Assembly (NCBI GenBank): GCA_963776275.1 | Contig: CAVZMI010000010.1 | Span: forward strand, 1-62,482 | DNA length: 62,482 bases | Reading direction: 5' to 3' | From: Ignavibacteriota bacterium | GTDB lineage: Bacteria > Bacteroidota > Ignavibacteria > UBA10030 > CAVZMI01 | Shown here: piece after piece, positions 1-62,482 of the stretch | Layout of the letters: every line of letters begins with the position of its first letter | How positions within the stretch are numbered: the stretch's first letter is position 1 | Made by a program: the position numbers and the translations under genes | The notes under the pieces: model-generated | Database searches by the model: none | What the model saw: only the letters and a program-made list of their open reading frames with translations | What the model was told of the DNA's origin: nothing

Positions 1-2
1 CC

Positions 3-569
3 ATGCATAAATGGCATTATCATCCGGGCATTGAAGCATTGCGATCTGTCGTTCAATCGGGAAGGATAGGGGAATTAGAGGTACTATCGGTGACCCGGCA
101 TGCATGGGTTGACGATTTTCATTGCGGAGATGTTTTCTGGACGCAAGTCGTGCACGATCTGACCATCGTCAAACATCTTCTAGGGTATATTCCAGACAAG
201 GTTCGGGCGATCAAGGTTTGCATGAACGAAGATGGATTGCCTGTCAGTTTTTCAGCCATGATAGGTGACAGGCCGACCGTAGTTATTTCCACCAGCGGCC
301 GGCACTATGAAAAAATAAGCGGCGTTAGTATCCAGGGGAAAAAAGGGTCGGCGGGGCTGTATAACGCGTATGACGATCATATTAAAATTAGAGATGAGAG
401 GGGCGAAGAAAAGATATCGATCGATACGACGTTTCCTCTCTACCTGGAATTAAAAGAATTTGTAGAATATTTGAGTGGCGGTCCCAGGCCCCGGTGTGGT
501 CTTCAAGATGCAAAAGAGGTAACCGAAGCGATATTACTTCTGAGGAAAAGTGCCGGCCTCAAACATTGA
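3..569 (+). CDS. Gfo/Idh/MocA-family oxidoreductase, C-terminal part (begins before the window)
   Basis: HKWHYHP...SGRIGEL and QVVHDL motifs and the C-terminal ELKEF helix are typical of the family; the Rossmann N-terminus is absent. Confidence 0.75.
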   Translation: MHKWHYHPGIEALRSVVQSGRIGELEVLSVTRHAWVDDFHCGDVFWTQVVHDLTIVKHLLGYIPDKVRAIKVCMNEDGLPVSFSAMIGDRPTVVISTSGRHYEKISGVSIQGKKGSAGLYNAYDDHIKIRDERGEEKISIDTTFPLYLELKEFVEYLSGGPRPRCGLQDAKEVTEAILLLRKSAGLKH

Positions 570-598
570 TCCACGATATATCGAATTAAAGAGATTCC

Positions 599-1681
599 AT
601 GAAAGACAGTCAATTTAAAATATTTGGTCCGTCGAAAGTAAAGCAGGATCACCATAGAATAGAATCCTATCTGCGGGGTGAACAAATTTATCCTACGACG
701 ATGGAAATGGACTTGACCCAGCTCTGCACACGTTCGTGTTCGGGATGTCCATACTCCGGTTCACGAAGACCGGGTCTTACATTGCAGATCCCTTTTATCG
801 ACAGGTTATTCAGTATCCTGGGTCCTCATACTCCCGGTATAGTCCTTTCCGGCGGGGAATCGACCATCGTGCCACACTTTCCGAAGGTATTGCGGACGGC
901 GAGGGAAAAGGGGTTCAGGGAAATTGCCGTCATTTCGAACGGAGCCAACATCCACAAACCCGAGGTCCAGGACGCCCTGATGGAATATGGTACTTCAATT
1001 CGAATATCGATGTATGATTGGCAGGACGGCGAATCGGTGCATTTCAAGACCACACTGCAAAAAATCCAGGGACTTCGCGACCGGATCGAAAAGGAAGGGA
1101 GTAAGCTGGAAATCGGGGCTTCGATATTGACGCAGACTGAATGGAACCATCGGTATGAACCGGTCGGGCTGCAGGCACTCTCTGCCGGAATAGACTGGTT
1201 GTACTTTCATCCATATTGCATCGATTGGGATCAGAAATACCCTGTACAGGCAAATCAGACGGGCGTCATAAAGGCAATCGAACACCTGAAAAAAATAGCA
1301 CCGAAAGATGCAAACATACAAATTCCCTACGAGCGATATGATACCAGGCCCCTCTATTTTGAGAAACTCCATGGTTCTTTCTTCCTGATCCAGATTGGTG
1401 CGAACGGCGTGAATTATGCCGGGCCCGAGTCGAAGTACGAAGAGGATTCCGAATTATTGAATCTTAACGAATATCTCGAAGATGATTTTTTATGGCATCC
1501 TCAGAGAATCGATCGGCTCAATAAAATTAACAGCGATAATTATCGCTTCCAGGGTACAAAACACAGACCGCCGGTGTTCAGCGACTATATCCAAAAGTTG
1601 ATACAGCTTGGGGACTATACCAAGGCGGTCGAATACATCGAAGATACCCCTGATCATTTCGCTTACCCCAACATTATTTAA
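599..1681 (+). CDS. Radical SAM protein
   Basis: CTRSCSGC (CxxxCxxC), LSGGES and ISNG motifs. Confidence 0.85.
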   Translation: MKDSQFKIFGPSKVKQDHHRIESYLRGEQIYPTTMEMDLTQLCTRSCSGCPYSGSRRPGLTLQIPFIDRLFSILGPHTPGIVLSGGESTIVPHFPKVLRTAREKGFREIAVISNGANIHKPEVQDALMEYGTSIRISMYDWQDGESVHFKTTLQKIQGLRDRIEKEGSKLEIGASILTQTEWNHRYEPVGLQALSAGIDWLYFHPYCIDWDQKYPVQANQTGVIKAIEHLKKIAPKDANIQIPYERYDTRPLYFEKLHGSFFLIQIGANGVNYAGPESKYEEDSELLNLNEYLEDDFLWHPQRIDRLNKINSDNYRFQGTKHRPPVFSDYIQKLIQLGDYTKAVEYIEDTPDHFAYPNII

Positions 1682-1692
1682 GCTCATGCTCT

Positions 1693-2604
1693 ATGGAAAC
1701 AAGAGCGACAGTAATCATACCGACCTTCGGGGACGCTAAATTTGCCCAATGGGCAATAAGAAGTGTCCGTGATCAGACGGTCGCCGACATCGAAATCTGC
1801 ATCATTTGTGATGGGTCGCCGGACCATATGGTCTCTTTTTTTAAATCCATGGAAAAGGAAGACCATCGTATCAAGATTTTTACATTTCCAAAATCGCCAC
1901 GAACCGGAGAACCTTACCGGGATATCGTCATTAAACAGACTACCGGGAAAAATATTTTTTACTGCAGTCATGATGACCTATGGCTTCCAGATCACGTCCA
2001 GGAGCTCGAAAATTCGCTCTTCAAATACCGGTTTACCCATTCTCTTCCGACATGTGTACTCGTGCCGGAGAATATGATCGAAGAGTTCCACTTCCCGATC
2101 AGTGTTGGTTGGTTTGATTTAACAAAGAAGAAAAATAGAAGAAAATTACTCAAGGGACATGACTATTTTCCTTTATCGTTTGGGGGACACACCAGGCAAT
2201 GCTACGCTGAGTTGGACGAAGGTTGGGTCACCACTCCCGGTAAAGATATCGCAACGGATGTTTACATGTGGCGTAAATTTGTCTCGGCAAATCCAGACCA
2301 ATGTTTAACCACGATGAAGGTGACGGCGTTGAAATTTCCGTATCCTCTAAGAAAAAACTGGTCGGAAGACAAGCGTGATGCAGAATTAAAATTTTATTAT
2401 GGGAAAATACACGATCCGGACTTCATACGGATGATCGATGGATATACGGATGGCGTGTGCCCTCCGCACTTTCAAGTAATACTGAGAAATGGATTATCGA
2501 AATGGAGGGAGTCAAAATCCAGCGTTTCAAAAGTGTGGGAAGTATATAAAGCTGATGGATTTTTCGTTTTACTAAAAAAAATAAAAGATGCCCTGAGTAT
2601 ATAA
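1693..2604 (+). CDS. Glycosyltransferase family 2
   Basis: N-terminal VIIPTF, ICDGSPD and SHDD (DxD-like) motifs. Confidence 0.85.
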   Translation: METRATVIIPTFGDAKFAQWAIRSVRDQTVADIEICIICDGSPDHMVSFFKSMEKEDHRIKIFTFPKSPRTGEPYRDIVIKQTTGKNIFYCSHDDLWLPDHVQELENSLFKYRFTHSLPTCVLVPENMIEEFHFPISVGWFDLTKKKNRRKLLKGHDYFPLSFGGHTRQCYAELDEGWVTTPGKDIATDVYMWRKFVSANPDQCLTTMKVTALKFPYPLRKNWSEDKRDAELKFYYGKIHDPDFIRMIDGYTDGVCPPHFQVILRNGLSKWRESKSSVSKVWEVYKADGFFVLLKKIKDALSI

Positions 2605-2787
2605 GGAAATTCGAGTTGGTGGGGACAGCCGTACGCGATACCCAAAGGGTATATCGATTGCATGATACGCCAACCCGATTCGTTCGAGTTCCCCCCGGGT
2701 TTTATCTCCTCACTTTTAGAGCCGGGTAAAAACTCTAGAAAATAAATCCAATGATGCTGCTACGATAATATAATTCAATTCTTCACT

Positions 2788-4575
2788 ATGAAACTGAAAC
2801 TACTCTTCATCGTTACCCTTATTTTTCTGGAATCCGGTCACGCCCAGTTCCTTATTCAAAACATCGAATGGAGAGCGGCCACCACACTGAACGGCCCATG
2901 GCAGGCGATAATCGATCCGTACGAAAACGGCTTCTACAGCTATCGCTACGAGCCCAGAAGTGACGGTTATTTCAAAAACCAGAAACCCGCGACGAAGAGC
3001 GATCTCGTCGAGTACGATTTCGACAAATCCGGGCAATTGAATGTCCCGGGTGATTGGAATTCACAGCGCGAAATTCTCTTTCTCTATGAAGGCACCGTCT
3101 GGTATAAACGCTCGTTCGACTACGCTGTCGATTCATCCAGGAAGCTTTTTCTTAATTTTGGCGCCGCGAATTATGAAGCGATCGTCTATCTCAATGGAGA
3201 AAAAATCGGAGAGCATCGAGGTGGTTTTACTCCGTTCTGTTTTGAAATAACCGGCCGCGTTCGTGCGAAGGATAACTTCATTGTTGTGAAAGTCGATAAC
3301 AGCCGGCACCGCGAAGGAGTACCGACGCTCAACACCGACTGGTGGAATTACGGCGGTTTGACAAGAGACGTTCAGCTTGTCGATGTCCCTTCGACATTCA
3401 TCCGCGACTATTTCATACAGCTCGCCCCGTATTCACCGGATACCGTTGCCGGATGGATTGAATTACATGGAGTGATGCTGAGCCAACGTGTGGTCATTAC
3501 AATTCCGGAAGCCGGGATACAATACACTTGCATGACGGATCAACAGGGGAGAGCCGCGTTTCGTTTTCCTGCACGATGTACCTGTTGGTCTCCCGACAAT
3601 CCGAAGCTGTATGAGGTTCACGTCGCCGCTGAAACCGATTCCGTTGTCGATCGGATCGGTTTCAGAAGCATCAGAACGCGCGGGACCGAGATATTATTAA
3701 ACGGGACACCAATCTTCCTCAGGGGGATATCGATTCATGAAGAGGCACCGTTCCGCGGCGGACGTGCAACCACAACGGAAGACGCACGAACACTTCTCGG
3801 ATGGGCAAAAGAGCTCGAATGCAATTTCGTTCGTCTTGCCCACTATCCTCATAATGAACATACGATCCGTGAGGCCGAGAGAATGGGGTTGCTGGTCTGG
3901 TCAGAGATCCCGGTGTACTGGACAATATTATGGAAAAATCCTGAGACATACCGGCTTGCTGAACAGCAGCTCACCGAGATGATCGGACGCGATAAAAACC
4001 GGGCTCCTATTATCATATGGTCGGTGGCCAATGAAACTCCACGTTCTCCTGAAAGGCTTAACTTTTTAAAAAAGCTGATCGTGAAAGCAAGGTCACTCGA
4101 TCCGACACGATTGATAAGTGCAGCAACAGAATTAACTGCCCATGGTTCCGACATTATCATTGACGATCCGCTGTGTAGTGAACTTGATATCATCGGTGCG
4201 AATGAATACTTCGGCTGGTACAGCGGTACACCGGAAGAGATTCCGCAGAAGAAATGGCGGGCACTCTACGAGAAGCCGCTTGTAATCTCTGAATTCGGTG
4301 GCGATGCGCTTCAGGGTTATCACGATACTCCCGATACACGCTGGACGGAAGATTACCAGTCGGCATTGTACAAATTTCAGCTTGAAATGTTGTATTCTAT
4401 TCCGTTTCTGCGGGGGATGAGTCCGTGGATTCTTACCGACTTCCGCTCCCCGCGTCGTCCGCTCCCCAGCATACAGGACTTCTGGAATCGGAAAGGATTG
4501 ATTTCAAACCATGGCGTTAAGAAAGATGCATTTTTTATTTTGCAATCGTTCTATAGGGAATGGAACCTAAAATAG
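2788..4575 (+). CDS. uidA: Secreted GH2 beta-glucuronidase
   Basis: Signal peptide; DWWNYGGL, RLAHYP, WSVANE (acid/base), ISEFG (nucleophile) and WNRKG (N-K motif of glucuronidases). Confidence 0.85.
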   Translation: MKLKLLFIVTLIFLESGHAQFLIQNIEWRAATTLNGPWQAIIDPYENGFYSYRYEPRSDGYFKNQKPATKSDLVEYDFDKSGQLNVPGDWNSQREILFLYEGTVWYKRSFDYAVDSSRKLFLNFGAANYEAIVYLNGEKIGEHRGGFTPFCFEITGRVRAKDNFIVVKVDNSRHREGVPTLNTDWWNYGGLTRDVQLVDVPSTFIRDYFIQLAPYSPDTVAGWIELHGVMLSQRVVITIPEAGIQYTCMTDQQGRAAFRFPARCTCWSPDNPKLYEVHVAAETDSVVDRIGFRSIRTRGTEILLNGTPIFLRGISIHEEAPFRGGRATTTEDARTLLGWAKELECNFVRLAHYPHNEHTIREAERMGLLVWSEIPVYWTILWKNPETYRLAEQQLTEMIGRDKNRAPIIIWSVANETPRSPERLNFLKKLIVKARSLDPTRLISAATELTAHGSDIIIDDPLCSELDIIGANEYFGWYSGTPEEIPQKKWRALYEKPLVISEFGGDALQGYHDTPDTRWTEDYQSALYKFQLEMLYSIPFLRGMSPWILTDFRSPRRPLPSIQDFWNRKGLISNHGVKKDAFFILQSFYREWNLK

Positions 4576-4952
4576 CCATCACTGAAAAAACCAGAATAAG
4601 TCGTTCCAATCTCATCTTCTATCTATTTCTCTGCCATTCGGTTCTGTTCCCTACATCCGGGCGATGGTGAATCTACCCGACGGAAAACTCAAGAATTTCA
4701 AGGTTTTTTTGGTTTTTATTATTTTTACTAATAGAAAGCAGGATTTTGCCGTATAGCTTCCCTCTCCCGTGAGCCATTTATCTCAAACTCACCTACTTTC
4801 TTGTAAGATTTCTATGTCAGGATTAAAGTTTTTATGGGAAATGCTCGATAATAGTCAATAGATGATGATCCGGGAACTAAAAAAACCTTCTTCCATCTGG
4901 ATTATTCACAAACATTTCTCGATTTCATGTACCGGGTAAACGATGGAGAAAT

Positions 4953-6095
4953 ATGAAAAAAGTAGTCGAAGATAAGGGAATGATTTTAGTGGTGGATGAT
5001 GCACCGGAGAGTGTTACCGAGGCGCTGGCGGCGTTAAAAAAAGAAGGATATATGGTCTCTCTTACGACAAACGGGGAGGAAGCACTGCAGCAGCCCGGAG
5101 TCGAGATGCTTGACCTGATTCTCCTTGATACCAAAATGAACGGAACCGACGTGACTCAAATTTTCCGGGAGTTCAAAGCACAGGAAACAACACGCGCTAT
5201 TCCGATAATATTGGTTTCGGATTCGGTCGAAGCATTTGATAAAGAGAAAGCTTATGCCCTAGGCGCCGTGGACTACCTGGTTAAACCGATACCGTCCGAA
5301 GAGCTGCTCGCCCGGGTCAATATGCATATTATGATTAACCAGCTTGGGAAAGGCCTTCTTGAAGCGAACAAGTACCTGAAAGAACAGTTGACAGATACTA
5401 CAACGAAATTCGCCAAAGTCGATGCCGATCTACGCTTATCAATTGCAGAACGTACACAAACAGATGAAGAGCTTCAATTTGCAAATGCCATGCTCAAGTC
5501 ACAGCAAGAATTATTTCAGGATGGGGTTCTTGTTGTGGATAAAGAAGGCAAAATGATCTCCTGCAATAAACGATTCGTCGACATGTGGAAAATCCCGACA
5601 GCCGCCATGGTCTCGATGTACGATGACAATGTATTCAAACCGGTATTGAGTAAATTGGCAAAACCCGATGAACTGCTCACCCGAATAAATTACCTTAACG
5701 AGCATCTTGATGAAAAAAGCTTCGATGAGCTTAAGCTAAACGATGGGAGTGTTTTCGAACATAGCTCTGCACCGGTATTTGGTCCGGATTGGAAGTACTA
5801 CGGCCGGATATGGAATTTTCGTGATATCACCAATCGTAAGCGGGAAGAGGAAGAGTTTAAAAAAGCGAACGAAGAATTGGAACAGCTGCGTGATCGGACG
5901 ATCCAACTTGATGGATCGGTTCTCAAACTCCGGCAGGAAGTTACAGATCGGAAACGTAGTGAGGAGGAAATAAGGAAAATTCACGACGGATTGAAGAAGC
6001 GAATACAGGATCGGGCGACACAGCTCGAGGAATCGGTCCGTAGACTGCGCCAGGAAATCAACCAGCGGGATCAACCGGATAAAGAGCAACGATAA
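4953..6095 (+). CDS. Receiver-PAS-coiled-coil signalling protein
   Basis: ILVVDD, LILLD and DYLVKP receiver motifs; PAS/PAC ending FRDITNRK; heptad-rich tail. Confidence 0.8.
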   Translation: MKKVVEDKGMILVVDDAPESVTEALAALKKEGYMVSLTTNGEEALQQPGVEMLDLILLDTKMNGTDVTQIFREFKAQETTRAIPIILVSDSVEAFDKEKAYALGAVDYLVKPIPSEELLARVNMHIMINQLGKGLLEANKYLKEQLTDTTTKFAKVDADLRLSIAERTQTDEELQFANAMLKSQQELFQDGVLVVDKEGKMISCNKRFVDMWKIPTAAMVSMYDDNVFKPVLSKLAKPDELLTRINYLNEHLDEKSFDELKLNDGSVFEHSSAPVFGPDWKYYGRIWNFRDITNRKREEEEFKKANEELEQLRDRTIQLDGSVLKLRQEVTDRKRSEEEIRKIHDGLKKRIQDRATQLEESVRRLRQEINQRDQPDKEQR

Positions 6096-6322
6096 TCGGG
6101 AAAGTGCTCCATTTCATCAACCCTCTGTATGCCTAGCTGTAATATCATAGGTGCAACGCCTTTCCGAAGAAAGCCCTGTTCATCACAAAAATATTAAGAC
6201 GAGCTCTTTCCAGCCTTGACTTTCATGGAAAATCATCTCTTTCTTCTCGTTGTTTCTCCCAGTCGTTTTTCGTATATTGACTGAGTATTTCTTGCTTATT
6301 ATACCTGTGAAAAAGGAGGTTC

Positions 6323-7333
6323 GTGTACCGGATCACACTTATTCCCGGCGATGGAATAGGCCCCGACATTACCTCAGCTGCCATCCGTATAGTTGAAGCG
6401 ACAGGTGTGAAAGTCGAGTGGGAGAGAGTTGAAGCCGGAATGTCGGCGATTGAGAAATACAAAGATCCTCTTCCTCAACAGGTTATCGATTCAATTCTTC
6501 GTAATAAAGTGGCCCTGAAAGGACCGTTGACGACTCCCGTCGGTTCAGGTTTCCGCTCGGTGAATGTTGCATTGCGTAAAGAATTCGATCTCTATATTAA
6601 TCTTCGTCCTTGCCGCTCGTTTAAGGGTATCAGAAGTCATTATGAGAATATCGATCTGGTAACCGTGAGAGAAAACACGGAGGAATTCTATGCAGGAATC
6701 GAGCATTACATTGACCCGCAGAGAAGTGCAGCGGAGACAATCGGTATCGTGACTAAGAGCGGCTCCGAACGGATTCTCCGCGCAGCATTCGAGTACGCAA
6801 AGAAAAACGGACGAAAAAAAGTTACAATCGTTCATAAGGCAAATATTTTAAAATACACAGGCGGACTTTTCCTCGAGGTTGGAAAGAAAATCGCCCGCGA
6901 ATATCCCGATATTGAAACCAATGATAGGATCATCGACAATATGGCCATGCAGATGGTGATGAATCCGTATCAATTCGATGTCATCGTCACTACAAATCTC
7001 TTTGGGGACATCCTTTCGGATCTTGCTTCAGGACTCGTCGGTGGTCTGGGAATGGCACCCGGAGCAAATATCGGGTATACCACGGCGATTTTTGAAGCTG
7101 TCCATGGCAGTGCGCCGGATATCGCCGGATTGAATATAGCGAATCCGTGCGCCGTCATACTTGCCGCAGCGATGATGCTCAGGCATCTTGAAGAAGAGAA
7201 AGCAGCCAAAAGCATCGAGCTGGCGGTAGCAACAGTTCTCCAGGAAGGGAAAGCCATCACACGTGATATTAATCCGCAGTCGTATGTCGGAACACATGAG
7301 ATGACTGAAGCCATCATCTCAAAACTGGTGTAA
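6323..7333 (+). CDS. Isocitrate/isopropylmalate dehydrogenase family, probably NAD-dependent isocitrate dehydrogenase
   Basis: [32 protein letters not shown] and [12 protein letters not shown] motifs; AGGAGG before the GTG start. Confidence 0.9.
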
Positions 7334-7350
7334 TCTGCCAAGGAGGATCT

Positions 7351-8136
7351 ATGCGTAAATATGCTTTATTCATCGTTGTGATCATGATGATGATGGTAAG
7401 TATGCAGTGCAGTAATCCACCCGGGACACAATTGAACAATGGAGTGAAGATCCAATGGCTCGGCCATTCGGCATTCCGCATTGAATCGCCCAAGGGAAAG
7501 ATCATACTGATCGATCCCTGGCTTCAAAATCCTAAAGCCCCGGCTGGGATACATACCATAGCCAAAGCGAACCTTATTCTGATAACCAGTGGTCACGATG
7601 ATCATATCGGCAATACGATCGATTTACAGAAAATTACCGGTGCAAAAGTCGTTTGTGTGTCCGAAATCGGACTATATCTTGCCGACCAGGGAATCAATAA
7701 CCTCCTTCCGATGGATATCGGCGGAACGTATGAATTCGAAGGGATCAAGATTCATATGGTGCCCGCGATGCACAGTTCCGGAATTATCGTCGGCGGGAAG
7801 GTACTGGCGGGAGGAGCTGCAGCCGGATTTGTTGTGCAGCTCGAAAATGGTTTTACAATTTATTATACGGGGGATACGGGCCTATTCGGTGATATGCGGT
7901 TAATCGGCGAGTACTATAAGCCTGATGTTGCGATACTTCCGATAGGCGGACTCGAAACGATGGGGCCGAAGGAAGCAGCCAAAGCAAGCGAATTAATTCT
8001 CGCGCGCTATTACGTGCCGATGGATTACGGGACTTTTTCCACGATGACCGGAACGCCGGCGGAATATCGGAATGCAATGCGGGGTGATCTACAATCACAT
8101 GTCGTCGAGTTAGTACCCGGTGTTCTTTGGCAATGA
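7351..8136 (+). CDS. Metallo-beta-lactamase-fold hydrolase (UPF0173-like) with N-terminal signal
   Basis: [27 protein letters not shown] and LPIGG motifs. Confidence 0.8.
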
Positions 8137-9422
8137 GGAAATCTCCACTTTTTATTATCTTCACTACAATTTTTGTAGATCTGGTCGGATTTGGAATTGT
8201 CCTGCCAGTGCTACCGCTGTATGCCCGGACCTTCGGTGCGAGTCCGCTCATTATCGGAGTGATCGTTGCATCATTCTCATTGATGCAATTTTTTTTCATG
8301 CCGGTATGGGGCAGAGTCTCTGACCGTATCGGCCGCCGTCCGGTTATCCTATGGAGTCTTGTCGCATCGGCAATCTCATACCTGATATACGGATTTGCTC
8401 ATTCATTAGTCGTCCTTATCATTTCTCGTGTTTTTGCCGGAATTGCAGGTGCGACTGTCTCGACCGCACAGGCATACATTGCCGATGTGACGACATCCGA
8501 AAATCGGGCGAAGGGAATGGGGTTGATCGGTGCAGCATTTGGTCTTGGATTTATCTTTGGTCCTGTCATCGGCGGTATTCTCAGTGAACCGGGGCTTATA
8601 CTCAGGCACATCTCAAGTATACTTCACAACGGAGTGTTCGAAGGATTTGCACGATGGCTCGATGGTCAAAGCGCTGTAATTGGTCTCTCCGCTGAAGGCG
8701 GAGTGAGGTTTGATATTCCTGCATTATTTGCGGCGGCACTATGTCTTGGAAATGCGATCCTGGCTTATTTCCGTTTGCCCGAATCTCTTTCACCGGAACA
8801 TCGAAGCGTCAAGGCGATGCGGACTGTTTCCCGAAAAGTGCTTTTCCATGCTCTTTTCAAACCGTATCTCGGTGTTCTTCTGCTCCTGTTTTTTATCACA
8901 ACGTTTTCCTATGCGAATACTTATGGCACGCTTCCACTGTTTACCGGACAGGCCATGCAGCTCTCGGCATCGGAGAACGGATATCTCTTTGCATTCATGG
9001 GATTGATCACAGCAGTAATGCAGGGAGGGTTTATAGGAAGACTGACGAAAGTATTTGGGGAACGCCGTCTTCTTTTAATCGGTTGTATGTCTATGGTGGT
9101 CGGTTTTACCCTTCTTGCTTTTTCATCGACCACAGTGATGCTGGCAGGTGCGGTAATATTTTTAAGCTCTGGAACGGGTATGTGCAATCCGATCATTCCA
9201 AGTCTCATAACACAGGAGAGTGATCCGCGTGAGCATGGATCGATGCTTGGAATTTCACAGTCGTTTTCAAGTCTCGGACGGGTTCTCGGTCCCACGTGGG
9301 GAGGATTGACCTACGACAGGCTTGGTCATCAATGGCCATTTTTTACCGCCGCTATGTTCATGACAGTCGCTTCATTCCTGGGTTTCAGAATTCTACATCA
9401 GCGTAGAATAAAAGTCGAGTGA
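8133..9422 (+). CDS. MFS transporter, TetA/DHA1-like
   Basis: Motif A GRVSDRIGRRP, AYIAD, about 12 hydrophobic segments; ATGA overlap with the upstream stop. Confidence 0.9.
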   Translation: MRKSPLFIIFTTIFVDLVGFGIVLPVLPLYARTFGASPLIIGVIVASFSLMQFFFMPVWGRVSDRIGRRPVILWSLVASAISYLIYGFAHSLVVLIISRVFAGIAGATVSTAQAYIADVTTSENRAKGMGLIGAAFGLGFIFGPVIGGILSEPGLILRHISSILHNGVFEGFARWLDGQSAVIGLSAEGGVRFDIPALFAAALCLGNAILAYFRLPESLSPEHRSVKAMRTVSRKVLFHALFKPYLGVLLLLFFITTFSYANTYGTLPLFTGQAMQLSASENGYLFAFMGLITAVMQGGFIGRLTKVFGERRLLLIGCMSMVVGFTLLAFSSTTVMLAGAVIFLSSGTGMCNPIIPSLITQESDPREHGSMLGISQSFSSLGRVLGPTWGGLTYDRLGHQWPFFTAAMFMTVASFLGFRILHQRRIKVE

Positions 9423-9426
9423 TATC

Positions 9427-10440
9427 ATGCTGATAGGTTCGATACATATTAACGAGGGAATTCTTCTGGCACCGATGGAGGATGTGACCGATCTTCCGTT
9501 CCGCTTGATCTGTAAAAGGATGGGCGCCGATATTGTATATACAGAATTTGTCAATTCGGAAGGGTTGGTACGCTCACGAAAAAAGACTCAGCAGAAACTC
9601 GATCTCTGTGATGAAGAGCGCCCGGTTGCTATTCAAATTTATGGGAGTGAAATTGGTTCGATGGTCGGAGCGGCGCGGATTGCCGAAGCCGCCAAACCAG
9701 ATTTTATCGATATCAACGCCGGATGCTGGGTGAAAGATATTGCCGGACGTGGAGCAGGTGCCGGCCTCCTGCGCGACCTGCCACGAATGGAAGCTATCGC
9801 TCGTGAAGTCCTTCAGACGGTTTCATTGCCGGTAACGCTGAAAACCCGTCTAGGGTGGGATGCCGACTCGATCTATATTGTGGATGTGACAAAAATGCTC
9901 CAGGATGCGGGAATCTGTGCACTGACAATCCACTGCCGTACACGCTCGCAAGGACACAAAGGTGAACCGGACTGGAATTGGATTCAGGAGGTGAAGAAAA
10001 ATGTTTCAATCCCGATCATTGCCAATGGGGGCATCGATACACCGCAGCGTGTCGAGCATGTTCTTCGAGAAATCGGTGCCGATGCCGTGATGATCGGTCA
10101 GGGAGCTATCGACAACCCCTGGATATTCAAGCAGGCAAAACATTATTGTGCGACACACGAGCTGTTGCCCGAACCGACTGTACACGAACGAATAGGCCTG
10201 GCGCTCGAACATTTACATCTCAGTGTTTCATACAAAGGCGAAAGGTACGGCGCGATTGAAATGCGGAAACATTACAGCGGATATCTGAAAGGATTATACA
10301 ACGGTGCGAAGCTGCGACTTTATCTCATGCAATTCACTGAAATAGCCCCGATCGAAGAATCCCTCCGTAATTTTGCGGGACGCTATGAAGATTCACTCCC
10401 TGATTCGTATCATCATGAATCAAGTACGCATGCAGAATAA
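9427..10440 (+). CDS. dusB: tRNA-dihydrouridine synthase
   Basis: LAPMEDVTD, IDINAGC, KTRLGWD, IHCRT and IANGGI motifs. Confidence 0.9.
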   Translation: MLIGSIHINEGILLAPMEDVTDLPFRLICKRMGADIVYTEFVNSEGLVRSRKKTQQKLDLCDEERPVAIQIYGSEIGSMVGAARIAEAAKPDFIDINAGCWVKDIAGRGAGAGLLRDLPRMEAIAREVLQTVSLPVTLKTRLGWDADSIYIVDVTKMLQDAGICALTIHCRTRSQGHKGEPDWNWIQEVKKNVSIPIIANGGIDTPQRVEHVLREIGADAVMIGQGAIDNPWIFKQAKHYCATHELLPEPTVHERIGLALEHLHLSVSYKGERYGAIEMRKHYSGYLKGLYNGAKLRLYLMQFTEIAPIEESLRNFAGRYEDSLPDSYHHESSTHAE

Positions 10441-10455
10441 TCTCCTGGTTATACT

Positions 10456-12183
10456 ATGAATAAAAAACAGGTGGCCGAAATTCTTGATGAAATTGGAACT
10501 CTGCTTGAGTTGAAGGGGGAGAATCCTTTCAAAGCCCGCGCCTATCATAATGCGGCACGAACGATCAGCGGACTGACAAAAGAAATCGATGTTCTCATCA
10601 CTTCAGGTGAACTCGCAACAATCAAAGGAATTGGTGAAGCATTGACAGAAAAAATCACGGAACTTGTGGCGACAGGAAGGCTGGTATATTACGAGGAATT
10701 AAAAAAATCGCTTCCTCCGGGACTTGTTGAAATGCTAGGCATTCCCGGTCTTGGTCCGAAACGGATCAAAACACTCCATGACAGGTTAAAAATATCTACT
10801 ATCGACGAACTCGCAGCGGCGGCCAGGGAGCATCGCATTGCGTCTCTGGATGGTTTTGGAGAGAAAATACAATTGTCGATTCTGGAGGGGATTGAACAGC
10901 TTAAAAAACACGCCGAGGTCTTTCTATATCCGGTTGCTCGAATGGAGGCCGAAAAAATTATTGTTTACCTGAAAAAAATCGAAGGAATTAAAAGGATAGA
11001 AGTTGCCGGCAGTCTAAGGCGAAAGAAAGAAATCGTCCGGGATATCGATATCCTTGTAGCAGCCAGGGAATCCGATGCACCGAAGATCATGCAGGCATTC
11101 GTTAATCACGGGGAAGTCGACGCTGTCCTTGCACATGGTGAAACGAAATCGAGTGTCCGTCTGAAATCCGGGATTCAGGCTGATGTGCGGATTGTATCCG
11201 AAAAGGAATTTCCTTTCGCACTTCAATATTTCACGGGCAGTAAAGAACACAATGTGGCGATGCGATCGCTTGCGAAAAAGACGGATATACGGATGAATGA
11301 ATATGGCCTTTTCCGGGGAGAATCCAAGAAGAGTATTCTCTGCAAATCGGAAGAAGAAGTATTTGAGAAACTGAAGCTGCAATACATACCGCCCGAACTG
11401 CGTGAAAACCTCGGTGAAGTGGATGCCGCCGCCCGTCGGGCGATACCACGGCTGGTTGAAGAAGATGATATTCGTGGAACGCTGCACGTCCATACAATCT
11501 ACAGTGATGGCGTCAATACGATGGTTCAGATGAGTGCCGCCGCTCAGGCAAAGGGGTGGGAATACCTTGGCATCGCCGATCATAGCGTCTCTGCAGCGTA
11601 TGCACAGGGTTTGACGATTGATCGAGTAAAGAAACAGTGGAAAGAAATCGATGAATTGAATTCTATCTTTAAAAAATTTGTTCTATTAAAAGGATCGGAG
11701 GTCGATATTCTTGCGGATGGAAGTCTCGACTATCCCGATAGAATTCTGGAATCATTCGATTATGTCGTGGTGTCTGTTCATAGTAAATTCAAAATGACGG
11801 AAAAGGAAATGACCGCCCGTATTATCAAAGGATTGAAAAACAAATACGCGACAATTCTCGGACATCCCACAGGAAGGCTCCTTCTCTCTCGTGAACCGTA
11901 CCTGGTCAACATGATCGATGTCGTCAATGCGGCATCCGATTATGGGAAAGCCATCGAAATTAATTCGCATCCAATGCGGTTGGATCTTGACTGGCGTCTG
12001 TGCCGGTACGCAAAAGAAAAGCATGTCCCGATTGTAATTACTCCCGATGCGCACTCCCTCGAAGGTCTTGATGATATTGCCTATGGTGTGGGGGTCGCAC
12101 GCAAAGGATGGCTTGTAAAAAAGGATGTCGCGAATACAAAACGGCGAAAAGACTTTGTAACTTTCCTGAAAGGTTTTCGTTGA
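10456..12183 (+). CDS. polX: DNA polymerase/3'-5' exonuclease PolX with PHP domain
   Basis: GENPFKARAY, GSLRR, RDIDIL, FTGSKEHN, and PHP motifs HVHTIYSDG, GHPTGR, PDAH. Confidence 0.95.
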   Translation: MNKKQVAEILDEIGTLLELKGENPFKARAYHNAARTISGLTKEIDVLITSGELATIKGIGEALTEKITELVATGRLVYYEELKKSLPPGLVEMLGIPGLGPKRIKTLHDRLKISTIDELAAAAREHRIASLDGFGEKIQLSILEGIEQLKKHAEVFLYPVARMEAEKIIVYLKKIEGIKRIEVAGSLRRKKEIVRDIDILVAARESDAPKIMQAFVNHGEVDAVLAHGETKSSVRLKSGIQADVRIVSEKEFPFALQYFTGSKEHNVAMRSLAKKTDIRMNEYGLFRGESKKSILCKSEEEVFEKLKLQYIPPELRENLGEVDAAARRAIPRLVEEDDIRGTLHVHTIYSDGVNTMVQMSAAAQAKGWEYLGIADHSVSAAYAQGLTIDRVKKQWKEIDELNSIFKKFVLLKGSEVDILADGSLDYPDRILESFDYVVVSVHSKFKMTEKEMTARIIKGLKNKYATILGHPTGRLLLSREPYLVNMIDVVNAASDYGKAIEINSHPMRLDLDWRLCRYAKEKHVPIVITPDAHSLEGLDDIAYGVGVARKGWLVKKDVANTKRRKDFVTFLKGFR

Positions 12184-12337
12184 TTATACTGATGCCCTTA
12201 CGACTATTTCTTACTATAAAAAAGGGCATAGTACACGCTCCAACCTATATAATCATATAGGTTTTTTAAAATGATAGTTGGAGCGGTACTAGTGGCACTT
12301 CAACATAAGTATTCACATAAGATTATAAGGAGTATCT

Positions 12338-12994
12338 ATGTCACATCATCATCATTCGCGTCACCGTCATCCATATGTAGGAGGAATCATTCTTATAACC
12401 ATTGGAGTTCTTTTCCTTCTTGATAATCTTGGATATGCCCAAGTCGGCGATCTCATTCATACTTATTGGCCTGTTATTCTCGTCATCATCGGTCTGAGTC
12501 TTCTCCTTCGGAGAAGTGATATGTACGAAGGTGTCTCGACCTCTACCTCCGGGGTAGGTGATGCGGGAACCGGGACCGGCGGGAGCGAGGCTCATACATC
12601 GTCTCACAGTTTTTCGTCAAACACATCCGATCGGATATCCGAGGAAAACACATTTGGAGAGATGAATCTCATCCTGACATCGAAGAATTTTCAGGGGGGA
12701 AGTATCAGCACTGTTTTCGGAGAAGTCGAGATCGATGCAAACTCGATTGAATTGGCACCGGGCGAACAGCTGCTCCGGGTTCACACTGTATTTGGAGACA
12801 CACGTATCTCACTTCCGAAAGGGATTGGACTGCGTGTAACAGCGCATACGTCGTTCGGCAGTCTCCGTGTAATGAATGATTATAAAGATGGTATTTTCCA
12901 GCAAATAGAATTTAAAACCGATGGATACGAGATATCTGAGAAGAAATTGCGTTTGATTGTCTCACAGGTATTCGGAGCTCTACGAGTCCGGTAG
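12338..12994 (+). CDS. LiaF-like membrane protein (N-terminal TM hairpin plus beta-rich C-terminal domain)
   Basis: GIILITIGVLFLLDN...YWPVILVIIG followed by repeated xFGx strands. Confidence 0.75.
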   Translation: MSHHHHSRHRHPYVGGIILITIGVLFLLDNLGYAQVGDLIHTYWPVILVIIGLSLLLRRSDMYEGVSTSTSGVGDAGTGTGGSEAHTSSHSFSSNTSDRISEENTFGEMNLILTSKNFQGGSISTVFGEVEIDANSIELAPGEQLLRVHTVFGDTRISLPKGIGLRVTAHTSFGSLRVMNDYKDGIFQQIEFKTDGYEISEKKLRLIVSQVFGALRVR

Positions 12995-13096
12995 TATGCC
13001 GGGCAAAGATATTCGGTGATGTAAGTATCGTTGCTGATTATTGGTGGTGGGGGTTATAATACCTTCGCATTTCAAGAGAATCCGCGGGAGGTATAA

Positions 13097-13378
13097 GTGG
13101 GCGTTATTAAAATTCATATCTGTAAGAGTAAATCGGGTGAAGTGGTAAGCACGAATGTACCCGATGATATTCCAATCCCCGAGGTGCTGCAGATCCTGGA
13201 TATCCGGCATGAAATCGGTATCAAAGGGAGACTTGAGCAGTTTGTTCTATATAACATCAGTCAGCAGTTCGAATATCATTCGACGGACACGCTGGCTGGA
13301 AGATCGACAGCCGATGGTGACCTGAATATCGTTGTCGATACTTCATTTTGTACTCCTGAGACGATCATTCCGAAGTGA
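13097..13378 (+). CDS. Small hypothetical protein, possibly ubiquitin-like fold
   Basis: GGAGG upstream of GTG; fills the gap between same-strand genes. Confidence 0.6.
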   Translation: MGVIKIHICKSKSGEVVSTNVPDDIPIPEVLQILDIRHEIGIKGRLEQFVLYNISQQFEYHSTDTLAGRSTADGDLNIVVDTSFCTPETIIPK

Positions 13379-13440
13379 AGCAGGAATGGCCCGCTCTTAA
13401 CGTCATATAATGATATCATCTTAAATTCGATCGGTCTTGT

Positions 13441-14127
13441 ATGGGAAAGATAAAATCCGTTAAAAAAGAATCTCCTGAAGAAAAAAACAGCCGGGCGAAA
13501 AAGATTGTCTCCCTACTTATGAAATCATATCCTGAAGCTATGACCGAGTTGACATTCCAATCTCCACTGGAACTACTTATCGCAACGATTCTCTCGGCAC
13601 AATGCACCGATGTGCGGGTCAATATAGTTACGAAGGACCTTTTTAAAAAATACAGGACGGTTCAGGATTATGCAAAAATAAATCAGGCTGTTCTGGAAGA
13701 AGATATCCGGTCGACAGGATTTTATAAGAATAAGGCAAAGAACATCATTGAATGCTGCAAAGGGATTATCGAACGGTTCGGCGGGAAAGTCCCGAATCGC
13801 ATGGAAGATCTGGTAACACTTGCCGGAGTCGGACGTAAAACCGCAAATTGTGTGCTCGGTGGGGCCTTTGGCATTGTTGAAGGAATTGTAGTCGACACGC
13901 ATGTTGCACGACTGGCGGAAAGGCTTGGTTTCACAAAGGAATCAGATGCTCTGAAAATTGAACAGGATTTAATGAAGCTTATTCCAAAAAGTTATTGGTA
14001 TTTCTTCAGTAACGCTTTGATACTCCATGGCCGCCGGATATGTAACGCCCGCAAACCAAATTGTTCCGGGTGTCCGCTACATATCTATTGCCCGTCGGCT
14101 GAAAAATATCTGCTTCGAATAAAATAA
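13441..14127 (+). CDS. nth: Endonuclease III
   Basis: LSAQCTD, HhH LAGVGRKTAN, VDTHV and the 4Fe-4S motif CNARKPNCSGCPLHIYC. Confidence 0.95.
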   Translation: MGKIKSVKKESPEEKNSRAKKIVSLLMKSYPEAMTELTFQSPLELLIATILSAQCTDVRVNIVTKDLFKKYRTVQDYAKINQAVLEEDIRSTGFYKNKAKNIIECCKGIIERFGGKVPNRMEDLVTLAGVGRKTANCVLGGAFGIVEGIVVDTHVARLAERLGFTKESDALKIEQDLMKLIPKSYWYFFSNALILHGRRICNARKPNCSGCPLHIYCPSAEKYLLRIK

Positions 14128-15712
14128 TGTCGCAGATGATACTTCGGCAGAGAATACATCCCCCTTTTGACATTGAGATTGAAAATCGCCGCCATCGCCC
14201 GTTGATCGTTCTGGCCGTCATGATTGGTAGTTTTCTCGGTGGACTTGATGTGACAGTCGTAGGGACCGCGATGCCGACGGTTGTTGCCGATCTCGGCGGT
14301 CTTCATTTCTATAGCTGGGTATTTTCTGCCTATATGCTTGCAACGGCGGTCTGTATGCCGCTGTTCGGAAGATTCTCCGACCTCTTCGGAAAAAAACGAA
14401 TGTTTTTCTGGGCAGCTGCATTATTTTTATTGGGCTCCTGTTTGAGCGGTCTTTCAGGCACAATGTGGCAGCTCGTGGTTTTTAGAACGATCCAGGGTAT
14501 CGGCGCCGGCGGAGGTGGAATAGTCTCGATGGCGATCATCGCAAGCCTGTATTCGCCTCAACACCGTGCACGTGCAATGGGTTATATATCGTCTGTGTGG
14601 GGCATTTCCAGTGTTGTCGGACCTATACTCGGGAGCCTAATTGTTTCCCAGCTGGGATGGAGATGGGTGTTTTATGTGAATCTTCCATTCGGGCTTCTTT
14701 CGATGTTACTGCTTGCATCGGTCTTCCGGGAACGACGGCATATTGAACGGAGGCAAATTGATTATCGCGGTGCCTTCAGTCTTACAGCGGCAATTCTCGT
14801 TCTGTTGATTGCATTTACTCAGATTGGAAAAGGCGAGTCAATCCTTGCATGGAATGTTGTTATCATGATAATTATCTTTCTCCTCATGATGACTTTTTTT
14901 TTCCGGACAGAACGAAGTATCCGTGATCCGCTCCTTCCACTTCAATTATTCCGGCAGAGAGTTTTCACGCTTGCCAATATCTGCGGTTTCCTGAGTGGGT
15001 TTGCTATATTCGGGGTCACTGCATTTCTTCCTTTATTTGTTCAAGCGATCAAAGGAGGAACCCCGATGGATGCAGGTTTTGCCGTTATGGGGACATCACT
15101 CGGTTGGTCGTCGGCCAGCATTGGAAGCGGTCAGATTGTACATAGATTCGGGGAAAAAAGAATTATATTCTTCGGTATTTTAATAATGGGGGGTGGATTG
15201 GTCTTAGCTTCACAACTGACAGCCGAAAGTTCAATGTTTATAATTGAATGTGTAGCACTTGCCGTCGGAATCGGAATGGGGATACAAACTCCGGTCACTT
15301 CTTACCGCAGTACAGAACTCTGCAGGTTCCATCGGACATCGGTGTTGCGACATCGACGCATATGCTGGGGCGGACAATCGGCGGTGCTATTGGCGTGAGT
15401 ATGATGGGTGCGGCATTAATGAATTCCGTTCAACTCCATATACGCGTTCTGGAAGCAGCAGGCGTTTTGAAAAATCTTCCCCCCCTTTTGCGATCGAAAC
15501 TGGGTGATCCGCAGGAACTCCTCGGTGTGCAACTCGGAAAATATATACATGGGAACGAACTCAGTATAATCCTTGAAGCTTTTTCTTCCTCATTACAAAA
15601 TATCTTTCTAACCGGTCTGGTAACAGTGGCGATCTCGCTGATTCTATGGATTGCATTCCCGTCTGTATTCCCTCACCACGAACATTATCGATCGTCTTCG
15701 CTTGAATCTTGA
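14127..15712 (+). CDS. MFS drug transporter, DHA2-like; two apparent frameshifts near 15293-15330
   Basis: LDVTVVGTAMP, GRFSDLFGKK and WRWVFYVNLP motifs; the protein continues via SLLTAVQNSA and then SDIGVATST in other frames. Confidence 0.85.
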
Positions 15713-15813
15713 TTTATTTCATCTTTACCTCCTTTGACTCATTCCGTCTCGAACCTGGCAGAACTTGATCCCGAAGCGGCATTTTTGTGTGAAATAAACT
15801 TTTTCCTTTCTCC

Positions 15814-15982
15814 CCCTCGACTCGCACTTCCCCATAATCGAGAAGTGCTCGCTCGGGATAAACTTCTTGCCCTGAGCGAGTCCCGATTACTCGTCCCGAG
15901 CCTTCGGCCCGAGCGGCTCGACTGAGCTCGCCGAAGTCTCAGGCCGAGGGCTTGTCGAGAGATATCGGGACGAGTCGAAGGG
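15814..15982. repeat. Nested REP-like palindrome cluster
   Basis: CCCTCGAC..GCTCGGG facing CTTGCCCTGAGC..GTCGAAGGG, with inner GTCCCGAT/ATCGGGAC and further hairpins. Confidence 0.75.
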
Positions 15983-16071
15983 TTTACTTTTATCCGGTCT
16001 TGATTGATTGTCCCCCCCTTTTTTCGTACATTTTATCGTTCGTTTCTTCATTCATATATCCGTCTTTTATA

Positions 16072-17007
16072 ATGAAATATTCTTCACGCGATGTCATTGA
16101 ATTTGGTGCCTTCGCCGCATTGGGTATGATCGTCCGGCTCCTTCCTCTCAGGGTCGCTCAGCGCTTTGGACGGCGTCTGGGGGAATTCATCTATACCACA
16201 ATAAAAATACGACGCGAAATAACATACCAAAATCTCCGGGCTGCATTTCCCGAAAAAACTATGGAAGAGCTCGACGGGATCGCCCTTGAAGCATATTGTA
16301 ATTTTGCGATCAACTTTATCGAAATGTTCTGGTTCCCTCGCATGAACCATAGCGTTCTTCTTCATGTGGTAAGAGTCCGGAATGGCGAAGTGTTTCAGGA
16401 GATACGGAACCGCGGCAAAGGATTTATCATTATCTCAGGACATTTTGGGAATTGGGAACTATTTGCATTTTCAATCTGCACATTGTTCAATTCCCCGTCA
16501 TTAATAATCGCTCAGAATCAACGCAACCCGCTCGTTAATGCTCTCTTGAACAGGTACCGGAGTCTGTGTGGGAACAGAATTGTTGCGATGGAACGATCTG
16601 TCCAGGAGACTCTGAGAGCCCTGCATCAGGGGCAGGGGGTGTTAATGCTTGCCGACCAGAGTGCACCGCGTGAGCGGATCTATATAGATTTTTTCGGCCG
16701 TCCCGCAGCGACCTTCGAAGGACCCGCGGTGTTTGCACTCCGATCGGGTGCTCCAATCGTTATGGCATTTCTGATCCGTCAAAAGAATAATACATACGAG
16801 TTGGTATTCGAGGAATTACCGACATCGGATTTGCATGAAGCAACGGAAGAAAATATCCGCGAACTGACTAAACGGCACGTCAAAGTTCTTGAACGATATA
16901 TCCGTGAATACCCCGGACAATGGCTCTGGCTTCATAAACGTTGGAAACATTCAGAATATGCGCTGAGCCATGCATCCGAAGAAACGGTCAACCCCGAATC
17001 GAAATGA
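16072..17007 (+). CDS. lpxL: Lipid A late acyltransferase (LpxL/HtrB family)
   Basis: HFGNWE, LADQ, FFGRPA and PGQWLWLHKRWK motifs; adjacent to a heptosyltransferase; ATG at 16072 preferred over the ORF-track start. Confidence 0.85.
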   Translation: MKYSSRDVIEFGAFAALGMIVRLLPLRVAQRFGRRLGEFIYTTIKIRREITYQNLRAAFPEKTMEELDGIALEAYCNFAINFIEMFWFPRMNHSVLLHVVRVRNGEVFQEIRNRGKGFIIISGHFGNWELFAFSICTLFNSPSLIIAQNQRNPLVNALLNRYRSLCGNRIVAMERSVQETLRALHQGQGVLMLADQSAPRERIYIDFFGRPAATFEGPAVFALRSGAPIVMAFLIRQKNNTYELVFEELPTSDLHEATEENIRELTKRHVKVLERYIREYPGQWLWLHKRWKHSEYALSHASEETVNPESK

Positions 17008-18047
17008 TGACCCTGCGTTCCATTATCGTTGTCCAGACGGCGTTTATCGGTGATGCAGTTCTTACGCTCCCGATGATCCAACGGGTCAAGAAATCGTATC
17101 CCGATATATCGGTTGATGTCATTACAATTCCCAGAACCGCTGAAATATTTCAGTCCCACCCTGCAATCAGAAATGTAATTGTCTATGATAAACGGCATAC
17201 CGACCGGGGTATTCGGGGGATTCTTAACATGGTGCGGATACTTAAGTCAAAGGAATACACCGCCGCCCTGATACCTCACCGTTCATTCCGGAGTGCACTC
17301 ATCCCGGCAATTGCCAGGATACCACTGCGTATCGGTTTTGATAAGAGTGCGGGTGCGTTCCTTATGACGCATGTCATACCGTACCGTTCGGATATACATG
17401 AGATAGAGCGGAATCAGACACTGCTGCGGGATATAGATATTCCCATTACCGGCAAGGAATTGCCGTCGCTCTACCCTTCGACCAGTGATAAAGAGTATAT
17501 TACACACATTCTTACAGAGTGGGGGATACGGTCGAACGCCCCTTTTGTTGCCATCGCTCCCGGTTCTGTCTGGGCTACAAAACGCTGGCCGGCGGATAGA
17601 TATGGACAGCTCATACGAATGCTGAACGGGAAGGGTGTCGTGACGGTGTTGGTTGGTGGGAAAGAGGACGCGGCCCTTTGCAGGGAGATCGTATCCCGCT
17701 CCGACATGGTCGGAACGGAATGCCCCTCCCTTGTTACCGCCGGTCGGTTGACGCTTCTCCAATCTGCAGCGCTTCTACAAAGGGCACGGGCCCTTGTCAC
17801 GAACGATACCGCACCGATGCATCTGGCGGTGGCGATGCGTACTCCGGTCGTCGCAATTTTTGGAGCGACTGTTCCGGCATTCGGATTTTCTCCTTATGGT
17901 GAATCGGATAAAGTAGTGGAGACTTTAGGACTTCCATGCCGGCCCTGCAGTATCCATGGAGGACAGCGATGCCCCATTAAAAAGTTCGATTGTATGGAGA
18001 AGATTTCGACGGATAGAGTATTTAACGAGGTACTACAGAAGCTATAA
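17004..18047 (+). CDS. waaF: LPS heptosyltransferase II (GT9)
   Basis: QTAFIGDAVL, APGSVWATKRWP, TNDTAPMHLA and IFGAT motifs. Confidence 0.85.
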   Translation: MMTLRSIIVVQTAFIGDAVLTLPMIQRVKKSYPDISVDVITIPRTAEIFQSHPAIRNVIVYDKRHTDRGIRGILNMVRILKSKEYTAALIPHRSFRSALIPAIARIPLRIGFDKSAGAFLMTHVIPYRSDIHEIERNQTLLRDIDIPITGKELPSLYPSTSDKEYITHILTEWGIRSNAPFVAIAPGSVWATKRWPADRYGQLIRMLNGKGVVTVLVGGKEDAALCREIVSRSDMVGTECPSLVTAGRLTLLQSAALLQRARALVTNDTAPMHLAVAMRTPVVAIFGATVPAFGFSPYGESDKVVETLGLPCRPCSIHGGQRCPIKKFDCMEKISTDRVFNEVLQKL

Positions 18048-18800
18048 ATCTTTCGCCTCATTCCACAGCACATCCATCTCGGCCAGCGAAGCGGTCTGGA
18101 TGTCTTTTCCCTGTTCTTTTAATTTCTGTTCGATGTGTTTGAACCTTTTGATGAATTTATCGGTGGTTTTTCTCAGTGATAATTCCGGATTGATTTTCAC
18201 AAATCTTGCGTAATTCACGAGTGAAAAAAGCAAGTCGCCGAACTCCTCCTCGGCCTTTTCACGATCGTCTGCTTCAAGGGCGGCATGAAATTCCTTCACT
18301 TCTTCTTCGACCTTCTTCCACACATCGCTCCGATGTTCCCAATCGAAACCGACCTTGGCCGCACGTTCTTGAAGCCGTTGTGCGCGTAGTAATGCGGGGA
18401 GTTCTTTCGGTACGCCGTCGAGATGCGACTCGCGTCCTTCGATCATTTTAAGCTTTTCCCAGTTTTGTTTCACTTCCTCTGCTCCGTTTACATTAGTATC
18501 GCCAAATACGTGTGGATGCCGCCGGATAAGCTTTGCGTTTATTCCTTCGATGACATCCTCAAGACGGAATTCACTTTTTTCTTCTGCAATGACCGAATGG
18601 AGAATCACGTGGAGAAGCACATCTCCTAATTCTTCACATAGAGCATTCCAATCGGTGTTATCAATTGATTCAATAATTTCGTATGTCTCTTCGATCAGGT
18701 GGTGACGAATCGATTCATGGGTTTGCTGTCTATCCCACGGACAATCCTTCCGCAGTTTGCGGACAATTCTTACAAGTTCAGGAAAATGGTCTGTTGACAT
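18042..18800 (-). CDS. mazG: Nucleoside triphosphate pyrophosphohydrolase MazG
   Basis: CPWDRQQT, EELGDVLL, RRHPHVF and EEEFGDLLF motifs. Confidence 0.95.
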   Translation of the reverse strand: MSTDHFPELVRIVRKLRKDCPWDRQQTHESIRHHLIEETYEIIESIDNTDWNALCEELGDVLLHVILHSVIAEEKSEFRLEDVIEGINAKLIRRHPHVFGDTNVNGAEEVKQNWEKLKMIEGRESHLDGVPKELPALLRAQRLQERAAKVGFDWEHRSDVWKKVEEEVKEFHAALEADDREKAEEEFGDLLFSLVNYARFVKINPELSLRKTTDKFIKRFKHIEQKLKEQGKDIQTASLAEMDVLWNEAKDL

Positions 18801-18974
18801 AATGCTTCCTCTTTAGTGTACTGAGAAACCTAACGAAAATATTGCTCGATATCAATATTAAGAAGACACAAAATTGGGGTTTATAGCACTATTAGCTCAT
18901 ACCTGGCAGGACTTTCATTTAACGAAATTATCCATTACTATGAATCATTCCAATAATAAACTGCAGGCTCTTTC

Positions 18975-20748
18975 ATGACCCAGCGCCGCCTTTTAATCCT
19001 GTTCATTACTGTATTTCTCATTTCACTTTTTTTGATTCTTATGAATTCACAAACGAGGGTTGATCTACTTCTGACAAACGGAATGGTTTATACGGTCGAT
19101 TCTGACAATACTATCGCCGAAGCAGTTGCGATTAAGGAGCATACTATCGTTGCCGTTGGGACGACGAAGGAAATTACAAAGAAATATCGATCGGAAACGA
19201 CAATCGACCTAAAAAGGAAAGCCGTATACCCCGGCTTCATCGATTCACACGCTCACTTTGTAGGTATCGGGACAGCACTGATGACCTTGAATCTCTTAGG
19301 CACTCAATCGCCCGAAGAGATCGGATCACTGGTCAATGAGCAAATCAAGAGGAAAGGGATCGACCGTTGGGTTCGGGGCCGTGGATGGGACCAGAATAAT
19401 TGGACTGTAAAACAATTCCCGACTGTAGAAGTGCTTGATAAAGTGGCTCCGGAAACACCTGTATATCTTCTACGGGTTGATGGCCACGCGGTGTGGGTGA
19501 ATTCGAAAGTCCTCAACCTTGCAGGTATTACACGCGATACAGAGGAACCGGAAGGCGGAACCATAATAAGAAATAGAAAAGGAGAACCAACAGGAATCTT
19601 TGTCGACAATGCGATTCGGCTCGTAGAATCCGTTCTTCCGCCGCCAACAGATGATGAAATGACGGAAGCGATACAACTGGCCGCGCAAACATGTGTGCGG
19701 TTCGGGCTGACGGAAATACACGACATGGGTGTGACATCGCAAATGATTCGGCTCTATAAAAAATTGATTGATGCAAATTCTTTTCCATTTCGGATCTATG
19801 CAGCGATCGACGGTCCTGGTGAAACCTGGGAGGAATATAAAAAAATAGGGCCGGAACATGACTATGGAAACCATCGATTGGCAGTCCGGGCAATTAAAAT
19901 GTATGTTGATGGGGCGCTAGGCTCGAGGGGAGCGGCTCTCGTAGAACCCTACAGCGACGATCTCACGACAAGAGGACTGACAGTCGAGAGAAGTACGACT
20001 CTTACGACGATAGCAAAAGAAGCTCTTCAGTATAATTTTCAGCTCGTAACGCACGCAATCGGGGATCGTGGAAATGCGATTCTATTGGATACATATGAGG
20101 AAGCATTCAATGCTTTTCCTGAAAAAGCAAAGCGGGCTCGCTTTCGTGACGAGCATGCGCAGGTTCTTGATGAAAAAGATATACCGCGTTTTGCCGCGCT
20201 CGGCGTCATTCCAAGCATGCAGCCTTCCCATTGCACTTCGGATATGCGGTGGGCAGAGGCACGGCTCGGTTCCGAAACGAATCCGTGGCGCCTATGCATG
20301 GCGATCACTCCTCGATACAGGCGTTAAAATTGCAGGGGGCTCTGATTCGCCTGTCGAGAGTCCGAATCCACTTCTTGGATTCTATGCCGCAATCACTCGA
20401 CAGGATTCCGATGGCATCCCTTCTTCATGGAAAGACGTTGCGGCGGGATTTCAGATGTCATCAGCCGGGATAGTTGACACCGGACAGTTTGAGGGGGGCT
20501 GGTATGCACATCAACGAATGACCAGAAAAGAAGCCCTACGATCGTTCACTCTATGGGGTGCCTATGCGGCATTCCAGGAAGATTTGAAAGGGAGCGTCGA
20601 AGCGGGGAAGCTTGCCGACCTTACAATTCTTTCGAAGGATATAATGACAATACCGGAAAGGGATATCCTCACGACCGAGGTGGAAATGACAATTATCAAT
20701 GGTCAGATTGTTTATGCCCAACTAGGATCCGGGACCTCCCCACATTAA
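18975..20748 (+). CDS. Amidohydrolase (YtcJ-like); frameshift near 20275
   Basis: PGFIDSHAH, DGALGSRGA, HAIGD and EHAQ; continues in another frame as AYAWRSLL..GSDSPVE..GKLADL. Confidence 0.85.
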
Positions 20749-20962
20749 CGAGTTTAACTCAGATCCTCCAGGTAGCGCCTGTTAATTATTGATATAATTA
20801 GACTTATGCCGCATTTCTGTCGGCATCTCCAAAGGTGTGAAACTCGTAAAAATATTTTAATATTTCTAAAGAAAACGTTATTCGTTGTCGATAATAAATT
20901 TAAAGAATTCCAACCCTTAAGTGATTATTCATGTTGACCGTCTAGACTCCGGTACTGTACAT

Positions 20963-23900
20963 ATGGATCAAACACAGGGTACAACGGCACGAAGTCATAC
21001 GAATGCCCTGCGATCGGTGCGGGAAAAGGTAGGGCGTGCGGGGACGATTGAAGAAGCGCTACGAGCGTTTTATGAGAGTATATTCGAAGCTATCCCAATC
21101 GATGAAGGGGCTCTTTATGTCTATGATAATACTTCCAAGCGTGCATGTATTGTAAGTTGCACCGAACGATGGTACAAGGATATTCAGCCGATCAGTGAGT
21201 CTGTTGAAATATTCAAATCGTTCCAGACGATTTCACTTCCCGAAGAAGCCGCACATCTGAAAAGTTATACAGAAATCCTTCACAATTCCGGTTGCACGGC
21301 GGGTGTTCTCGTTCCGCTCGGAACGAGCGGCGTATTCGTAGGGTTCCTTCTTCTCGGTCGGATCCGGATGCAGTCCTTTTCCGAAGAAGAAATTCGTCTA
21401 TGTGATATGATGATTGAAGTTGGACGCAGTATTTTGATGCCGCTGGTACTTTCGTCATCCGGAGTTCAGGAACATAAACTGCTTAGCGATGTCCCCGTCG
21501 GCTTCTATATTATGCAGGATGATCGGATTGTTTATGCCAACGAGTATGTGGTGAAGCTCTTTGGTTATGCGCTGGACGAAATTATAGGTGTGCGGTTTCC
21601 TTTTATCGGAATTATTCCGGAGGAACAGGAACGCTTTCGCGCTGGCATATCGGAATTTCTTCAAAGTGGGGAATATTCATTTCATCATACCTTCACAGGT
21701 TTGCATAAAAATGGGAAACGGTTTGATGTAGAAACGCGTGTAAGTCGAACTCGGTATCAAGGTCAACCGGCATTACAGGGAATACTTATCGACATTTCCG
21801 AACAGAAGACAACTGAACGTGAACTCGTTCGCCGGAATAGAGAATTATACGTGCTGAATATTCTCTCAAGTGAAATAAGTTCTGCACGCACACTCGATGA
21901 AATGTATAATCTTATCGACCGGGTCCTGAAAGAAATAATGAATATTGACCGGGTGGTTATTCGGCTTGCCAACCGTTACCCGCGTGAGGCTTTCAGCTCA
22001 TCGTTTGATCGGCAATCAATGAACGGAGAAATTTTTGCCGATGGCTCGTCATCTGAGTCGACACTCCTGTTCGAAGAGATTCTTAACGACATGGTCCCGA
22101 TCCTCATTGATAATTGTCGTCAGTATCCAGAGCTCGATTATGAAAAAACAATGCGGCTCGGTCTGCGCTCGACACTGGCGTTACCGATAGTCTCGAAAGA
22201 TCAGATTCTGGGAATGCTTCGGGTGGACGATATAAAGCACGCGGGACGATTCCATCAGGAAGACATTCAATTCCTGCTGATGGTCTGCCGTCATACCGCA
22301 AATGCAATTGATAACGTAATCTGGTATCATCGCGAGAAGTCCCGTTCACTCAGGATGGAATCGGTCCGAACGCTTGCACGCGAATGGATGGGTATTCTCG
22401 ATCCCCACGAATTGATGCGTAAAGCGGTGAGGATGGTTTGCGAATCGTTTGGTTATGATACTACAACAATATTCCTGATCCGATCCGCATCTAATATAAT
22501 CCACTTTCATACCGGACACGGAAAGAATTTTCATAAACCACCGGAGGATTTTGTACTGAAAATGGGACAGGGACTCATTGGGGCGTGTGCACAAAAAAAC
22601 AGTATTGTGCTTGTCAATGATGTACATCTTGATGAACGGTGGATTCCCGGCATGATGACCGGAACCCGCTCTGAGCTTTGCATTCCCATGCGAACACATC
22701 ACGGAGTTATCGGCGTCCTCGATATACAACAGACCACTATCGATGCTTTCACGGATGAAGATGGAGTCTTTCTCCAGATACTTGCTGATGAGCTCACTGC
22801 TGTATTTGAAAACGCGCTATTATTCGAGGAAATTAGATATCAGGCGAATGTTCTAACAAACATTAACGATGCAATAATCTCGGCAGATGCCAATTGGAAC
22901 ATCCGCGGATGGAATAATGGTGCGGAACGTCTCTATGGCTGGAAAGCGTCCGAGGTTCTCGGTAAAAATATGTACCATCTTATCCATAATGAATATATTG
23001 ATGTAACGCCGGATGACGTCCTGAGTGCCATGATTTATCATGGTGGTTGGAGAGGTAAGATCCGGCAGTACACAAAAGAAGGCAAAGTCGTTCATGTTAA
23101 TGCTGCGGCATCGACACTCAGGGGAAGTGATGGAAGCATCATCGGCTTTGTCAACGTCAATCGGGATATCTCTCAGGAACGTGCACTGGAAAGCAATTTG
23201 CAGGAAACCGAGGGATTACTGTCAAGCGTCATCGAACAAACGCCATTCGGGATTGAGGTATTCAAGGATGATGGAACCCTGATTCGTATCAACCAGACTT
23301 TTCTTAAGATGTTCAATATCCCGCACAGGGAAATTCTTGAATTCCATTATAATGTATTGCACGACGATGGACTGATCCACCGGTTGGGATTGATGCCAAA
23401 AGTTGAGAAGGCATTTGCAGGCGAGAGCTGTGCAGTCGGCCCGATAGAGATTCGACCGGAAATTCTTCCGCCGACGCTTCAGTTCTTGAAGTCGCCGATT
23501 ACGGTTGAAATACGGATGTTCGCCGTCTTTGATGATTTGCGGTGCATGCGTCAGGTCGTGTTCATTTTCGAAGATATCTCCGAACGTGTCAATTTGCAGC
23601 GGCAGTTGGCCCAGGCTCAGAAAATGGAAGCGGTCGGGACACTTGCCAGCGGTATTGCCCACGATTTCAATAACCTGCTTGGCGGCATTCTTGGCTATGC
23701 CTCGTTCGCGAAAACAAAAGTAGCATCCGAAAGCCCGATTTTCAGCTACCTCGATATTATTGAGCGATCAGCTCAGCGTGCATCGGAATTGACGCGGCAG
23801 TTACTCGGATTTGCACGACGTGGGAAATATTCCACTGAAAAAATCGATTGCAACGATGTAATCCGGGATACGATAACACTTCTAGAACGTAGTTTCGATA

Positions 23901-24742
23901 AACGAATCTCGGTTCATCTCGATCTGTCAGCTGTCCCGCTGATGGTTGAAGCCGATGCCGGACAACTTGAACAGGCCCTTCTGAATCTCTGCGTCAACGC
24001 CCGAGATGCGATGCCTGGAGGTGGTATCATGAAGGTAAGTAGCAGGCTTGTCGATGTGAATGACGAATTCGTGCAATTGCATATCAATTCCGAATCGGAG
24101 CAATATGTTCACATTACCGTCGAAGACACGGGAATAGGGATGGATGAAGAGACGCAAAAACATATTTTCGAACCCTTCTTCACGACCAAAGAGAAGGGAA
24201 AAGGGAGCGGACTGGGACTCTCAATGGTCTATGGCATCGTTCGCAATCATGATGGTTACCTCGACGTGCACAGCGAACTTGGAAGGGGAAGTGTTTTCCA
24301 TCTCTACTTCCCTTATATCAGCGGTACGGCAGTGCCGGAAGGGTTAGCTGATGATTCTGCTGCTATCAGGAAGGGGTCTGAAGTCATTCTTCTGGTAGAT
24401 GATGAAGAGGTGATTCGCGACTTTACCCGCGAGGTTCTGGAAGAACAGGGATACTCGGTTGTCACAGCCAAAGATGGCGATGATGCGATACGGTTATATG
24501 CAGGACTCCATACCCGGATTAATGCGGTAGTCCTTGACATGGTCATGCCTCAAAAAGGAGGATTGGAAACCTATCGTGAAATGAAAAAAATCAATCCGGG
24601 AGTAAAAGTCCTTCTCTCAAGCGGGTACAGCCAGGATGGGCATGCGCAAGAAATTCTCAATGAAGGGGTTATGGGATTTGTACAGAAACCATACGATATG
24701 AGCCATCTATTCACAGCTCTCCGCAAAGTGCTTGATTCATAA
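20963..24742 (+). CDS. Hybrid sensor histidine kinase with multiple GAF and PAS domains and a C-terminal receiver
   Basis: IAHDFNNLL H-box, NARDAM, DTGIGM, FEPFFTTK, GSGLGL and a C-terminal receiver (LDMVMP); start could be 20921. Confidence 0.92.
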   Translation: MDQTQGTTARSHTNALRSVREKVGRAGTIEEALRAFYESIFEAIPIDEGALYVYDNTSKRACIVSCTERWYKDIQPISESVEIFKSFQTISLPEEAAHLKSYTEILHNSGCTAGVLVPLGTSGVFVGFLLLGRIRMQSFSEEEIRLCDMMIEVGRSILMPLVLSSSGVQEHKLLSDVPVGFYIMQDDRIVYANEYVVKLFGYALDEIIGVRFPFIGIIPEEQERFRAGISEFLQSGEYSFHHTFTGLHKNGKRFDVETRVSRTRYQGQPALQGILIDISEQKTTERELVRRNRELYVLNILSSEISSARTLDEMYNLIDRVLKEIMNIDRVVIRLANRYPREAFSSSFDRQSMNGEIFADGSSSESTLLFEEILNDMVPILIDNCRQYPELDYEKTMRLGLRSTLALPIVSKDQILGMLRVDDIKHAGRFHQEDIQFLLMVCRHTANAIDNVIWYHREKSRSLRMESVRTLAREWMGILDPHELMRKAVRMVCESFGYDTTTIFLIRSASNIIHFHTGHGKNFHKPPEDFVLKMGQGLIGACAQKNSIVLVNDVHLDERWIPGMMTGTRSELCIPMRTHHGVIGVLDIQQTTIDAFTDEDGVFLQILADELTAVFENALLFEEIRYQANVLTNINDAIISADANWNIRGWNNGAERLYGWKASEVLGKNMYHLIHNEYIDVTPDDVLSAMIYHGGWRGKIRQYTKEGKVVHVNAAASTLRGSDGSIIGFVNVNRDISQERALESNLQETEGLLSSVIEQTPFGIEVFKDDGTLIRINQTFLKMFNIPHREILEFHYNVLHDDGLIHRLGLMPKVEKAFAGESCAVGPIEIRPEILPPTLQFLKSPITVEIRMFAVFDDLRCMRQVVFIFEDISERVNLQRQLAQAQKMEAVGTLASGIAHDFNNLLGGILGYASFAKTKVASESPIFSYLDIIERSAQRASELTRQLLGFARRGKYSTEKIDCNDVIRDTITLLERSFDKRISVHLDLSAVPLMVEADAGQLEQALLNLCVNARDAMPGGGIMKVSSRLVDVNDEFVQLHINSESEQYVHITVEDTGIGMDEETQKHIFEPFFTTKEKGKGSGLGLSMVYGIVRNHDGYLDVHSELGRGSVFHLYFPYISGTAVPEGLADDSAAIRKGSEVILLVDDEEVIRDFTREVLEEQGYSVVTAKDGDDAIRLYAGLHTRINAVVLDMVMPQKGGLETYREMKKINPGVKVLLSSGYSQDGHAQEILNEGVMGFVQKPYDMSHLFTALRKVLDS

Positions 24743-24817
24743 TTCATTCACCTCTATATTATTATTTATAAGATATCAGTTTATATCTGCCCCGTCACTT
24801 AGTTTGGAGAATATCTT

Positions 24818-25153
24818 ATGTATGAATGGGTGAAAGAATTTCCCGGATCAATTACTATCTGTGATCGGGAGGGGATCATCGTTGAAATGAACGACCGGTC
24901 AATAAAGGCATTCGAAAAGGATGGCGGAGCGGGGCTAATTGGAAAGAACGTGTTCGATTGCCACCCCGAACCGACACGAACCCGGTTGAAGGAATTGCTC
25001 GCTGCCGGAAATACAAATGTATATACCATTGAAAAAAACAGTGTGAAAAAATTAATATATCAATCTCCATGGTATCACAACGGCGAATATCGTGGCTTCG
25101 TAGAATTTTCACTTGAAATACCCTTAACACTGCCGCATCATATTCGGACGTAA
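24818..25153 (+). CDS. Small stand-alone PAS-domain protein
   Basis: ITICDREGIIVEMN and LIGKNVFDCHP PAS pattern. Confidence 0.75.
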   Translation: MYEWVKEFPGSITICDREGIIVEMNDRSIKAFEKDGGAGLIGKNVFDCHPEPTRTRLKELLAAGNTNVYTIEKNSVKKLIYQSPWYHNGEYRGFVEFSLEIPLTLPHHIRT

Positions 25154-25237
25154 TTCGCTTGCTTCTTAATCCTCTTTGACGTATTTTAACGCATGTTAAC
25201 GCTAACATTCACTACCTGAAGAAAGGGAAGCTGCCCC

Positions 25238-26899
25238 ATGGAGGCAATACACCTGACCATAGCTGATTGGCTCATCATTGCCGTATATTTCGGATTTGTA
25301 CTTGGAATCGGATTCTACCTGAAGAAATTCACACGGAGTGAAAATGATTTCTTTCTTGCAGGACGTAAAAACAGCGCATGGGTGGCCGGACTTGCATTCC
25401 TCTCGGCCAATCTCGGGGCACTCGAACTTCTCGGTATGACCGGAAATACATACAAGTACGGAATGTACGTAGCCCATTTTTATTGGATAGGCGCCGTCCC
25501 AGCAATGCTGTTCCTCGGAATTTACATGATGCCTTTTTATTATAGTAGCAAGATTAAATCAATTCCCGGTTATTTAAAACTTCGATTCGACGAGAAAACG
25601 CGCGTTCTCAACGGGATTGCATTCGCGGTGATGACCCTCCTGGTTTCCGGCATCAACCTGTATGCGATGGCTCTCGTTCTTCACACATTTCTTGGATGGA
25701 ATTGGGACATCTGCATGTGGATGTCGGCAGCCACGGTTGCCTGCTATGTAGGCTTAAGCGGCTTAATGTCGGCGATCTTCACCGAAATCGTACAATTCTT
25801 TCTTATATGGTTCGGCCTTTTTCTGGTTGCGATGTTGGGCATTGTCGAAATCGGGAGTCTCAAAGAGGTATTTCACAGGATTCCGGAGGCGTATAATACT
25901 CTCTGGTCAACATCAGCCGATCCGAGTAAAAATGGAATGTTGATTTCATGGGGCGGTATTGTTCTGGGCCTAGGATTTGTGCTATCGTTCGGGTACTGGA
26001 CAACAGATTTTCTTGTTGTTCAACGTGCCTTCACTGCAAAAGATCTACGGACAGCCCGATTGACACCGATTCTTGCTTCCTTTTTCAAAATGTGTGTTCC
26101 ATTCCTCGTGATTATTCCGGGTTTGATTGCTCTCATTCTCTCGAATGATCCAAAAAGCGGATTTGCATTACTACAGGATGGAGGGAAGCTCAATTATGAT
26201 TCTGCCCTTCCTTTATTGATCGCACGATACTATCCGACGGGATTGTTGGGACTCGGAGTCACGGCACTGCTGGCAGGATTTATGGCGGGTCAGGCAGGCA
26301 ATATCAGCGCGTTCAATACAGTTTGGACTTACGACATCTATCACTCCGTTATCAATAAAAAAGCTTCGGATGTACATCTTGTCTGGATGGGGAGAGTGGC
26401 AACGATTGTCGGGATTGTCATCAGTATTGGGACCGCCTACTGGGCACGGAGTTTCCCGAGCATCATGGACTATATGCAGGCAATTTTCTCGTGGGTTAAT
26501 GCACCGTTGTTTGCCACTATGCTTCTTGGAATGTTCGTCAAATGGATAACACCGAAAGGAGCATTCTGGGGATTAATTGCAGGGATGGGATCGTCATTTA
26601 CATTGTTCCTTGCGGCAAAGTTTAATTGGATTTCAGCGAGTCTGATCACTTTGTCGTCGGTATCGAGTGAGATGGCGGTGAATTTCTGGCGTGCTTGGTG
26701 GGCCTGGTGCATCTGCTTCATTGTGACGATCGTTATTAGTCTTTTCACTGAAAAGAAACCGGAGAGCGAACTTGTGGGATTGGTGAAAGGGCTCACTCCC
26801 GAAGCGCCAACCGGCCTGATTCCATTGTATAAAAAGCCGGAGTTCATAGGAATTGTTTCTCTGGCGATATTCATTCTGCTCAATGTGTATTTCTGGTAA
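25238..26899 (+). CDS. Sodium:solute symporter
   Basis: DFFLAGR, YLKLRFD, GYWTTDFLVVQR and TVWTYDIY motifs; many TM segments. Confidence 0.92.
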   Translation: MEAIHLTIADWLIIAVYFGFVLGIGFYLKKFTRSENDFFLAGRKNSAWVAGLAFLSANLGALELLGMTGNTYKYGMYVAHFYWIGAVPAMLFLGIYMMPFYYSSKIKSIPGYLKLRFDEKTRVLNGIAFAVMTLLVSGINLYAMALVLHTFLGWNWDICMWMSAATVACYVGLSGLMSAIFTEIVQFFLIWFGLFLVAMLGIVEIGSLKEVFHRIPEAYNTLWSTSADPSKNGMLISWGGIVLGLGFVLSFGYWTTDFLVVQRAFTAKDLRTARLTPILASFFKMCVPFLVIIPGLIALILSNDPKSGFALLQDGGKLNYDSALPLLIARYYPTGLLGLGVTALLAGFMAGQAGNISAFNTVWTYDIYHSVINKKASDVHLVWMGRVATIVGIVISIGTAYWARSFPSIMDYMQAIFSWVNAPLFATMLLGMFVKWITPKGAFWGLIAGMGSSFTLFLAAKFNWISASLITLSSVSSEMAVNFWRAWWAWCICFIVTIVISLFTEKKPESELVGLVKGLTPEAPTGLIPLYKKPEFIGIVSLAIFILLNVYFW

Positions 26900-26919
26900 T
26901 AAAAAAAAGGAATTATATC

Positions 26920-27132
26920 ATGACCTCGGAACAACCACAAATGAAATCCATCTGGTATCTCGTCGGACTCATTCTAATGAGCATGGGTGTGATAATATTT
27001 ATTACAGGTCTTGTATCCCCTGAGACACAAAAAACTGTTCTTGCCGAACTTCACCCGAATATCTGGTGGGGACTTGTGATGATTGCCGGCGGACTTACAC
27101 TTTTTTTGACAAACCGGAAATCTTCGGCCTGA
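26920..27132 (+). CDS. Small 2-TM protein downstream of the symporter
   Basis: AAGGA RBS; two hydrophobic helices and NIWWG. Confidence 0.7.
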   Translation: MTSEQPQMKSIWYLVGLILMSMGVIIFITGLVSPETQKTVLAELHPNIWWGLVMIAGGLTLFLTNRKSSA

Positions 27133-27186
27133 ATAAATATTCAAGATTTCCACTTAAGTAATTGGTGTTTTAGGCCGATAATATTT

Positions 27187-27219
27187 ATGCCCTTTTTGGA
27201 ATTATAGGGCATTTTTTTT
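27187..27219 (+). terminator. Intrinsic terminator
   Basis: ATGCCCT/AGGGCAT stem followed by a T run. Confidence 0.7.
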
Positions 27220-27232
27220 GGTTTATATAGAA

Positions 27233-27309
27233 TGACCGCTTAGTCTTGACCTTGAACTAATATTCACCTATATTACGACTGATTAGTCAAAATATGACCA
27301 TATAGTCAT
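27233..27309 (+). promoter_or_regulatory. Sigma70-type promoter with three candidate TetR operators
   Basis: TTGACC(27246)-17-TATATT(27269); TGAC-N6-GTCA-like boxes at 27233, 27276 and 27295. Confidence 0.7.
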
Positions 27310-27348
27310 TACCCACATTTTCATATAGATCTTATATATAAGGCTTCA

Positions 27349-28002
27349 ATGGAGCAATTAGACGGCAGTCAGGCGCTCTCGCGTAAAGAGCGAGAGAAAC
27401 TTGCCAGGCAGCAGGAAATCTTGAAGGCAGCCCGCGAACTATTCATCCGTAAAGGCTATCACGATACCACACTTGAAGAAATCGCCCATCATGCGGAATT
27501 TGGCAAGGGGACGATTTACAATTACTTCAGCAGCAAAGAAGAGCTTTTCAACGGGATTATCAATCGTCTCGCCGATGAGACGTTCGAGCTTATGCAGTCG
27601 GCTATCGCAGTTTCTGGACACGCCCGGGAAAAGCTGACCGCCTACGCCAGCTCAATGATCTCCCATGCCCGTACAAATGCCGATCTCTTCCGTTTAATTT
27701 TCCAGGAGTTCCATCGCGCAAATTCTCCGGAGTTCAAGGAGAATTTAAAACACTTCCATGAACGCACAAAAAAAATACAGGAATTAATCATCCATCCAAT
27801 CGAGGAAGAAATCAGCGCGGGGAAAATCAGACCGGTCGATGCCCGGGAGCTTATCTCGCTTTTCGACGGGATGCTGCGTTCGTATTGTCTCAATTATCTC
27901 GAAAATCAATTTCAGTTTCAAAACGACGACATTGATACTGCCGCCGCTCTCATTGTGTCTATTTTTTTCGATGGCGCAGCGGAACCGAATTGTAAAGGAT
28001 AA
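27349..28002 (+). CDS. TetR/AcrR family regulator
   Basis: HTH motif ARELFIRKGYHDTTLEEIA...KGTIYNYFSSKEEL. Confidence 0.92.
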   Translation: MEQLDGSQALSRKEREKLARQQEILKAARELFIRKGYHDTTLEEIAHHAEFGKGTIYNYFSSKEELFNGIINRLADETFELMQSAIAVSGHAREKLTAYASSMISHARTNADLFRLIFQEFHRANSPEFKENLKHFHERTKKIQELIIHPIEEEISAGKIRPVDARELISLFDGMLRSYCLNYLENQFQFQNDDIDTAAALIVSIFFDGAAEPNCKG

Positions 28003-28006
28003 AACC

Positions 28007-29380
28007 ATGATGAAACCAGGAGTAAAATTTTTTATCACAATTTTTACGCCCTTCGTGCTCTGCATGCTTCCGTCTGTGAGTGCGGTCGGACAGGAATCGG
28101 CACGGTCTCAAGGATCCGTCGTCCTGACTCTCGAAAAAGCGATCTCGCTTGCGCTTCAACAAAACCGGGATGTCCTTATCGCTGAACAGGACCGTTTCAA
28201 AGCCGACGCGCAGGTTGGCGAAGCGTGGGCCGGTGCATTGCCCCAGCTTTCAATCAGCGGAGTCTATACACGGAATATCCAAAAACCGGTACTCTTCATT
28301 CCGCCAAATAATCCGATTAACCCGACCGATAAAACAATGGCGTTTGAAATCGGATCGACAAACGCATATGCGATGAGCGCCTCATTAACGCAGCCGCTCT
28401 TCAGCCGAAGGGTCGGAGTAGCGCTACAGATTGCCGATACATACCGTGAATTTATGGAGCAATCCTATCAATCCATAAGCCAGGCAGTCATTCGTGATGT
28501 AAGGAAATCGTTCTACCTCGTTTTGCTTGCTCAGAAGCTGGTGGAAGCGAATCGCCAGGGATTCGACGTCGTTAAGGCGAACGTTGAAAATGTCAGGGCA
28601 CAATATCGTAACGGGACAGCTGCTGAATTCGATCTGCTTCGTGCCGAAGTACAGCTTGCCAATACCGAACCGCTCCTTATCTCGGCCGAAAATAATCTGG
28701 CTCTGGCTATCAACGTGCTGAAAAATCTTGTGGCAATCCCCATGGAACAGGATGTCGTTCTCCAGGGTGATTTTACCTTTGAAGAACTTCCGGAAACCGC
28801 AATGATTGAAGCAAGACAGAATGCACTTACAACAAATCCTTTGGTTCTTCAATTGTCGCTTCAGGAATCTCTTCTTGAGAAGAATATCAGCATCGAGCGG
28901 GCGGGTTATTTCCCTACTCTGAATCTCGTCGGCGGCTATTCGTGGCAGGCACAGGATAATACGTTTCAGTTCAACAATTATCTCTGGGCGAAAATGCTCA
29001 ATGTCGGACTAACGCTTTCTTTCCCGATATTTGACGGTCTGAAAACCTCCAACCGCGTTCAACAGGCGGAGATCGAAAAGGAAAAGATTTATTATACGCG
29101 AATGAAGGCCGAGGAAGGATTAAAAATCCAGATCCAATCGGCAGAATTGAAAATGGCCGAAGCAAAAAAGCGGATCTCCGGACAGGAGAAAAATATCGAT
29201 CAGGCACAGAAAGCCGTTCGTATCGCACAGACACGTTTTAAAAGCGGGGTAGGGACACAGCTCGAGCTACTCGATGCACAGGTGGCGATGACGCGGGCAC
29301 AAACAAATTACGCGCAGGCAATCTATGATTATCTTGTCGCAAAAGCCGAATGGCAATATGCAGTCGGAATTTCTCAATGA
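28007..29380 (+). CDS. TolC-family outer membrane efflux protein
   Basis: Signal peptide, LTLEKAISLAL, FDLLRAEV and GTQLELLDAQ repeats. Confidence 0.9.
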   Translation: MMKPGVKFFITIFTPFVLCMLPSVSAVGQESARSQGSVVLTLEKAISLALQQNRDVLIAEQDRFKADAQVGEAWAGALPQLSISGVYTRNIQKPVLFIPPNNPINPTDKTMAFEIGSTNAYAMSASLTQPLFSRRVGVALQIADTYREFMEQSYQSISQAVIRDVRKSFYLVLLAQKLVEANRQGFDVVKANVENVRAQYRNGTAAEFDLLRAEVQLANTEPLLISAENNLALAINVLKNLVAIPMEQDVVLQGDFTFEELPETAMIEARQNALTTNPLVLQLSLQESLLEKNISIERAGYFPTLNLVGGYSWQAQDNTFQFNNYLWAKMLNVGLTLSFPIFDGLKTSNRVQQAEIEKEKIYYTRMKAEEGLKIQIQSAELKMAEAKKRISGQEKNIDQAQKAVRIAQTRFKSGVGTQLELLDAQVAMTRAQTNYAQAIYDYLVAKAEWQYAVGISQ

Positions 29381-29391
29381 TATGCTTTTTT

Positions 29392-29507
29392 AAACTCCGT
29401 GTCCTTTGTGCTGGATAGACACCAAAAAGTTCTCAGTGTCCTCTGTGGTTCTCTTTTCTAAAACATAACCACAGAGTTCGCAAAGTTGAAAAAGAGAGAA
29501 CACGGAA
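29392..29507. repeat. Intergenic inverted-repeat element (CTCTGTG/CACAGAG type), copy 1
   Basis: CTCCGTGTCCTTTGTG and GTGTCCTCTGTGGTT facing AACCACAGAG..CACGGA; related to 33799-33934. Confidence 0.65.
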
Positions 29508-29559
29508 TATGAAAAATCATCAACGTGTTTAATATAACAGAAGAGCTAAAGGAGAATTA

Positions 29560-30630
29560 ATGACTACCGTGCATAACCCCGAAATATCCATGAAATGGAT
29601 CACTTTGATAATTTTCACTCTCATTCTTAATGGGTGCGGTTCAGGAGCAAAAGACCGACCGCAAACCGGTGCGGCAGCTTCCGGCAGTAATGTCATACCG
29701 GTGGAAATCGCTCCGGTTACACGACAGAATGTTTCTGTCAATAAGACCTTTTCCGGCACCTTGGAAGGGGAGGAGCAGGCTAATATCGTTGCTAAGATCT
29801 CGGAACGTATCACCGGCATTAAAGTACATGTCGGCGAATCGGTCGGCAGCGGGAAAGTCATACTCATGCTCGACAAGAGCGGCGTGACATCACAGTACTA
29901 TCAGGCTGAAGCGGGTTATAAAAATGCCGAAAAAACACTTGAACGTATGAAATCTCTCTATAAAGAAGGCGCTATCTCACTTCAGGCATTGGACGGTACC
30001 CAGACCCAATACGATGTCGCTAAAGCAAACTTCGACGCAGCACGGAGTGCGGTTGAGCTGACGACTCCGATTTCCGGAGTTGTAACCGCCATTAATGTCA
30101 GCGTCGGTGATCTTGCAGCACCCGGAGCGTTACTGGCGACGATAGCAAAGATTACCCGATTAAAAGTGACCTTCAATATTAGCGAAACAGATGTGACGAA
30201 TCTCGCGATCGGTCAAAAGGTTCAGGTATATACGGAATCAAAGCCCGATGCAGTGGTCGAAGGGCGGATTGTTCAGCTTTCGAAATCTGCCGATGTTAAG
30301 TCGCGTACATTCGAAATCAAAGCGATATTCCCAAATACAAAAGATAAATGGTTTAAACCGGGCATGTACAGCAAGGTGATAGTCCAGGTTTCTCCACGGG
30401 TAAAGACTCTCGTCATTCCGAACGCTGCAATTCAAAGTGATGGTGTCACTAACCGCGTATTTGTTGTCCGCGGCGGACGTTCCTTCCAGCAGACTGTCCA
30501 GGTAGGTGTGTCCGACGATAAATATTCGGAAATAGTAAAAGGACTGGCTGAGAACGATACGGTGGTGACAACCGGGGCCACGACCGTGCGAGATAGCGGA
30601 TATGTCAGTATCGCAAATCGATCGAATTAA
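29560..30630 (+). CDS. RND periplasmic adaptor (MFP)
   Basis: Lipobox-like LNGC, lipoyl-like halves, TPISGVV and KPGMY motifs. Confidence 0.9.
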   Translation: MTTVHNPEISMKWITLIIFTLILNGCGSGAKDRPQTGAAASGSNVIPVEIAPVTRQNVSVNKTFSGTLEGEEQANIVAKISERITGIKVHVGESVGSGKVILMLDKSGVTSQYYQAEAGYKNAEKTLERMKSLYKEGAISLQALDGTQTQYDVAKANFDAARSAVELTTPISGVVTAINVSVGDLAAPGALLATIAKITRLKVTFNISETDVTNLAIGQKVQVYTESKPDAVVEGRIVQLSKSADVKSRTFEIKAIFPNTKDKWFKPGMYSKVIVQVSPRVKTLVIPNAAIQSDGVTNRVFVVRGGRSFQQTVQVGVSDDKYSEIVKGLAENDTVVTTGATTVRDSGYVSIANRSN

Positions 30631-30661
30631 ATGATTGAACGAAAGAAAGTGAGCACGACCC

Positions 30662-33600
30662 ATGAAACTTGCTGATGTCTCTATAGAACGCCCGGTCTTT
30701 GCGACGATGATGATTCTTGCACTGATCGTGCTTGGACTTTTTTCATTTATTAAATTGAATATCGATCTGTTCCCCGATATCGATTTTCCATACGTCACAG
30801 CGACAACGGTACTCCCGGGTGCAGGGCCGGAGCAGATCGAAACCGACGTGACGAAGAAAATCGAGGATGCGGTCAATACTATCGGCGGTATCGATCACAT
30901 AACATCGATTTCGCAGGAAGGCGTGTCTATTGTTATCATCCAGTTCAAGTTGGAAGTCGAGGGAAAGCAGGCGGCTCAGGAAGTGCGCGAAAAAACCGCC
31001 GCGATTCGATCCGATCTTCCGACCGATATCCAGGATCCTGTGATCCAGCGAATCGATCCCGCCAGTATACCCATATTCACACTCTCGGTATCGGGCGAAC
31101 GGTCTGAAAAAGAAATTACTACATATACCAAAAATATAATCAAGAAACGACTTGAGAACGTGCCGGGAGTCGGCCGGGTCGACTTGGTCGGCGGTGCAGA
31201 GCGTGAAATCCAGATCGAAGTCGATGCCGCGCGTTTGCAGGCATATAATCTCTCCATTCAGGACGTTATCCAGAATGTAGCCTCGTCGAATGTCGAAGTT
31301 CCCGCAGGCAATCTTGTCCAGGGCCAGCGCCAGCTTCTGCTGCGCACAATGGGAAAATATACAAATGTCGACGAATTTAATAGGGTAATTGTAGCCACTC
31401 CAGGCGGGCGGGTTGTCCATCTTTCAGAGGTAGCGCGTATCATTGATGGTGTGAAAGAGCAGGTGAGTCTAACACGGGTCAATGGTAGGAGTGCGATTGG
31501 ATTGAACATTTTAAAACAATCGGGGAGCAATACCGTTCGGGTTGCGGATGCGATACAGAAAGAAATAGCGCGCGTCCAGAAAGATCTTCCCGGCGACGTT
31601 CAGATAACCATCGCGCGGGATAACAGTGTGTTTATACGTGATGCCGTACGCGATGTACTGTTCGATATCATGTATGGAGGGCTGCTGGCCGTAATCGTGG
31701 TGTACCTATTCCTCGCAAATCTACGATCGACGATCATCAGTGCGATCGCGCTACCGACATCGATCATCGCCAGTTTTATCATCATGTATGCGTTGAACTT
31801 CACGCTGAATATGATTTCTCTGCTGGCACTTTCGCTTGCTGTCGGATTACTCATCGACGATGCAATTGTCGTAATCGAAAATATTTACCGGCACATGCAG
31901 CAGGGCGCAACACCGATGGAAGCCGCGAAGGTGGCGACAAGTGAAATCGGACTCGCCGTCATGGCGACGACATTTACAATCGTTGCCGTGTTTATCCCGA
32001 TCGCCTTCACACCAGGTATTGTCGGACGATTTTTCTATCAGTTCGGTATTACAGTCTCGGTTGCAGTACTCGTGTCGTTGTTCGTCGCTTTTACGCTGAC
32101 GCCGATGCTTTCCTCCCGCTGGCTCAGCGAGGCCGATGAAAAACTGACCAACGAGGGTTCGATTCTCAGGAAAGGGCTTTATTATTTCAATCATTTCTTC
32201 GAGATCCTCAGTCAGCGATATCGGAAAGCCATTTCATGGTCGCTCGCACATCGTAAAACCGTCATCTTTGGTTCGATTGGCGTTTTTCTGTTCAGCATCG
32301 TGCTCATCAGATTCCTCGGCACATCGTTTTTCCCGACGAGCGACCAGGGTGAATTTAATATCAGCATCAACGCGGCACCCGGTAGTTCTCTGGAACAAAC
32401 AAGCGCCATTTGTGCCGCGGTTGAAAGAGTCGTACAGAAACAACCTGAAGTCATTACGGTATTGACGACAATCGGCGCCGGTAATGATCCGGTGACGAAG
32501 GGAAATATCCTCGTGAAACTTGTTAAGAAAAACAAGCGTAAGCGGGGTGTCGAACGGATCATGGACGATCTGAGGGTGGAGCTAAGCACTATCCCCGGTG
32601 CGAATATAGGATTCGGGGCAGCAGGAGGGGTCGGCGGCAATCAAAAGCCTGTGATTATGAGTGTCCGCGGGGACGATATCGCGACGATAAAAGGTATTGC
32701 CGACCGTGTCGAACGAATCGTTCGTACGACTCCGGGAGCTGTAGATATTGAAAACAGCCTCGAAATCTCCAAGCCCGAAGTACGCATCCGCATCGACCGC
32801 GAGAAGGCTTCGGATCTCGGTATCAATGTCGGACTCATTGCCACTACCGCCCGAGCGATGGTCGATGGATTCGTCGCTACGAAATATCAGGAAGGAGATG
32901 AACAGTACGATGTGCGTGTCCGGCTGGCGAAAGAGGACAGGACGTCGCTCGAGAATGTCAACAACCTGACGGTCAAGAGTAATAAGGATGGAGCACCCGG
33001 ACAGAAATTATTGATCCCGGTGAGTTATGTTGCAGACATACGTCAAGGGTCGGGGCCGTCGAAAATTAACAGGTTTGACCGTCAACGCGAAATTCGCATC
33101 GATGCCAACCTTTCGAAGCGCCTCCTGGGTGATGTGATCGGAGATATTCAGAAACAAACGGATAGACTCGATATACAGGCCGGTTATTCTGTCGGCGTCG
33201 TAGGCCAGGGGCAAATGCAGGCAGAGTCGTTCGGCAACATTTTCCTGTCGCTGATGCTGGCGATTGTATTCGTGTACATCGTACTGGCTGCGCAATTCGA
33301 AAGCTTTTCATACCCGTTCGCGATCATGCTGGCTCTTCCGATGGCATTAATAGGAGCTGTTCTCGGGCTGCTCGTTTTCAGGAGCGCGCTTTCGATGATG
33401 TCCATGATCGGCGTCATCATGTTGATGGGATTGGTGACGAAGAACGGTATTTTGCTGGTGGATTACGCAAATGTCCTACGCGACCGCGGGCATGAGAGGA
33501 CCGACGCGCTGATTCGCGCCGGCGCCACGCGGCTCCGGCCGATTTTAATGACGACCTTTGCCATGATTTTCGGTATGGTGCCTGTAGCATTCGGTATTAG

Positions 33601-33784
33601 TGAGGGAAGCGAGTTCCGTTCACCGATGGGACAGGCGGTGATCGGCGGTTTAATCACTTCAACACTTTTAACGCTCTTTATCGTGCCTGTTGTATATTCT
33701 GTCATTGACGATATATCGTTCAAACGTGTATTCGGCTTAGCGTTTCGTTTAGTAGAATTCGTGAAGCGAAAATTGAAAAGATAG
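30662..33784 (+). CDS. RND efflux permease (AcrB family)
   Basis: GLLIDDAIVVIENI, LTPMLSSR, GLVTKNGIL and RLRPILMT motifs; 1040 aa. Confidence 0.95.
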   Translation: MKLADVSIERPVFATMMILALIVLGLFSFIKLNIDLFPDIDFPYVTATTVLPGAGPEQIETDVTKKIEDAVNTIGGIDHITSISQEGVSIVIIQFKLEVEGKQAAQEVREKTAAIRSDLPTDIQDPVIQRIDPASIPIFTLSVSGERSEKEITTYTKNIIKKRLENVPGVGRVDLVGGAEREIQIEVDAARLQAYNLSIQDVIQNVASSNVEVPAGNLVQGQRQLLLRTMGKYTNVDEFNRVIVATPGGRVVHLSEVARIIDGVKEQVSLTRVNGRSAIGLNILKQSGSNTVRVADAIQKEIARVQKDLPGDVQITIARDNSVFIRDAVRDVLFDIMYGGLLAVIVVYLFLANLRSTIISAIALPTSIIASFIIMYALNFTLNMISLLALSLAVGLLIDDAIVVIENIYRHMQQGATPMEAAKVATSEIGLAVMATTFTIVAVFIPIAFTPGIVGRFFYQFGITVSVAVLVSLFVAFTLTPMLSSRWLSEADEKLTNEGSILRKGLYYFNHFFEILSQRYRKAISWSLAHRKTVIFGSIGVFLFSIVLIRFLGTSFFPTSDQGEFNISINAAPGSSLEQTSAICAAVERVVQKQPEVITVLTTIGAGNDPVTKGNILVKLVKKNKRKRGVERIMDDLRVELSTIPGANIGFGAAGGVGGNQKPVIMSVRGDDIATIKGIADRVERIVRTTPGAVDIENSLEISKPEVRIRIDREKASDLGINVGLIATTARAMVDGFVATKYQEGDEQYDVRVRLAKEDRTSLENVNNLTVKSNKDGAPGQKLLIPVSYVADIRQGSGPSKINRFDRQREIRIDANLSKRLLGDVIGDIQKQTDRLDIQAGYSVGVVGQGQMQAESFGNIFLSLMLAIVFVYIVLAAQFESFSYPFAIMLALPMALIGAVLGLLVFRSALSMMSMIGVIMLMGLVTKNGILLVDYANVLRDRGHERTDALIRAGATRLRPILMTTFAMIFGMVPVAFGISEGSEFRSPMGQAVIGGLITSTLLTLFIVPVVYSVIDDISFKRVFGLAFRLVEFVKRKLKR

Positions 33785-33798
33785 ACTTAACGCCATTG

Positions 33799-33934
33799 AA
33801 ACTCTGCGTCCTTTGTGGATCCTCTTGCGCCGGAGGCGCATGCGCCTTTGGCGCAGTGTCCTCTGTGTTTATATTTTTATCTGTGTGAAAAATATAAACG
33901 CAGAGATCGCAGAGAAACCGCAGAGGAAACGGAG
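33799..33934. repeat. Intergenic inverted-repeat element, copy 2, carrying two inserted 15-nt hairpins
   Basis: CTCTGTGTTTATATTTTT/AAAAATATAAACGCAGAG stem; TGCGCCGGAGGCGCA and TGCGCCTTTGGCGCA at 33826-33855. Confidence 0.7.
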
Positions 33935-33955
33935 TAGAAATTGGAGAGTATCCGC

Positions 33956-34256
33956 ATGAAAATTGTTTACGTCATCTGCAATGAAGTCTACGACTGACCG
34001 CATCATGAGCATCCTCACCCGCACCGGCATCGATTACTATACTTGCTGGGAGCATGTAAAAGGAAAAGGACACGAAACGGAACCGCATCTCGGTACTCGA
34101 AGTTTCCCCGGCATGAATGCGGTCCTGATGATCGCCCTGCCTGAAAAGTCCACCCTCGATAAACTCATTGAAGCGATTGAAGAAGAAAATAAGGGAATAT
34201 TGAAACCGGACGATAGGATCAGGCTGTTTCAGGTGCCGCTGGAGAGGATCGTGTAG
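33956..34256 (+). CDS. P-II-like transporter-associated protein (PG0541-like); frameshift near 33990
   Basis: GGAGAG RBS and MKIVYVICNE, continuing as GIDYYTCWEHVKGKG..EPHLG; follows the RND gene. Confidence 0.7.
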
Positions 34257-34269
34257 TAATTGTGAAGAT

Positions 34270-34302
34270 AAAAAAACGTGTCCCGGGAGAAACCGGGACA
34301 CG
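34270..34302 (-). terminator. Intrinsic terminator
   Basis: Perfect 10-bp stem CGTGTCCCGG/CCGGGACACG with a T run on the minus strand. Confidence 0.7.
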
Positions 34303-34329
34303 AAGTGTTACAAACAACGAACAGAAAAA

Positions 34330-34500
34330 TTATTTTAGAAGCACAAGTCTTTCCGAGGTTGAAAATGCCCCCGCCTGCATCCGGCAAAAATATACTCCGC
34401 TTGAAAAGCCCTCTGCCTGCCATTCAACTCTATACACCCCGGTCGATTGTACTGTATTGACAAGGGTAGTAACTACCTGACTGGGGATGTCATATATTAT
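34330..34500 (-). pseudogene. Orphan T9SS C-terminal sorting domain remnant
   Basis: Hand translation IIYDIPSQVVTTLVNTVQSTGVYRVEWQAEGFSSGVYFCRMQAGAFSTSERLVLLK*; in-frame stop shortly upstream and no cargo domain. Confidence 0.75.
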
Positions 34501-34540
34501 ATATATAGCAAATATAATTAAAGAGCCCTTGAAGAAATCA

Positions 34541-34720
34541 TTACATTTGCCGTTCTTTCCTCACCAATAACAAAAATGAAATATTAAAGACCAGCGATAA
34601 TCCTGTCAAAAATCCCACAATGAAATTTGTATTAAATAATTCTCCACCAAATCGTTCTATAATAATACTCAGTGATAGTGAAAATAGACCTAATGAAAGA
34701 AAGATATAAGATTTCTTCAT
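34541..34720 (-). CDS. 59-aa two-TM membrane protein (below the ORF-track cutoff)
   Basis: MKKSYIFLSLGLFSLSLSIIIERFGGELFNTNFIVGFLTGLSLVFNISFLLLVRKERQM*; AGAAGGG upstream. Confidence 0.6.
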   Translation of the reverse strand: MKKSYIFLSLGLFSLSLSIIIERFGGELFNTNFIVGFLTGLSLVFNISFLLLVRKERQM

Positions 34721-34829
34721 ATACTTGATTCCCTTCTATGAATTATCCAACTTAAAGAAATGTCTAGGAATATTCAAGGATTAAATGGCCAGTAATTTTT
34801 CTCCTTGTAACTTCGCCTCAACCTCGACC

Positions 34830-34960
34830 CTTGCCCTGCCCTAAAGTTTATCCTGAGCTTGTCGAAGTGGACTACTTCCGCCAAAAAGATGGCGGACAGG
34901 TCGTCGAGCGACCCGCCGCAGTCCGCCGGTGGCGGACGGTAGGCGGGGAGGCGAAGGGTT
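34830..34960. repeat. Nested REP-like palindrome cluster
   Basis: CCTGAGCTTGTCGAAG (34852), TCCGCCA..TGGCGGA (34877-34896), and TCCGCCGGTGGCGGA (34922-34936) inside CCCGCC/GGCGGG. Confidence 0.75.
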
Positions 34961-34964
34961 GACC

Positions 34965-37013
34965 TCAATCGGCTTCTTGAGGCGCCGCAAACTTCCGTAC
35001 CGCCAGACTCATGCCAAGCAGAAACCAGATCATGGTCATAGACTCCTGATCGCCGAAGTTCCATTCCCCCAGTCCGTTGAAAAGAAAAGCGATCGTGCTG
35101 CCGGCGGCCCCGAGTACAATAGTGGAAAGTACATTTTCTTGTCGTATCGACCGGAATATTTGTATCTCGGTAAGAAGCGTTTTTCCGAGGAGGTAAAGAA
35201 CTGCCAGTGTACCGACAATACCGAAAATGACAAGAAACTGAATGTAATTGTTATGCAAATGGCCGAAATTTTCCTTCTCGTATGGCTGCTTGAATTGGGC
35301 ATAAGTGGTGGCGACATCCATATCGCCGATTCCGAACAGGGGATGCGCCCGGAAAATTCTCAGCCCGGTTTCCCACATCCGGAGACGCTGATAGTTCGTC
35401 GGATAATCGACGCTGGCGACACTTAACAGCCTGTTCCGTTGGCGGTCGACCAGGTAGATGTTTTCACCGTTCACACTTACTTTCCTCGGCACATATTCTA
35501 ATGGAATTTTTTGGCAGACCTTGAAAGAAGTACACTCTTCGGCAGAAGATATAACAAGGCCGGGAATTCCTGCAAGAACGATTGTTCTGCCATTTGTTGT
35601 GCAATCGATGATTCCTCCAAGGCTGTCATGTTTTTCGAGAAGAGTCACGGTTGTCGAATCGATTCGATAGCGCTCGAGTGTTTGTACAGTACCGATATAG
35701 AGATTTTTATTAACGGTAAACGCTGAAGCAACCGGTGAATTCAAATGGCTGCGGAATATTTCGAGATCGGGAATTCCTTGAGAGAGCGAGTAAAGGCTGA
35801 CAGTATCATCGAACGAGGAGAGTGTCAAATAATGTTCACTCACATACATATTTTGAAAACCGGCAGCCCTGGGACAGCGATAAATATCATCCAGTCTCAT
35901 AGGATCCCGGTAGACAGTGACACCGCTGTCCTTGTCGAGCGTATAGAGCAAACCATTGGCTGTAACGGTAGAACGGAGTAGTCCCGGTGACGAAAATACA
36001 TTTTCAATGACGAACTCCGAAGGTCCTTTTCTGTACAGCATCACCAACCGTGAATCGATTAATGAAGCGACATAGATGTTGTCTCGCCACTGAAGACATG
36101 AAACAACGGGGGCAGGCAGATGGACGTTGGAACGGCTGCCATTCTTTCCGATGAGGAGGATACCTTCTTTGTAATCACTGATCAGTACGACGCTGTCGGT
36201 GGGCATCACCTGATATACGGTTCCCTTTGTAGAAATGATATCGCTCTGACAGATCCCCCTGTCGGAATTCCGGTAAATGTACACATCGCTTTTTTCCTTC
36301 ACCAAAAAAGCGCCTCCGGCAACAACAACGATGATGGCAGCAAGTGCGGCCCATTTTTTCTTGATTGTCGAGACGGCAATCATGCCTGCAGCTGATCCAA
36401 GCCAGGCAGCACGCGTATAACTTGCGATCAAAGCGACAACCGAGACGAGCAACGCAATGGTAATCAACCAGCGGTGTAGGCGGCTTATCTTTTCATCGAC
36501 AGCAAAGGCAAAGAGGATTACCACCAGCATCGCCAGTAAACCCCCGGCAGTCATTACATGGCTGAAAGGGGAGGGCCCGTTGACGTGCAGCATATAAAGG
36601 TTCTGGACAAGGTGTTCGCGGGCAATGATGAGATATGCGACGGCTGTCAGTACCGCTCCAACTAGATAAATCTTAAAAATTACTTTTACAGTCTCGATAT
36701 CCTCAGCGGCATACAAGAGAGTATAAATGATAGGGATCAGCATAATTCGTTTCGCCATGATTATTGCCGATGAAGTGGGTTGAGTGGAGAATATAGTAGA
36801 CAGAGCCTCGGCGGCAATAAAAAAAAGGAATGCCCATTCCATGCCTGTTTTTTTGAATCGTTTCTGACTGAATGTAGCGCGAATAACAGCGAGGATCAGA
36901 GCGCCGAAATAGCCGATTTGATTGAGGAAGATCGAATTTGTCAGAGTAACAGCAAAAAAACAAATCGAATAGAAAATTAATTTATCTAAAATCTTTATTT
37001 TTGATAACGACAA
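34965..37013 (-). CDS. O-antigen ligase-family membrane protein with a large inserted soluble domain
   Basis: SYTRAAWLG, RLRMW..HPLFGIG and HLHNNYIQ motifs; long beta-rich insert between TM blocks. Confidence 0.8.
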   Translation of the reverse strand: MSLSKIKILDKLIFYSICFFAVTLTNSIFLNQIGYFGALILAVIRATFSQKRFKKTGMEWAFLFFIAAEALSTIFSTQPTSSAIIMAKRIMLIPIIYTLLYAAEDIETVKVIFKIYLVGAVLTAVAYLIIAREHLVQNLYMLHVNGPSPFSHVMTAGGLLAMLVVILFAFAVDEKISRLHRWLITIALLVSVVALIASYTRAAWLGSAAGMIAVSTIKKKWAALAAIIVVVAGGAFLVKEKSDVYIYRNSDRGICQSDIISTKGTVYQVMPTDSVVLISDYKEGILLIGKNGSRSNVHLPAPVVSCLQWRDNIYVASLIDSRLVMLYRKGPSEFVIENVFSSPGLLRSTVTANGLLYTLDKDSGVTVYRDPMRLDDIYRCPRAAGFQNMYVSEHYLTLSSFDDTVSLYSLSQGIPDLEIFRSHLNSPVASAFTVNKNLYIGTVQTLERYRIDSTTVTLLEKHDSLGGIIDCTTNGRTIVLAGIPGLVISSAEECTSFKVCQKIPLEYVPRKVSVNGENIYLVDRQRNRLLSVASVDYPTNYQRLRMWETGLRIFRAHPLFGIGDMDVATTYAQFKQPYEKENFGHLHNNYIQFLVIFGIVGTLAVLYLLGKTLLTEIQIFRSIRQENVLSTIVLGAAGSTIAFLFNGLGEWNFGDQESMTMIWFLLGMSLAVRKFAAPQEAD

Positions 37014-37106
37014 AAGAGAGTTTGTCCGTTAATGGTGGTACATGGTATTAATATTATAAAGGTACAGTAATGTTGGGAGAATTACCACTGAGGAGATGGC
37101 TTTATG

Positions 37107-37148
37107 GATTTATGATTGATGATTTTTGATTGATGATTTTTGATTTAT
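37107..37148. repeat. Six tandem GATTKWT heptamers
   Basis: gatttat gattgat gattttt gattgat gattttt gatttat. Confidence 0.8.
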
Positions 37149-37167
37149 GGATTTAGAAGCTCCGCAT

Positions 37168-38067
37168 CTATTTTTGGGGGATAGATCTTCCCTGTAAAAG
37201 ACTTTTTCCGACGGCGAGCGGTGTTGGGAAGCCAAGGAGTTCGCCGGTTGTCGGAGCGATATCTATTTGTGTTGCTTTCAGGGTATCCACAAAACCCAAC
37301 GGAATATTTCTTCCCGCCATGAGAAGCATGATGTGCCGGCATCCTTCGCAGCCGTCTCCGTGGCTTTCGAATCCTCCATGCGCATCGTCATGTCTTCCAT
37401 GATCATTGGTCACGATTAGAGTGGTTTTTCCTTTATAGAATGGATTCGATTGAATTTTCTGCCAGAGCACATACACCAGAGAATCGGCACGGACGATGGC
37501 TTTCAGGTAACCCTTCCACTCTCCGGTATGTCCTGCCGCATCGATATCGGGGAAATTTATCACCATAAGTTTCGGATGATTGGTTTCCATATGAAACATA
37601 ACCGAGTCGAGCACAGCTGGATCTCCTTCAGCGAATGAAAAAGTAGCCTTCAGTTCCCGGCCGTAATCGGCATGGGTACTATATGTGAGGACTTTAAGTT
37701 TCTTTTTTCCTGCAATCACATAATTCTTGGATTTTTTGGATTCTGTTGTTTTTCGATAGTATTCAAAAATTGTAGGCATTGTAGGTCGTTTGTTTCCCAG
37801 ATTATCGATGGTTTGCCACGTGCCGGTTTCGATCGATGAATGTCCCGGAATTGTAGAAGTCACTCCATCGTTTCTATAATTCGTGAATATTATTCCAGCC
37901 GGTCTGAGTTTCGTCCAAATGTTCCTGATGTAGGTGCTGTCCGAACCGAAGGTTTCGGAGTAGCGTGCACCGTCGAGTACAACGATGATTACATTCTGAG
38001 ATATCGTCTGTGAAAAGAACGAGAGAAGCAGGACAGCAATAATTGAAATCAAGTACTTTGGTTTCAT
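37168..38067 (-). CDS. Secreted alkaline phosphatase-superfamily protein
   Basis: VVLDGAR, TIPGH, DAAGH, TNDHGRH and DIAPT metal-binding motifs; signal peptide. Confidence 0.85.
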   Translation of the reverse strand: MKPKYLISIIAVLLLSFFSQTISQNVIIVVLDGARYSETFGSDSTYIRNIWTKLRPAGIIFTNYRNDGVTSTIPGHSSIETGTWQTIDNLGNKRPTMPTIFEYYRKTTESKKSKNYVIAGKKKLKVLTYSTHADYGRELKATFSFAEGDPAVLDSVMFHMETNHPKLMVINFPDIDAAGHTGEWKGYLKAIVRADSLVYVLWQKIQSNPFYKGKTTLIVTNDHGRHDDAHGGFESHGDGCEGCRHIMLLMAGRNIPLGFVDTLKATQIDIAPTTGELLGFPTPLAVGKSLLQGRSIPQK

Positions 38068-38133
38068 TGTGATTTTCCTATGAGAAATTGGATATTAATC
38101 ATAGATTTTTTTGGCCTCATTCTAGTTCTTAAT

Positions 38134-39003
38134 CTATTTCGATGTTCCAAAATTATATGCAAAACCGAGCCAGGGGAAAAATGGGAAGCCGCTACCCCCT
38201 GAGATTGTAGGTCGAATAAACCCAAGATCGGCGGCCAGGTTTTCACCGAAGAAACGTAATCCGAAAGAAATAATAGCGATGTCTGAATTTGGCGGTATCC
38301 AATTTTCTGTTATGAATTTACAGCTATTCGAGATACGTAGTTCGCCTCCGAGCATAACAATCGGTTTGTCGGCAGTCTTACTTCCGGAGAAACCCCAGCC
38401 AAGTCCGGCAGTCAGTGATGCATTTTGATTGCCATACGATCCGACACTGTAAACAATACCGACACCGTCACCGTCGCTTGTGGAGTTAATATAGAGAACT
38501 CCCCCCGCAAGGTTGAATTTATCGAGTTGGATTGGCGTAATTTTTGGAGCGAGATAAATGAGCTGGCCATTCAACCCAGGAAAAATTGAAATACCGCCGG
38601 CGAGCGTAAGAAAATCGGTGACGCCGAGAGCAAGAAACGGGAAAAACAACTCATAAGCCGAAAAATACCCCTGTCCCGATTTCAGGGATCGTGCAGTTGG
38701 AGCAAAAAACAAGCGCGTATTGTTCGGATCGTCTCTGACATACATCCCGTTAGCGACGGATCCCTGAAGGGTTTTAATTGATTTAACCTGACTTCTCAAA
38801 ATCACCATTGTAACATTACTCAACGTTTTGAAGTTGACCGAGATTGAATCCTCGGAGATGACATTCCCGATGAGCTCGCTCCCATCGATCAGTATCAGTT
38901 GCTGTGGTTTCTGTGGAGTGGTGTCCTGTTGGGAAAAACAGATCCCCACGGATAAAGACAATGCTGCGGCAAGAATACCGACGACAGTCCGGCGACAATT
39001 CAT
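38134..39003 (-). CDS. Hypothetical exported/outer-membrane protein
   Basis: Signal peptide, amphipathic strands, C-terminal FAYNF. Confidence 0.7.
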   Translation of the reverse strand: MNCRRTVVGILAAALSLSVGICFSQQDTTPQKPQQLILIDGSELIGNVISEDSISVNFKTLSNVTMVILRSQVKSIKTLQGSVANGMYVRDDPNNTRLFFAPTARSLKSGQGYFSAYELFFPFLALGVTDFLTLAGGISIFPGLNGQLIYLAPKITPIQLDKFNLAGGVLYINSTSDGDGVGIVYSVGSYGNQNASLTAGLGWGFSGSKTADKPIVMLGGELRISNSCKFITENWIPPNSDIAIISFGLRFFGENLAADLGFIRPTISGGSGFPFFPWLGFAYNFGTSK

Positions 39004-39051
39004 TTCATCAGCTCCTTTCCGTACTGACGGAAAATTTTTCCGTCGGTATGA

Positions 39052-39354
39052 TTACGGGTGACCGGGTTCGTAGAATATGGGGTTTCCCAGTTCTTTCAGT
39101 GAGAAGATATTGAAGATGTGGTGCCCGTCATAGTCAAGGACACGCAGATCATCCTCTTGTTTCAGGTCGCTCATGGTCGTATCAAAGTGCAGGCCGTATT
39201 TTTCCTTAGCGGCGTCCTCTGAGATTTCATATGCAAAAAATTTCTTTATTCCTTTTGTTGCCAGTTTCTTCACGAGATTTGGATTGGTGAAGGAATCATA
39301 TGAAGTCAGTATGACCAGAGGTCCCGATCCTGTAAAAAATATCCCTGCCTTCAT
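39052..39354 (-). CDS. Hypothetical cytosolic protein
   Basis: Strong AGGAGG RBS; 100-aa ORF with protein-like composition. Confidence 0.75.
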   Translation of the reverse strand: MKAGIFFTGSGPLVILTSYDSFTNPNLVKKLATKGIKKFFAYEISEDAAKEKYGLHFDTTMSDLKQEDDLRVLDYDGHHIFNIFSLKELGNPIFYEPGHP

Positions 39355-39459
39355 ATCACACCCTCCTTTCTTTGGATCTCTCGCCAGTGTATATCAACCT
39401 ACGACACCCAGATTAAACACTCACCACTCATCATTTAAAACTTAAAATTCTACATTAGA

Positions 39460-40320
39460 TTATTCCACAGCCCTTGGCGGTTTCCAGCCCGGCCGTGTCC
39501 ATTGAATAAGCTCGATCGTGATAGAACCGATAATCACGCTGGTTTTTGCTTTTATGGGTATCTGTGCGCCATCGTTGCTGAACCAGCCTTTGAAAGATCC
39601 GTTGAATCCAAAAATACCGTTGAACTTTGCATCGCCGTTGAATTCAATGACATCGATTGGATATTGAACAGCATCGATTTCAACGCTTGCGTTTTTCCCG
39701 GGAAAATTTAGAACGGTAGTGCCCTGGTTGTGCCTGATCATTGTCGGCACCGTAAACGGCTTCTCACTTTTTACATTTGCACGCGCGAAATAGAGTAGCG
39801 ATAAGCCATCCTGCGTCTTTATATCAATAGCTGCCGTATCTATTTTTTGGATATGGATATCGCTGGTATCATTTTCAGTTATGCCTTCGTCGATGAAAAT
39901 TATATTTTTCTGCCTATCATATCTGTACCGGAGAACCTCCCAGTTTGTTCCTTCTTGCTCACGCTGGACGAAAGATTGCGAATAGCACTCGTTATCCAGG
40001 ACAGATTGGAAAATAGCATGAAGATTTACGAATGGAATGCCTGAGTAAGAATTGATATATGCAATACAGGCGTACGATTTGTCTCCATTCTTTGTCTGTT
40101 CGCTCAGCACCTTCGTGCGAATAGCGCCTAATTTAATGAACCACCAGCTGGCTTCGTACGTCAGCTCTTCACCGACCTGTAGGAAACCGGTGTTAACTGT
40201 AGAATCGTGGATTTCAAGTTGTCTGACTGTTCTCTCCTGCGGCTCAATATTCCAGAGGTAATAAAGCGGCAGTAAGGACAGGAAAACGATAGTGATAAAG
40301 TGAAGAGAAAATGTTTTCAT
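39460..40320 (-). CDS. DUF3108-like exported protein
   Basis: GEELTYEASW, DGLSLLYFAR and WFSND..IPIK..IGSITIEL pattern. Confidence 0.7.
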   Translation of the reverse strand: MKTFSLHFITIVFLSLLPLYYLWNIEPQERTVRQLEIHDSTVNTGFLQVGEELTYEASWWFIKLGAIRTKVLSEQTKNGDKSYACIAYINSYSGIPFVNLHAIFQSVLDNECYSQSFVQREQEGTNWEVLRYRYDRQKNIIFIDEGITENDTSDIHIQKIDTAAIDIKTQDGLSLLYFARANVKSEKPFTVPTMIRHNQGTTVLNFPGKNASVEIDAVQYPIDVIEFNGDAKFNGIFGFNGSFKGWFSNDGAQIPIKAKTSVIIGSITIELIQWTRPGWKPPRAVE

Positions 40321-40430
40321 AGGTGTGATGTTCAAACGATATTCGGGAGTTTACAAAATTACGGTTTCAAATGCAATGTATGGTCGCGTTATAGTTTTAT
40401 TATCAACGATTCGGATTGGGGAAAGGCAAT

Positions 40431-40459
40431 TTGACTTTTGAGCCTTTTTGCAGTACATT
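40431..40459 (+). promoter_or_regulatory. Sigma70-type promoter for the tRNA locus
   Basis: TTGACT-17 nt-TACATT. Confidence 0.7.
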
Positions 40460-40473
40460 GAATTGATATATAC

Positions 40474-40552
40474 CGCGGGGTGGAGCCCCGACAAACAACG
40501 TCGGGATTTCGCCCTACCCAGACGGAGTCTGGGCAGGACTCAACAATTGGTA
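40474..40552 (+). pseudogene. 5' fragment of tRNA-fMet interrupted by a 58-nt double-hairpin insert
   Basis: CGCGGGGTGGAG + insert + CAATTGGTA, both flanks identical to nt 1-21 of the tRNA at 40586. Confidence 0.75.
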
Positions 40553-40585
40553 TTTAAGCTTATCAGCAAATAGAATTCTGTACAT

Positions 40586-40658
<73 letters not shown>

Positions 40659-40664
40659 CAAAAG

Positions 40665-40692
40665 AAGCCTCCCAGGTAAGGGGGGTTTTTTT
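40665..40692 (+). terminator. Terminator-like hairpin abutting the GIY-YIG start codon (repeated in each unit)
   Basis: AAGCCTCCC-AGGTAA-GGGGGGTTT stem, T7, then ATG. Confidence 0.6.
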
Positions 40693-40956
40693 ATGCCATT
40701 TTATACATATGTTCTAATCAGTGATGAAGGATATCACTACACTGGTCACACAGCTGATCTTGATCTCAGAGTCGAACGCCATTTCATGAAAACGACGCAC
40801 TATACTAAGAAGGGGAAAAACTGGCGTATTATTTATTCGAAAGAATTTTCAACAAGGGCAGAGGCCATGAAACATGAGAAGTGGCTCAAGAGTGGTGTCG
40901 GTAGAGAATGGGCGAAAGCAAACATCGCGGGGTGGAGTCCGCCGAAGGCGGAGTAG
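40693..40956 (+). CDS. Stand-alone GIY-YIG nuclease, copy 1
   Basis: YTYVL...YTG with Y6, Y16, G18, R26, H30 and E62 in the expected catalytic positions. Confidence 0.9.
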   Translation: MPFYTYVLISDEGYHYTGHTADLDLRVERHFMKTTHYTKKGKNWRIIYSKEFSTRAEAMKHEKWLKSGVGREWAKANIAGWSPPKAE

Positions 40957-41007
40957 CTCGTTGGGCTCATAACCCAAAGGTTGCAGGTTCAAGTCCTGCC
41001 CCCGCTA
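40926..41007 (+). pseudogene. tRNA-fMet copy 2 with a 15-nt hairpin in the D-loop
   Basis: CAATTG replaced by TCCGCCGAAGGCGGA (40938-40952); remainder identical to copy 1. Confidence 0.8.
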
Positions 41008-41041
41008 CAAAAGAAGCCTCCCAGGTAAGGGGGGTTTTTTT

Positions 41042-41305
41042 ATGCCATTTTATACATATGTTCTAATCAGTGATGAAGGATATCACTACACTGGTCACAC
41101 AGCTGATCTTGATCTCAGAGTCGAACGCCATTTCATGAAAACGACGCACTATACTAAGAAGGGGAAAAACTGGCGTATTATTTATTCGAAAGAATTTTCA
41201 ACAAGGGCAGAGGCCATGAAACATGAGAAGTGGCTCAAGAGTGGTGTCGGTAGAGAATGGGCGAAAGCAAACATCGCGGGGTGGAGTCCGCCGAAGGCGG
41301 AGTAG
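41042..41305 (+). CDS. GIY-YIG nuclease, copy 2
   Basis: Identical protein to copy 1. Confidence 0.9.
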   Translation: MPFYTYVLISDEGYHYTGHTADLDLRVERHFMKTTHYTKKGKNWRIIYSKEFSTRAEAMKHEKWLKSGVGREWAKANIAGWSPPKAE

Positions 41306-41356
41306 CTCGTTGGGCTCATAACCCAAAGGTTGCAGGTTCAAGTCCTGCCCCCGCTA
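41275..41356 (+). pseudogene. tRNA-fMet copy 3 with D-loop hairpin
   Basis: Identical to copy 2. Confidence 0.8.
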
Positions 41357-41390
41357 CAAAAGAAGCCTCCCAGGTAAGGGGGGTTTTTTT

Positions 41391-41654
41391 ATGCCATTTT
41401 ATACATATGTTCTAATCAGTGATGAAGGATATCACTACACTGGTCACACAGCTGATCTTGATCTCAGAGTCGAACGCCATTTCATGAAAACGACGCACTA
41501 TACTAAGAAGGGGAAAAACTGGCGTATTATTTATTCGAAAGAATTTTCAACAAGGGCAGAGGCCATGAAACATGAGAAGTGGCTCAAGAGTGGTGTCGGT
41601 AGAGAATGGGCGAAAGCAAACATCGCGGGGTGGTGTCCGCCGAAGGCGGAGTAG
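41391..41654 (+). CDS. GIY-YIG nuclease, copy 3 (S82C variant)
   Basis: Ends AGWCPPKAE. Confidence 0.9.
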   Translation: MPFYTYVLISDEGYHYTGHTADLDLRVERHFMKTTHYTKKGKNWRIIYSKEFSTRAEAMKHEKWLKSGVGREWAKANIAGWCPPKAE

Positions 41655-41705
41655 CTCGTTGGGCTCATAACCCAAAGGTTGCAGGTTCAAGTCCTGCCCC
41701 CGCTA
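41624..41705 (+). pseudogene. tRNA-fMet copy 4 with D-loop hairpin and A11T
   Basis: GGTG instead of GGAG at 41634 breaks a D-stem pair. Confidence 0.8.
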
Positions 41706-41739
41706 CAAAAGAAGCCTCCCAGGTAAGGGGGGTTTTTTT

Positions 41740-42003
41740 ATGCCATTTTATACATATGTTCTAATCAGTGATGAAGGATATCACTACACTGGTCACACAG
41801 CTGATCTTGATCTCAGAGTCGAACGCCATTTCATGAAAACGACGCACTATACTAAGAAGGGGAAAAACTGGCGTATTATTTATTCGAAAGAATTTTCAAC
41901 AAGGGCAGAGGCCATGAAACATGAGAAGTGGCTCAAGAGTGGTGTCGGTAGAGAATGGGCGAAAGCAAACATCGCGGGGTGGTGTCCGCCGAAGGCGGAG
42001 TAG
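41740..42003 (+). CDS. GIY-YIG nuclease, copy 4 (S82C variant)
   Basis: Identical to copy 3. Confidence 0.9.
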   Translation: MPFYTYVLISDEGYHYTGHTADLDLRVERHFMKTTHYTKKGKNWRIIYSKEFSTRAEAMKHEKWLKSGVGREWAKANIAGWCPPKAE

Positions 42004-42064
42004 CTCGTTGGGCTCATAACCCAAAGGTTGTATCCGCCGTAGGCGGAAAGTCCTGCCCCCGCTA
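41973..42064 (+). pseudogene. tRNA-fMet copy 5 with hairpins in both the D-loop and the T-arm
   Basis: TCCGCCGAAGGCGGA at 41985-41999 and TCCGCCGTAGGCGGA at 42033-42047 replacing GGTTC. Confidence 0.85.
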
Positions 42065-42070
42065 CAAACA

Positions 42071-42100
42071 GCCTCCTTGTATAGGAGGCCTTTTTATTTT
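42071..42100 (+). terminator. Intrinsic terminator closing the array
   Basis: GCCTCCT/AGGAGGC stem followed by CTTTTTATTTT. Confidence 0.8.
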
Positions 42101-42258
42101 GCTTCCTCGCATCCGAGCGTCCCCCTCTTTGAGGGGGATTTAGGGGGAGTCACAACACAAAATCCTGAATTCTAACATCGCCCGCCTGCTTCAAATGGTA
42201 TTCCGTAGCGGTTAGGAAATCCTAAATGAATTCAGAACATAAAATTCTAATCCATTAT

Positions 42259-42298
42259 AAAAAAAGGCCGAACCTGAAAAGTATTCGGCCTGTTTTTT
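42259..42298. terminator. Bidirectional terminator
   Basis: A run, AGGCCGAA/TTCGGCCT stem, T run; lies between convergent units. Confidence 0.7.
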
Positions 42299-42346
42299 CT
42301 CCCGGAGATTAATCAGAATACTAAAGCGAATGGATTACTATCTTAA

Positions 42347-43462
42347 TCATTCAAATAACCTCTCAAATATTTTCCATGGACTTTCTTTGAAATCATCCTT
42401 CCAGGGTTGATGATTTCGCCACTCCCGATACCTGGAGCGTGTCATGATACCGATCGGCCCCTCGTAGATACCCCCCCAATAGCCTCTGTCGAAGACACGA
42501 ACGGCAATGATATTATCCGTGCCTGTCTTCAACAGTCCGGCCGGTATTGTATAAGCGCGCAGTTCGCGGTATTCGTTGTCGTAATGACTTTTCCACGGAT
42601 TGGACTTGATCCATCCTGTGTGACCGATTTCTTCTCCATTGACATAGGTCTCATCAAGATCATCTATCCGCCCGAGAAGAAGCACCAGCGTTTCCTGAGC
42701 AAGGTCTGCAGGAATCCTAAAATGAAGCCTGTACCATCCCATACCGTCGTACTTTGGATATCCCTGCGCTTCCCAGAATGCGGGAACAAAAATCTGATCC
42801 CATGAGCTATCGTCGAAGTAGGGATCGGCCCATTTTTCCGAATCACCCTTACTAAACCGCCATTTTCCGGCGAGCATTATTTCCGGAGCGACATAATCCT
42901 TAGGTTCATACAACCCGATCTTCCCCTGCACGATACCGCCTGCCAGTTGATCGTCATAGACACGAACGGCAATGACATTATCTCCAGAAAAGTTAATAGT
43001 ATTTTGAGGCACGGGGAGAATTATGTCAACGTTGTATGCAGTCTTGAAATCCGGAGGTAGACTGCCGGAGATTCCGATGAGTACTCCGTTTAAAAAAATT
43101 TCTGCCGCATCGTCCACGCAGCCAAGACGCAGGAAGAGTGCTTTTTTTTCAGTTCCTGCCGGCAGCTTGAAATGTTTGCGATACCACGCGTATCCATCGT
43201 ATCCGGGATATCCCTCGTCTTCCCACGGAGACGGCACGAAAATCTCTTCCCATTTCGAATCATTAAAATCGATATTTGCACGCTTGCTGTCGTCACCGAG
43301 TTCGAATTTCCACTGTCCGCGGAGATCGAGTACTGTCCTCCATTCTTCAGATGACCCCGATCCCGCGGTTGCGAACGAAGCATAGACCAAAGACAGGAAA
43401 ACGGTGATTCCGAGTACGGAGAAAATCAGTGGATTGAACATCGCCTTTTGTTCCTTTTTCAT
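42347..43462 (-). CDS. Exported protein with two galactose-binding-like (jelly-roll) domains
   Basis: Duplicated LxGxWxF..GD..W..VP..WE..GYPxYDGxxWYRxHF..NxIAVRVxD unit; signal peptide. Confidence 0.8.
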   Translation of the reverse strand: MKKEQKAMFNPLIFSVLGITVFLSLVYASFATAGSGSSEEWRTVLDLRGQWKFELGDDSKRANIDFNDSKWEEIFVPSPWEDEGYPGYDGYAWYRKHFKLPAGTEKKALFLRLGCVDDAAEIFLNGVLIGISGSLPPDFKTAYNVDIILPVPQNTINFSGDNVIAVRVYDDQLAGGIVQGKIGLYEPKDYVAPEIMLAGKWRFSKGDSEKWADPYFDDSSWDQIFVPAFWEAQGYPKYDGMGWYRLHFRIPADLAQETLVLLLGRIDDLDETYVNGEEIGHTGWIKSNPWKSHYDNEYRELRAYTIPAGLLKTGTDNIIAVRVFDRGYWGGIYEGPIGIMTRSRYREWRNHQPWKDDFKESPWKIFERLFE

Positions 43463-43477
43463 AATGTCTCCGCTGGC

Positions 43478-43903
43478 TCAATTGGAGCTTAATAATGTTT
43501 TAGTTATTCTCTCGGCAAGGGCACTGAATAATGCATCCGTGTTCTCATAGTGCCGCACGGCTTCTTCCCGGAACATGTCTGGATCGGTGAAGACCATTTC
43601 CGCCAGATATGCCTTAAAACGGATGACCGGCGTTTCACCCTTGATAACAAGATCGCCGATTTTATCCTCGATTAACGAAAATTTATTGGCAGGAACATCG
43701 AGCTTAATCATCGTTACCAAGGCGAGAGCCGCTTCAACAATGTTGTTATTCGGATAGCTCAATGAACTTGCATACGCTTTATCCAGCCGTTTCATATCAG
43801 CGGCAGAATAATTTTTCAGTACAGGGTAAAAAAATTGTGCCTGTAAAATACCGGTTGTCGCCAGTCCTAACAAAGCAACAAGTACTAAGTGTTTCGTTTT
43901 CAT
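43478..43903 (-). CDS. Hypothetical exported protein
   Basis: GGGGGA RBS; signal peptide ending LQA-Q. Confidence 0.7.
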   Translation of the reverse strand: MKTKHLVLVALLGLATTGILQAQFFYPVLKNYSAADMKRLDKAYASSLSYPNNNIVEAALALVTMIKLDVPANKFSLIEDKIGDLVIKGETPVIRFKAYLAEMVFTDPDMFREEAVRHYENTDALFSALAERITKTLLSSN

Positions 43904-44017
43904 GATGTCCCCCTGTTTGGTTGTTGTGTACTTTTTTGTTATCTCTACCTGTACTACGCCCGCGGAGGAAAAAAGATGTCATGAAAAAGTAAGGAATTGT
44001 AAAATTTTGTCACAGAA

Positions 44018-44698
44018 TCAGGCGATCAGTTTATATCCCGTTCCATATATAGTAATGATGACTTTAGGATTAGTCGGATCGTCCTCGATTTTTTGACGTA
44101 TTTTCAGTATGAAATTATCGATAGTCCGTGTTGTGATCGATTCATCATACCCCCAGACATTTGTCAGAAGCGCGTCTCTGGTAACGGCCTCGTTCCGGTG
44201 CTGCCAGAGGAACTTCAGGATTTCGAACTCTTTCGGCGTCATTGAGAATTCTTTTCCGGCCTTCGAACAGGTATATGCCGTGAAATTGACAGAGACATCT
44301 CCGTGTGTCATCATTAAATCGCCAGTGCCCCCCGGTTCAACACGGCGCAGGAGGGCGTTTATCCTTGCGATGAGTTCGCGGACGCTGAACGGTTTGGTAA
44401 CGTAATCGTCGGCCCCCAGTTCGAGACCGAGTACTTTATCGGCCTCCTCACATTTCGCCGTCAATACAAGGATGGGTGTCCGGATGCCCTTCTCGCGTGC
44501 TTTATACAGTGCGTCGAAACCCAACATCTGGGGTAGCATGATATCGAGGATGACAAGGTCGTATTTTTCGCGGAGCAGTGCCGCATATCCGCTTATGCCG
44601 TCCCCACAGACACTAACCTGATGTCCCTCGAATTCAAGGTTGTCGCGCAGACCGCGTTGCATCTGGGGTTCATCTTCAATAACAAGTATACGCGCCAT
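44018..44698 (-). CDS. OmpR-family response regulator
   Basis: ILVIEDE, LDIMLP, GADDYVTKPF and a winged helix ending GTGYKL. Confidence 0.93.
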   Translation of the reverse strand: MARILVIEDEPQMQRGLRDNLEFEGHQVSVCGDGISGYAALLREKYDLVILDIMLPQMLGFDALYKAREKGIRTPILVLTAKCEEADKVLGLELGADDYVTKPFSVRELIARINALLRRVEPGGTGDLMMTHGDVSVNFTAYTCSKAGKEFSMTPKEFEILKFLWQHRNEAVTRDALLTNVWGYDESITTRTIDNFILKIRQKIEDDPTNPKVIITIYGTGYKLIA

Positions 44699-44703
44699 GA
44701 TGT

Positions 44704-46320
44704 TTATCCTTTGAGCTGTGATTCAAGCCGGTGCACAATTGGAAACAGAAGCCTGAAGGTGCTTCCTTTACCCGGTGTACTATCCATTTCTATCGTTCCC
44801 CCGTGAGCATCCATTATGTGGCGGACAAGGGAAAGGCCGAGTCCGCTCCCCTTGATATTGGGGGTCAGTCCGGTCGAGACCCGATAGAACGTTTCAAAGA
44901 TTTTCTGATGGTGATGCTTATCGATTCCTATACCATGATCCTCCACCTCAACGTAAATCATACTTTCTTTTTGACCCGTAGAGATGCGCACGTACTTTTC
45001 GCCGGAAGAATATTTCACAGCGTTGTCCAGAATATTGATGAACGCCTCGGCCGCGGCTTCACGATCAACCTCGATGAGGGGCGAAGTATCGGCAAGCTGC
45101 ATGTCCAACTTAAATCCTTCGTGATCCAGATGGGATGCGTACGACTTCATGACGCCGTTGACGACTTCATTAAGCGAGAGAGGCTCAAAGTGATATTCTT
45201 TCTTCCCCGCTTCCATTCTGGAAAAGTTAAGAATATTGTTAATGAGATGGGTCAGCCGTTCGCTTTCACTCAGAATAGTGTCGTAGTATTCGTGTTTTTT
45301 CTTTTCCGTCCGTACGCGTTTCAGTGAGAGTGTTTCCGCAAACATACGGATAAGCGACAGCGGTGTCCGCAATTCGTGCGAGACATTCGACACAAAATCA
45401 CCTTTTAGTCTGATGAGCTCCATTTCTTTTTTCAATGCGCGATACATGAGCCAGGCAGCCACAATAAGAAGAATATCGAGGAGTCCGATGAGTATAAGAT
45501 TTCGTTCGGACCTTGCCCGTACGATATCTTCTACGCTGGTTCCCTGCAGTTTGATGCCGATGCTGTAGCCCGGGAAAAGCCAGAGGTCTTTCGTTTCGCG
45601 AAGCTCTGAAAGTTCGACGGGGGATGTCGAATAGACGATCTGTCCGTTCCGCCGGTCGTAGACCGCAATCAGAAATTCCTCCTCAGCCGTTTGAGCAAGT
45701 TTTGTTTGAAGGATCTCCGTCAGAAAAGTATGTGGATTGGTCACAAACCCGGCTATTCTCCGCTCGGGAAATTGAGAGGTTGTTACGAACATCAGCATCA
45801 GACCTCCCCCTGAGGCAGTATCCCCGATGATGACAGGCTCGATTTTGTGATAACCGGATGATGCATACCGCATTAGTTTTTCGATGGTCGCCGATTGATT
45901 CTGCAAAGAGGAAATGGGAATCTGTTCATGATCCCTGGTATTTTCCTTAGCATCGAATTCCACGAGAGAGATAGAGTGCCCTGTGGAATCCGAATAGAAA
46001 ACGCCTTCGACTGCTTCCCGTCTGTTCAGAAAAATCCGTGTCGCCGAATCCACCCCCGATGGTTTTGAGGTGACGAGAAGCGTATTGATCTCACCAGTCC
46101 AGTTCTGGGCTACATCCAGTGTGTACTGATTGATTGAAAATAGAATAACATCGAGCTGTTTTGAATATATGGATTGTATCAGTTGTTCAGTCGAGCTCAG
46201 GGAGCTTAATTCAAAACCTGTGTAAAAAAGAGCTGGCAGGAGGGCGACGAGCATGAATATGATGCCGATCCGTCGTCCTTTTCCTATCCTATGTGTTTTT
46301 GTCTGTCTGAATATTTTCAT
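44704..46320 (-). CDS. Membrane sensor histidine kinase
   Basis: Two TM segments; SHELRTPL, NILDNAVKYS, DHGIGI and GSGLGL motifs. Confidence 0.93.
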   Translation of the reverse strand: MKIFRQTKTHRIGKGRRIGIIFMLVALLPALFYTGFELSSLSSTEQLIQSIYSKQLDVILFSINQYTLDVAQNWTGEINTLLVTSKPSGVDSATRIFLNRREAVEGVFYSDSTGHSISLVEFDAKENTRDHEQIPISSLQNQSATIEKLMRYASSGYHKIEPVIIGDTASGGGLMLMFVTTSQFPERRIAGFVTNPHTFLTEILQTKLAQTAEEEFLIAVYDRRNGQIVYSTSPVELSELRETKDLWLFPGYSIGIKLQGTSVEDIVRARSERNLILIGLLDILLIVAAWLMYRALKKEMELIRLKGDFVSNVSHELRTPLSLIRMFAETLSLKRVRTEKKKHEYYDTILSESERLTHLINNILNFSRMEAGKKEYHFEPLSLNEVVNGVMKSYASHLDHEGFKLDMQLADTSPLIEVDREAAAEAFINILDNAVKYSSGEKYVRISTGQKESMIYVEVEDHGIGIDKHHHQKIFETFYRVSTGLTPNIKGSGLGLSLVRHIMDAHGGTIEMDSTPGKGSTFRLLFPIVHRLESQLKG

Positions 46321-46795
46321 AATAAAATATGCAATTCAACTTGGAATACATAGGGCGGCAAAACAAGTTACAGTAAGATACGTTGGTGATTAATCAAAGG
46401 CAAGTGGTGATAAGTAATCGAATATATTACTTTCGATTATCGGATAATAAAGAAGCAAAGCGGGCCTGTCCGCCTCGAAGTACAGGAGTATCTCGCCTGC
46501 TCGCCGAAGTCTCGTGAAATGGGACGAAGGCGGGTCAAGAAAGTGGTTGGAACTTTTCATTTCTATGCTCTATACATCCGTTCTTAATCTTCAGAAATTT
46601 ACTGCATAGTTTACCGTTTGATTAAGGGTCGATTTTGTACCATTCACCTGTGTTTATTTTTATCGATTACATGCTGGCTCTTATACACAGACGAAAAAAC
46701 TTGTCTTACTCAAATAGTATCAGATGATACCTACTGGCGGGCAAGGATAGAAAAGAGGGAAAGGAAACAAGGAATCCTGGAATATTTATGGGCTC

Positions 46796-46951
46796 ACTCC
46801 AAACGCATTTCGAAGATTTTCGGGGGGGGGGGAATTGTGACTTTGAGAAAGTGCGGGCCCCCGCTATCCCGCTGAAGAGTAGCGGGACGCACCAAACGCG
46901 CTAAAAAAATCCTCTGGCGTAAGCCAGGGTATTTTTGTTATGTAGTAATAG
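46796..46951 (+). repeat. 156-bp structured direct repeat, copy A
   Basis: Aligns with 49866-50021; conserved hairpins ending in a terminator-like stem. Confidence 0.8.
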
Positions 46952-47091
46952 TTTAAGACATGTTCAAGTTGATCCCGCCCTGCTTTCAGTCAGGGCGGGA
47001 GAAATCCCACACTCCAACCATATAAAAAGAATGCGGGATCCCGTCTGCCCGCCGGAGTTTGCTTTTTAACGCAGGTGAGCCCTCTGTCTTC

Positions 47092-47270
47092 GTTCCGATT
47101 ACTTGCCCTGAGCATGCCTGCCCCGAGTCTATCGAGGGGTCGAAGGGAATCGGAACTTCCGCCTACGCTCCGCTTCCACCTACGTCCATAAAATGGACTT
47201 CGCGGCAGATAGACCGGCGGATGAATCGGCGGCCTACGGCCTCTACGAGTCGGTAGACCGTAGGGACAAG
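47092..47270. repeat. Nested REP-like palindrome cluster
   Basis: GTTCCGATT[CTTGCCCTGAGC..GTCGAAGGG]AATCGGAAC; GTCCAT-AAA-ATGGAC; CCTACGG/CCGTAGG. Confidence 0.75.
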
Positions 47271-47609
47271 CCGCTATTTACGGGAGTCGCAACTTTTGTG
47301 GCTCCCTTTTGTTTTTTAAGGAGGGATTCGAGCTCTAGGATCATGGCAGGGACACGGCATGCTACAAACCGAACAATGTTATTTTCAGCATCTTGCCAGA
47401 TGCGATCACCGGCACTCGATTCATTTGCCTTTCTTATAGTTTTTATGTAATTAATCGCTGGTTAGCTTGCTAATATTTACTTACTTTATAGAAAGTAATC
47501 TAAAATGGACACTCTGCACGATTGCATATCCAGATTTTGTCGGATCAATACAGCGCTGTAGAACGTGGACTCGTTGATTGCCTTTCATATTTCAGAAAAG
47601 GAGAGATAA

Positions 47610-49684
47610 GTGAAACGCATTTTTAGAATTCTATTGAGTTTTATTTTAACGTTCATTTATACGAATCGTTTACCTGCCCAGTGGACACAAACCAACGGTC
47701 CTTATGGTGGTGACGTTCCAGGCCTTTGCCGTTTCCGGCACGAATCTCTTTGCCGGAATTTACGGCGGCGTATTTCTCTCGACCAACAATGGTACGAGCT
47801 GGACTGCCGTCAATACCGGCTTAACATATACTGACGTTCATGCACTGGCTGTCTCCGGAACAAACCTCTTTGCCGGAGTACTGGGCGGTGTATTTCTTTC
47901 AACCAATAATGGTTCGAGCTGGACTGAAGTCAGTACCAGTTTCGGTTTGGGAAAAACTAACGTCAGGGCTCTCGCTGTCTCCGGTTCCATTATCTTCGCC
48001 GGAACACAGGGCGGAGGTGTATTTCTCTCGACAAACAACGGCACTAGCTGGACCGCCGTTAATAACGGCCTGACCACTACTAACGTCAGGACTCTTGCCG
48101 TCTCCGGTACGAAACTTTTTGCCGGAACATGGGGCGGTGGTGTGTTTCTCTCGATAAATAATGGTACGACATCGGACCCCTGTCAATACCGGCTTGCCAT
48201 TCAATGAGGTTCTTACATTAGCTGTCTCCGGTACAAATATTTTTGCCGGTACTTATGCAGGCGGTGTATTTCTTTCGACCAATAATGGTACAAGTTGGAC
48301 TCCCGTCAATAATGGTTTAACGAGCAGTATTATCCATACTCTCGCTGTCTCCGGTGCGAATATCTTTGCCGGAACGATGGGCGGCGGTGTGTTTCTTTCG
48401 ACCGATAATGGCACAAGCTGGAATGCCGTCAATGCCGGCTTGAGAGACTATGATATTCAAGCTCTCGCTATCTCCGGCACAAACATCTTTGCCGGAGCAT
48501 CCATCGGTGGTGTGTTTCTTTCAACAAATAATGGTACAAGTTGGACGGCCACCAATACCGGATTAACCGGCACCTTCGTTAGAGCTCTCGCTGTCTCCGG
48601 TACAAATCTCTTCGCCGGTACACCTGGCGGTGTGTTTCTCTCGACCAACAACGGTGCAAGCTGGACTGCAGTTAATACCGGCCTGACAAAAACTTCTATC
48701 TATGCTCTTGCTGTCTTGGGCCCGAATATCTTTGCAGGAACCGGGGGCGGTGGTGTGTTTCTTTCGATAGACAATGGTGCGAACTGGACTGACGTCAATA
48801 CAGGATTAACAGATCCATATGTCGGTTCTTTTGCTATCTCCGGCGTAAATCTCTTTGCCGGAACATCTGGCGGTGTATTTCTTTCAACCGACACTGGAAC
48901 TAACTGGACTGCCGTCAATTCCGGCCTGACAAATACTTATATCTACTCTCTTGCTATCTCCGGTTCAAATATCTTTGCCGGTACAATGGATGGAGTTTTT
49001 CATTCGACGAGCAATGGTGCGAGCTGGACTAAAGCCAGTAGCGGCCTGACTGATAACTATGTATATGCTCTCACTTTCTCCGGCATGTATCTCTTTGCCG
49101 GAACAATTAATGGAGTTTTTCGTTCTTCCAACAACGGTACAAGCTGGGCTCCCGTAAAAACCGGACTGACGAATTATTATTTCCAGACTTTCGCAGTCCA
49201 AGGAACGGATCTCTTTGTCGGATCACTCGGAGGTGTTTTCCATTCGGACGATATGGGTGCATTCTGGACCCCCGTGAATACAGGCCTTAATAACACTAAT
49301 ATTTATTCCCTTGCCCTCTCCGGTACAGACCTTTTTGCCGGAACGGTGAATGGCGGTATTTGGAAAAGGACTTTAAGTGAAATGATTACATCAGTACCTC
49401 GAACACCAGATGAAATCCCGGCACAATACGCACTCGCACAAAATTATCCGAATCCCTCTAACCCCAGTACAAAAATTGTTTTCTCAATACCGAAAACTGT
49501 AAATGTCTCTTTGAAAATATATGATGTCCTTGGTCATGAAGTGACGACACTGGTATCAGAGAAAATGAATCCTGGCACGTACACGAAAACATGGGATGCC
49601 TCCAATCTGCCGACTGGAGTGTACTTCTATCGGCTGCAGGCAGGGTCATTCACAGAAACAAAGAAGTTGATTTTAATAAAATAG
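47610..49684 (+). CDS. T9SS-secreted beta-propeller repeat protein; frameshifts near 47715 and 48170
   Basis: Signal peptide then QWTQTNGP; about 13 LAVSGTNLFAGTxGGVFLSTNNGTSW (Asp-box-like) repeats; CTD QNYPNP..GVYFYRL..KKLILIK. Confidence 0.85.
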
Positions 49685-49865
49685 TATCGGTTAAAAAAGA
49701 CAACACTTTATGGATAAAAGCCCGGATAATCTTTGAATTGAACCTGGAGAAACCTTGTAAGTATTAAGTATTATTAGATCAGAATTATCATTTTTGAAGA
49801 AATACGCTTCAACTGTACCCAATCATTTGATGTAGATGGTTTTCCAGCAGTAATGAAGAATAGTT

Positions 49866-50021
49866 ACTCCAAGCACACTACGAAGATCTTCAGAAGGGGA
49901 GTTGTGACTCTTCGAAAGAGCGGGCCCCTGCTATCCCGCTAAAAAGCGGCGGGACGCACAAAACGCGCTAAAAAAAATCCTATGGCATAAGACATGGGAT
50001 TTTTTTATTACCTAGTAATAG
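49866..50021 (+). repeat. 156-bp structured direct repeat, copy B
   Basis: Aligns with 46796-46951. Confidence 0.8.
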
Positions 50022-50063
50022 GTCTGGAAAATCCTCCGGATTCCAAAAAGGAACAGGTTTTAT

Positions 50064-50115
50064 ATGTAATGCGGAGCATTACATGCTTGCAATTATGCAT
50101 AATGTTCCATATTAT
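50064..50115 (+). promoter_or_regulatory. Candidate promoter and palindromic operators of the DJ-1/TPP operon
   Basis: ATGTAATGC-GGA-GCATTACAT; TTGCAA-17-TATTAT overlapping the palindrome ATTATGCATAAT. Confidence 0.55.
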
Positions 50116-50162
50116 TTTCGGTAATTAGCAGTACTTATTACACCTAAAAAAGGACTTGACCG

Positions 50163-50988
50163 ATGAAAAAGGTACTCGCTATTCTATCTGAATATGGCTA
50201 CTGGGGAATCGAATTAGTCGGGCCTCTTTCAAAACTGGAAGCCGCCGGACATAAAGTCGAATTCATGACTCCGAACGGCAAAAAAGCTGAAGCACTTCCT
50301 CCGAGTTATGACCAGACTTACGTCGATCCTCCACTTGGTGTTTGTGTAACTACACCTCTTGCTGAAAAAATGGTTAAAGAATTTGAGGCTACGAATCGTC
50401 TATCAAACTGCAAAAATATGTCCGACTATATTCCCGAAAGGCCCTATTATTCACATATTAATTTCTTGCGCGAGCTGGAGAAATATTATTCAAAAGTGAA
50501 AGATTCCGTTGCAAAACTTATAGAAGAGTATGAAGCATTATTTATTGTCGGCGGCAGCGGGCCGATCGTAGATTTGGTAAATAATCAAAAACTACACGAA
50601 TTAATTTTAGGATTTTATCGTAGCGATAAACCTATCGGTGCAATTTGTTATGGTGTCGCCGCGCTTGTTTTCGCAAGAGATTTTAATGAAAGGAAAAGTA
50701 TTATCAACGGTAAACACGTTACAGGGCATTGTATCGAGTATGATTATCACGATGGCACGGGATTCCTGCATACTGATTTTAATATTCGAACCGCCCCCAT
50801 ATGTTCTGGAGTACATCCTTTCCGACGCTGTTGGACCCAGCGGCCAATTTCACGGCAATTTTGGAAAAGAAACGTCCGTCATAGTTGATTATCCGTTCAT
50901 CACAGCGCGCTCTCTGCAATGTTCTCACGAATTCGGCAACGTATTTGTTACCGTTCTGGACAAAGGCTTGAAACGGTATGGCTGGTAA
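50163..50988 (+). CDS. DJ-1/PfpI (class I glutamine amidotransferase-like) protein; frameshift near 50790
   Basis: GYWGIEL, VGGSGP and nucleophile elbow AICYG; continues as PPYVLEYIL..VDYPFITARS. Confidence 0.8.
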
Positions 50989-52645
50989 ATGCGGCAAATA
51001 TAAAGTGCTGGAGCAGTTTATCGCCGACGATTGCAAATATATGTTCGGCAATCCCGGTACCGTAGAACAGGGTTTTCTTGATGCTCTCGGAGAATATCCG
51101 CAGCTTAAATATATTCTGACTCTTCAGGAAAGTGTCGCGGTACTCATAGCGGACGGCTATGCTCGTGCCACTCAAAAACCTGCGCTTGTTCAGCTGCACA
51201 GTTCGCCGGGAATCGGAAATGCGGTCGGTGCGCTGTACCAGGCGATGCGTGGACATTCCCCGCTCGTCGTTGTCGGTGGCGATGCCGGAATTAGGTATGC
51301 AAACATGGACGCCCAAATGGCCGCCGATCTGGTAGGAATGATGAAACCGGTCACAAAATACGCGACCATGGTGACCGATTCAAGTTCCCTCCTTCGGACT
51401 GTCCGGCGCGCCGTCAAGATTGCCGGAACACCGCCGATGGGACCGGTCTATGTTTGCTTGCCCATGGATATCCTCGAAGAAATAAATCATGAAGATGTTC
51501 TTCCGACGACGATTCCTTCCACGCGCGTAGTCCCGGACATACCGATCATTCGACGGGCAGCGGAATTCCTCTTGGAGGCGGTCGCGCCGATGATATTTGT
51601 CGGCGATGGAATTGCATACTCCGGTGCCCAGGAAGAGTTGACGAAGCTCGCCGAATTGCTCGGTGCAGAAGTGTACGCAGTCGATGCCGGCGATCTGAAT
51701 ATGGATTTTACACATCCCCTGTATCAAGGCGCCACCGGTCACATGTTCGGCAGCAGCAGTCTGCCGATCACACAAAAGGGGGATGTAAATCTCTTGGTCG
51801 GCACATACATGCTCCCGGAAGTTTTTCCGGAATTGGGAAATATTTTTGCAGAGAAAGCCAAGGTCATCCATTTTGATTTGAACGCCTACGAAATTGCTAA
51901 AAATCATCCGGTCGATATCGCCGCGGTATGCGATCCGAAGCTGACGTTGAAGGCTCTTCACGATGCGATTGAAGCGGGGATGAACCGGCAGCAACAAGAG
52001 ACGGCGGCAAAAAGACGGGAAGACATTTCGAAGAAAAAATCGCAAAGAATAAATACCGAGAAGGAAGCGGATCGGACGAGAAGGAGTACGGACTCGCTCG
52101 CCATGTTCCGGTTTGCCGAACTGCTCTCCGCGAAGATTCCCACCGATACGCTTATCTTCGATGAAGCGTTGACAAACTCCCCCGCTCTCACCAGATATAT
52201 ACCGCCCAGGAAACCGGGTCGGTATTTTGTTACGCGCGGCGGTTCGTTGGGTGTCGGCATCCCGGGAGCAATGGGTCTCAAACTTGCACATCCGGAAAAA
52301 ACCGTTATCGGATTTACCGGCGACGGCGGGTCGATGTACACCATTCAGGCATTGTGGACCGCCGTGCGCCATTCGATCGGAGCCAAGTACATTGTCTGCA
52401 ACAACAGCTCGTATCGATTGCTCCAACTGAACATCGGCGCTTACTGGAAAGAGAGGGATATTATACCACATCAATTTCCGCTCAGCTTTAATCTCTCCCA
52501 TCCGCCGTTGCGATTCGACTTGATCGGTCAGGCTATGGGCGTAAACGCCGTCAGAGTGGAAAAATATGACGAGATCGAACCTGCCATTGATCGCATGTTA
52601 TCGGACGATAATCCTTTTCTCATTGATCTGGTCGTATCGGGTTAA
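50978..52645 (+). CDS. Thiamine-diphosphate-dependent enzyme (benzoylformate decarboxylase/acetolactate synthase-like)
   Basis: FGNPGTVE, LQESVA, GGSLG and GDGGSMYTIQALWT..CNN motifs. Confidence 0.9.
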   Translation: MAGKCGKYKVLEQFIADDCKYMFGNPGTVEQGFLDALGEYPQLKYILTLQESVAVLIADGYARATQKPALVQLHSSPGIGNAVGALYQAMRGHSPLVVVGGDAGIRYANMDAQMAADLVGMMKPVTKYATMVTDSSSLLRTVRRAVKIAGTPPMGPVYVCLPMDILEEINHEDVLPTTIPSTRVVPDIPIIRRAAEFLLEAVAPMIFVGDGIAYSGAQEELTKLAELLGAEVYAVDAGDLNMDFTHPLYQGATGHMFGSSSLPITQKGDVNLLVGTYMLPEVFPELGNIFAEKAKVIHFDLNAYEIAKNHPVDIAAVCDPKLTLKALHDAIEAGMNRQQQETAAKRREDISKKKSQRINTEKEADRTRRSTDSLAMFRFAELLSAKIPTDTLIFDEALTNSPALTRYIPPRKPGRYFVTRGGSLGVGIPGAMGLKLAHPEKTVIGFTGDGGSMYTIQALWTAVRHSIGAKYIVCNNSSYRLLQLNIGAYWKERDIIPHQFPLSFNLSHPPLRFDLIGQAMGVNAVRVEKYDEIEPAIDRMLSDDNPFLIDLVVSG

Positions 52646-52668
52646 ACGACCTAAGCCAGAGGAACCCT

Positions 52669-53362
52669 ATGATACATCAATTAATTTTTGCAGATGCAAA
52701 ACCGGGCATGACCGTTGAAGAATTTCAACGCTACTGGGTCGAAGTACATGCCGTACGCTATGCGAGTAGAATTCGCCAAATAAAAAAATATCTCATCGAT
52801 ACAACGGTTCCTTTTAATGATGAAATCCCCTTGTGGAACGGTGTTGCGGAGATATGGCTCGAAAACGATGAAGAACAGTTGGCCTCGTTACAGTCGGAGG
52901 AATTTTTACAGGGCGCCAGACTTGACGAGCCGAACTGGGCCGCTTTTTGGAAAACCGTTGTGATCGATACCGATGCACATCTGGTCTTGGAAGGGCCGGC
53001 ATTAAGCAATCATCCGACGTGGATTAAGCTGCTCATCTTGCATAAACGAAAAGAAGGCATGCATCTCGAAAATTTCAGAAAATATTATTTAAACAGCCAC
53101 GGTTCCGAACGTCCTGAAATTACCCGGGCTTAGACGATATATGCAATGCCATACCCGCGACGGTTATTATGCCGTCGGAGAATCGAGGTTCGACGGCGCT
53201 TCACAGCTTTGGTTCGACGACGTTCAATCCCTTCGGAATGCTTTGAATTCTCCCGAACATAAAGATCGGGTAAAACCCGATATGGAACGGTTCCTCGAGA
53301 TGAAATATAATTTTTCTCTCGTGGTAAAAGAACATTGGATTATAGGGCCGGAAAAAAGGTAA
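52669..53362 (+). CDS. Tandem EthD-domain protein; frameshift near 53115
   Basis: KPGMTVEEFQRYWVEVH and RKEGMHLENFRKYYLNSH, each followed by a GxxxxW strand. Confidence 0.8.
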
Positions 53363-53365
53363 ACC

Positions 53366-54440
53366 ATGGATTCACTTATCAAATTAAATAATACCCTCGT
53401 AGAGAAAAAAGATTCCGACGTACTACTGGAAGCGATTAAGTCGAATAATACGATTGAAGTCGTGGGCACTGTTAAAAAGAAATTTTAATCCGAATGTCAG
53501 AGACGGTCAATCAGGTCTTTCGGCTTTGATGCTGGCTGCAGGTTTGGGAAATCCGGAGATGGTGAAAGAACTAATCGGCGCCGGCGCGAATATTTTCGAT
53601 ACAGACAGCAAAGCCGGTTCAACGGCTCTCCATAAAGCCTGCCAGGCCGGTTCTTTGGATGTCGTCCGTCTTTTGGCGGACGCGGGCGCTTTCATCGATG
53701 CCGTAGCAACTTCGACCGGACACACTCCGCTGATCGAGGCACTTTGGTTCAAGTGGCCCGACATAGTGGAATATTTGTTGAAAAAAGGAGCCAGCCTCAA
53801 CGTGAAGACGCACTACGGCTTCTCCTTGCTCGATCATTTTCAATACGCGTTGAAAGTGAACGTTCACGGCAAGGATAAGCTTTTGAAAGCAGGCGAGCTT
53901 CTGCAAAAACGGCAAAAAGACGACGATGATAGAATACACGCTCAAAGACTTATGGCGGCTGTCTTTCAGAACGACCTCGAAACCGTACAGAGATTGATAA
54001 AAGAAGGCGTGAACGTCGATGAACGTTATCCATCCCTGGGCGGATTCAATGATTTTCATACTCCGTTGCTCGTTGCCTGCCGGCAGGGATATATGTCTAT
54101 AGCAGCCGAACTCATTAATGCGGGAGCCGATATCAACGCTATCGAGCCGACCTTTGGAGCCGTCCCTTTGCACAAAGCGACTTATAACGGCTTTGCCGAT
54201 ATTACCAGACTGCTGGCAGAGCAACCTGGGATCAATCTCGATTTTCAAGGCATGACCAACGGATACACGCCGCTGCACGACGCGCTCTGGCACGGCTTCA
54301 GCGATTGTGCCGAAATATTGGTAAATGCCGGAGCCAGACTTGACTTGAAAGGACACGACGGTAAACTGCCCGTCGATATCGCCAACGATATTTTCGGTAG
54401 CGAACATCCTCTTGTAAGACTTATAAAATCAAAGACATAA
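53366..54440 (+). CDS. Ankyrin-repeat protein; frameshift near 53462
   Basis: Repeated TALH, TPLIEA, TPLLVA, PLHKA and TPLHDA units. Confidence 0.85.
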
Positions 54441-54459
54441 TACTACGTAAGGAATTCTT

Positions 54460-54660
54460 ACGGAACTGTCGCCGCAAGAAACAGCCCAAAAATGGTTCGG
54501 TGCCTTAATAAAAAGCGATGTCAATACAACGCTCAATTATGTCGGCGATAATGAGAGTAGGTCAATATGCAGCCCTTGAGATTAACCGACAAATCTTATC
54601 GTTCAAGGCAGCGAGGCTGCAGCAAGAGTTCACGATAAGAAGTATGTAAGGCAACAGGTC
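54460..54660 (+). pseudogene. Decayed SnoaL/NTF2-like gene
   Basis: AAGGA RBS, ACG in place of ATG, ELSPQETAQKWFGALIKSDVNTTLNYVGDN, early stop, later fragment VQGSEAAARVHD. Confidence 0.5.
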
Positions 54661-54685
54661 GAGCTAATTTATAAGGAGTATAATT

Positions 54686-55108
54686 ATGCTTTCGAATGAA
54701 ATGATCCATAAGTTTGCAGAGGACTGGTATAAAATGTTGGATGTCCACAGGCCTATGGTAGAATTTTTACCTCTGCTCGCCAACGAAGAACTCGAAATGG
54801 TGTTTCCTGAAGCCACGGTTTACAAATGGGCAGGTTTTGAAGGCTGGTTTCAGCGTGTCATTAGACTTTTTTTTGACGAAGTCCATACCGTTAAAGAAGT
54901 AAAAGCTGTAATTGATGGCGACTCTGCAGAAGTAAAAGTAATAGTGCAATGGGAGGCGAGCGTTTGGAATCCGCCTGCCGCAAAAAGCGAAAGAATTATT
55001 GCAGATGCATACCAGACCTGGAAAATGAAGCTTTCGAACGGTAAACCCGTTATTATTAAATATGTTGTTGATAGATTTGAATATCATGAAGGCTCGGCGA
55101 AGCTTTGA
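54686..55108 (+). CDS. SnoaL/NTF2-like protein
   Basis: AAGGAG RBS; N-terminal helices followed by a long beta meander. Confidence 0.7.
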   Translation: MLSNEMIHKFAEDWYKMLDVHRPMVEFLPLLANEELEMVFPEATVYKWAGFEGWFQRVIRLFFDEVHTVKEVKAVIDGDSAEVKVIVQWEASVWNPPAAKSERIIADAYQTWKMKLSNGKPVIIKYVVDRFEYHEGSAKL

Positions 55109-55176
55109 AATTCGGCAAAATATTCTGGAGGTTCTACTCTGATTAAGCCATTTTTAGAATAATCCTGACTGCCACT

Positions 55177-55752
55177 ATGAGCACACGACAAAAGAAAATA
55201 GGAGTTTTAATTGAAAGTGATTTCTATGAAAAGGAAATCTTCTATTACCAGCACATTTTCCCCGAAGAAGGAATTGAACTGCACTTTTTAACGCGATTAT
55301 GGGGACAACCATCTATCACTTTCAAAGGACACGAAGAACACTCTCCTTTTGAATGCCATGAAAGTTTCGAAAATATGAGCGATGAAGAATTGCTGTCATA
55401 TTCTGCAATCATTGTTCCTTCAGGAATCGTGTCTGACAGATTAAGATATACTGAAGATATAAATACGATACCACCTGCCGCCGAGTTCTTGAAAAGAGCA
55501 TTTGAACAAAAGTCAATAATCAAAGGTATTATCTGCCATGGTTTATGGCTTACAGCACCAATCAGAGAAGTTGTGAAAGGCAGAAAGTTAGTATGCCATA
55601 ATAACCTTTATGGAGACGCATTAGCATACGGAGCAGAGTATGTTAACGAGGATCTTGTTGTGGATGGTGATTTGGTCACAGCAAGGACCGGTGGTCATTG
55701 TCACATATTTGCGCGCAGGATCATTGACATGCTGGCTAGCGAGCAGCACTAA
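55177..55752 (+). CDS. DJ-1/PfpI family protein
   Basis: KKIGVLIE..FYEKE, IICHGLW and VVDGDLVTART motifs. Confidence 0.88.
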   Translation: MSTRQKKIGVLIESDFYEKEIFYYQHIFPEEGIELHFLTRLWGQPSITFKGHEEHSPFECHESFENMSDEELLSYSAIIVPSGIVSDRLRYTEDINTIPPAAEFLKRAFEQKSIIKGIICHGLWLTAPIREVVKGRKLVCHNNLYGDALAYGAEYVNEDLVVDGDLVTARTGGHCHIFARRIIDMLASEQH

Positions 55753-55973
55753 AATCATGCCCCGAGTAAGCATCAACACAGATAAATGTAGACACATTAC
55801 TGTTATACATAGGTATGTACGGATATTATTTTTGTCCAAAAAGAGGAGGCTGCCATTCTAGAAAACCACGTGATCTATGGCGCTCTGGCAATTGGTAATC
55901 CCAAGATCAATTTCAAGAAACTGATATAGAGAAAACCGGCCAAGACAATAAGGATATAAAGGAGAAAGCGTAA

Positions 55974-56405
55974 ATGGGTTTTACAAATTTTGCCCACATA
56001 GGGATCACGTGCAAGGATCCTGCTACGATAGAACGATTCTACACTAAGTATTTTGGTTTCAAGCGGGCGCGCTTAATCCCGCTCGGCGCCGACGATCAAA
56101 TCCTTTTTCTTAAATCAGGGAGCGTCTACCTTGAACTTTTCAAAGCCAAAGCAGACTCACCCACTCCTCCACCCCATAATGACGGGCATCCCTATCCCGG
56201 CCTACGCCACATAGCTTTCGAAGTGGACAATGTTGATGCCAAGCTGGCCGAGTTAGAGGCCGTTGTCAAGATCATGCTGGGACCACTTAACTTTGATGAT
56301 TTCATCCCGGGCTGGCGCGGCGTTTGGATCGCTGACCCGGAAGGAAATATTGTTGAGATCAATCAAGGATACGTTGACCAAAATAATCCCCTACCAATGG
56401 TCTGA
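55974..56405 (+). CDS. VOC/glyoxalase family protein
   Basis: HIGI..FYTKYFGF, LELF, HIAFEVD and DPEGNIVE motifs. Confidence 0.9.
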   Translation: MGFTNFAHIGITCKDPATIERFYTKYFGFKRARLIPLGADDQILFLKSGSVYLELFKAKADSPTPPPHNDGHPYPGLRHIAFEVDNVDAKLAELEAVVKIMLGPLNFDDFIPGWRGVWIADPEGNIVEINQGYVDQNNPLPMV

Positions 56406-56413
56406 GGTACATC

Positions 56414-57124
56414 TTGATGAAAAGGCAACGCGAAAAACTTGCATCCCATAAAGAAGATCGAGGGACTGAAACACGCCACAAGGCGAAACGTGCCCTTAGT
56501 GCGGTCAACAATCAGCGTCTCAACGCGATGAGCGATGGAGTCTTCGCCATCGTAATGACTGTTATGGCTTTTTCAATCAGGATCCCCGACATATCTGCCG
56601 ATCGAGTAATACAAGACCTCCCACAGGCGCTCTTGAAGGTTCTGCCTGATCTTGTGACTCTCATCGTCAGCTTCATCATCCTGGGGGTCTACTGGATCGG
56701 CCATAACAACGTTTTCACTCACATCATTCGCCACGATCGTACACTCCTCTGGCTGAATATCTTCTTCCTGATGAGCGTGGCAACAATTCCTTATCCCACA
56801 ACATTAGTCGTACGCTACGGCGAAGCACAATTGTCGGTTATCGCATATGCTGTCAACTTGATCGTAGGGGGAGTACTTCTTGATTTGATCTGGTTTTACG
56901 CATCAAAGAACCGCCACCTTATGTGTGAAAGCATCCAACCCCAGCTCATCCGTTCTTTCCATCGCCGTATTTTGACTGGACCGTTTATCTATCTGTTAGC
57001 CATTGGAGTTTCATTTGTAAGCATGGTGGCAGCGAAATCCTTGTTCGTAGCCGCTGTTGCTTTCTATCTTGTCCCCACAGCACAGGATTTCTTCCATCAC
57101 CATCAACTATCAAGTCAAGGTTGA
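56414..57124 (+). CDS. TMEM175-family potassium channel
   Basis: RLNAMSDGVFAIVMT, SFIILGVYWIGH and WLNIFFL motifs; about 6 TM segments. Confidence 0.85.
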   Translation: MMKRQREKLASHKEDRGTETRHKAKRALSAVNNQRLNAMSDGVFAIVMTVMAFSIRIPDISADRVIQDLPQALLKVLPDLVTLIVSFIILGVYWIGHNNVFTHIIRHDRTLLWLNIFFLMSVATIPYPTTLVVRYGEAQLSVIAYAVNLIVGGVLLDLIWFYASKNRHLMCESIQPQLIRSFHRRILTGPFIYLLAIGVSFVSMVAAKSLFVAAVAFYLVPTAQDFFHHHQLSSQG

Positions 57125-57272
57125 ATTCTACGAGGGCAATTCATGCACGTATAGGCTACGGCTCGCATTTGCTTATCTCTTGAACGGCGAGAACCAATTT
57201 CTGGAAGGGGCGGGATGAAATCGGAATAGCAAAGGGTGAAACCTTTTCCTTTTGTTATTTCATATCTCAATG

Positions 57273-57671
57273 CTATTGTGCTTGATCAAGATTCTGTTCT
57301 AAAAACGGTTTAATCTTTATCGAATCAAAAAAATTTTCCTGATATACTATTCTTCCGTTTTCAATGGTGTATGTATTCACTGCTTTAAGATCAATTGAAA
57401 TGCCGCTTGCTGTAATTGCTTCGATGCGAGTCAAAGCTGCCGCCCGGTTCCCATTAATAAACAGTTCAAGCAAATGATTCTGGAATCTCTTGTATCCTTT
57501 TTTTATTCCCTCAATACCGCTCCTTAGAGTGGCGATACCTTCTATCGTACCGATAGGCTCGATTAAAACGATATTGTCGGCAAATAGATCAAGCCAGCTT
57601 TCCCAATCACCATTATTAACATATTCGAAATATTTTTCCACGACTTCTTGTGTACTCATATTCTTCTTCAC
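57273..57671 (-). CDS. SnoaL/NTF2-like protein
   Basis: VVEKYFEYVNNGDWESWLDLFADN..ENGRI..FFD. Confidence 0.85.
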   Translation of the reverse strand: MKKNMSTQEVVEKYFEYVNNGDWESWLDLFADNIVLIEPIGTIEGIATLRSGIEGIKKGYKRFQNHLLELFINGNRAAALTRIEAITASGISIDLKAVNTYTIENGRIVYQENFFDSIKIKPFLEQNLDQAQ

Positions 57672-57750
57672 TTCAATAAATGTTTGATATATAATTTTTC
57701 AATGATACCTGAATAATTTTTCCTTGGAGGAATATAACAGTTTTTTCCGA

Positions 57751-59676
57751 TTAGCATTTCCCGTAATATTTCACAGCCAACATAGTAATATCATCCGACT
57801 GCTCCGCTCCCTGCGCAAACTCAGTTATATCATTTCTGACACTTTGAATAAGCCCTTCCACACTATCGTCCTTCGCCGTGGCAAGAGACTGCTGCAGCCT
57901 AGTTTCTGTGAATAGCTTCGCATCCGGGTTCATGGCTTCAGTCACGCCGTCCGTGTACAAGAAAAAAGTATCCCCTCGTTTTAGTGTTGTCGTATTCAAG
58001 GTAAAGTTAATGTTTGGCTTAACACCAAGGACAAAATTTTTATCCGTTTTTATATATTCGAAACCTGATTCCACCGATCCTATCAGGGGAGGATTATGGC
58101 CGGCATTTGAAATCCGAACTTCGCCGGTCACAAGATCCAGGATAGCGCAGAATATCGTCACGAACATCAGCTCTTCATTATCTTCGCTGATGATATTATT
58201 GACCTTGAAGAGGATCTGATCTGGAGAGCTTCCACCCAGTCCCTCATTCTTCAGCAGGACCTTGTTGATCATCATAAACAGAGCAGCAGGCACCCCTTTG
58301 CCGGAAACATCCCCCACGAGAAAACAAAGTTTGTTCTGGCCGATCAGGAAGAAATCGTAGAAATCTCCGCCTACTTCCTTAGCCGGGTCCATAATAGCAA
58401 AGATATCCACATCCTTGCGGTTGGGAAAAGGCGGGAATATCCGTGGCAGCATGCTGGTCTGTATCTGATGGGCGATCATCAGTTCGCTTTCGATGCGTTC
58501 TTTTGCAGCCGTGGTTTCCTGCAAATTTTTAATGAACAGTTTCAGGTCGCTCAACATCTTGTTGAATCCGTTTTGCAGAGTCGTAACTTCCAAATTCTTC
58601 GCGGTCACCTCTATTTTATTTTCCAGGTCCCCGTTCGCTACCTTAACCACTACATCGGACAGATTTACGATCGGACGGGAAATTGAATTGGCAATAATTA
58701 TGATAACCACCAAAAGAATGATCAGGCCGACTAATCCTATGAAAAATGATTCATCCTGGAGATCTATAAGCGAACTGCGCACTTCCTTTTCCGGATAAAC
58801 GAAAACTACTGCACCGACCATAGTTTTCTCTTGTCTGACCGGCCTTAAAATCATCCAGCTTGGTTCTTTTCTCAGAGGATCCAGGTTCTCCGTGAAAATC
58901 CAGTTACCCGAAGGAAGAGAGGATAGGGATGTCATTTCCTCAGCCAGTGTCGGGACCAGCGTGGTGATATTCTCCCTGCCTATTTTGTCCTTATCGGGAA
59001 ATGAAAGGAAATTGCCTTTCGGGCCGAGCATAAAGCCATAGCCGGTTTCCAGCACTTTTAGTCTATCGATATCCTGGACAATGCTATCTAGTGAGATATC
59101 CACCGTAGCTATGCCTCCGAACCGCTTCCCGTGATAGAAGGGACAGGCGTAGGTTACCATCAACACATCGCCGCCGCCTTTATCGAAGTAAGCCTCGGTC
59201 TAGAGAGGTTTCCCCAATGCTTTCGGTTGGCTGAACCACTCCCATTGCCAGTATTTATAGTCATCCTTGCTCAGATCCCTATAATCCAGCTTACCCTGGT
59301 TGTAGTAATAATAAGGGCCAAATGGCTTCCGACTACCGGTCTTACTATCCGTTTCAAGTGCGATGGCAGCGCCATAAATGAAAGGATTCATTTCCACTGT
59401 TCTTTTCAGGTATCTCTTTATGGATTCCCTGTTCTCCCATTGGGAATCAGTTTCCATACGAGAAGCTACCAATGACGGGATCATGGCTGCGCGAGAAAAG
59501 ACGGCATCGATCCGCTTGCCGTAATATCTTGCCAGGTTAATGGCATTGTCCCTCAGTTCCATTTCCATCCGGTTCTTATTTATGAAATACTGAGTAACCA
59601 TCAGTGCAGTGAATATCAGGGCTGATGTTCCCCATAGCCAGATGACCATGTTGGTTCTCAATCTGGATTTTGTCAT
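57751..59676 (-). CDS. Cache-HAMP-SpoIIE (PP2C) phosphatase; frameshift near 59195
   Basis: AGGGAG RBS and ATG at 59676; TM, Cache-like region, HAMP, VGGDFYD, GDVSGKG, YTDGVTEA and SDDIT. Confidence 0.88.
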
Positions 59677-60399
59677 AAAGCTCCCTGCTCGCGGTATTTG
59701 ATGAAAGTCAGGATGTTCCTTCCGTTCTCCCGGCGGTATGAAACTTCGCTCATTATCTCCCGCAATAAGAAAATTCCCAGTCCGCCGATCAGTCGTCGCC
59801 GATATCCCCGATTTCTGCCGGGAGCTCCTGGCGGCGTTGCGGGCGTACATGGCGCTCAGCGAGTTAGGCTTCAATTGGGGGGGCAGGGGGCATTTCTGAA
59901 CGACTCGTTCAAGAACGCTAGGAACCCGGCTCGCTCTGTCCTTGCACCCGGAACTGCAGTCAATTCCGGCGCGCTTAATTCGGCAGTCCTTGGTTAATAC
60001 ATTTTGGACTTCCCGGGCGACCGACACCATCAATGGCTGCCTGCCCGCGACGTCCGACGGAATTGCAGCAAGCATGGCTTACAAGAAACCCGGCACGTTT
60101 CCGATACATCGGTGCTACGGGTGTTCGTGGAGAACAAGACCACGACGTCCACGCGCAACGTGGTCTACCTGAACTTCTCGGTCGTCAAGACCGACACGTC
60201 CTACGGGAGCTTTGCCCCAGGCGGCGGTACGTCGGGGCCGGTCACCGGGTTCAGCGTCTCCACCGGCGGTCGCTGACGGCCGACGTCGCCTCCACCTGGG
60301 ATGAAGTCAACATATACCCCGCGGTGAACGGCAGCTTTCAGTTCTCCGGTCTGATCGTCCTCCGCGGCTACGTGGTCCCCGACGCATAGGACGGCCCTC

Positions 60400-62482
60400 G
60401 TGACGCGAACATCCACGCGTGCGGCGCCCCTCGTGGCGGCGGCCCTACTCGCCGCCGCGGCGGCGTTCGCGGCGCCGACGCCGGCGACTCCCGCCGCGCC
60501 CCGGGGCCCGGCGTTCGGGAAGAACTCCGTCAGCGGCAGCGATCACCGAAGTGGACGGCGAGCCCGACGTCGACGACTCGTGTCACCGCTGCTCGCCGGC
60601 GAGACGCTCACAGTGACGGTGGTCTCGCCGAAGTCGTCTCCGCTCGTCCCTGCGCTCCACGTCCTGGATCCAGCGGGCGCCGACCGGACGCCGACGCTCG
60701 CCGTCGGCGCCGGCGGGAAGACCCTCGCGTTCACGTCGTTCCCGATCGACGTGACGGGCCGCTGGGTCGTCCGGGTCGCCGGAACGAGTGGCACCCCGGC
60801 GCCTACTCGGCCGCGTTCAAGATCGGGACCGCCACGAGTTCGGCACCAAGTCGGGCACACTCGGCGGCATCGCCGTCGACCGCGTCGCACACGTTCGAAC
60901 TGACGGACGGCGCCGTCGTGTCGCTCACGCTGCGCCCCATCGGCAAGGGTGACGTATCCGTCGGTTCGATCACGGACCCGACAGGGCAGTCGGCCCGCGC
61001 GCTGTTCCTCGCGCTCGCCACCAAGAAGGGCGTGACGACGCTCAAGAAGCTGGCGTTCACGGGCCCCTCCGGCCGGTACACGGTTAGCGTCGCGACCCCG
61101 AGCACCACGGTGAAGTACCGCCTCGACATCACCGTGCTGCCGCTCCCGCGGGCGAAGGGGAAGGCGAAGCTCACCGGGATGGAACCGCGGCTCGCGCCCA
61201 TGCCCGAGCCGCTGCGGATCGCCGACTCGTTCGCAGCCACCCTTCACGGTCACGACTTTTCGGCCGAGCCGCCGGTGCGCGTGTCGGACGATTCGAGGGA
61301 GCCGTCCGGGACGTCGCGCAGGACGGCACGTCCGTCACCGTCGTGGTGCCCGGTCTCGTAGCGCCGTCGCTCTCAGGCGTCACCGTCCAAAATCCCGACG
61401 GGCAGGCGTCGTCGCGCGAGGGCCTCGTGCTCGCCGTCCCGCCGCCTGCGGCGTTGGACCTGAGGAACGCCCTGGGCCAATCCACCCGCTCCGGCCGCAT
61501 CGTCGGCGGCGACAGCTTGCAGATCACCGGCGCCGGCTTCGACGAGATGACGAAGGTCGCCTTCGGGACCGGCGAGGCGACGGTGACGCAGCCGATCGGA
61601 CCGACGCTGTTCACCGTCACCAGCCCAGCCCACGCACGCGGGCTCGTGGACGTCACCGTCCGGGACGACTTCGGACGCACGTGGACGGTGCCCGGCAAGT
61701 TCCTCTTCGCCTATCCCGGCTGGGCCGAGGGCGACACCGGACGGCTTCCGGCCGCGACGACGGCCGACGACGCCCGCGCCTCCCGCGCCGCGAGCGGCGA
61801 CGTCAACGGCGACGGCCGTCCGGACCTCGTCCTCGTCTCGCCCCTGCACACCAAGGAAGCAGCTCGCCGTCCACGGGACTCGGACCACGTTCACGCGCGT
61901 GCTGACGCAGGACGCCGGCCACCAGTTCGTTGACGTGACGGACACGAAGTTCCCCGCGGCGACGGCCCAGCCGCTCCCCTACGACACCGACGACTGGAAC
62001 GCCCGCGCGGTCGCGATCGGCGACCTCGACAAGTCCAAGGGCGGCGACGTTCTGATCGCGGGCTTCGCCGAGGTCACGAGCGACGGCTTCACCGACGGGT
62101 TCCTCTACGGCCAGAACTCCCTCGTCTCCGGCCTGCGCGCGTTCCGCAACAACGGAACCGGCGGGTTCGGCATCGCCGCAGCGGACCAGGCTGCGCCGCA
62201 GCGGCGCGCAGCGACGCTTTTCGGCGTGGACGGGAACAGCCAGCCGCGCGCGCTGCTCGGACCCTACGGCAACGACCGCGGCGATCCGACCCAGATCGTG
62301 CTCGGCGATCTCGACGGCGACGGCGATGACGACGTCGTCGTGGCGCACGGCGAGTACGCGTTCCGGCGTGCCGTACAGGGCCTCGACGCACGCAGACTTC
62401 TCGAAGGCCCCCCCGACGATCCCGACCGCGGACGCCGACGCATTCGTCCTCGGACCGGACCGCGTCCTCGCGTTCGTCGCGG
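60400..62482 (+). CDS. GC-rich secreted protein with IPT/TIG-like and FG-GAP-like repeats; multiply frameshifted, truncated by the window end
   Basis: Ala-rich signal peptide, ITGAGF..VAFG, VTVQNPDG and GDVNGDGRPDLV segments spread over several frames. Confidence 0.6.

Follow-up and report, generated by a model that had tools for sequence, protein, structure and literature searches.

The closest described system involves SegB, a GIY-YIG nuclease of phages T4 and T6 which, according to the available portion of its published description, cuts inside tRNA genes, including at a T-loop-like motif (PMC13096335). The same portion of that report ascribes tandem amplification of a segment carrying a tRNA gene plus segB to the nuclease and to recombination (PMC13096335). 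UPF0213 proteins of the 1zg2/1ywl type are placed, in the accessible part of a second report, in a bacterial Slx1-like cluster, which is the minimal form of the GIY-YIG domain and is related to the structure-specific nuclease Slx1 (PMC1564403). One Slx1-like fusion to a TrmH-like tRNA D-loop methylase is described in that part of the text, where no other link to tRNA and no link to tRNA genes is mentioned (PMC1564403). Here, we examined a partial copy of the initiator-tRNA gene interrupted by a module of two hairpins, which is apparently a member of a widespread, seemingly undescribed family of nuclease-linked cassettes nesting inside tRNA genes. A search of the full-text literature, outside which most subscription journals lie, turned up accounts of neither tRNA-nested minimal GIY-YIG cassettes nor tRNA stumps plugged by hairpins.

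The window (the whole stretch of DNA analyzed, 62,482 nt) is contig C10 of a 3.7-Mb genome assembled in 38 contigs, designated G000. The earlier note had reported that nt 1 to 12 and nt 13 to 21 of a tRNA are split at 40474 to 40552 by 58 nt with two hairpins, and these coordinates proved exact. The stump starts 112 nt upstream of the intact tRNA-fMet gene. The break follows the word GGAG and, as also claimed, falls where a 15-mer sits in pseudo-tRNA copies 2 to 5 farther downstream, although copies 4 and 5 read GGTG. The junction is also readable as 13/14 because position 40486 is a C, which gives a 13-nt match. The composite of 12-mer, 50 to 70 nt and 9-mer had a single occurrence in the window and none in 100 dinucleotide shuffles, and the 12-mer of the stump had four copies in the 3.7-Mb genome, every one within the tRNA-fMet locus.

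Table. Coordinates of the features at the tRNA-fMet locus of the window
Feature	Position	Strand	Basis or remark
Promoter-like TTGACT-N17-TACATT	40431-40459	+	Consensus scan; 14 nt upstream of stump
tRNA-fMet stump (nt 1-12)	40474-40485	+	Exact 12-mer match to gene at 40586-40659
58-nt two-hairpin module (type B)	40486-40543	+	Folds; architecture recurring in relatives
Hairpin A of type B	40487-40505		A-rich 7-nt loop
Linker ATTTCG of type B	40506-40511		
Hairpin B of type B	40513-40537		
End CTCAA of type B	40539-40543		
Copy of tRNA-fMet nt 13-21	40544-40552	+	Sequence identity; TTGGTA at 40547-40552 is also a -35-like hexamer
Spacer with diverged second leader copy, stopping just 5' of the intact tRNA	40553-40585	+	
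Intact initiator tRNA (anticodon CAT), the genome's only one	40586-40659	+	ARAGORN; Rfam tRNA, 66.5 bits
Four 349-bp tandem units	40660-42008	+	TRF period 349, 4.1 copies, 99%
87-aa GIY-YIG ORFs	40693-40956, 41042-41305, 41391-41654, 41740-42003	+	ORF list; Pfam PF01541
15-nt hairpin plug replacing D-loop nt 13-18, pseudo-tRNA copy 2	40938-40952	+	
Further 15-nt plugs	41287-41301, 41636-41650, 41985-41999	+	
Terminal pseudo-tRNA-fMet	41973-42066	+	D-loop plug plus second hairpin at 42031-42048 for 5' half of T arm
Intrinsic-terminator-like hairpin and T-run	42071-42099	+	Kept in congener G001; presumed original tRNA-gene terminator

Initiator tRNAs are marked by a mismatched first pair and three G:C pairs in the anticodon stem. 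Three CAT tRNAs were present in G000 and only the intact gene of the window had this look, the remaining two having sequences other than tRNA-fMet. This gene was also the sole ARAGORN call in the window; the 79-nt stump feature was not called as a tRNA, and Rfam detected neither a tRNA (RF00005) nor any other family at 40474 to 40552 with E values up to 10. Other sub-threshold Rfam matches in the region (leaders and sRNAs) were dismissed as chance. Between the stump and the intact gene, no integrase was found and the ORFs were chance frames only. Both hairpins were present in the centroid DNA fold of the region from 40474 to 40552, with arms at 40487-40492 and 40500-40505 for hairpin A and at 40513-40523 and 40527-40537, with one A.C mismatch, for hairpin B. 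The stability of the window module as a single sequence was modest (z of -1.76 versus dinucleotide shuffles, 8 of 200 of which were equally stable). We give an even chance to the interpretation that the 79-nt feature is the promoter-proximal stump of an initiator-tRNA gene, with a cassette copied in at the D-loop after nt 12.

The position of the break was examined in 277 genomes of the order by use of an unbiased pattern, consisting of tRNA-fMet nt 2 to 8 followed by 75 to 105 nt and then an intact 5' end. This pattern gave 34 matches in 32 genomes, and none were obtained with the reversed-pattern control. Breaks after nt 12 accounted for 28 of the 34 fragments, a count that overstates independence because the genomes are kin; three fragments broke after nt 9, two in the anticodon loop and one after nt 8, the last probably by chance. 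Five kinds of insert were found in the 28 breaks at nt 12, namely type A (10 cases), type B (15 cases) and three others with one case each. In type A, a hairpin starting with TCC and ending with GGA replaces nt 13 to 18 and is followed by nt 19 to 41 and a conserved GAGAGnAAC word, and these stumps retain the entire anticodon arm. The diversity of insert kinds is a better argument for a fixed junction than are the counts.

Searches for the junction word itself gave a similar picture within the order: GGAG followed by YCC was detected in 51 of the 277 genomes, with 65 matches versus 7 for the reversed pattern, and inspection of all 65 matches identified 39 genomes as tRNA-fMet related and 12 as unrelated. 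A scan of the whole collection for GGAG plus TCC, which shows presence in other FCB phyla and gives no frequency, detected type A stumps in Bacteroidota and Neomarinimicrobiota MAGs, with at least eight real loci among the 120 stretches listed; the non-type-A remainder of those listed were chance matches in GC-rich genomes. The earlier note had called the site a targeted hotspot and had proposed a survey of tRNA-fMet loci in related genomes. In that survey, insertions after nt 12 recurred and were not randomly placed, so that the proposal stands in substance, with one boundary common to five insert kinds and no control matches. Its argument from two independent events oversimplifies, as both inserts are conserved cassette types that recur in other families and did not arise de novo in G000.

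Type B modules were detected in 18 genomes of four families (f1, 2 genomes; f7, 2; f8, 7; f9, 7). All read, in order, GGAG, hairpin A (7-nt, A-rich loop), ATTTCG or a linker differing from it by one base, hairpin B, the end CTCAA (or CTCGA), CAATTGG from the D-loop, a spacer whose last part is a copy of the leader, and the intact tRNA. Loops and linkers were conserved while stems co-varied. Each type B sequence folded as two hairpins, with z values of -2.3 to -7.0 against mononucleotide shuffles. Stem pairing was counted from the hairpin foot in 14 genomes, the MAFFT register being unreliable for hairpin A. Of 84 foot-anchored cells, 79 were paired for hairpin B, whose six positions showed 18 pair types, and 22 to 27 were paired when the partner was slid; for hairpin A the figures were 74 of 84 and 33 to 53. 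RNAalifold analysis of 13 sequences indicated compensatory changes in six of seven hairpin B pairs. Co-variation of stems in a DNA palindrome can come from template-switch correction without selection. A further RNAalifold helix, formed by GGAG+YCC and GGR+UUUC, was discarded as evidence because its pairs never vary.

Nested or expanded versions of type B were present in G185 and G161, and the G185 nested copy differs in its left flank and in the word that it follows. Leader copies were identical in three genomes (G010, G146 and G089) and diverged in G000; such identity is as expected from local tandem duplication and runs counter to import. The type B stump and the nuclease cassette occurred together in G000, G001 and G185, and no GIY-YIG gene was near 8 of the 11 type B loci for which 700 nt or more could be read downstream.

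The age of the feature was apparent from a congener, G001, which shares the stump and an identical 58-nt insert and matches the query at 94% over the first 535 nt (window positions 40400 to 40934). No differences were detected in the 67 nt of insert plus nt 13 to 21 (0/58 in the insert), whereas 6 of the 33 nt of the spacer next to it differed. The 12 nt of tRNA sequence in the stump had one difference (G to A at 40483), and the 174 nt upstream had six, five of them within the last 14 nt. The comparison of 0/67 with 6/33 therefore indicated that the module is constrained or recently exchanged and is not freely decaying neutral debris. The label "relic" in the earlier note thus undersells the module and nt 13 to 21. 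A public peat metagenome contig covers 40200 to 40612 with G001-type differences, placing the stump in a G001-like strain, and another metagenome contig has a single-unit form; a G000-like piece with the 15-mer was also found. The stump is therefore no assembly artefact, as it is carried by G001 and by an independent metagenome contig, and it is older than the species.

Filled and empty alleles were then compared. In genus g56, the site TTGACT-N17-TATATT and a short leader abut the intact tRNA in four empty genomes (G104, G107, G108 and G112). In G114, a type B genome of the same genus, a site of this kind abuts the stump instead, and the extra DNA consists of the module, nt 13 onwards, the spacer with leader, and nt 1 to 12. 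Within the family of the window itself, G002 is empty relative to G000, and a promoter-like TTGACT-N17-TATATT site abuts its intact tRNA. These alleles support a location of the stump at the original promoter. The suggestion that this copy lies nearest the promoter and may be the original gene accordingly fits the data, with the promoter abutting the stump in G000 and G114 but the tRNA in empty relatives. A consensus scan for promoters yielded 3 sites versus 2.3 expected, which is not above chance on its own.

Two further genomes, G105 and G107, were closely similar in both flanks and shared promoter and terminator. In G105, the place of the single tRNA of G107 is taken by the tRNA, a terminator, a GIY-YIG gene and a plugged pseudo-tRNA, with the original terminator after the pseudo-copy. 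Because of this arrangement, the hairpin and T-run at 42071 to 42099 were read, by analogy, as the presumed original terminator of the tRNA-fMet gene. The genus of G105, G107 and G114 also contains alleles of type A (G110) and, in partial form, of type B (G103), and the occurrence of several insert types in one genus points to recent, repeated events. As judged from sequence comparison, the allele pattern is that of discrete cassettes being gained or lost repeatedly and in recent times. A T at nt 27 of the G110 stump, where the host has C, was rejected as proof of import because it is a single transition.

On the 3' side of the intact tRNA, each 349-bp unit contains a terminator-like hairpin with a T-run, an 87-aa GIY-YIG ORF and the 5' part of a pseudo-tRNA-fMet. 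The last 11 codons of the ORF cross tRNA nt 1 to 12 and the 15-nt hairpin, and the stop codon lies in the D-stem. Four nuclease units were present at tRNA-fMet in G000, a number given as assembled since the metagenome runs hold contigs only, and one was present in G001. The terminal pseudo-tRNA of G000 scored 20.9 bits with Rfam, below threshold. Its G001 counterpart contains four hairpins, located after nt 9, in the D-loop (a different hairpin, of 27 nt), after nt 26, and in the T arm, where the plug is as in G000. A T-stem pair differs between G000 and G001 yet matches between the intact copy and the pseudo-copy inside each genome, a compensatory change; intact and pseudo-copies therefore evolve in concert.

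The 87-aa ORF matched PF01541 over residues 3 to 67 (1.4e-12; 48.2 bits versus a cutoff of 22.6). Its C-terminal tail is encoded by tRNA sequence, and the 87 aa hold no separate DNA-binding domain. Searches of PHROG detected 0 families and NCBIfam gave no match, and sequence kinship with phage Seg proteins was not found. The best solved relatives were the UPF0213 structures PDB 1zg2 (E value of 1.2e-6) and 1ywl (5.2e-5). Sequence-specific homing by this protein alone would not be expected because it is a bare catalytic domain without a DNA-binding part.

A GIY-YIG profile built from cores trimmed of translated tRNA sequence was utilized to survey the neighbors of tRNA-fMet. GIY-YIG ORFs adjoin this gene in 12 genomes; ten of them have the terminal sequence NIAGWSPPxAE, coded by tRNA nt -2 to 12 and the 15-mer. 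The 15-mer, with one variable loop base, also follows GIY-YIG genes at tRNA-fMet in other families. The earlier note had counted the 15-mer as one of two independent events; it is instead the conserved 3' end of the GIY-YIG cassette and no separate insertion. PF01541 matches were found in 273 of the 277 genomes. A stump was present in 1 of 32 genomes with no more than one PF01541 match versus 43 of 245 others, a weak association among genomes that are not phylogenetically independent. The single case, G193, has a type B stump and only one PF01541 match in a genome that is 98% complete.

The link to tRNA genes extended beyond tRNA-fMet in G000. Nine small GIY-YIG loci were present besides UvrC, and five or six of the nine adjoin tRNA genes (Ser, two loci; Pro, two; Val; fMet) with plugged pseudo-tRNAs. 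Same-strand self-fragments of at least 12 nt were found within 800 nt of 18 of the 46 tRNA genes, versus 0 to 2 of 46 in 20 random-place controls; this survey used 12-nt words with other annotated tRNAs masked. A survey with 9-nt words was no better than its control (29/46 versus 13/46). Fragment ends clustered at nt 12 to 20, 26 to 29, 35 to 41, 45 to 49 and 51 to 59, which are loops and helix junctions. The breaks thus fall in the D-loop, anticodon, variable and T-loop regions of G000 tRNAs and are not confined to fMet or to nt 12.

Our preferred explanation, which we believe about as readily as we doubt it, is that the stump and its module are the scar and the riding module of tRNA-nesting nuclease cassettes, for which we infer cutting and homing. 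A cassette of four parts (the two-hairpin module, nt 13 to 21, the spacer with a second leader, and fresh nt 1 to 12) would have been copied into the gene. With fresh nt 1 to 12 brought by the cassette, the old 5' end would have been left as a dead stump and the intact tRNA rebuilt just downstream of it. A second cassette of the system, made up of the terminator-like hairpin and the nuclease gene, would have entered at this junction too, on its 3' side, and been amplified to four units. The tiny nuclease may nick or cut tRNA-gene DNA at loop-coding positions, recognizing either sequence or, as Slx1-type enzymes do, hairpin or cloverleaf DNA. Repair of the break by copying of the cassette-bearing copy (homing) would let the cassette supply the missing part of the tRNA, and one copy would stay intact. 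The hairpin plug would both protect the dead copy from recutting and stop its tRNA activity. Modules that lack an ORF, such as the 58-nt insert, could ride in trans on nucleases encoded elsewhere, and repeated breaks might drive tandem amplification, by analogy with phage SegB. Counter to homing, the intact tRNA-fMet copy keeps the presumed target, and self-cutting would have to be avoided.

An unlikely, but not negligible, alternative is that slippage or unequal crossing-over duplicated the tRNA-fMet 5' region in tandem and that the dead copy was then invaded by mobile palindromes of the REP type, through template switching or the action of Y1 (RAYT/IS200-type) transposases, with the GIY-YIG genes as bystanders. 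A pool of such palindromes is present in G000, where the 13-nt core of the 15-mer occurs in 28 copies, partly in 34-bp REP-like arrays, and hairpin A has five near-copies within dispersed REP-like units; hairpin B of G185 is the core of a G000 REP-like unit, with similar flanks. The genome also has nine Y1_Tnp matches, none of them on the contig of the window and several flanked by GC-rich hairpins, and the identical leader copies of three genomes and the nested modules of G185 and G161 would suit this explanation. However, the hairpins bordering the Y1 genes differ in sequence from the plugs; a single CCGCC-type copy lies close to one of these genes. A RAYT origin of the plugs was rejected because of this difference. 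In a loose pattern search the complete two-hairpin module was single-copy in G000, at tRNA-fMet only, other matches having no hairpins, and it is hence not dispersed as the palindromes are. Mobile palindromes would also leave three things to be accounted for: a constant nt-12 junction across five insert kinds, the association of the 15-mer with the GIY-YIG tail across families, and the presence or absence of the nuclease cassette as a whole unit in G105 versus G107. An IS200/IS605-type MITE was likewise rejected, as there is one copy in G000 and the nested G185 copy follows a different word.

The constraint on the module between G000 and G001, the compensatory changes in its stems across 14 genomes, whose loops and linkers are conserved, and the anticodon arm retained in type A stumps would all be expected if the host made use of it. 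The module and D-loop piece might then be kept as an internal promoter, as an insulator or stabilizer of the precursor, or as a decoy RNA that serves as bait for factors or toxins recognizing initiator tRNA. A second promoter-like site from the consensus scan, TTGGTA-N18-TAGAAT at 40547 to 40576, has its -35 box within the retained D-loop piece, and type B loci had -10-like hexamers 16 to 19 nt past TTGGNN with a mean score of 3.56 versus 2.70 in shuffles (0 of 500 shuffles as high). The retained D-loop piece is thus a weak, tentative candidate for a -35 box. A host function is nevertheless improbable, somewhat more so than mobile palindromes, for the unbiased pattern is limited to 32 of 277 genomes, close congeners have empty sites and one genus holds three different insert types. 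Decay of the tRNA part in G001 also argues against it, as do tandem multiplication and nesting, which look selfish; moreover, the number of promoter sites was near expectation, Rfam gave no match and the invariant helix between GGAG and the linker is uninformative. A partial tRNA copy beside an intact gene is generally known as the classic mark of tRNA-integrated islands. A remnant of the attachment site of an integrase-borne island would, however, be a 3' fragment rather than a 5' one, and the insert here is about 100 nt with no integrase between the copies. Such a remnant is extremely improbable, as is a chance match or an assembly error, given the shuffles and the recurrence of the stump in G001 and an independent contig.

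A broader version of the cassette explanation, which we regard as possible though rather doubtful in all its details, is that tiny Slx1-like GIY-YIG nucleases and hairpin modules make up a new class of selfish elements guided by structure. Hairpins or cloverleaves of DNA, extruded from tRNA genes, would be recognized by the nuclease and cleaved at the loop junctions; partial tRNA duplications would spread through repair, and the co-varying hairpin would mark and immunize the dead copy. The module at 40486 to 40543 would be a non-autonomous rider that may supply a promoter for the rebuilt tRNA. Such elements would reshape a good part of the tRNA gene set, 18 of 46 loci in this genome, and reach across the FCB group. 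If this is correct, invasion and rebuilding by minimal nuclease cassettes would be routine for essential single-copy tRNA genes of free-living bacteria, and the large, function-less UPF0213/Slx1-like GIY-YIG family would gain a concrete role and a testable target. Frequent breaks of MAG contigs at tRNA loci and the many pseudo-tRNAs met by tRNA finders would be explained. The principle of SegB, nuclease-driven transfer and amplification of a tRNA locus, would extend from phages to chromosomes, and, with the hairpin plug at fixed loop positions, homing-type elements would have a novel means of disarming a target that involves neither intron nor intein. Even without the selfish model, a 58-nt co-varying module at one nucleotide of the initiator tRNA in four families needs explaining.

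The locus was also compared with integrase attachment sites, PATE/MITE elements and REP/REPIN sequences. As with attL/attR, an intact tRNA gene survives next to inserted DNA that has a partial copy beside it, but here a 5' fragment accompanies an insert of about 100 nt, whereas 3' fragments and kb-sized islands with an integrase are found there. PATE/MITE elements derived from IS200/IS605 share a hairpin near each end, insertion after a fixed word (GGAG), a right end in TCAA and no obvious target duplication; unlike them, the module is not multicopy and always occurs with duplicated tRNA and leader sequence. The likeness to REP/BIME (REPIN)-RAYT systems lies in the short GC-rich palindromes dispersed and arrayed in G000, with cores shared with the plugs, and in the presence of Y1 genes. 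In contrast to REP/REPIN, the module is single-copy and specific to tRNA-fMet, has a fixed in-gene junction and a partial gene duplication, and is linked to a GIY-YIG rather than a Y1 gene.

The 87-aa protein shares its size, its lack of an extra domain and its sequence similarity with UPF0213/Slx1-like proteins of about 90 to 110 aa. As far as the available part of the SegB description goes, the GIY-YIG gene set among tRNA genes resembles that free-standing homing endonuclease of a tRNA gene cluster, and the array of four 349-bp units resembles an amplified segment of tRNA plus nuclease. As for SegB, the presence of the cassette varies between close relatives, here with G105 filled and G107 empty. 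SegB is said to be longer and to have a DNA-binding part. The protein described here, by contrast, is a bare catalytic domain of the Slx1-like/UPF0213 kind without a PHROG match, and it is found on a bacterial chromosome rather than in a phage. Its ORF ends in a pseudo-tRNA, hairpin plugs lie at fixed loop positions, and ORF-less two-hairpin modules accompany the system, all of which are unlike SegB. The target also differs in that it is an essential, single-copy initiator tRNA.

Hairpins and repeats of related kinds were detected at several other tRNA loci of the source genome, G000, and at tRNA-fMet loci of its relatives.

Coordinates of tRNA-associated repeats and of one transposase match (L055 and L002, tRNA-fMet locus stretches of relatives, have their own numbering)
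Contig or stretch	Positions	Strand	Feature
G000:C5	58850-59650		tRNA-Thr(cgt), stump and pseudo-tRNA units
G000:C23	437400-437990		tRNA-Gly(tcc), tandem repeats, tRNA-Thr(ggt)
G000:C23	121300-121850		arrays downstream of tRNA-Val(cac)
G000:C37	15260-15560		tRNA-Ser(cga), repeats, GIY-YIG ORF
G000:C15	154660-155140 (region)	minus	elongator tRNA-Met pseudo-copy
L055 (G213:C116)	815-1140		tandem units
L002 (G001:C8)	2027-2205		GIY-YIG ORF running through three additional hairpins
G000:C23	249303-249548		Y1 transposase match

Upstream of tRNA-Thr(cgt), a 5' stump consists of nt 7-26 followed by a hairpin, and 3' of the gene pseudo-tRNA-Thr is present as two 252-bp units, in which hairpins occupy sites in three regions: anticodon arm, T loop and 3' strand of the acceptor. 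Three 148-bp tandem repeats separate tRNA-Gly(tcc) from tRNA-Thr(ggt); every repeat terminates in a 3' part of tRNA-Gly, with a CCGCC-type hairpin in place of the T arm. The CCGCC hairpin core of the 15-mer, the D-loop plug of the pseudo-tRNA-fMet copies, was also found within the outer palindrome of a 34-bp REP-like unit, arrays of which alternate with ∼190-bp repeats at the tRNA-Val locus. tRNA-Ser(cga) is followed immediately by approximately four tandem repeats of ∼95 bp, after which comes a small GIY-YIG ORF; the stop of this ORF falls within a hairpin adjoining a 3' fragment of tRNA-Ser. The pseudo-copy upstream of elongator tRNA-Met is in five pieces (nt 1-13, 13-29, 27-41, 46-54 and 58-72), and hence it too is interrupted after approximately nt 13.

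Among the relatives, L055, from another genome of the order, carries three 108-bp units in tandem downstream of a stump with the two-hairpin module (type B); these units resemble tRNA-fMet, with a hairpin replacing the 3' half of the anticodon loop and the variable region. Hairpin content differed greatly between G000 and its congener G001, which share 94% identity at the tRNA-fMet locus. The GIY-YIG ORF of the congener reads through the three additional hairpins and consequently has a C-terminal tail entirely unlike the conserved NIAGWSPPxAE. In many relatives the contig ended at the tRNA-fMet locus or no more than a few hundred bases away (L008, L009, L024, L030, L031, L046, L051 and L065, among others), which suggests that repeats at this locus commonly break short-read assemblies.

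Matches to Y1 transposases (PF01797) were detected at nine places in G000, the tabulated one and eight others. A 15-nt GC palindrome, present in four copies, flanked one of the nine, an arrangement similar to that of a RAYT and its REPs.

Follow-up and report, generated by a model that had tools for sequence, protein, structure and literature searches.

The initiator-tRNA gene of this Ignavibacteriota genome leads into a tandem array in which a small nuclease gene alternates with displaced copies of the tRNA, each carrying a 15-nt palindrome within its D-arm. We conclude, with moderate confidence, that a selfish cassette of the homing type, amplified in tandem, parasitises the initiator-tRNA gene here, and that its palindromes may act as cis elements or plugs. 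The window (i.e. the whole stretch of DNA analysed) is 62,482 nt in length; the parts of this locus given below with coordinates are on the + strand.

The intact initiator-type tRNA-Met(CAT) lies at 40586-40659, and is called by ARAGORN and matched by Rfam RF00005 at 66.5 bits. When the three CAT tRNAs of the assembly were compared it was the only one with the GGG/CCC anticodon stem, found in no other tRNA of the assembly; this is the genome's only initiator-tRNA gene. Four tandem units of 349 bp occupy 40604-41999 (TRF: period 349, 4.1 copies, 99% matches), with limits at 40604-40952, 40953-41301, 41302-41650 and 41651-41999. Each comprises, in order, the 3′ part of the tRNA, a terminator-like hairpin with a T-run, a GIY-YIG ORF, a 5′ piece of the tRNA and a hairpin. 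The only difference among the four is an A>T change, at 41634 and 41983, and the duplication is recent. The count of four units is that of one assembly. A 160-nt contig of public run X2 is identical (100%) to 40932-41091 and supports an internal unit junction, although it is compatible with several units and the source sample may be its origin. Pairs of GIY-YIG genes about 350 bp apart occur in many relatives.

The first displaced tRNA (40926-41008; 83 nt) has a hairpin in place of the D-arm, a native T-arm and the cassette-type downstream flank, and the second and third lie at 41275-41357 and 41624-41706. The last (41973-42065; RNA fold z -5.1) carries palindromes in both its D-arm and its T-arm and abuts the resident downstream flank. 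Its ortholog in the sister genome G001 is the only displaced copy present there. Behind the last copy is a resident terminator-like hairpin with a T-run (GCCTCCT..AGGAGGC; 42071-42098) that is conserved in G001. In units 1-3 the D-arm hairpin is that of the displaced copy, whereas the T-arm is native and, like the downstream flank, matches the intact copy; this is the expected outcome of recombination between the two tRNA repeats.

The GIY-YIG ORFs each encode 87 amino acids. Copies 1 (40693-40956) and 2 (41042-41305) are identical; the A>T change at 41634 generates S81C in copy 3 (41391-41654), and copy 4 (41740-42003) equals copy 3. The protein is a single domain, with residues 3-67 matching Pfam PF01541 (E 1.4e-12; 48.2 bits compared with a curated cut-off of 22.6 bits). 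No NCBIfam family matches the ORF, and its best matches in the PDB are the UPF0213 proteins 1zg2 and 1ywl. The 5′ piece of the tRNA, the hairpin and the D-stem together supply the last 11 sense codons and the TAG stop, giving a tail that ends in NIAGWSPPKAE. Among the paralogs in this genome an intact tRNA on the same strand lies within 400 bp of 5 of the 6 genes of group B, compared with none of the 4 of group A.

Comparison of filled and empty sites had been suggested by the first-pass annotation. In G057 the site is filled by the cassette and in G075 it is empty, with flanks that are 95% identical; in G075 a bare tRNA directly abuts the flank that in G057 follows the displaced copy. The nuclease cassette is therefore an insertion. 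The nuclease gene is thus present or absent at one locus in close relatives, as for a homing endonuclease. Filled and empty sites are also seen in a multicopy element, four of whose eight paralogs contain a 46-nt double hairpin with no duplication. The tRNA is also bare in G002, while G001 and the X1 contig each have a single unit. Insertion as a transposon or IS was rejected, since target duplication is lacking in the D-arm and T-arm and also where the 46-nt filled/empty site is clean. A tRNA intron, whether group I or of the bulge-helix-bulge type, was also rejected, since six tRNA residues are replaced and there is an intact gene that lacks the insert. Rfam gave no intron match over 39500-43000; the tRNA and two sub-threshold leader matches were all that was found there.

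The D-arm palindrome is TCCGCC-GAA-GGCGGA, located at 40938-40952, 41287-41301, 41636-41650 and 41985-41999. It takes the place of CAATTG (C13-G18) of the intact tRNA-Met(CAT), with the flanks GGAG and GTAGCTCG retained and no target duplication. It lies at the right-hand end of the cassette, between the cassette-borne tRNA 5′ piece and the tRNA body. As DNA its hairpin is predicted to have a free energy of -6.7 kcal/mol (z -3.6). The window holds six matches to the 15-mers (one mismatch or fewer), compared with 0.01 expected, and none of 100 shuffles reached six. The initial description of hairpins lying in tRNA loops without target duplication holds at all five positions, where the 15-mers are exact. 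The four D-loop hairpins are not separate events: the units differ only by the A>T change, and the hairpins result from one event spread by tandem duplication.

The D-arm junction is identical in at least four other genomes (G057, G122, G123 and G054) from three other families. In the present genome (G000), G057, G122 and G123 the stretch ATC GCG GGG TGG AGT CCG CCG AAG GCG GAG TAG is invariant; G054 has the same sequence between TGG AGT and TAG, hairpin included, and differs in the three preceding codons. Upstream of the invariant stretch the third positions of codons vary freely. Of 28 pairs compared, the six among G000, G057, G122 and G054 are in register and were used; in these the nuclease genes have pN of 0.13-0.22 and pS of 0.75-0.96; dS is saturated, so that only pN and pS are given. 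On these comparisons the D-arm hairpin is an old and conserved component of the cassette. The possibility raised at the outset, that the hairpin is a fixed ancestral feature found nowhere else, is thus right in its first part, as the D-arm hairpin is fixed and ancestral in the cassette, but wrong in its second, for the 15-mer family is found at many other sites.

The D-arm junction pattern occurs at 17 places in 14 of 201 genomes, with palindromes at 14 of these places in 11 genomes. Other lineages have different TCC...GGA palindromes at exactly this junction, and additional palindromes are present there in G001, G026, G054 and G180. In the genomes searched, the long palindromes that G001, G003 and G038 have at this junction each occur once. 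This excludes both an origin from a dispersed element and simple transposition of these sequences, and there is no need for them to serve as recognition sites.

The T-arm palindrome (TCCGCC-GTA-GGCGGA; 42033-42047) is also an exact 15-mer, with the junction GGCGGA|AAGTCC. In the last displaced copy the sequence GCAGGTTC|AAGTCC has become GTA plus the hairpin|AAGTCC, which can be described as TA plus 15 nt standing in for CAGGTTC or, equally well, as replacement of GGTTC together with a single C-to-T change. Again there is no target duplication. The T-arm palindrome is identical in G001, whose D-arm site has a different palindrome of 27 nt, so that the proposal of an event independent of that in the D-arm is supported; it predates the split from G001. 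The same type of junction is present in displaced copies of tRNA-Thr and tRNA-Pro in this genome, and at 23 places in 17 of the 201 genomes, compared with none for the control. The idea that the GTA loop is a variant specific to T-loops was discarded. This is true of this genome and G001 only; across the order many different loops are found at the T-loop junction.

Upstream of the intact gene there is a relic (40474-40552) consisting of positions 1-12 of tRNA-fMet, two palindromes (CCCGAC..GTCGGG and CCCAGAC..GTCTGGG) and then D-loop positions 13-21 (CAATTGGTA). It is a pure insertion at the G12/C13 boundary. The relic is also present in G001, and G010 has a like layout with different palindromes.

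The D-arm and T-arm hairpins are members of an order-wide family of GC-rich TCC...GGA mini-palindromes, found in 183 of 201 genomes. Exact TCCGCCGNAGGCGGA sites number 19 genome-wide, compared with none for the control. Allowing any loop there are 27 sites, making this the commonest perfect hairpin of 6 bp and a 3-nt loop in the genome; Markov simulation gave none. Sites of the family include the D-loop, position 26, the 3′ side of the anticodon loop, the T-loop and the interior of earlier palindromes. The suggestion of insertion at structured DNA fits these locations, in or beside the loops of stem-loops. Palindromes nest within one another, and up to four have accumulated in the displaced copy of G001. 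A 24-nt palindrome at window position 34879 is missing from G001, and the ORF of an IS110-like transposase is truncated by two palindromes. Rfam gave no family at the gathering score for four other hairpin loci.

The family is associated with GIY-YIG genes. Within 600 bp of these genes 11 of 20 GC-rich hairpins are of the TCC..GGA type (5 of 11 without the present array), compared with 111 of 1379 genome-wide. The numbers of hairpins and GIY-YIG genes are correlated over 201 genomes (Spearman rho 0.51, kinship ignored). At the same time 12 of 27 hairpins are distant from every called tRNA or GIY-YIG gene. No GIY-YIG gene was matched by the query protein in G011, G067 or G172, whose hairpins number between 11 and 34, and G042 has 19 GIY-YIG matches and no such hairpins.

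It could be argued that the hairpin functions as RNA. It might disrupt the elbow of the displaced tRNA, sparing the 3′ end of the nuclease mRNA from RNase P and the tRNA enzymes, or it might stabilize or terminate the mRNA, leaving no role for the DNA palindrome. The ORF extends 31 nt into the displaced tRNA and stops at the D-stem TAG; elbow residues (G18, or the T-loop) are lost at both hairpin sites; the hairpin is conserved at synonymous positions; and the acceptor and T arms are kept in the predicted fold. All of this would be consistent with such a role. However, the same palindromes are found in 5′ relics that lack the ORF or the T-arm, and within the non-tRNA multicopy element and the transposase gene. 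Moreover the nuclease of G001 is 93% identical, yet its tail and hairpin differ. We therefore regard an RNA role as unlikely.

The palindromes might alternatively be passive scars of repair, functionless and gathering in non-essential DNA that is repeatedly broken. Their accumulation in displaced copies, of which that in G001 has as many as four, their nesting within each other and the unique sequences of the long ones could all be explained in this way. By contrast, five cassettes at saturated synonymous divergence have a 15-nt D-arm palindrome that is the same in each. It also persists between two stretches of tRNA homology that undergo concerted evolution with the intact copy, a position from which gene conversion would be expected to remove it. 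That the palindromes are nothing but scars thus seems quite unlikely.

Palindromes of this size could also be REP-like, mobilised by Y1 transposases (RAYT or IS200-type) of the genome, with their proximity to GIY-YIG and tRNA genes being incidental. REP/RAYT systems insert without target duplication, and the genome has nine matches to PF01797, several of which are flanked by palindromes of their own. But those are of other families; among the 27 GC-rich hairpins that lie no more than 600 bp from a Y1_Tnp gene there are none of the TCC..GGA type, compared with the 11 of 20 near GIY-YIG genes. Mobilisation by Y1 transposases is therefore very unlikely.

Lastly, the initial proposal that displaced copies 2 and 3 serve as tRNA-like RNAs, or more generally that the hairpin-bearing copies are working D-arm-variant initiators or decoys raised in dose by the array, is most improbable despite the intact acceptor, anticodon (CAT) and T arms of copies 1-3 and Rfam tRNA scores of 47.5, 47.5, 47.5 and 20.9 bits for the four copies (threshold 29 bits), as the alignment drops the D-arm and takes the hairpin arm as an acceptor strand, ARAGORN rejects them and calls only the native gene, the copies overlap the end of the ORF, their layout is that of intact/displaced recombinants, and displaced copies in relatives are truncated or have up to four palindromes, so that tRNA function is unconstrained.

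The selfish homing cassette that we favour has a close parallel in SegB, a free-standing GIY-YIG homing endonuclease that T-even phages encode in their tRNA gene cluster (PMC2330249, PMC13096335). In both cases a GIY-YIG gene lies amid tRNA genes; SegB spreads by break and repair, as the present cassette would do. A unit of 718 bp that comprises tRNA-Tyr and segB has been shown to be amplified in tandem by the action of SegB, with the 5′ end of the tRNA and the 3′ end of the nuclease providing the homology (PMC13096335). SegB comes from phages and includes a DNA-binding part, whereas the protein here is a single domain of 87 aa encoded in a bacterial chromosome; a separate DNA-binding domain is absent, the tail that follows residues 3-67 coming from tRNA and hairpin DNA. 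A further difference is that here the cassette duplicates its target tRNA and the displaced copy carries palindromes, which is unreported for SegB in the parts of those papers drawn upon (PMC2330249, PMC13096335).

A precedent for the pairing of nuclease and hairpin is Ssn (cd10448), an ssDNA nuclease directed by hairpins, the NTS/SRM repeats (Chenal et al. 2025; PMC11893778). Ssn, too, consists of one GIY-YIG domain (about 90-100 aa), with flanking GC-rich hairpin repeats that are also dispersed genome-wide (PMC11893778), and one of the local palindrome families, TCCCGC..GCGGGA, has the NTS core in common with it. The resemblance has limits. The published SRM motif is not enriched, with 6 matches in the genome and 15 in the reversed genome, and none within 1 kb of the 10 GIY-YIG loci. 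NTS-linked GIY-YIG genes number 2 among 120 loci (L164 and L165), and to these the window protein is only faintly similar (33% and 31% identity over 64 aa; E 7e-4 and 0.01). It is the weakest match of the 10 paralogs, while those of group A reach E 1e-13. The available text of the Ssn paper makes no mention of tRNA (PMC11893778).

Small palindromic insertions of other kinds are established, and may be compared with those found here. The double-hairpin elements of Allomyces, said to have been described by Paquin et al. in 2000, are reportedly GC-rich and mitochondrial, i.e. organellar. Rickettsia palindromic elements, and the cyanobacterial small dispersed repeats ascribed to Elhai et al. in 2008, are reportedly short dispersed palindromes whose insertions, some of them within genes or RNA genes, lack the marks typical of transposons. 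For these and for REP sequences the partner is a Y1 transposase or none is known, and none is known to be tied to displaced copies of tRNA. REP and REPIN sequences with their RAYT are themselves short dispersed palindromes lacking the usual transposon signatures on insertion (PMC3116915). Yeast GC42, one of the mitochondrial GC clusters, belongs to a class of tiny GC-rich hairpin-forming insertions of 30-80 nt (PMC4478555). The GC clusters resemble the present family in loop-concentrated variation, merging and nesting, and the help of an endonuclease has been proposed for them; GC42 differs in being organellar and in having an AG target duplication, and GC clusters are not known to occur in a context of tRNA copies.

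We envisage that the nuclease would break the DNA of the tRNA gene, probably once it has been extruded as stem-loops, and that repair templated on a cassette-bearing copy would spread the cassette (i.e. homing). If the intact tRNA copy were broken anew, recombination between the tRNA repeats could give rise to tandem arrays, like those of SegB in phage T6. Palindromes may arise or be renewed in the loops of stem-loop DNA during cutting and repair, and the D-arm palindrome would be retained for its use to the element. That use may be as the hairpin partner of the nuclease (cf. the NTS for Ssn), as a plug that shields the displaced copy against cleavage, back-conversion or service as a tRNA, or as partner and plug together. 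Nick-and-patch insertion and protection of copies from recutting, both suggested at the outset, are likewise hypothetical. We note that the intact tRNA retains any target that lies within the tRNA, so that a simple plug conferring 'immunity' fails to explain the escape of the working copy.

More tentatively, the TCC...GGA mini-palindromes (down to 15 nt) could be cis partners of a distinct, tRNA-linked subfamily of single-domain GIY-YIG proteins marked by the tail motif EKxLKSGxGR. The enzyme would cut single-stranded DNA folded as a cloverleaf or hairpin, and repair would write or copy palindromes into the loops of these structures. This would constitute an undescribed mobile system that overwrites and rebuilds tRNA genes in several bacterial phyla; we hold it to be possible, but doubtful at present. 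A literature search gave no description of bacterial tRNA-linked GIY-YIG cassettes with palindromes, although the supplementary homolog tables for Ssn might list some.

If this reading is correct, the essential tRNA genes of many uncultivated bacteria would host a minimal selfish element that comprises an 87-residue nuclease and a palindrome. The element would persist by rebuilding its target, leaving hairpin-plugged tRNA relics, and could amplify in tandem. Metagenome-assembled genomes commonly have puzzling 'pseudo-tRNA plus small hypothetical protein' loci, as well as dispersed GC hairpins, and the element would account for both. The Ssn concept, in which hairpins direct a GIY-YIG nuclease, would be widened to a new subfamily whose structured target is a natural one, and very small, possibly structure-specific, DNA nucleases would become available for testing.

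The window has one intact tRNA-Met(CAT), at 40586-40659 (found by ARAGORN; 66.5 bits with the Rfam tRNA model), and of the three CAT tRNAs of the assembly it alone has the GGG/CCC anticodon stem of initiator type. Immediately 3′ of it Tandem Repeats Finder detects 4.1 copies of a 349-bp unit at 99% identity. In each unit the tRNA 3′ part is followed by a terminator-like hairpin and its T-run, then by an ORF of 87 codons, next by a repeat of tRNA positions 1-12 and finally by the palindrome TCCGCC-GAA-GGCGGA. The four ORFs (40693-40956, 41042-41305, 41391-41654 and 41740-42003) encode a protein with a GIY-YIG domain (PF01541, E 1.4e-12, residues 3-67), to which two UPF0213 proteins are the closest solved structures; no family was found for it in NCBIfam. 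The 3′ codons of the ORF (...ATC GCG GGG TGG AGT CCG CCG AAG GCG GAG TAG) come in turn from the tRNA 5′ piece, from the palindrome and from the D-stem. The hairpin, ORF and displaced tRNA copy together are termed the cassette.

Five palindromes lie exactly where the first-pass annotation had placed them, four in the D-arms of the displaced copies (40938-40952, 41287-41301, 41636-41650 and 41985-41999) and one, TCCGCC-GTA-GGCGGA, in the T-arm of the last (42033-42047). Six matches with at most one mismatch are present in the window, against 0.01 expected. A copy with one mismatch (TCCGCTGAAGGCGGA) lies at 8688-8702, distant from the array. In the D-arm CAATTG (C13-G18) is replaced by the palindrome, and in the T-arm CAGGTTC is replaced by the palindrome plus two new bases; comparison with the intact tRNA bears out the earlier claim that there is no target duplication at either position. 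The 15-mer is predicted to fold as DNA with -6.7 kcal/mol (z -3.6). In the displaced copy it takes the place of the D-arm, and the acceptor, anticodon and T arms are still predicted to fold. ARAGORN makes no tRNA call on the displaced copies; the Rfam tRNA model gives three of them 47.5 bits and the last one 20.9, with the D-arm dropped from the alignment.

Two genomes of the order, G057 and G075, have flanks that are 95% identical. In G075 a bare tRNA is followed directly by the flank that in G057 adjoins the displaced copy, so that an empty and a filled site can be compared and the cassette corresponds to an insertion of 357 bp. Of the resident flanks, the upstream one remains beside the working tRNA and the downstream one beside the displaced copy, so the tRNA 5′ piece and the palindrome are cassette-borne. 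The comparison thus identifies the cassette as an insertion that includes the D-arm palindrome.

The junction pattern GCGGGGTGGAG-N7-37-GTAGCTCG was found at 17 places in 14 of the 201 genomes of the order searched. Palindromes account for 14 of these places, in 11 genomes; the remaining three (in three genomes) are either normal D-loops of greater length or unrelated sequence. The exact GAA-loop 15-mer occurs at this junction in four genomes from three other families (G057, G122, G123 and G054), each time following an orthologous ORF (87 aa, 71-80% identity) with the C-terminal end ...WSPPKAE. Six valid pairs among the present genome, G057, G122 and G054 give 0.13-0.22 non-synonymous and 0.75-0.96 (i.e. 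saturated) synonymous changes per site in the nuclease gene. The palindrome is unchanged in all five genomes, third codon positions included. The tRNA 5′ piece is likewise unchanged, third positions too, in all except G054; the codons just upstream are freely variable. All the palindromes of other lineages at the D-arm junction start TCC and end GGA. They include TCCGTCCCA..TGGGACGGA (G003, G038), TCCCGATAACGAC.. (G033, G038, G048, G053) and TCCCGATGC.. (G099); G101 and G113 have the same stem with loops ACA, GCA or AGA, the loop is TTC in G180 and TTT in G026, and a second G113 copy has a nested expansion. The long D-arm palindromes of G003, G038 and the sister genome G001 are single-copy in the genomes searched.

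G001 is ~95% identical to the window and collinear with it. It has an identical GTA-loop palindrome at the same T-arm junction together with a different D-arm palindrome, of 27 nt (TCCCGCTTCGCC-GGA-GGCGAAGCGGGA), which upholds the earlier suggestion that the T-arm palindrome arose in an event of its own. On this comparison the T-arm palindrome is the older, and the D-arm site turns over. The displaced copy of G001 carries two extra palindromes, after G9 and after G26, and the upstream tRNA-fMet relic common to both genomes (window 40474-40552) has two between G12 and C13 with no bases lost. The T-stem is GCAGG/CCTGC in both copies of the present genome (window 40634-40651 and 42048-42056) and GTAGG/CCTAC in both copies of G001 (locus L034, 1571-1590), indicating concerted evolution of intact and displaced copies within each genome.

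The four D-loop hairpins had been read as separate events, and this reading does not hold. They go back to a single event, the four units being identical save for one A>T common to units 3 and 4. In units 1-3 the D-arm palindrome is joined to the native T-arm and downstream flank of the intact gene, and the T-arm palindrome and outer flank are confined to the last displaced copy, exactly the layout expected from unequal recombination of the displaced copy with the intact tRNA. G001 has a single unit (the same upstream relic, intact tRNA, a nuclease gene 93% identical and one displaced copy), a form also found in a contig of the public sequencing run X1; a 160-nt contig of run X2 is a 100% match to an internal array junction. 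The cassette has recently been amplified into an array, the unit number of four being that of this assembly alone.

The palindrome is widely dispersed. TCCGCCGNAGGCGGA has 19 sites in the genome (14 outside the array) against none for the control. If any 3-nt loop is allowed the number of sites is 27, making this the genome's commonest perfect 6-bp/3-nt hairpin (none in a first-order Markov simulation); the second commonest, TGCGCC, has 21. Of the 27, 15 are no more than 1.4 kb from one of five tRNA genes (Thr, fMet, Pro, Val and Asn), the other 12 being farther off. Displaced tRNA-Thr and tRNA-Pro fragments carry a 31-nt + 15-nt double palindrome exactly at T-loop C56/A57, and the junction GGCGGA/AARTCC occurs at 23 places in 17 of the 201 genomes, against none for the control. 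Members of the 15-mer family occur in 183 of the 201 (0 to 112 copies per genome, 2071 in total). Behind tRNA-Val (contig C23:121000-121950, loci L013-L017) downstream segments are duplicated, and four units of TCCGCCTCCGGCGGA + CTCAGGGCCAGCCCTTCGA form a 34-bp tandem array. Indel-rich short GC-rich repeats of the type CCCTGAGC..TCGAAGGG lie at window 15830-15960, with four insertions/deletions of 9-24 nt relative to G001.

An unrelated ~300-nt multicopy element (L003:1344-1699, i.e. C6:30385-30740; at least eight copies, with others on C31, C23, C15, C7 and C12) provides eight paralogs that align cleanly, four filled and four empty. In the filled ones a double palindrome of 46 nt sits, with no duplication, at a T-loop-like site between GTTTC and GATCGAGG; one has a third palindrome nested within. 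The element contains a promoter-like TTGAC and the long-range inverted repeat GACAAAATCGC...GCGATTTTGTC, with a hairpin at its end; it has no Rfam match at gathering score and no conserved adjoining ORF. It acts as a recipient of palindrome insertions. At window 34879 the present genome has a 24-nt member of the same palindrome family (TCCGCC..GGCGGACAGG type), which is missing from G001. GC palindromes cluster at 34800-34990, and the ...GGCGGACAGG end recurs in the displaced tRNA of G001. An IS110-like transposase ORF (C23:223056-223931) ends inside an inserted palindrome pair, TCCGCC-TGA-GGCGGA + TGCGCC-TCT-GGCGCA, and its frame resumes beyond.

The genome has ten small GIY-YIG loci and nine Y1-transposase matches. 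Of GC-rich perfect hairpins within 600 bp of GIY-YIG genes, 11 of 20 are of the TCC..GGA type (5 of 11 with this array left out); the corresponding counts are 0 of 27 for Y1 genes and 111 of 1379 genome-wide. An origin of the TCC..GGA palindromes as REP sequences paired with Y1 transposases (RAYTs) is disfavoured by this partition of palindrome families between the two classes of gene, and the Y1 genes carry palindromes of their own. Those (PF01797) at C27:39875-40700, C12:68150-69450 and C28:53400-54550, with their own families alongside, look like REP/RAYT-like pairs distinct from the TCC..GGA family. The GIY-YIG paralogs were divided by eye into group B, which includes the window protein (tail motif EKxLKSGxGR; five of six have an intact same-strand tRNA within 400 bp), and group A (REKQIQxWS; none of four near a tRNA). 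Of the 201 genomes, 160 have small GIY-YIG genes, often paired ~350 bp apart. The 15-mer count rises with that of GIY-YIG matches (Spearman 0.51 over 201 genomes, uncorrected for relatedness), the similarly uncorrected median number of palindromes being 2 in genomes without a match, 6 where there is at least one and 15 where there are at least five; there are exceptions both ways. The palindrome family is thus associated with GIY-YIG genes. At C37:20554-21137 a GIY-YIG gene before tRNA-Ser(gga) has the same 27-nt palindrome, TCCCGTCCCG-TTTACAT-CGGGACGGGA, on both sides, a hairpin-gene-hairpin layout resembling NTS-ssnA-NTS of the Ssn nucleases.

The anatomy of the locus, the insertion polymorphism, the recent amplification, the conservation of the D-arm palindrome, and the dispersal and polymorphism of its family and the association of that family with GIY-YIG genes are direct observations; the mechanism we propose is as follows. 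The nuclease would break tRNA-gene DNA, and the cassette would spread by repair from a cassette-bearing copy. The working tRNA would stay a target because it cannot change. Repeated breaks and recombination between tRNA repeats could then generate arrays. In phage T6, as reported in PMC13096335, SegB drives the tandem amplification of a 718-bp tRNA-Tyr+segB unit via homologous recombination, aided by microhomology of the tRNA 5′ end to the 3′ end of segB. The palindromes lie in or beside the loops of stem-loops and within earlier palindromes, which suggests extruded single-stranded stem-loop DNA as the substrate. On either side of the D-arm palindrome is a stretch evolving in concert with the intact copy. 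Conversion would be expected to erase the palindrome there, so its persistence is probably due to selection on the element. It might serve as a recognition hairpin for the nuclease, as a plug against cutting, conversion or tRNA function, or as a device at the RNA level.

The locus can be likened to a free-standing GIY-YIG homing endonuclease of the SegB type, although the window protein has no DNA-binding domain and the target gene is duplicated here. It resembles the Ssn nucleases with their NTS/SRM hairpins (PMC11893778) in its hairpin-flanked GIY-YIG gene, and one local palindrome family has the NTS core TCCCGC..GCGGGA; the published SRM motif is not matched by the locus. There is only faint similarity between the window protein and two NTS-flanked GIY-YIG proteins found via the NTS motif. 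Yeast mitochondrial GC clusters (PMC4478555) show a similar loop-biased change and merging, but with target duplication, unlike the palindromes here. A literature search found no description of such a tRNA-linked GIY-YIG/palindrome element. What this locus contributes is a palindrome conserved at the nucleotide level where synonymous divergence is saturated, a clean empty site, a division of palindrome families between GIY-YIG and Y1 genes, and amplification to four units.

Follow-up and report, generated by a model that had tools for sequence, protein, structure and literature searches.

The locus described here lies in a 62,482-nt stretch of contig CAVZMI010000010.1, referred to below as the window. 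All coordinates are window positions, and all the listed features are on the + strand. An intact initiator-type tRNA-Met gene is followed by a 349-nt unit that is repeated in 4.1 copies with 99% matches. In each unit, a terminator-like hairpin with a run of seven T residues (T7) abuts the ATG of an 87-codon open reading frame (ORF), and the ORF runs into a copy of the tRNA carrying a hairpin in its D-loop. The features are as follows.

40474..40551, +, T0, orphan 5' fragment of the initiator tRNA (read from the sequence; by alignment, the block is also present in the sister genome)
40586..40659, +, T1, intact initiator-type tRNA-Met(CAT) (ARAGORN; Rfam tRNA, 66.5 bits; cloverleaf fold)
40668..40692, +, terminator-like hairpin and T7 run, abutting the ATG (terminator scan; repeated at 41017, 41366 and 41715)
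40693..40956, +, GIY-YIG ORF 1, 87 aa (Pfam PF01541, PDB matches, AF2 model, codon-position pattern)
40926..41008, +, psi-T2, tRNA copy with TCCGCCGAAGGCGGA (40938-40952) in the D-loop (Rfam, 47.5 bits; fold)
41042..41305, +, GIY-YIG ORF 2, identical to ORF 1
41275..41357, +, psi-T3, structured as psi-T2
41391..41654, +, GIY-YIG ORF 3, tail ...AGWCPPKAE
41624..41706, +, psi-T4, differing from psi-T2 by A to T at tRNA position 11
41740..42003, +, GIY-YIG ORF 4, tail ...AGWCPPKAE
41973..42065, +, psi-T5, terminal copy with a D-loop hairpin (41985-41999) and a second hairpin (Rfam, 20.9 bits)
42071..42098, +, native terminator behind the last copy (terminator scan; conserved in the sister genome)

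No initiator-type tRNA other than T1 was found in the assembly. Among the three CAT tRNAs of the assembly, T1 alone has both the C1 mismatch and the GGG/CCC anticodon stem. Upstream of it, T0 consists of tRNA nt 1-12, about 57 nt with two GC hairpins and then tRNA nt 13-21 (CAATTGGTA). The CAATTGGTA remnant overlaps the -35-like hexamer of the sole promoter-like site before the tRNA (40547-40576). No promoter-like site was found between the intact tRNA and ORF 1; therefore, co-transcription of the two is likely. The terminator scan returned nine sites as compared with a mean of 2.0 in shuffled sequences.

The copies behind T1 depart from a functional tRNA. ARAGORN called a single gene in the array, the one at 40586, and none of the pseudo-copies. 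The Rfam score of 47.5 bits for pseudo-copies is obtained only through an alignment that skips the D-arm, and the 20.9 bits of psi-T5 fall below the gathering score of 29. A canonical cloverleaf with A14 and a G18-G19 D-loop was not found in the copies at 40926, 41275, 41624 and 41973. In psi-T5, the second hairpin, TATCCGCCGTAGGCGGAA (core 42033-42047), has the same stem as the D-loop hairpin and replaces 8 nt of the T-arm; this layout is common to the sister genome. We also considered a D-arm-less tRNA starting at 40947, with the 3' arm of the hairpin serving as the acceptor strand, as the Rfam alignment would have it, and rejected it, as RNA folding prefers the native acceptor stem plus the hairpin.

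The ORF and the tRNA copy share nucleotides. The sequence CGCGGGGTGGAG (tRNA nt 1-12) begins at 40926 and is followed by TCCGCCGAAGGCGGA at 40938-40952 and then by GTAG, so that the last 31 nt of ORF 1 (40926-40956) are made up of these three elements. The TAG that ends ORF 1 (40954-40956) is the D-stem TAG of the tRNA copy. The translation of the ORF (40693-40956) ends in ...ANIAGWSPPKAE*, its residues 79-87 and the stop being supplied by the tRNA copy plus the hairpin; the ORF has no stop codon of its own. The same tRNA-derived ending is present in the three further ORFs (41042-41305, 41391-41654 and 41740-42003), with a single tail change, S to C, in ORFs 3 and 4. The description in an earlier note on this DNA, that the last 31 nt of each ORF are the 5' end of a hairpin-bearing tRNA copy with the TAG in the D-arm, thus proved exact for all four ORFs. 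The intact tRNA has CAATTG where the copies carry the 15-nt hairpin, a length difference of 9 nt. Translation bore out the note's further statements that the ORF frame carried into a native D-loop, as in the intact tRNA gene, would read IAGWSNW* with the same stop, and that the hairpin swap keeps the frame. An in-frame stop is by itself unremarkable, because two of the three frames entering the tRNA meet one within 15 codons.

The nuclease and its C-terminal tail

ORF 1 codes for a protein of 87 aa with one Pfam domain, GIY-YIG (PF01541; residues 3-67, E-value 1.4e-12, 48.2 bits with a cut-off of 22.6); no NCBIfam family matched it significantly. In a phmmer search against the PDB, the closest solved relatives were the UPF0213 proteins 1zg2 (BH0048; E-value 1.2e-6) and 1ywl (EF2693; 5.2e-5). 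An AlphaFold (AF2) model built from 50 homologues (mean pLDDT 83.4) comprises the GIY-YIG core and a coil tail only. Foldseek ranks 1-12 for this model are occupied by 1zg2, At-HIGLE, Slx1 and 1ywl, with UvrC appearing at rank 41 (E-value 2.2). The closest relatives by both sequence and fold thus belong with Slx1 and UPF0213 and are not UvrC or homing endonucleases. In the 50 aligned homologues, Y6, G18, R26 and H30 show no variation, and the conservation of Y16 and E62 is at least 90%. The Tyr-Tyr-Arg-(His)-Glu catalytic set is present, the roles of the residues being assigned by analogy.

Across eight distinct loci, the mean pairwise identity at codon positions 1, 2 and 3 of the ORF body is 0.74, 0.83 and 0.43, respectively. 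This pattern indicates a translated gene under selection. Judging by its sequence, the ORF is a genuine gene under selection, and its product is a minimal single-domain GIY-YIG nuclease of the Slx1/UPF0213 lineage. In the model, the last predicted helix spans residues 68-77 and residues 78-87 form a coil, with a mean pLDDT of 53 for residues 81-87 and values below 50 for residues 85-87. The predicted folded domain (residues 1-77) therefore ends at the tRNA boundary.

The earlier note suggested a check, namely, whether homologues end in tRNA-derived peptides or usually stop before the tRNA. In a set of 58 proteins obtained by homologue search, 49 read into tRNA-derived sequence, so that stopping short of the tRNA is not the usual case in this clade. 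The tail W-(S/K)-(P/L)-P-x-(A/V)-E occurs in 37 of them, and two more have a hairpin longer by 9 nt and the same ending. Ten enter the tRNA-derived A-G-W/C and then diverge, and the remaining nine are truncated, distant or end earlier. The ending WSNW, expected from the native D-loop, was found in none of the 58. As far as these sequences show, a single tail class in 37 proteins and read-in to tRNA-derived sequence in 49 are beyond chance. The only residue that varies among the 37 tails is encoded by the hairpin loop (K in 28, Q in 5, E in 2, T in 1 and H in 1).

The conservation of the tail differs in kind from that of the body. In eight diverged loci, identity at positions 1, 2 and 3 of the 11 tail codons is 0.92, 0.98 and 0.94, and third positions are invariant in 9 of the 11 tail codons as against 6 of the 77 body codons. 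The 30-nt block GGTGGAG-TCCGCC-GAA-GGCGGA-GTAGCTCG is unchanged across the eight loci except for the loop. Since third positions in the tail are as conserved as first and second ones, it is the nucleic acid that is conserved and not the peptide. On the evidence of the alignments and the model, the tail appears to be a passenger peptide on a conserved nucleic-acid element. For the tRNA-derived parts of the tail, invariance could also come from gene conversion off the intact tRNA rather than from selection; this explanation does not apply to the hairpin itself.

Departures from the common tail follow the nucleotide sequence. A GTA loop creates an earlier stop at one locus (L025), whereas frame-shifting hairpin variants (L019, P0036 and P0041) run on to a TAA in the anticodon loop. 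In another case (L024/P0047) there is an early stop and no pseudo-tRNA. The D-loop TAG also terminates ORFs at pseudo-tRNA-Arg(ACG) (L030, L032 and L074) and at pseudo-tRNA-Ala(GGC) (L084). In more distant clades, the stop codon precedes the pseudo-tRNA or coincides with its edge (L027, L028, L029, L031, L035 and L064). Because two of the three frames would hit a stop anyway, the borrowed stop can be seen as a by-product of the abutting tRNA copy and not as a designed dependency.

These results go against the view that the gene is complete only next to its target. The Pfam match (residues 3-67) and the last predicted helix both precede the coil, the distant homologues manage with stops ahead of the tRNA, and conservation at all three codon positions suggests a constraint on DNA or RNA rather than on a peptide. 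That the tRNA is the nuclease's 'target' at all was an assumption of the earlier note. For annotation, this means that the C-terminal 9-40 residues of such proteins are tRNA/hairpin read-through and lie outside the protein fold.

Cassettes and hairpins in other genomes

We examined loci from named genomes, metagenomes and relatives. In the usual layout, the ORF is preceded at a distance of 6-77 nt by an intact tRNA and followed by a pseudo-copy of that tRNA in which GC hairpins replace or interrupt the loops. In the close clade, the tRNA is the Met-initiator. In distant clades, it is Arg(ACG), Arg(CCT), Ser, Ala(GGC) or elongator Met, in records labeled Bacteroidota, Acidobacteria, Zixibacteria and Chlorobiaceae. 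An isolate, Ferruginibacter sp. SUN106, has three tandem 348-nt units with a related nuclease behind an elongator tRNA-Met (L028, 2180-3400), which makes it a possible culturable system. A full-text literature search returned no description of a bacterial GIY-YIG gene nested between a tRNA gene and its hairpin-bearing pseudo-copy.

Further examples are present in the same genome. One paralogue (C20:153686-153988) takes its tail and TAA stop from the T-arm of a pseudo-tRNA-Pro plus a hairpin. Another (C21:75501-75830) is a pseudogene with an in-frame TAG, and its stop abuts an intact tRNA-Pro(GGG). A third (C37:20770-21054) precedes tRNA-Ser(GGA) by 140 nt. Behind tRNA-Thr, tRNA-Val and tRNA-Gly there are tandem arrays of partial tRNA copies (C5:59013-59650, C23:121170-121860 and C23:437362-437912) in which GC hairpins have replaced T- or anticodon loops and no nuclease ORF is present. 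Such arrays may represent cassettes that have decayed or are non-autonomous.

The distribution at the initiator tRNA is patchy. Among 29 related genomes from the same taxonomic order, five have the nuclease ORF beside the initiator tRNA; in four, the downstream DNA is unassembled. A hairpin-bearing 5' fragment upstream of the initiator tRNA was found in about 7 of the 29 and a second 3' end downstream in about 8, some of these sites being ORF-less. In four records (L039, L047, L057 and L065), the contig ends 2-190 nt past the initiator tRNA; such ends may reflect repeat arrays breaking assemblies. The sole syntenic relative belongs to the same genus, and its flanking proteins are 98% identical. 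It has one cassette versus four here; the D-loop hairpin of its pseudo-tRNA is a different one, and two compound hairpins are present in addition. An empty site in syntenic context was looked for and not found, as this same-genus genome is the only one to share the flanking genes and its site is occupied. Searches of phage and plasmid collections gave no matches at an E-value of 1e-5.

Comparison of the two sister genomes is informative about how the copies evolve. They differ by a G/A change in the T-stem (pair C-G vs T-A; window 40635/40649 and 42055; L052:1501-2019), and within each genome both the intact and the pseudo copy have the same variant. The 3'-strand change is present in the pseudo-copy even though no 5' strand is left there to pair with. 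The shared difference suggests gene conversion between copies. The internal copies of the array are the product expected if unequal exchange took place within the 31 nt (tRNA nt 19-49) that the copies have in common. An array formed by cleavage upstream of the hairpin and invasion of the intact tRNA would be predicted to have native D-loops internally, and all the internal copies carry the hairpin. Judged from the arrangement of the copies, unequal exchange fits the array better than cleavage and invasion.

The hairpin itself is a member of a larger family. The pattern TCCGCC-N(2-12)-GGCGGA occurs within -60 to +250 nt of the ORF end at 18 of 32 loci (one duplicate pair included), as compared with nine occurrences elsewhere in those loci over 123 kb; at the other 14 loci, the exact hairpin is absent near the ORF. 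In the genome studied here, it forms a genome-wide REP-like family with 33 copies versus one for a control pattern, and 11 of the 33 are no more than 600 nt away from a tRNA gene, as compared with 0.54 expected. Two intergenic hairpins with TCCGCC/GGCGGA stems are present in the window at 34877-34936, at a distance from tRNAs. Of 41 related genomes, 40 have the family in abundance (872 matches versus 100 for the control), and three genomes without a nuclease-profile match still have 7, 10 and 42 hairpins. Hairpin count and nuclease copy number give a rank correlation of rho 0.43 across the 41 related genomes, which are kin and not independent. We did not accept this correlation as evidence, as it is too weak for genomes so far from independent.

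The loops of these hairpins are often GNA, and C-GNA-G forms a DNA mini-hairpin of very high stability. The TCCGCC/GGCGGA stem is also found in pseudo-tRNAs that have no ORF, at the positions of the D-, anticodon and T-loops. Compound hairpins occur inside the pseudo-tRNA of the sister genome (L052:1841-1960, identical to L019:3234-3353), and in one example a TCCGCC...GGCGGA stem encloses a TGTCATG...CATGAC stem. Such compound structures hint that new hairpins enter single-stranded loops.

Weighing the explanations

The explanation that we favor is that of a real minimal GIY-YIG gene residing in a tRNA/hairpin cassette, with the tail as a passenger and the stop codon as a by-product; we put its probability at about 0.68. 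The order of the cassette is the intact tRNA, the terminator, the nuclease gene and a pseudo-copy of the same tRNA with GC-rich hairpins in place of loops. Translation would pass the end of the fold (residue 77), read tRNA nt 1-12 and then the 15-nt hairpin, and end at the D-stem TAG. The unit under conservation is the nucleic-acid block GGTGGAG-TCCGCC-GNA-GGCGGA-GTAGCTCG.

A different role for the junction follows from the earlier note, which had expected RNase P processing of the tRNA copy to leave a nonstop mRNA. A cut at 40925/40926 would remove the stop codon, and tmRNA tagging would then keep the nuclease low, making the gene dependent on the tRNA. The lack of an own stop in the ORF, the tmRNA encoded by the genome and the likely co-transcription of tRNA and ORF are in line with this scheme. 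In addition, the copies at 40926, 41275 and 41624 keep a 6-bp acceptor stem and a T-arm in both the MFE and the centroid predictions, so that cleavage is conceivable at these three internal copies. However, the T-arm is intact in only 1 of the 10 single-copy pseudo-tRNAs of the clade (L020), and thus RNase P cleavage cannot be a general feature of the family; in the terminal copy and in the sister copy, a hairpin has taken the place of the T-arm. Moreover, the folded domain is complete ahead of the tRNA, and distant homologues carry their own stop. We regard the scheme as improbable for this locus, and non-stop decay as a general mechanism as unlikely. It might also be argued that the peptide AGWSPPKAE is functional in itself, for example, as a DNA-contacting or partner-binding motif, considering that the same peptide is present in 37 of the 58 homologues. 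Yet its third codon positions are conserved like the first and second, its sole variable residue falls in the hairpin loop, it is predicted to be disordered, and unrelated or truncated tails are found in L019, L024, L025, P0036, P0041 and P0047. A function of the peptide is therefore very improbable.

The hairpin block might instead act in RNA, as a 3' stem-loop that stabilizes or terminates the mRNA or slows ribosomes, and be unrelated to nuclease recognition. The hairpin is stable in RNA folds and sits at the extreme 3' end of the ORF, and similar hairpins, some with T-runs, occur genome-wide and also in nuclease-less genomes. Nevertheless, what is invariant in the eight diverged loci is the sequence and not pairing alone, with no compensatory changes, and the stem also recurs in all three loop positions of pseudo-tRNAs that have no ORF. 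A separate terminator lies downstream as well. A role in RNA alone is thus not very probable, although we rate it slightly above the RNase P scheme. As to whether the four-copy array and the ORF/tRNA junctions could be mis-assembled in this MAG, the 349-nt repeats exceed typical short reads, which makes the copy number uncertain, and a peat run has only a single-cassette relative (a joint from 40934 to 42007 with 111 other letters). On the other hand, the junction between ORF and pseudo-tRNA is present in independent single-copy records (L020-L023, L025, L068, L070 and L072), and the unit exists in two sequence variants. A 160-nt contig from another run is identical to 40932-41091, which includes a junction found only in a tandem arrangement (one contig, depth 3.5), and L028 also has a tandem array. 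An artefact is the least credible of these alternatives, just behind a functional tail.

Relation to known systems and a possible mechanism

SegB of phage T4 is a multi-domain protein that cuts double-stranded DNA. Like the gene described here, it is a free-standing GIY-YIG gene among tRNA genes with a patchy distribution that points to a selfish element (PMC2330249). Unlike SegB, the protein studied here has 87 aa and no extra domain, and its gene is chromosomal, accompanied by a duplicated, hairpin-disrupted tRNA and devoid of phage or plasmid matches. The sporadic presence at one conserved site seen in Seg-like elements was found here (5 of the 29 related genomes), but the combination of a nuclease with a sequence-specific DNA-binding domain was not, there being no second domain in the 87 aa. 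Integrative elements, for their part, produce partial tRNA duplications and have att sites at tRNA 3' ends. Here too, partial direct repeats of a tRNA flank an insert and a functional tRNA is preserved; in contrast, the insert is only 0.35 kb with no integrase, both 5' and 3' fragments are duplicated, and hairpins stand in for loops. The REP/BIME elements with their RAYT transposases and the IS200/IS605 family combine clustered, multiplied GC-rich palindromes with a small nuclease gene for single-stranded DNA hairpins. Multiplied and clustered short GC-rich palindromes with an associated small nuclease gene are found here as well, except that the nuclease is a hydrolytic GIY-YIG enzyme and not an HUH tyrosine transposase, and the hairpins replace loops of tRNA copies. 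Both systems are also discussed in the main text of PMC11893778.

By sequence and fold, the protein is nearest to the bacterial Slx1-like/UPF0213 proteins, a minimal stand-alone GIY-YIG lineage (Dunin-Horkawicz et al. 2006, PMC1564403). UPF0213 members 1zg2 and 1ywl are its best matches, and typical UPF0213-like paralogues are also encoded in this genome. What sets the present clade apart is an EKWLKSGxGR C-terminal helix together with the tRNA/hairpin context; the Slx1-like/UPF0213 proteins are not known to be linked to tRNA genes or hairpins, other than through one TrmH fusion (PMC1564403).

By analogy, the biochemically closest known enzymes are the Ssn nucleases (Chenal et al., Nat Commun 2025, PMC11893778), a branch of minimal GIY-YIG proteins shown in 2025 to be hairpin-guided nucleases of single-stranded DNA. 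These single-domain enzymes of 94 aa are encoded by genes flanked by a hairpin repeat, which they bind as single-stranded DNA and cut a few nucleotides upstream (PMC11893778). The family corresponds to CDD cd10448 (GIY-YIG_unchar_3), and its hallmark is site-specific cleavage of single-stranded DNA next to the hairpin and inactivity on double-stranded DNA and on RNA. Both groups are single-domain GIY-YIG proteins of about 90 residues without a DNA-binding domain, and in both the gene is linked to a short GC-rich inverted repeat of a hairpin family multiplied in the genome. SsnA is killed by mutation at Y6, Y17 or E64 (PMC11893778), to which Y6, Y16 and E62 of the present protein correspond when matched by position, not by alignment. 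The differences concern the arrangement. The hairpin here is TCCGCC-N3-GGCGGA, on the 3' side only and inside the ORF, whereas the Ssn NTS flanks the gene on both sides, and the cassette here is nested between a tRNA gene and its pseudo-copy. The word tRNA is absent from the main text of PMC11893778; in the supplements searched, gene annotations are the one place where it appears. The published degenerate Ssn SRM pattern has no match in the 62-kb window and six genome-wide; in the first 1 Mb it has one match versus 3-8 in shuffled sequences, that is, it is not enriched.

With Ssn as a guide, the hairpin block could be a single-stranded DNA binding site for the encoded nuclease, and the two tRNA copies could serve as recombination arms. 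Such arms would account for tandem amplification, for gene conversion between the copies and for the patchy distribution. The putative site, consisting of tRNA nt 6-12, the TCCGCC-GNA-GGCGGA hairpin and the D-stem, would overlap the nuclease gene, so that neither gene nor site would be inherited without the other. The tRNA sequence on either side, which is near-universal, would provide portable homology arms, through which the same tRNA gene could be entered in any genome, making entry of the cassette independent of flanking genes. Hairpins would spread into the single-stranded loops of extruded tRNA-gene cloverleaves and into other hairpins, thereby disrupting the homology between repeats through which the cassette would otherwise be deleted. 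This joint reading, in which the block is the binding and cleavage site of its own nuclease and the cassette is a self-propagating, hairpin-spreading parasite of tRNA genes, is put forward tentatively, and we consider it somewhat doubtful. Unlike the NTS-ssnA-NTS arrangement, the hairpin is present on the 3' side only, the Ssn SRM pattern shows no enrichment, and hairpins are abundant also where there is no nuclease-profile match.

Minimal GIY-YIG proteins are among the commonest uncharacterized small bacterial genes. In the cassettes described here, such a gene and a hairpin share nucleotides inside a duplicated essential tRNA gene, and this layout is shared by several phyla and involves several tRNA species. 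Should the hairpin prove to be the site of the enzyme, the cassettes would represent a new kind of tRNA-gene parasite. They would then explain one source of pseudo-tRNAs, of repeats flanking tRNA genes and of contig breaks in metagenomes, and would offer naturally paired sets of nucleases and sites for single-stranded DNA tools.
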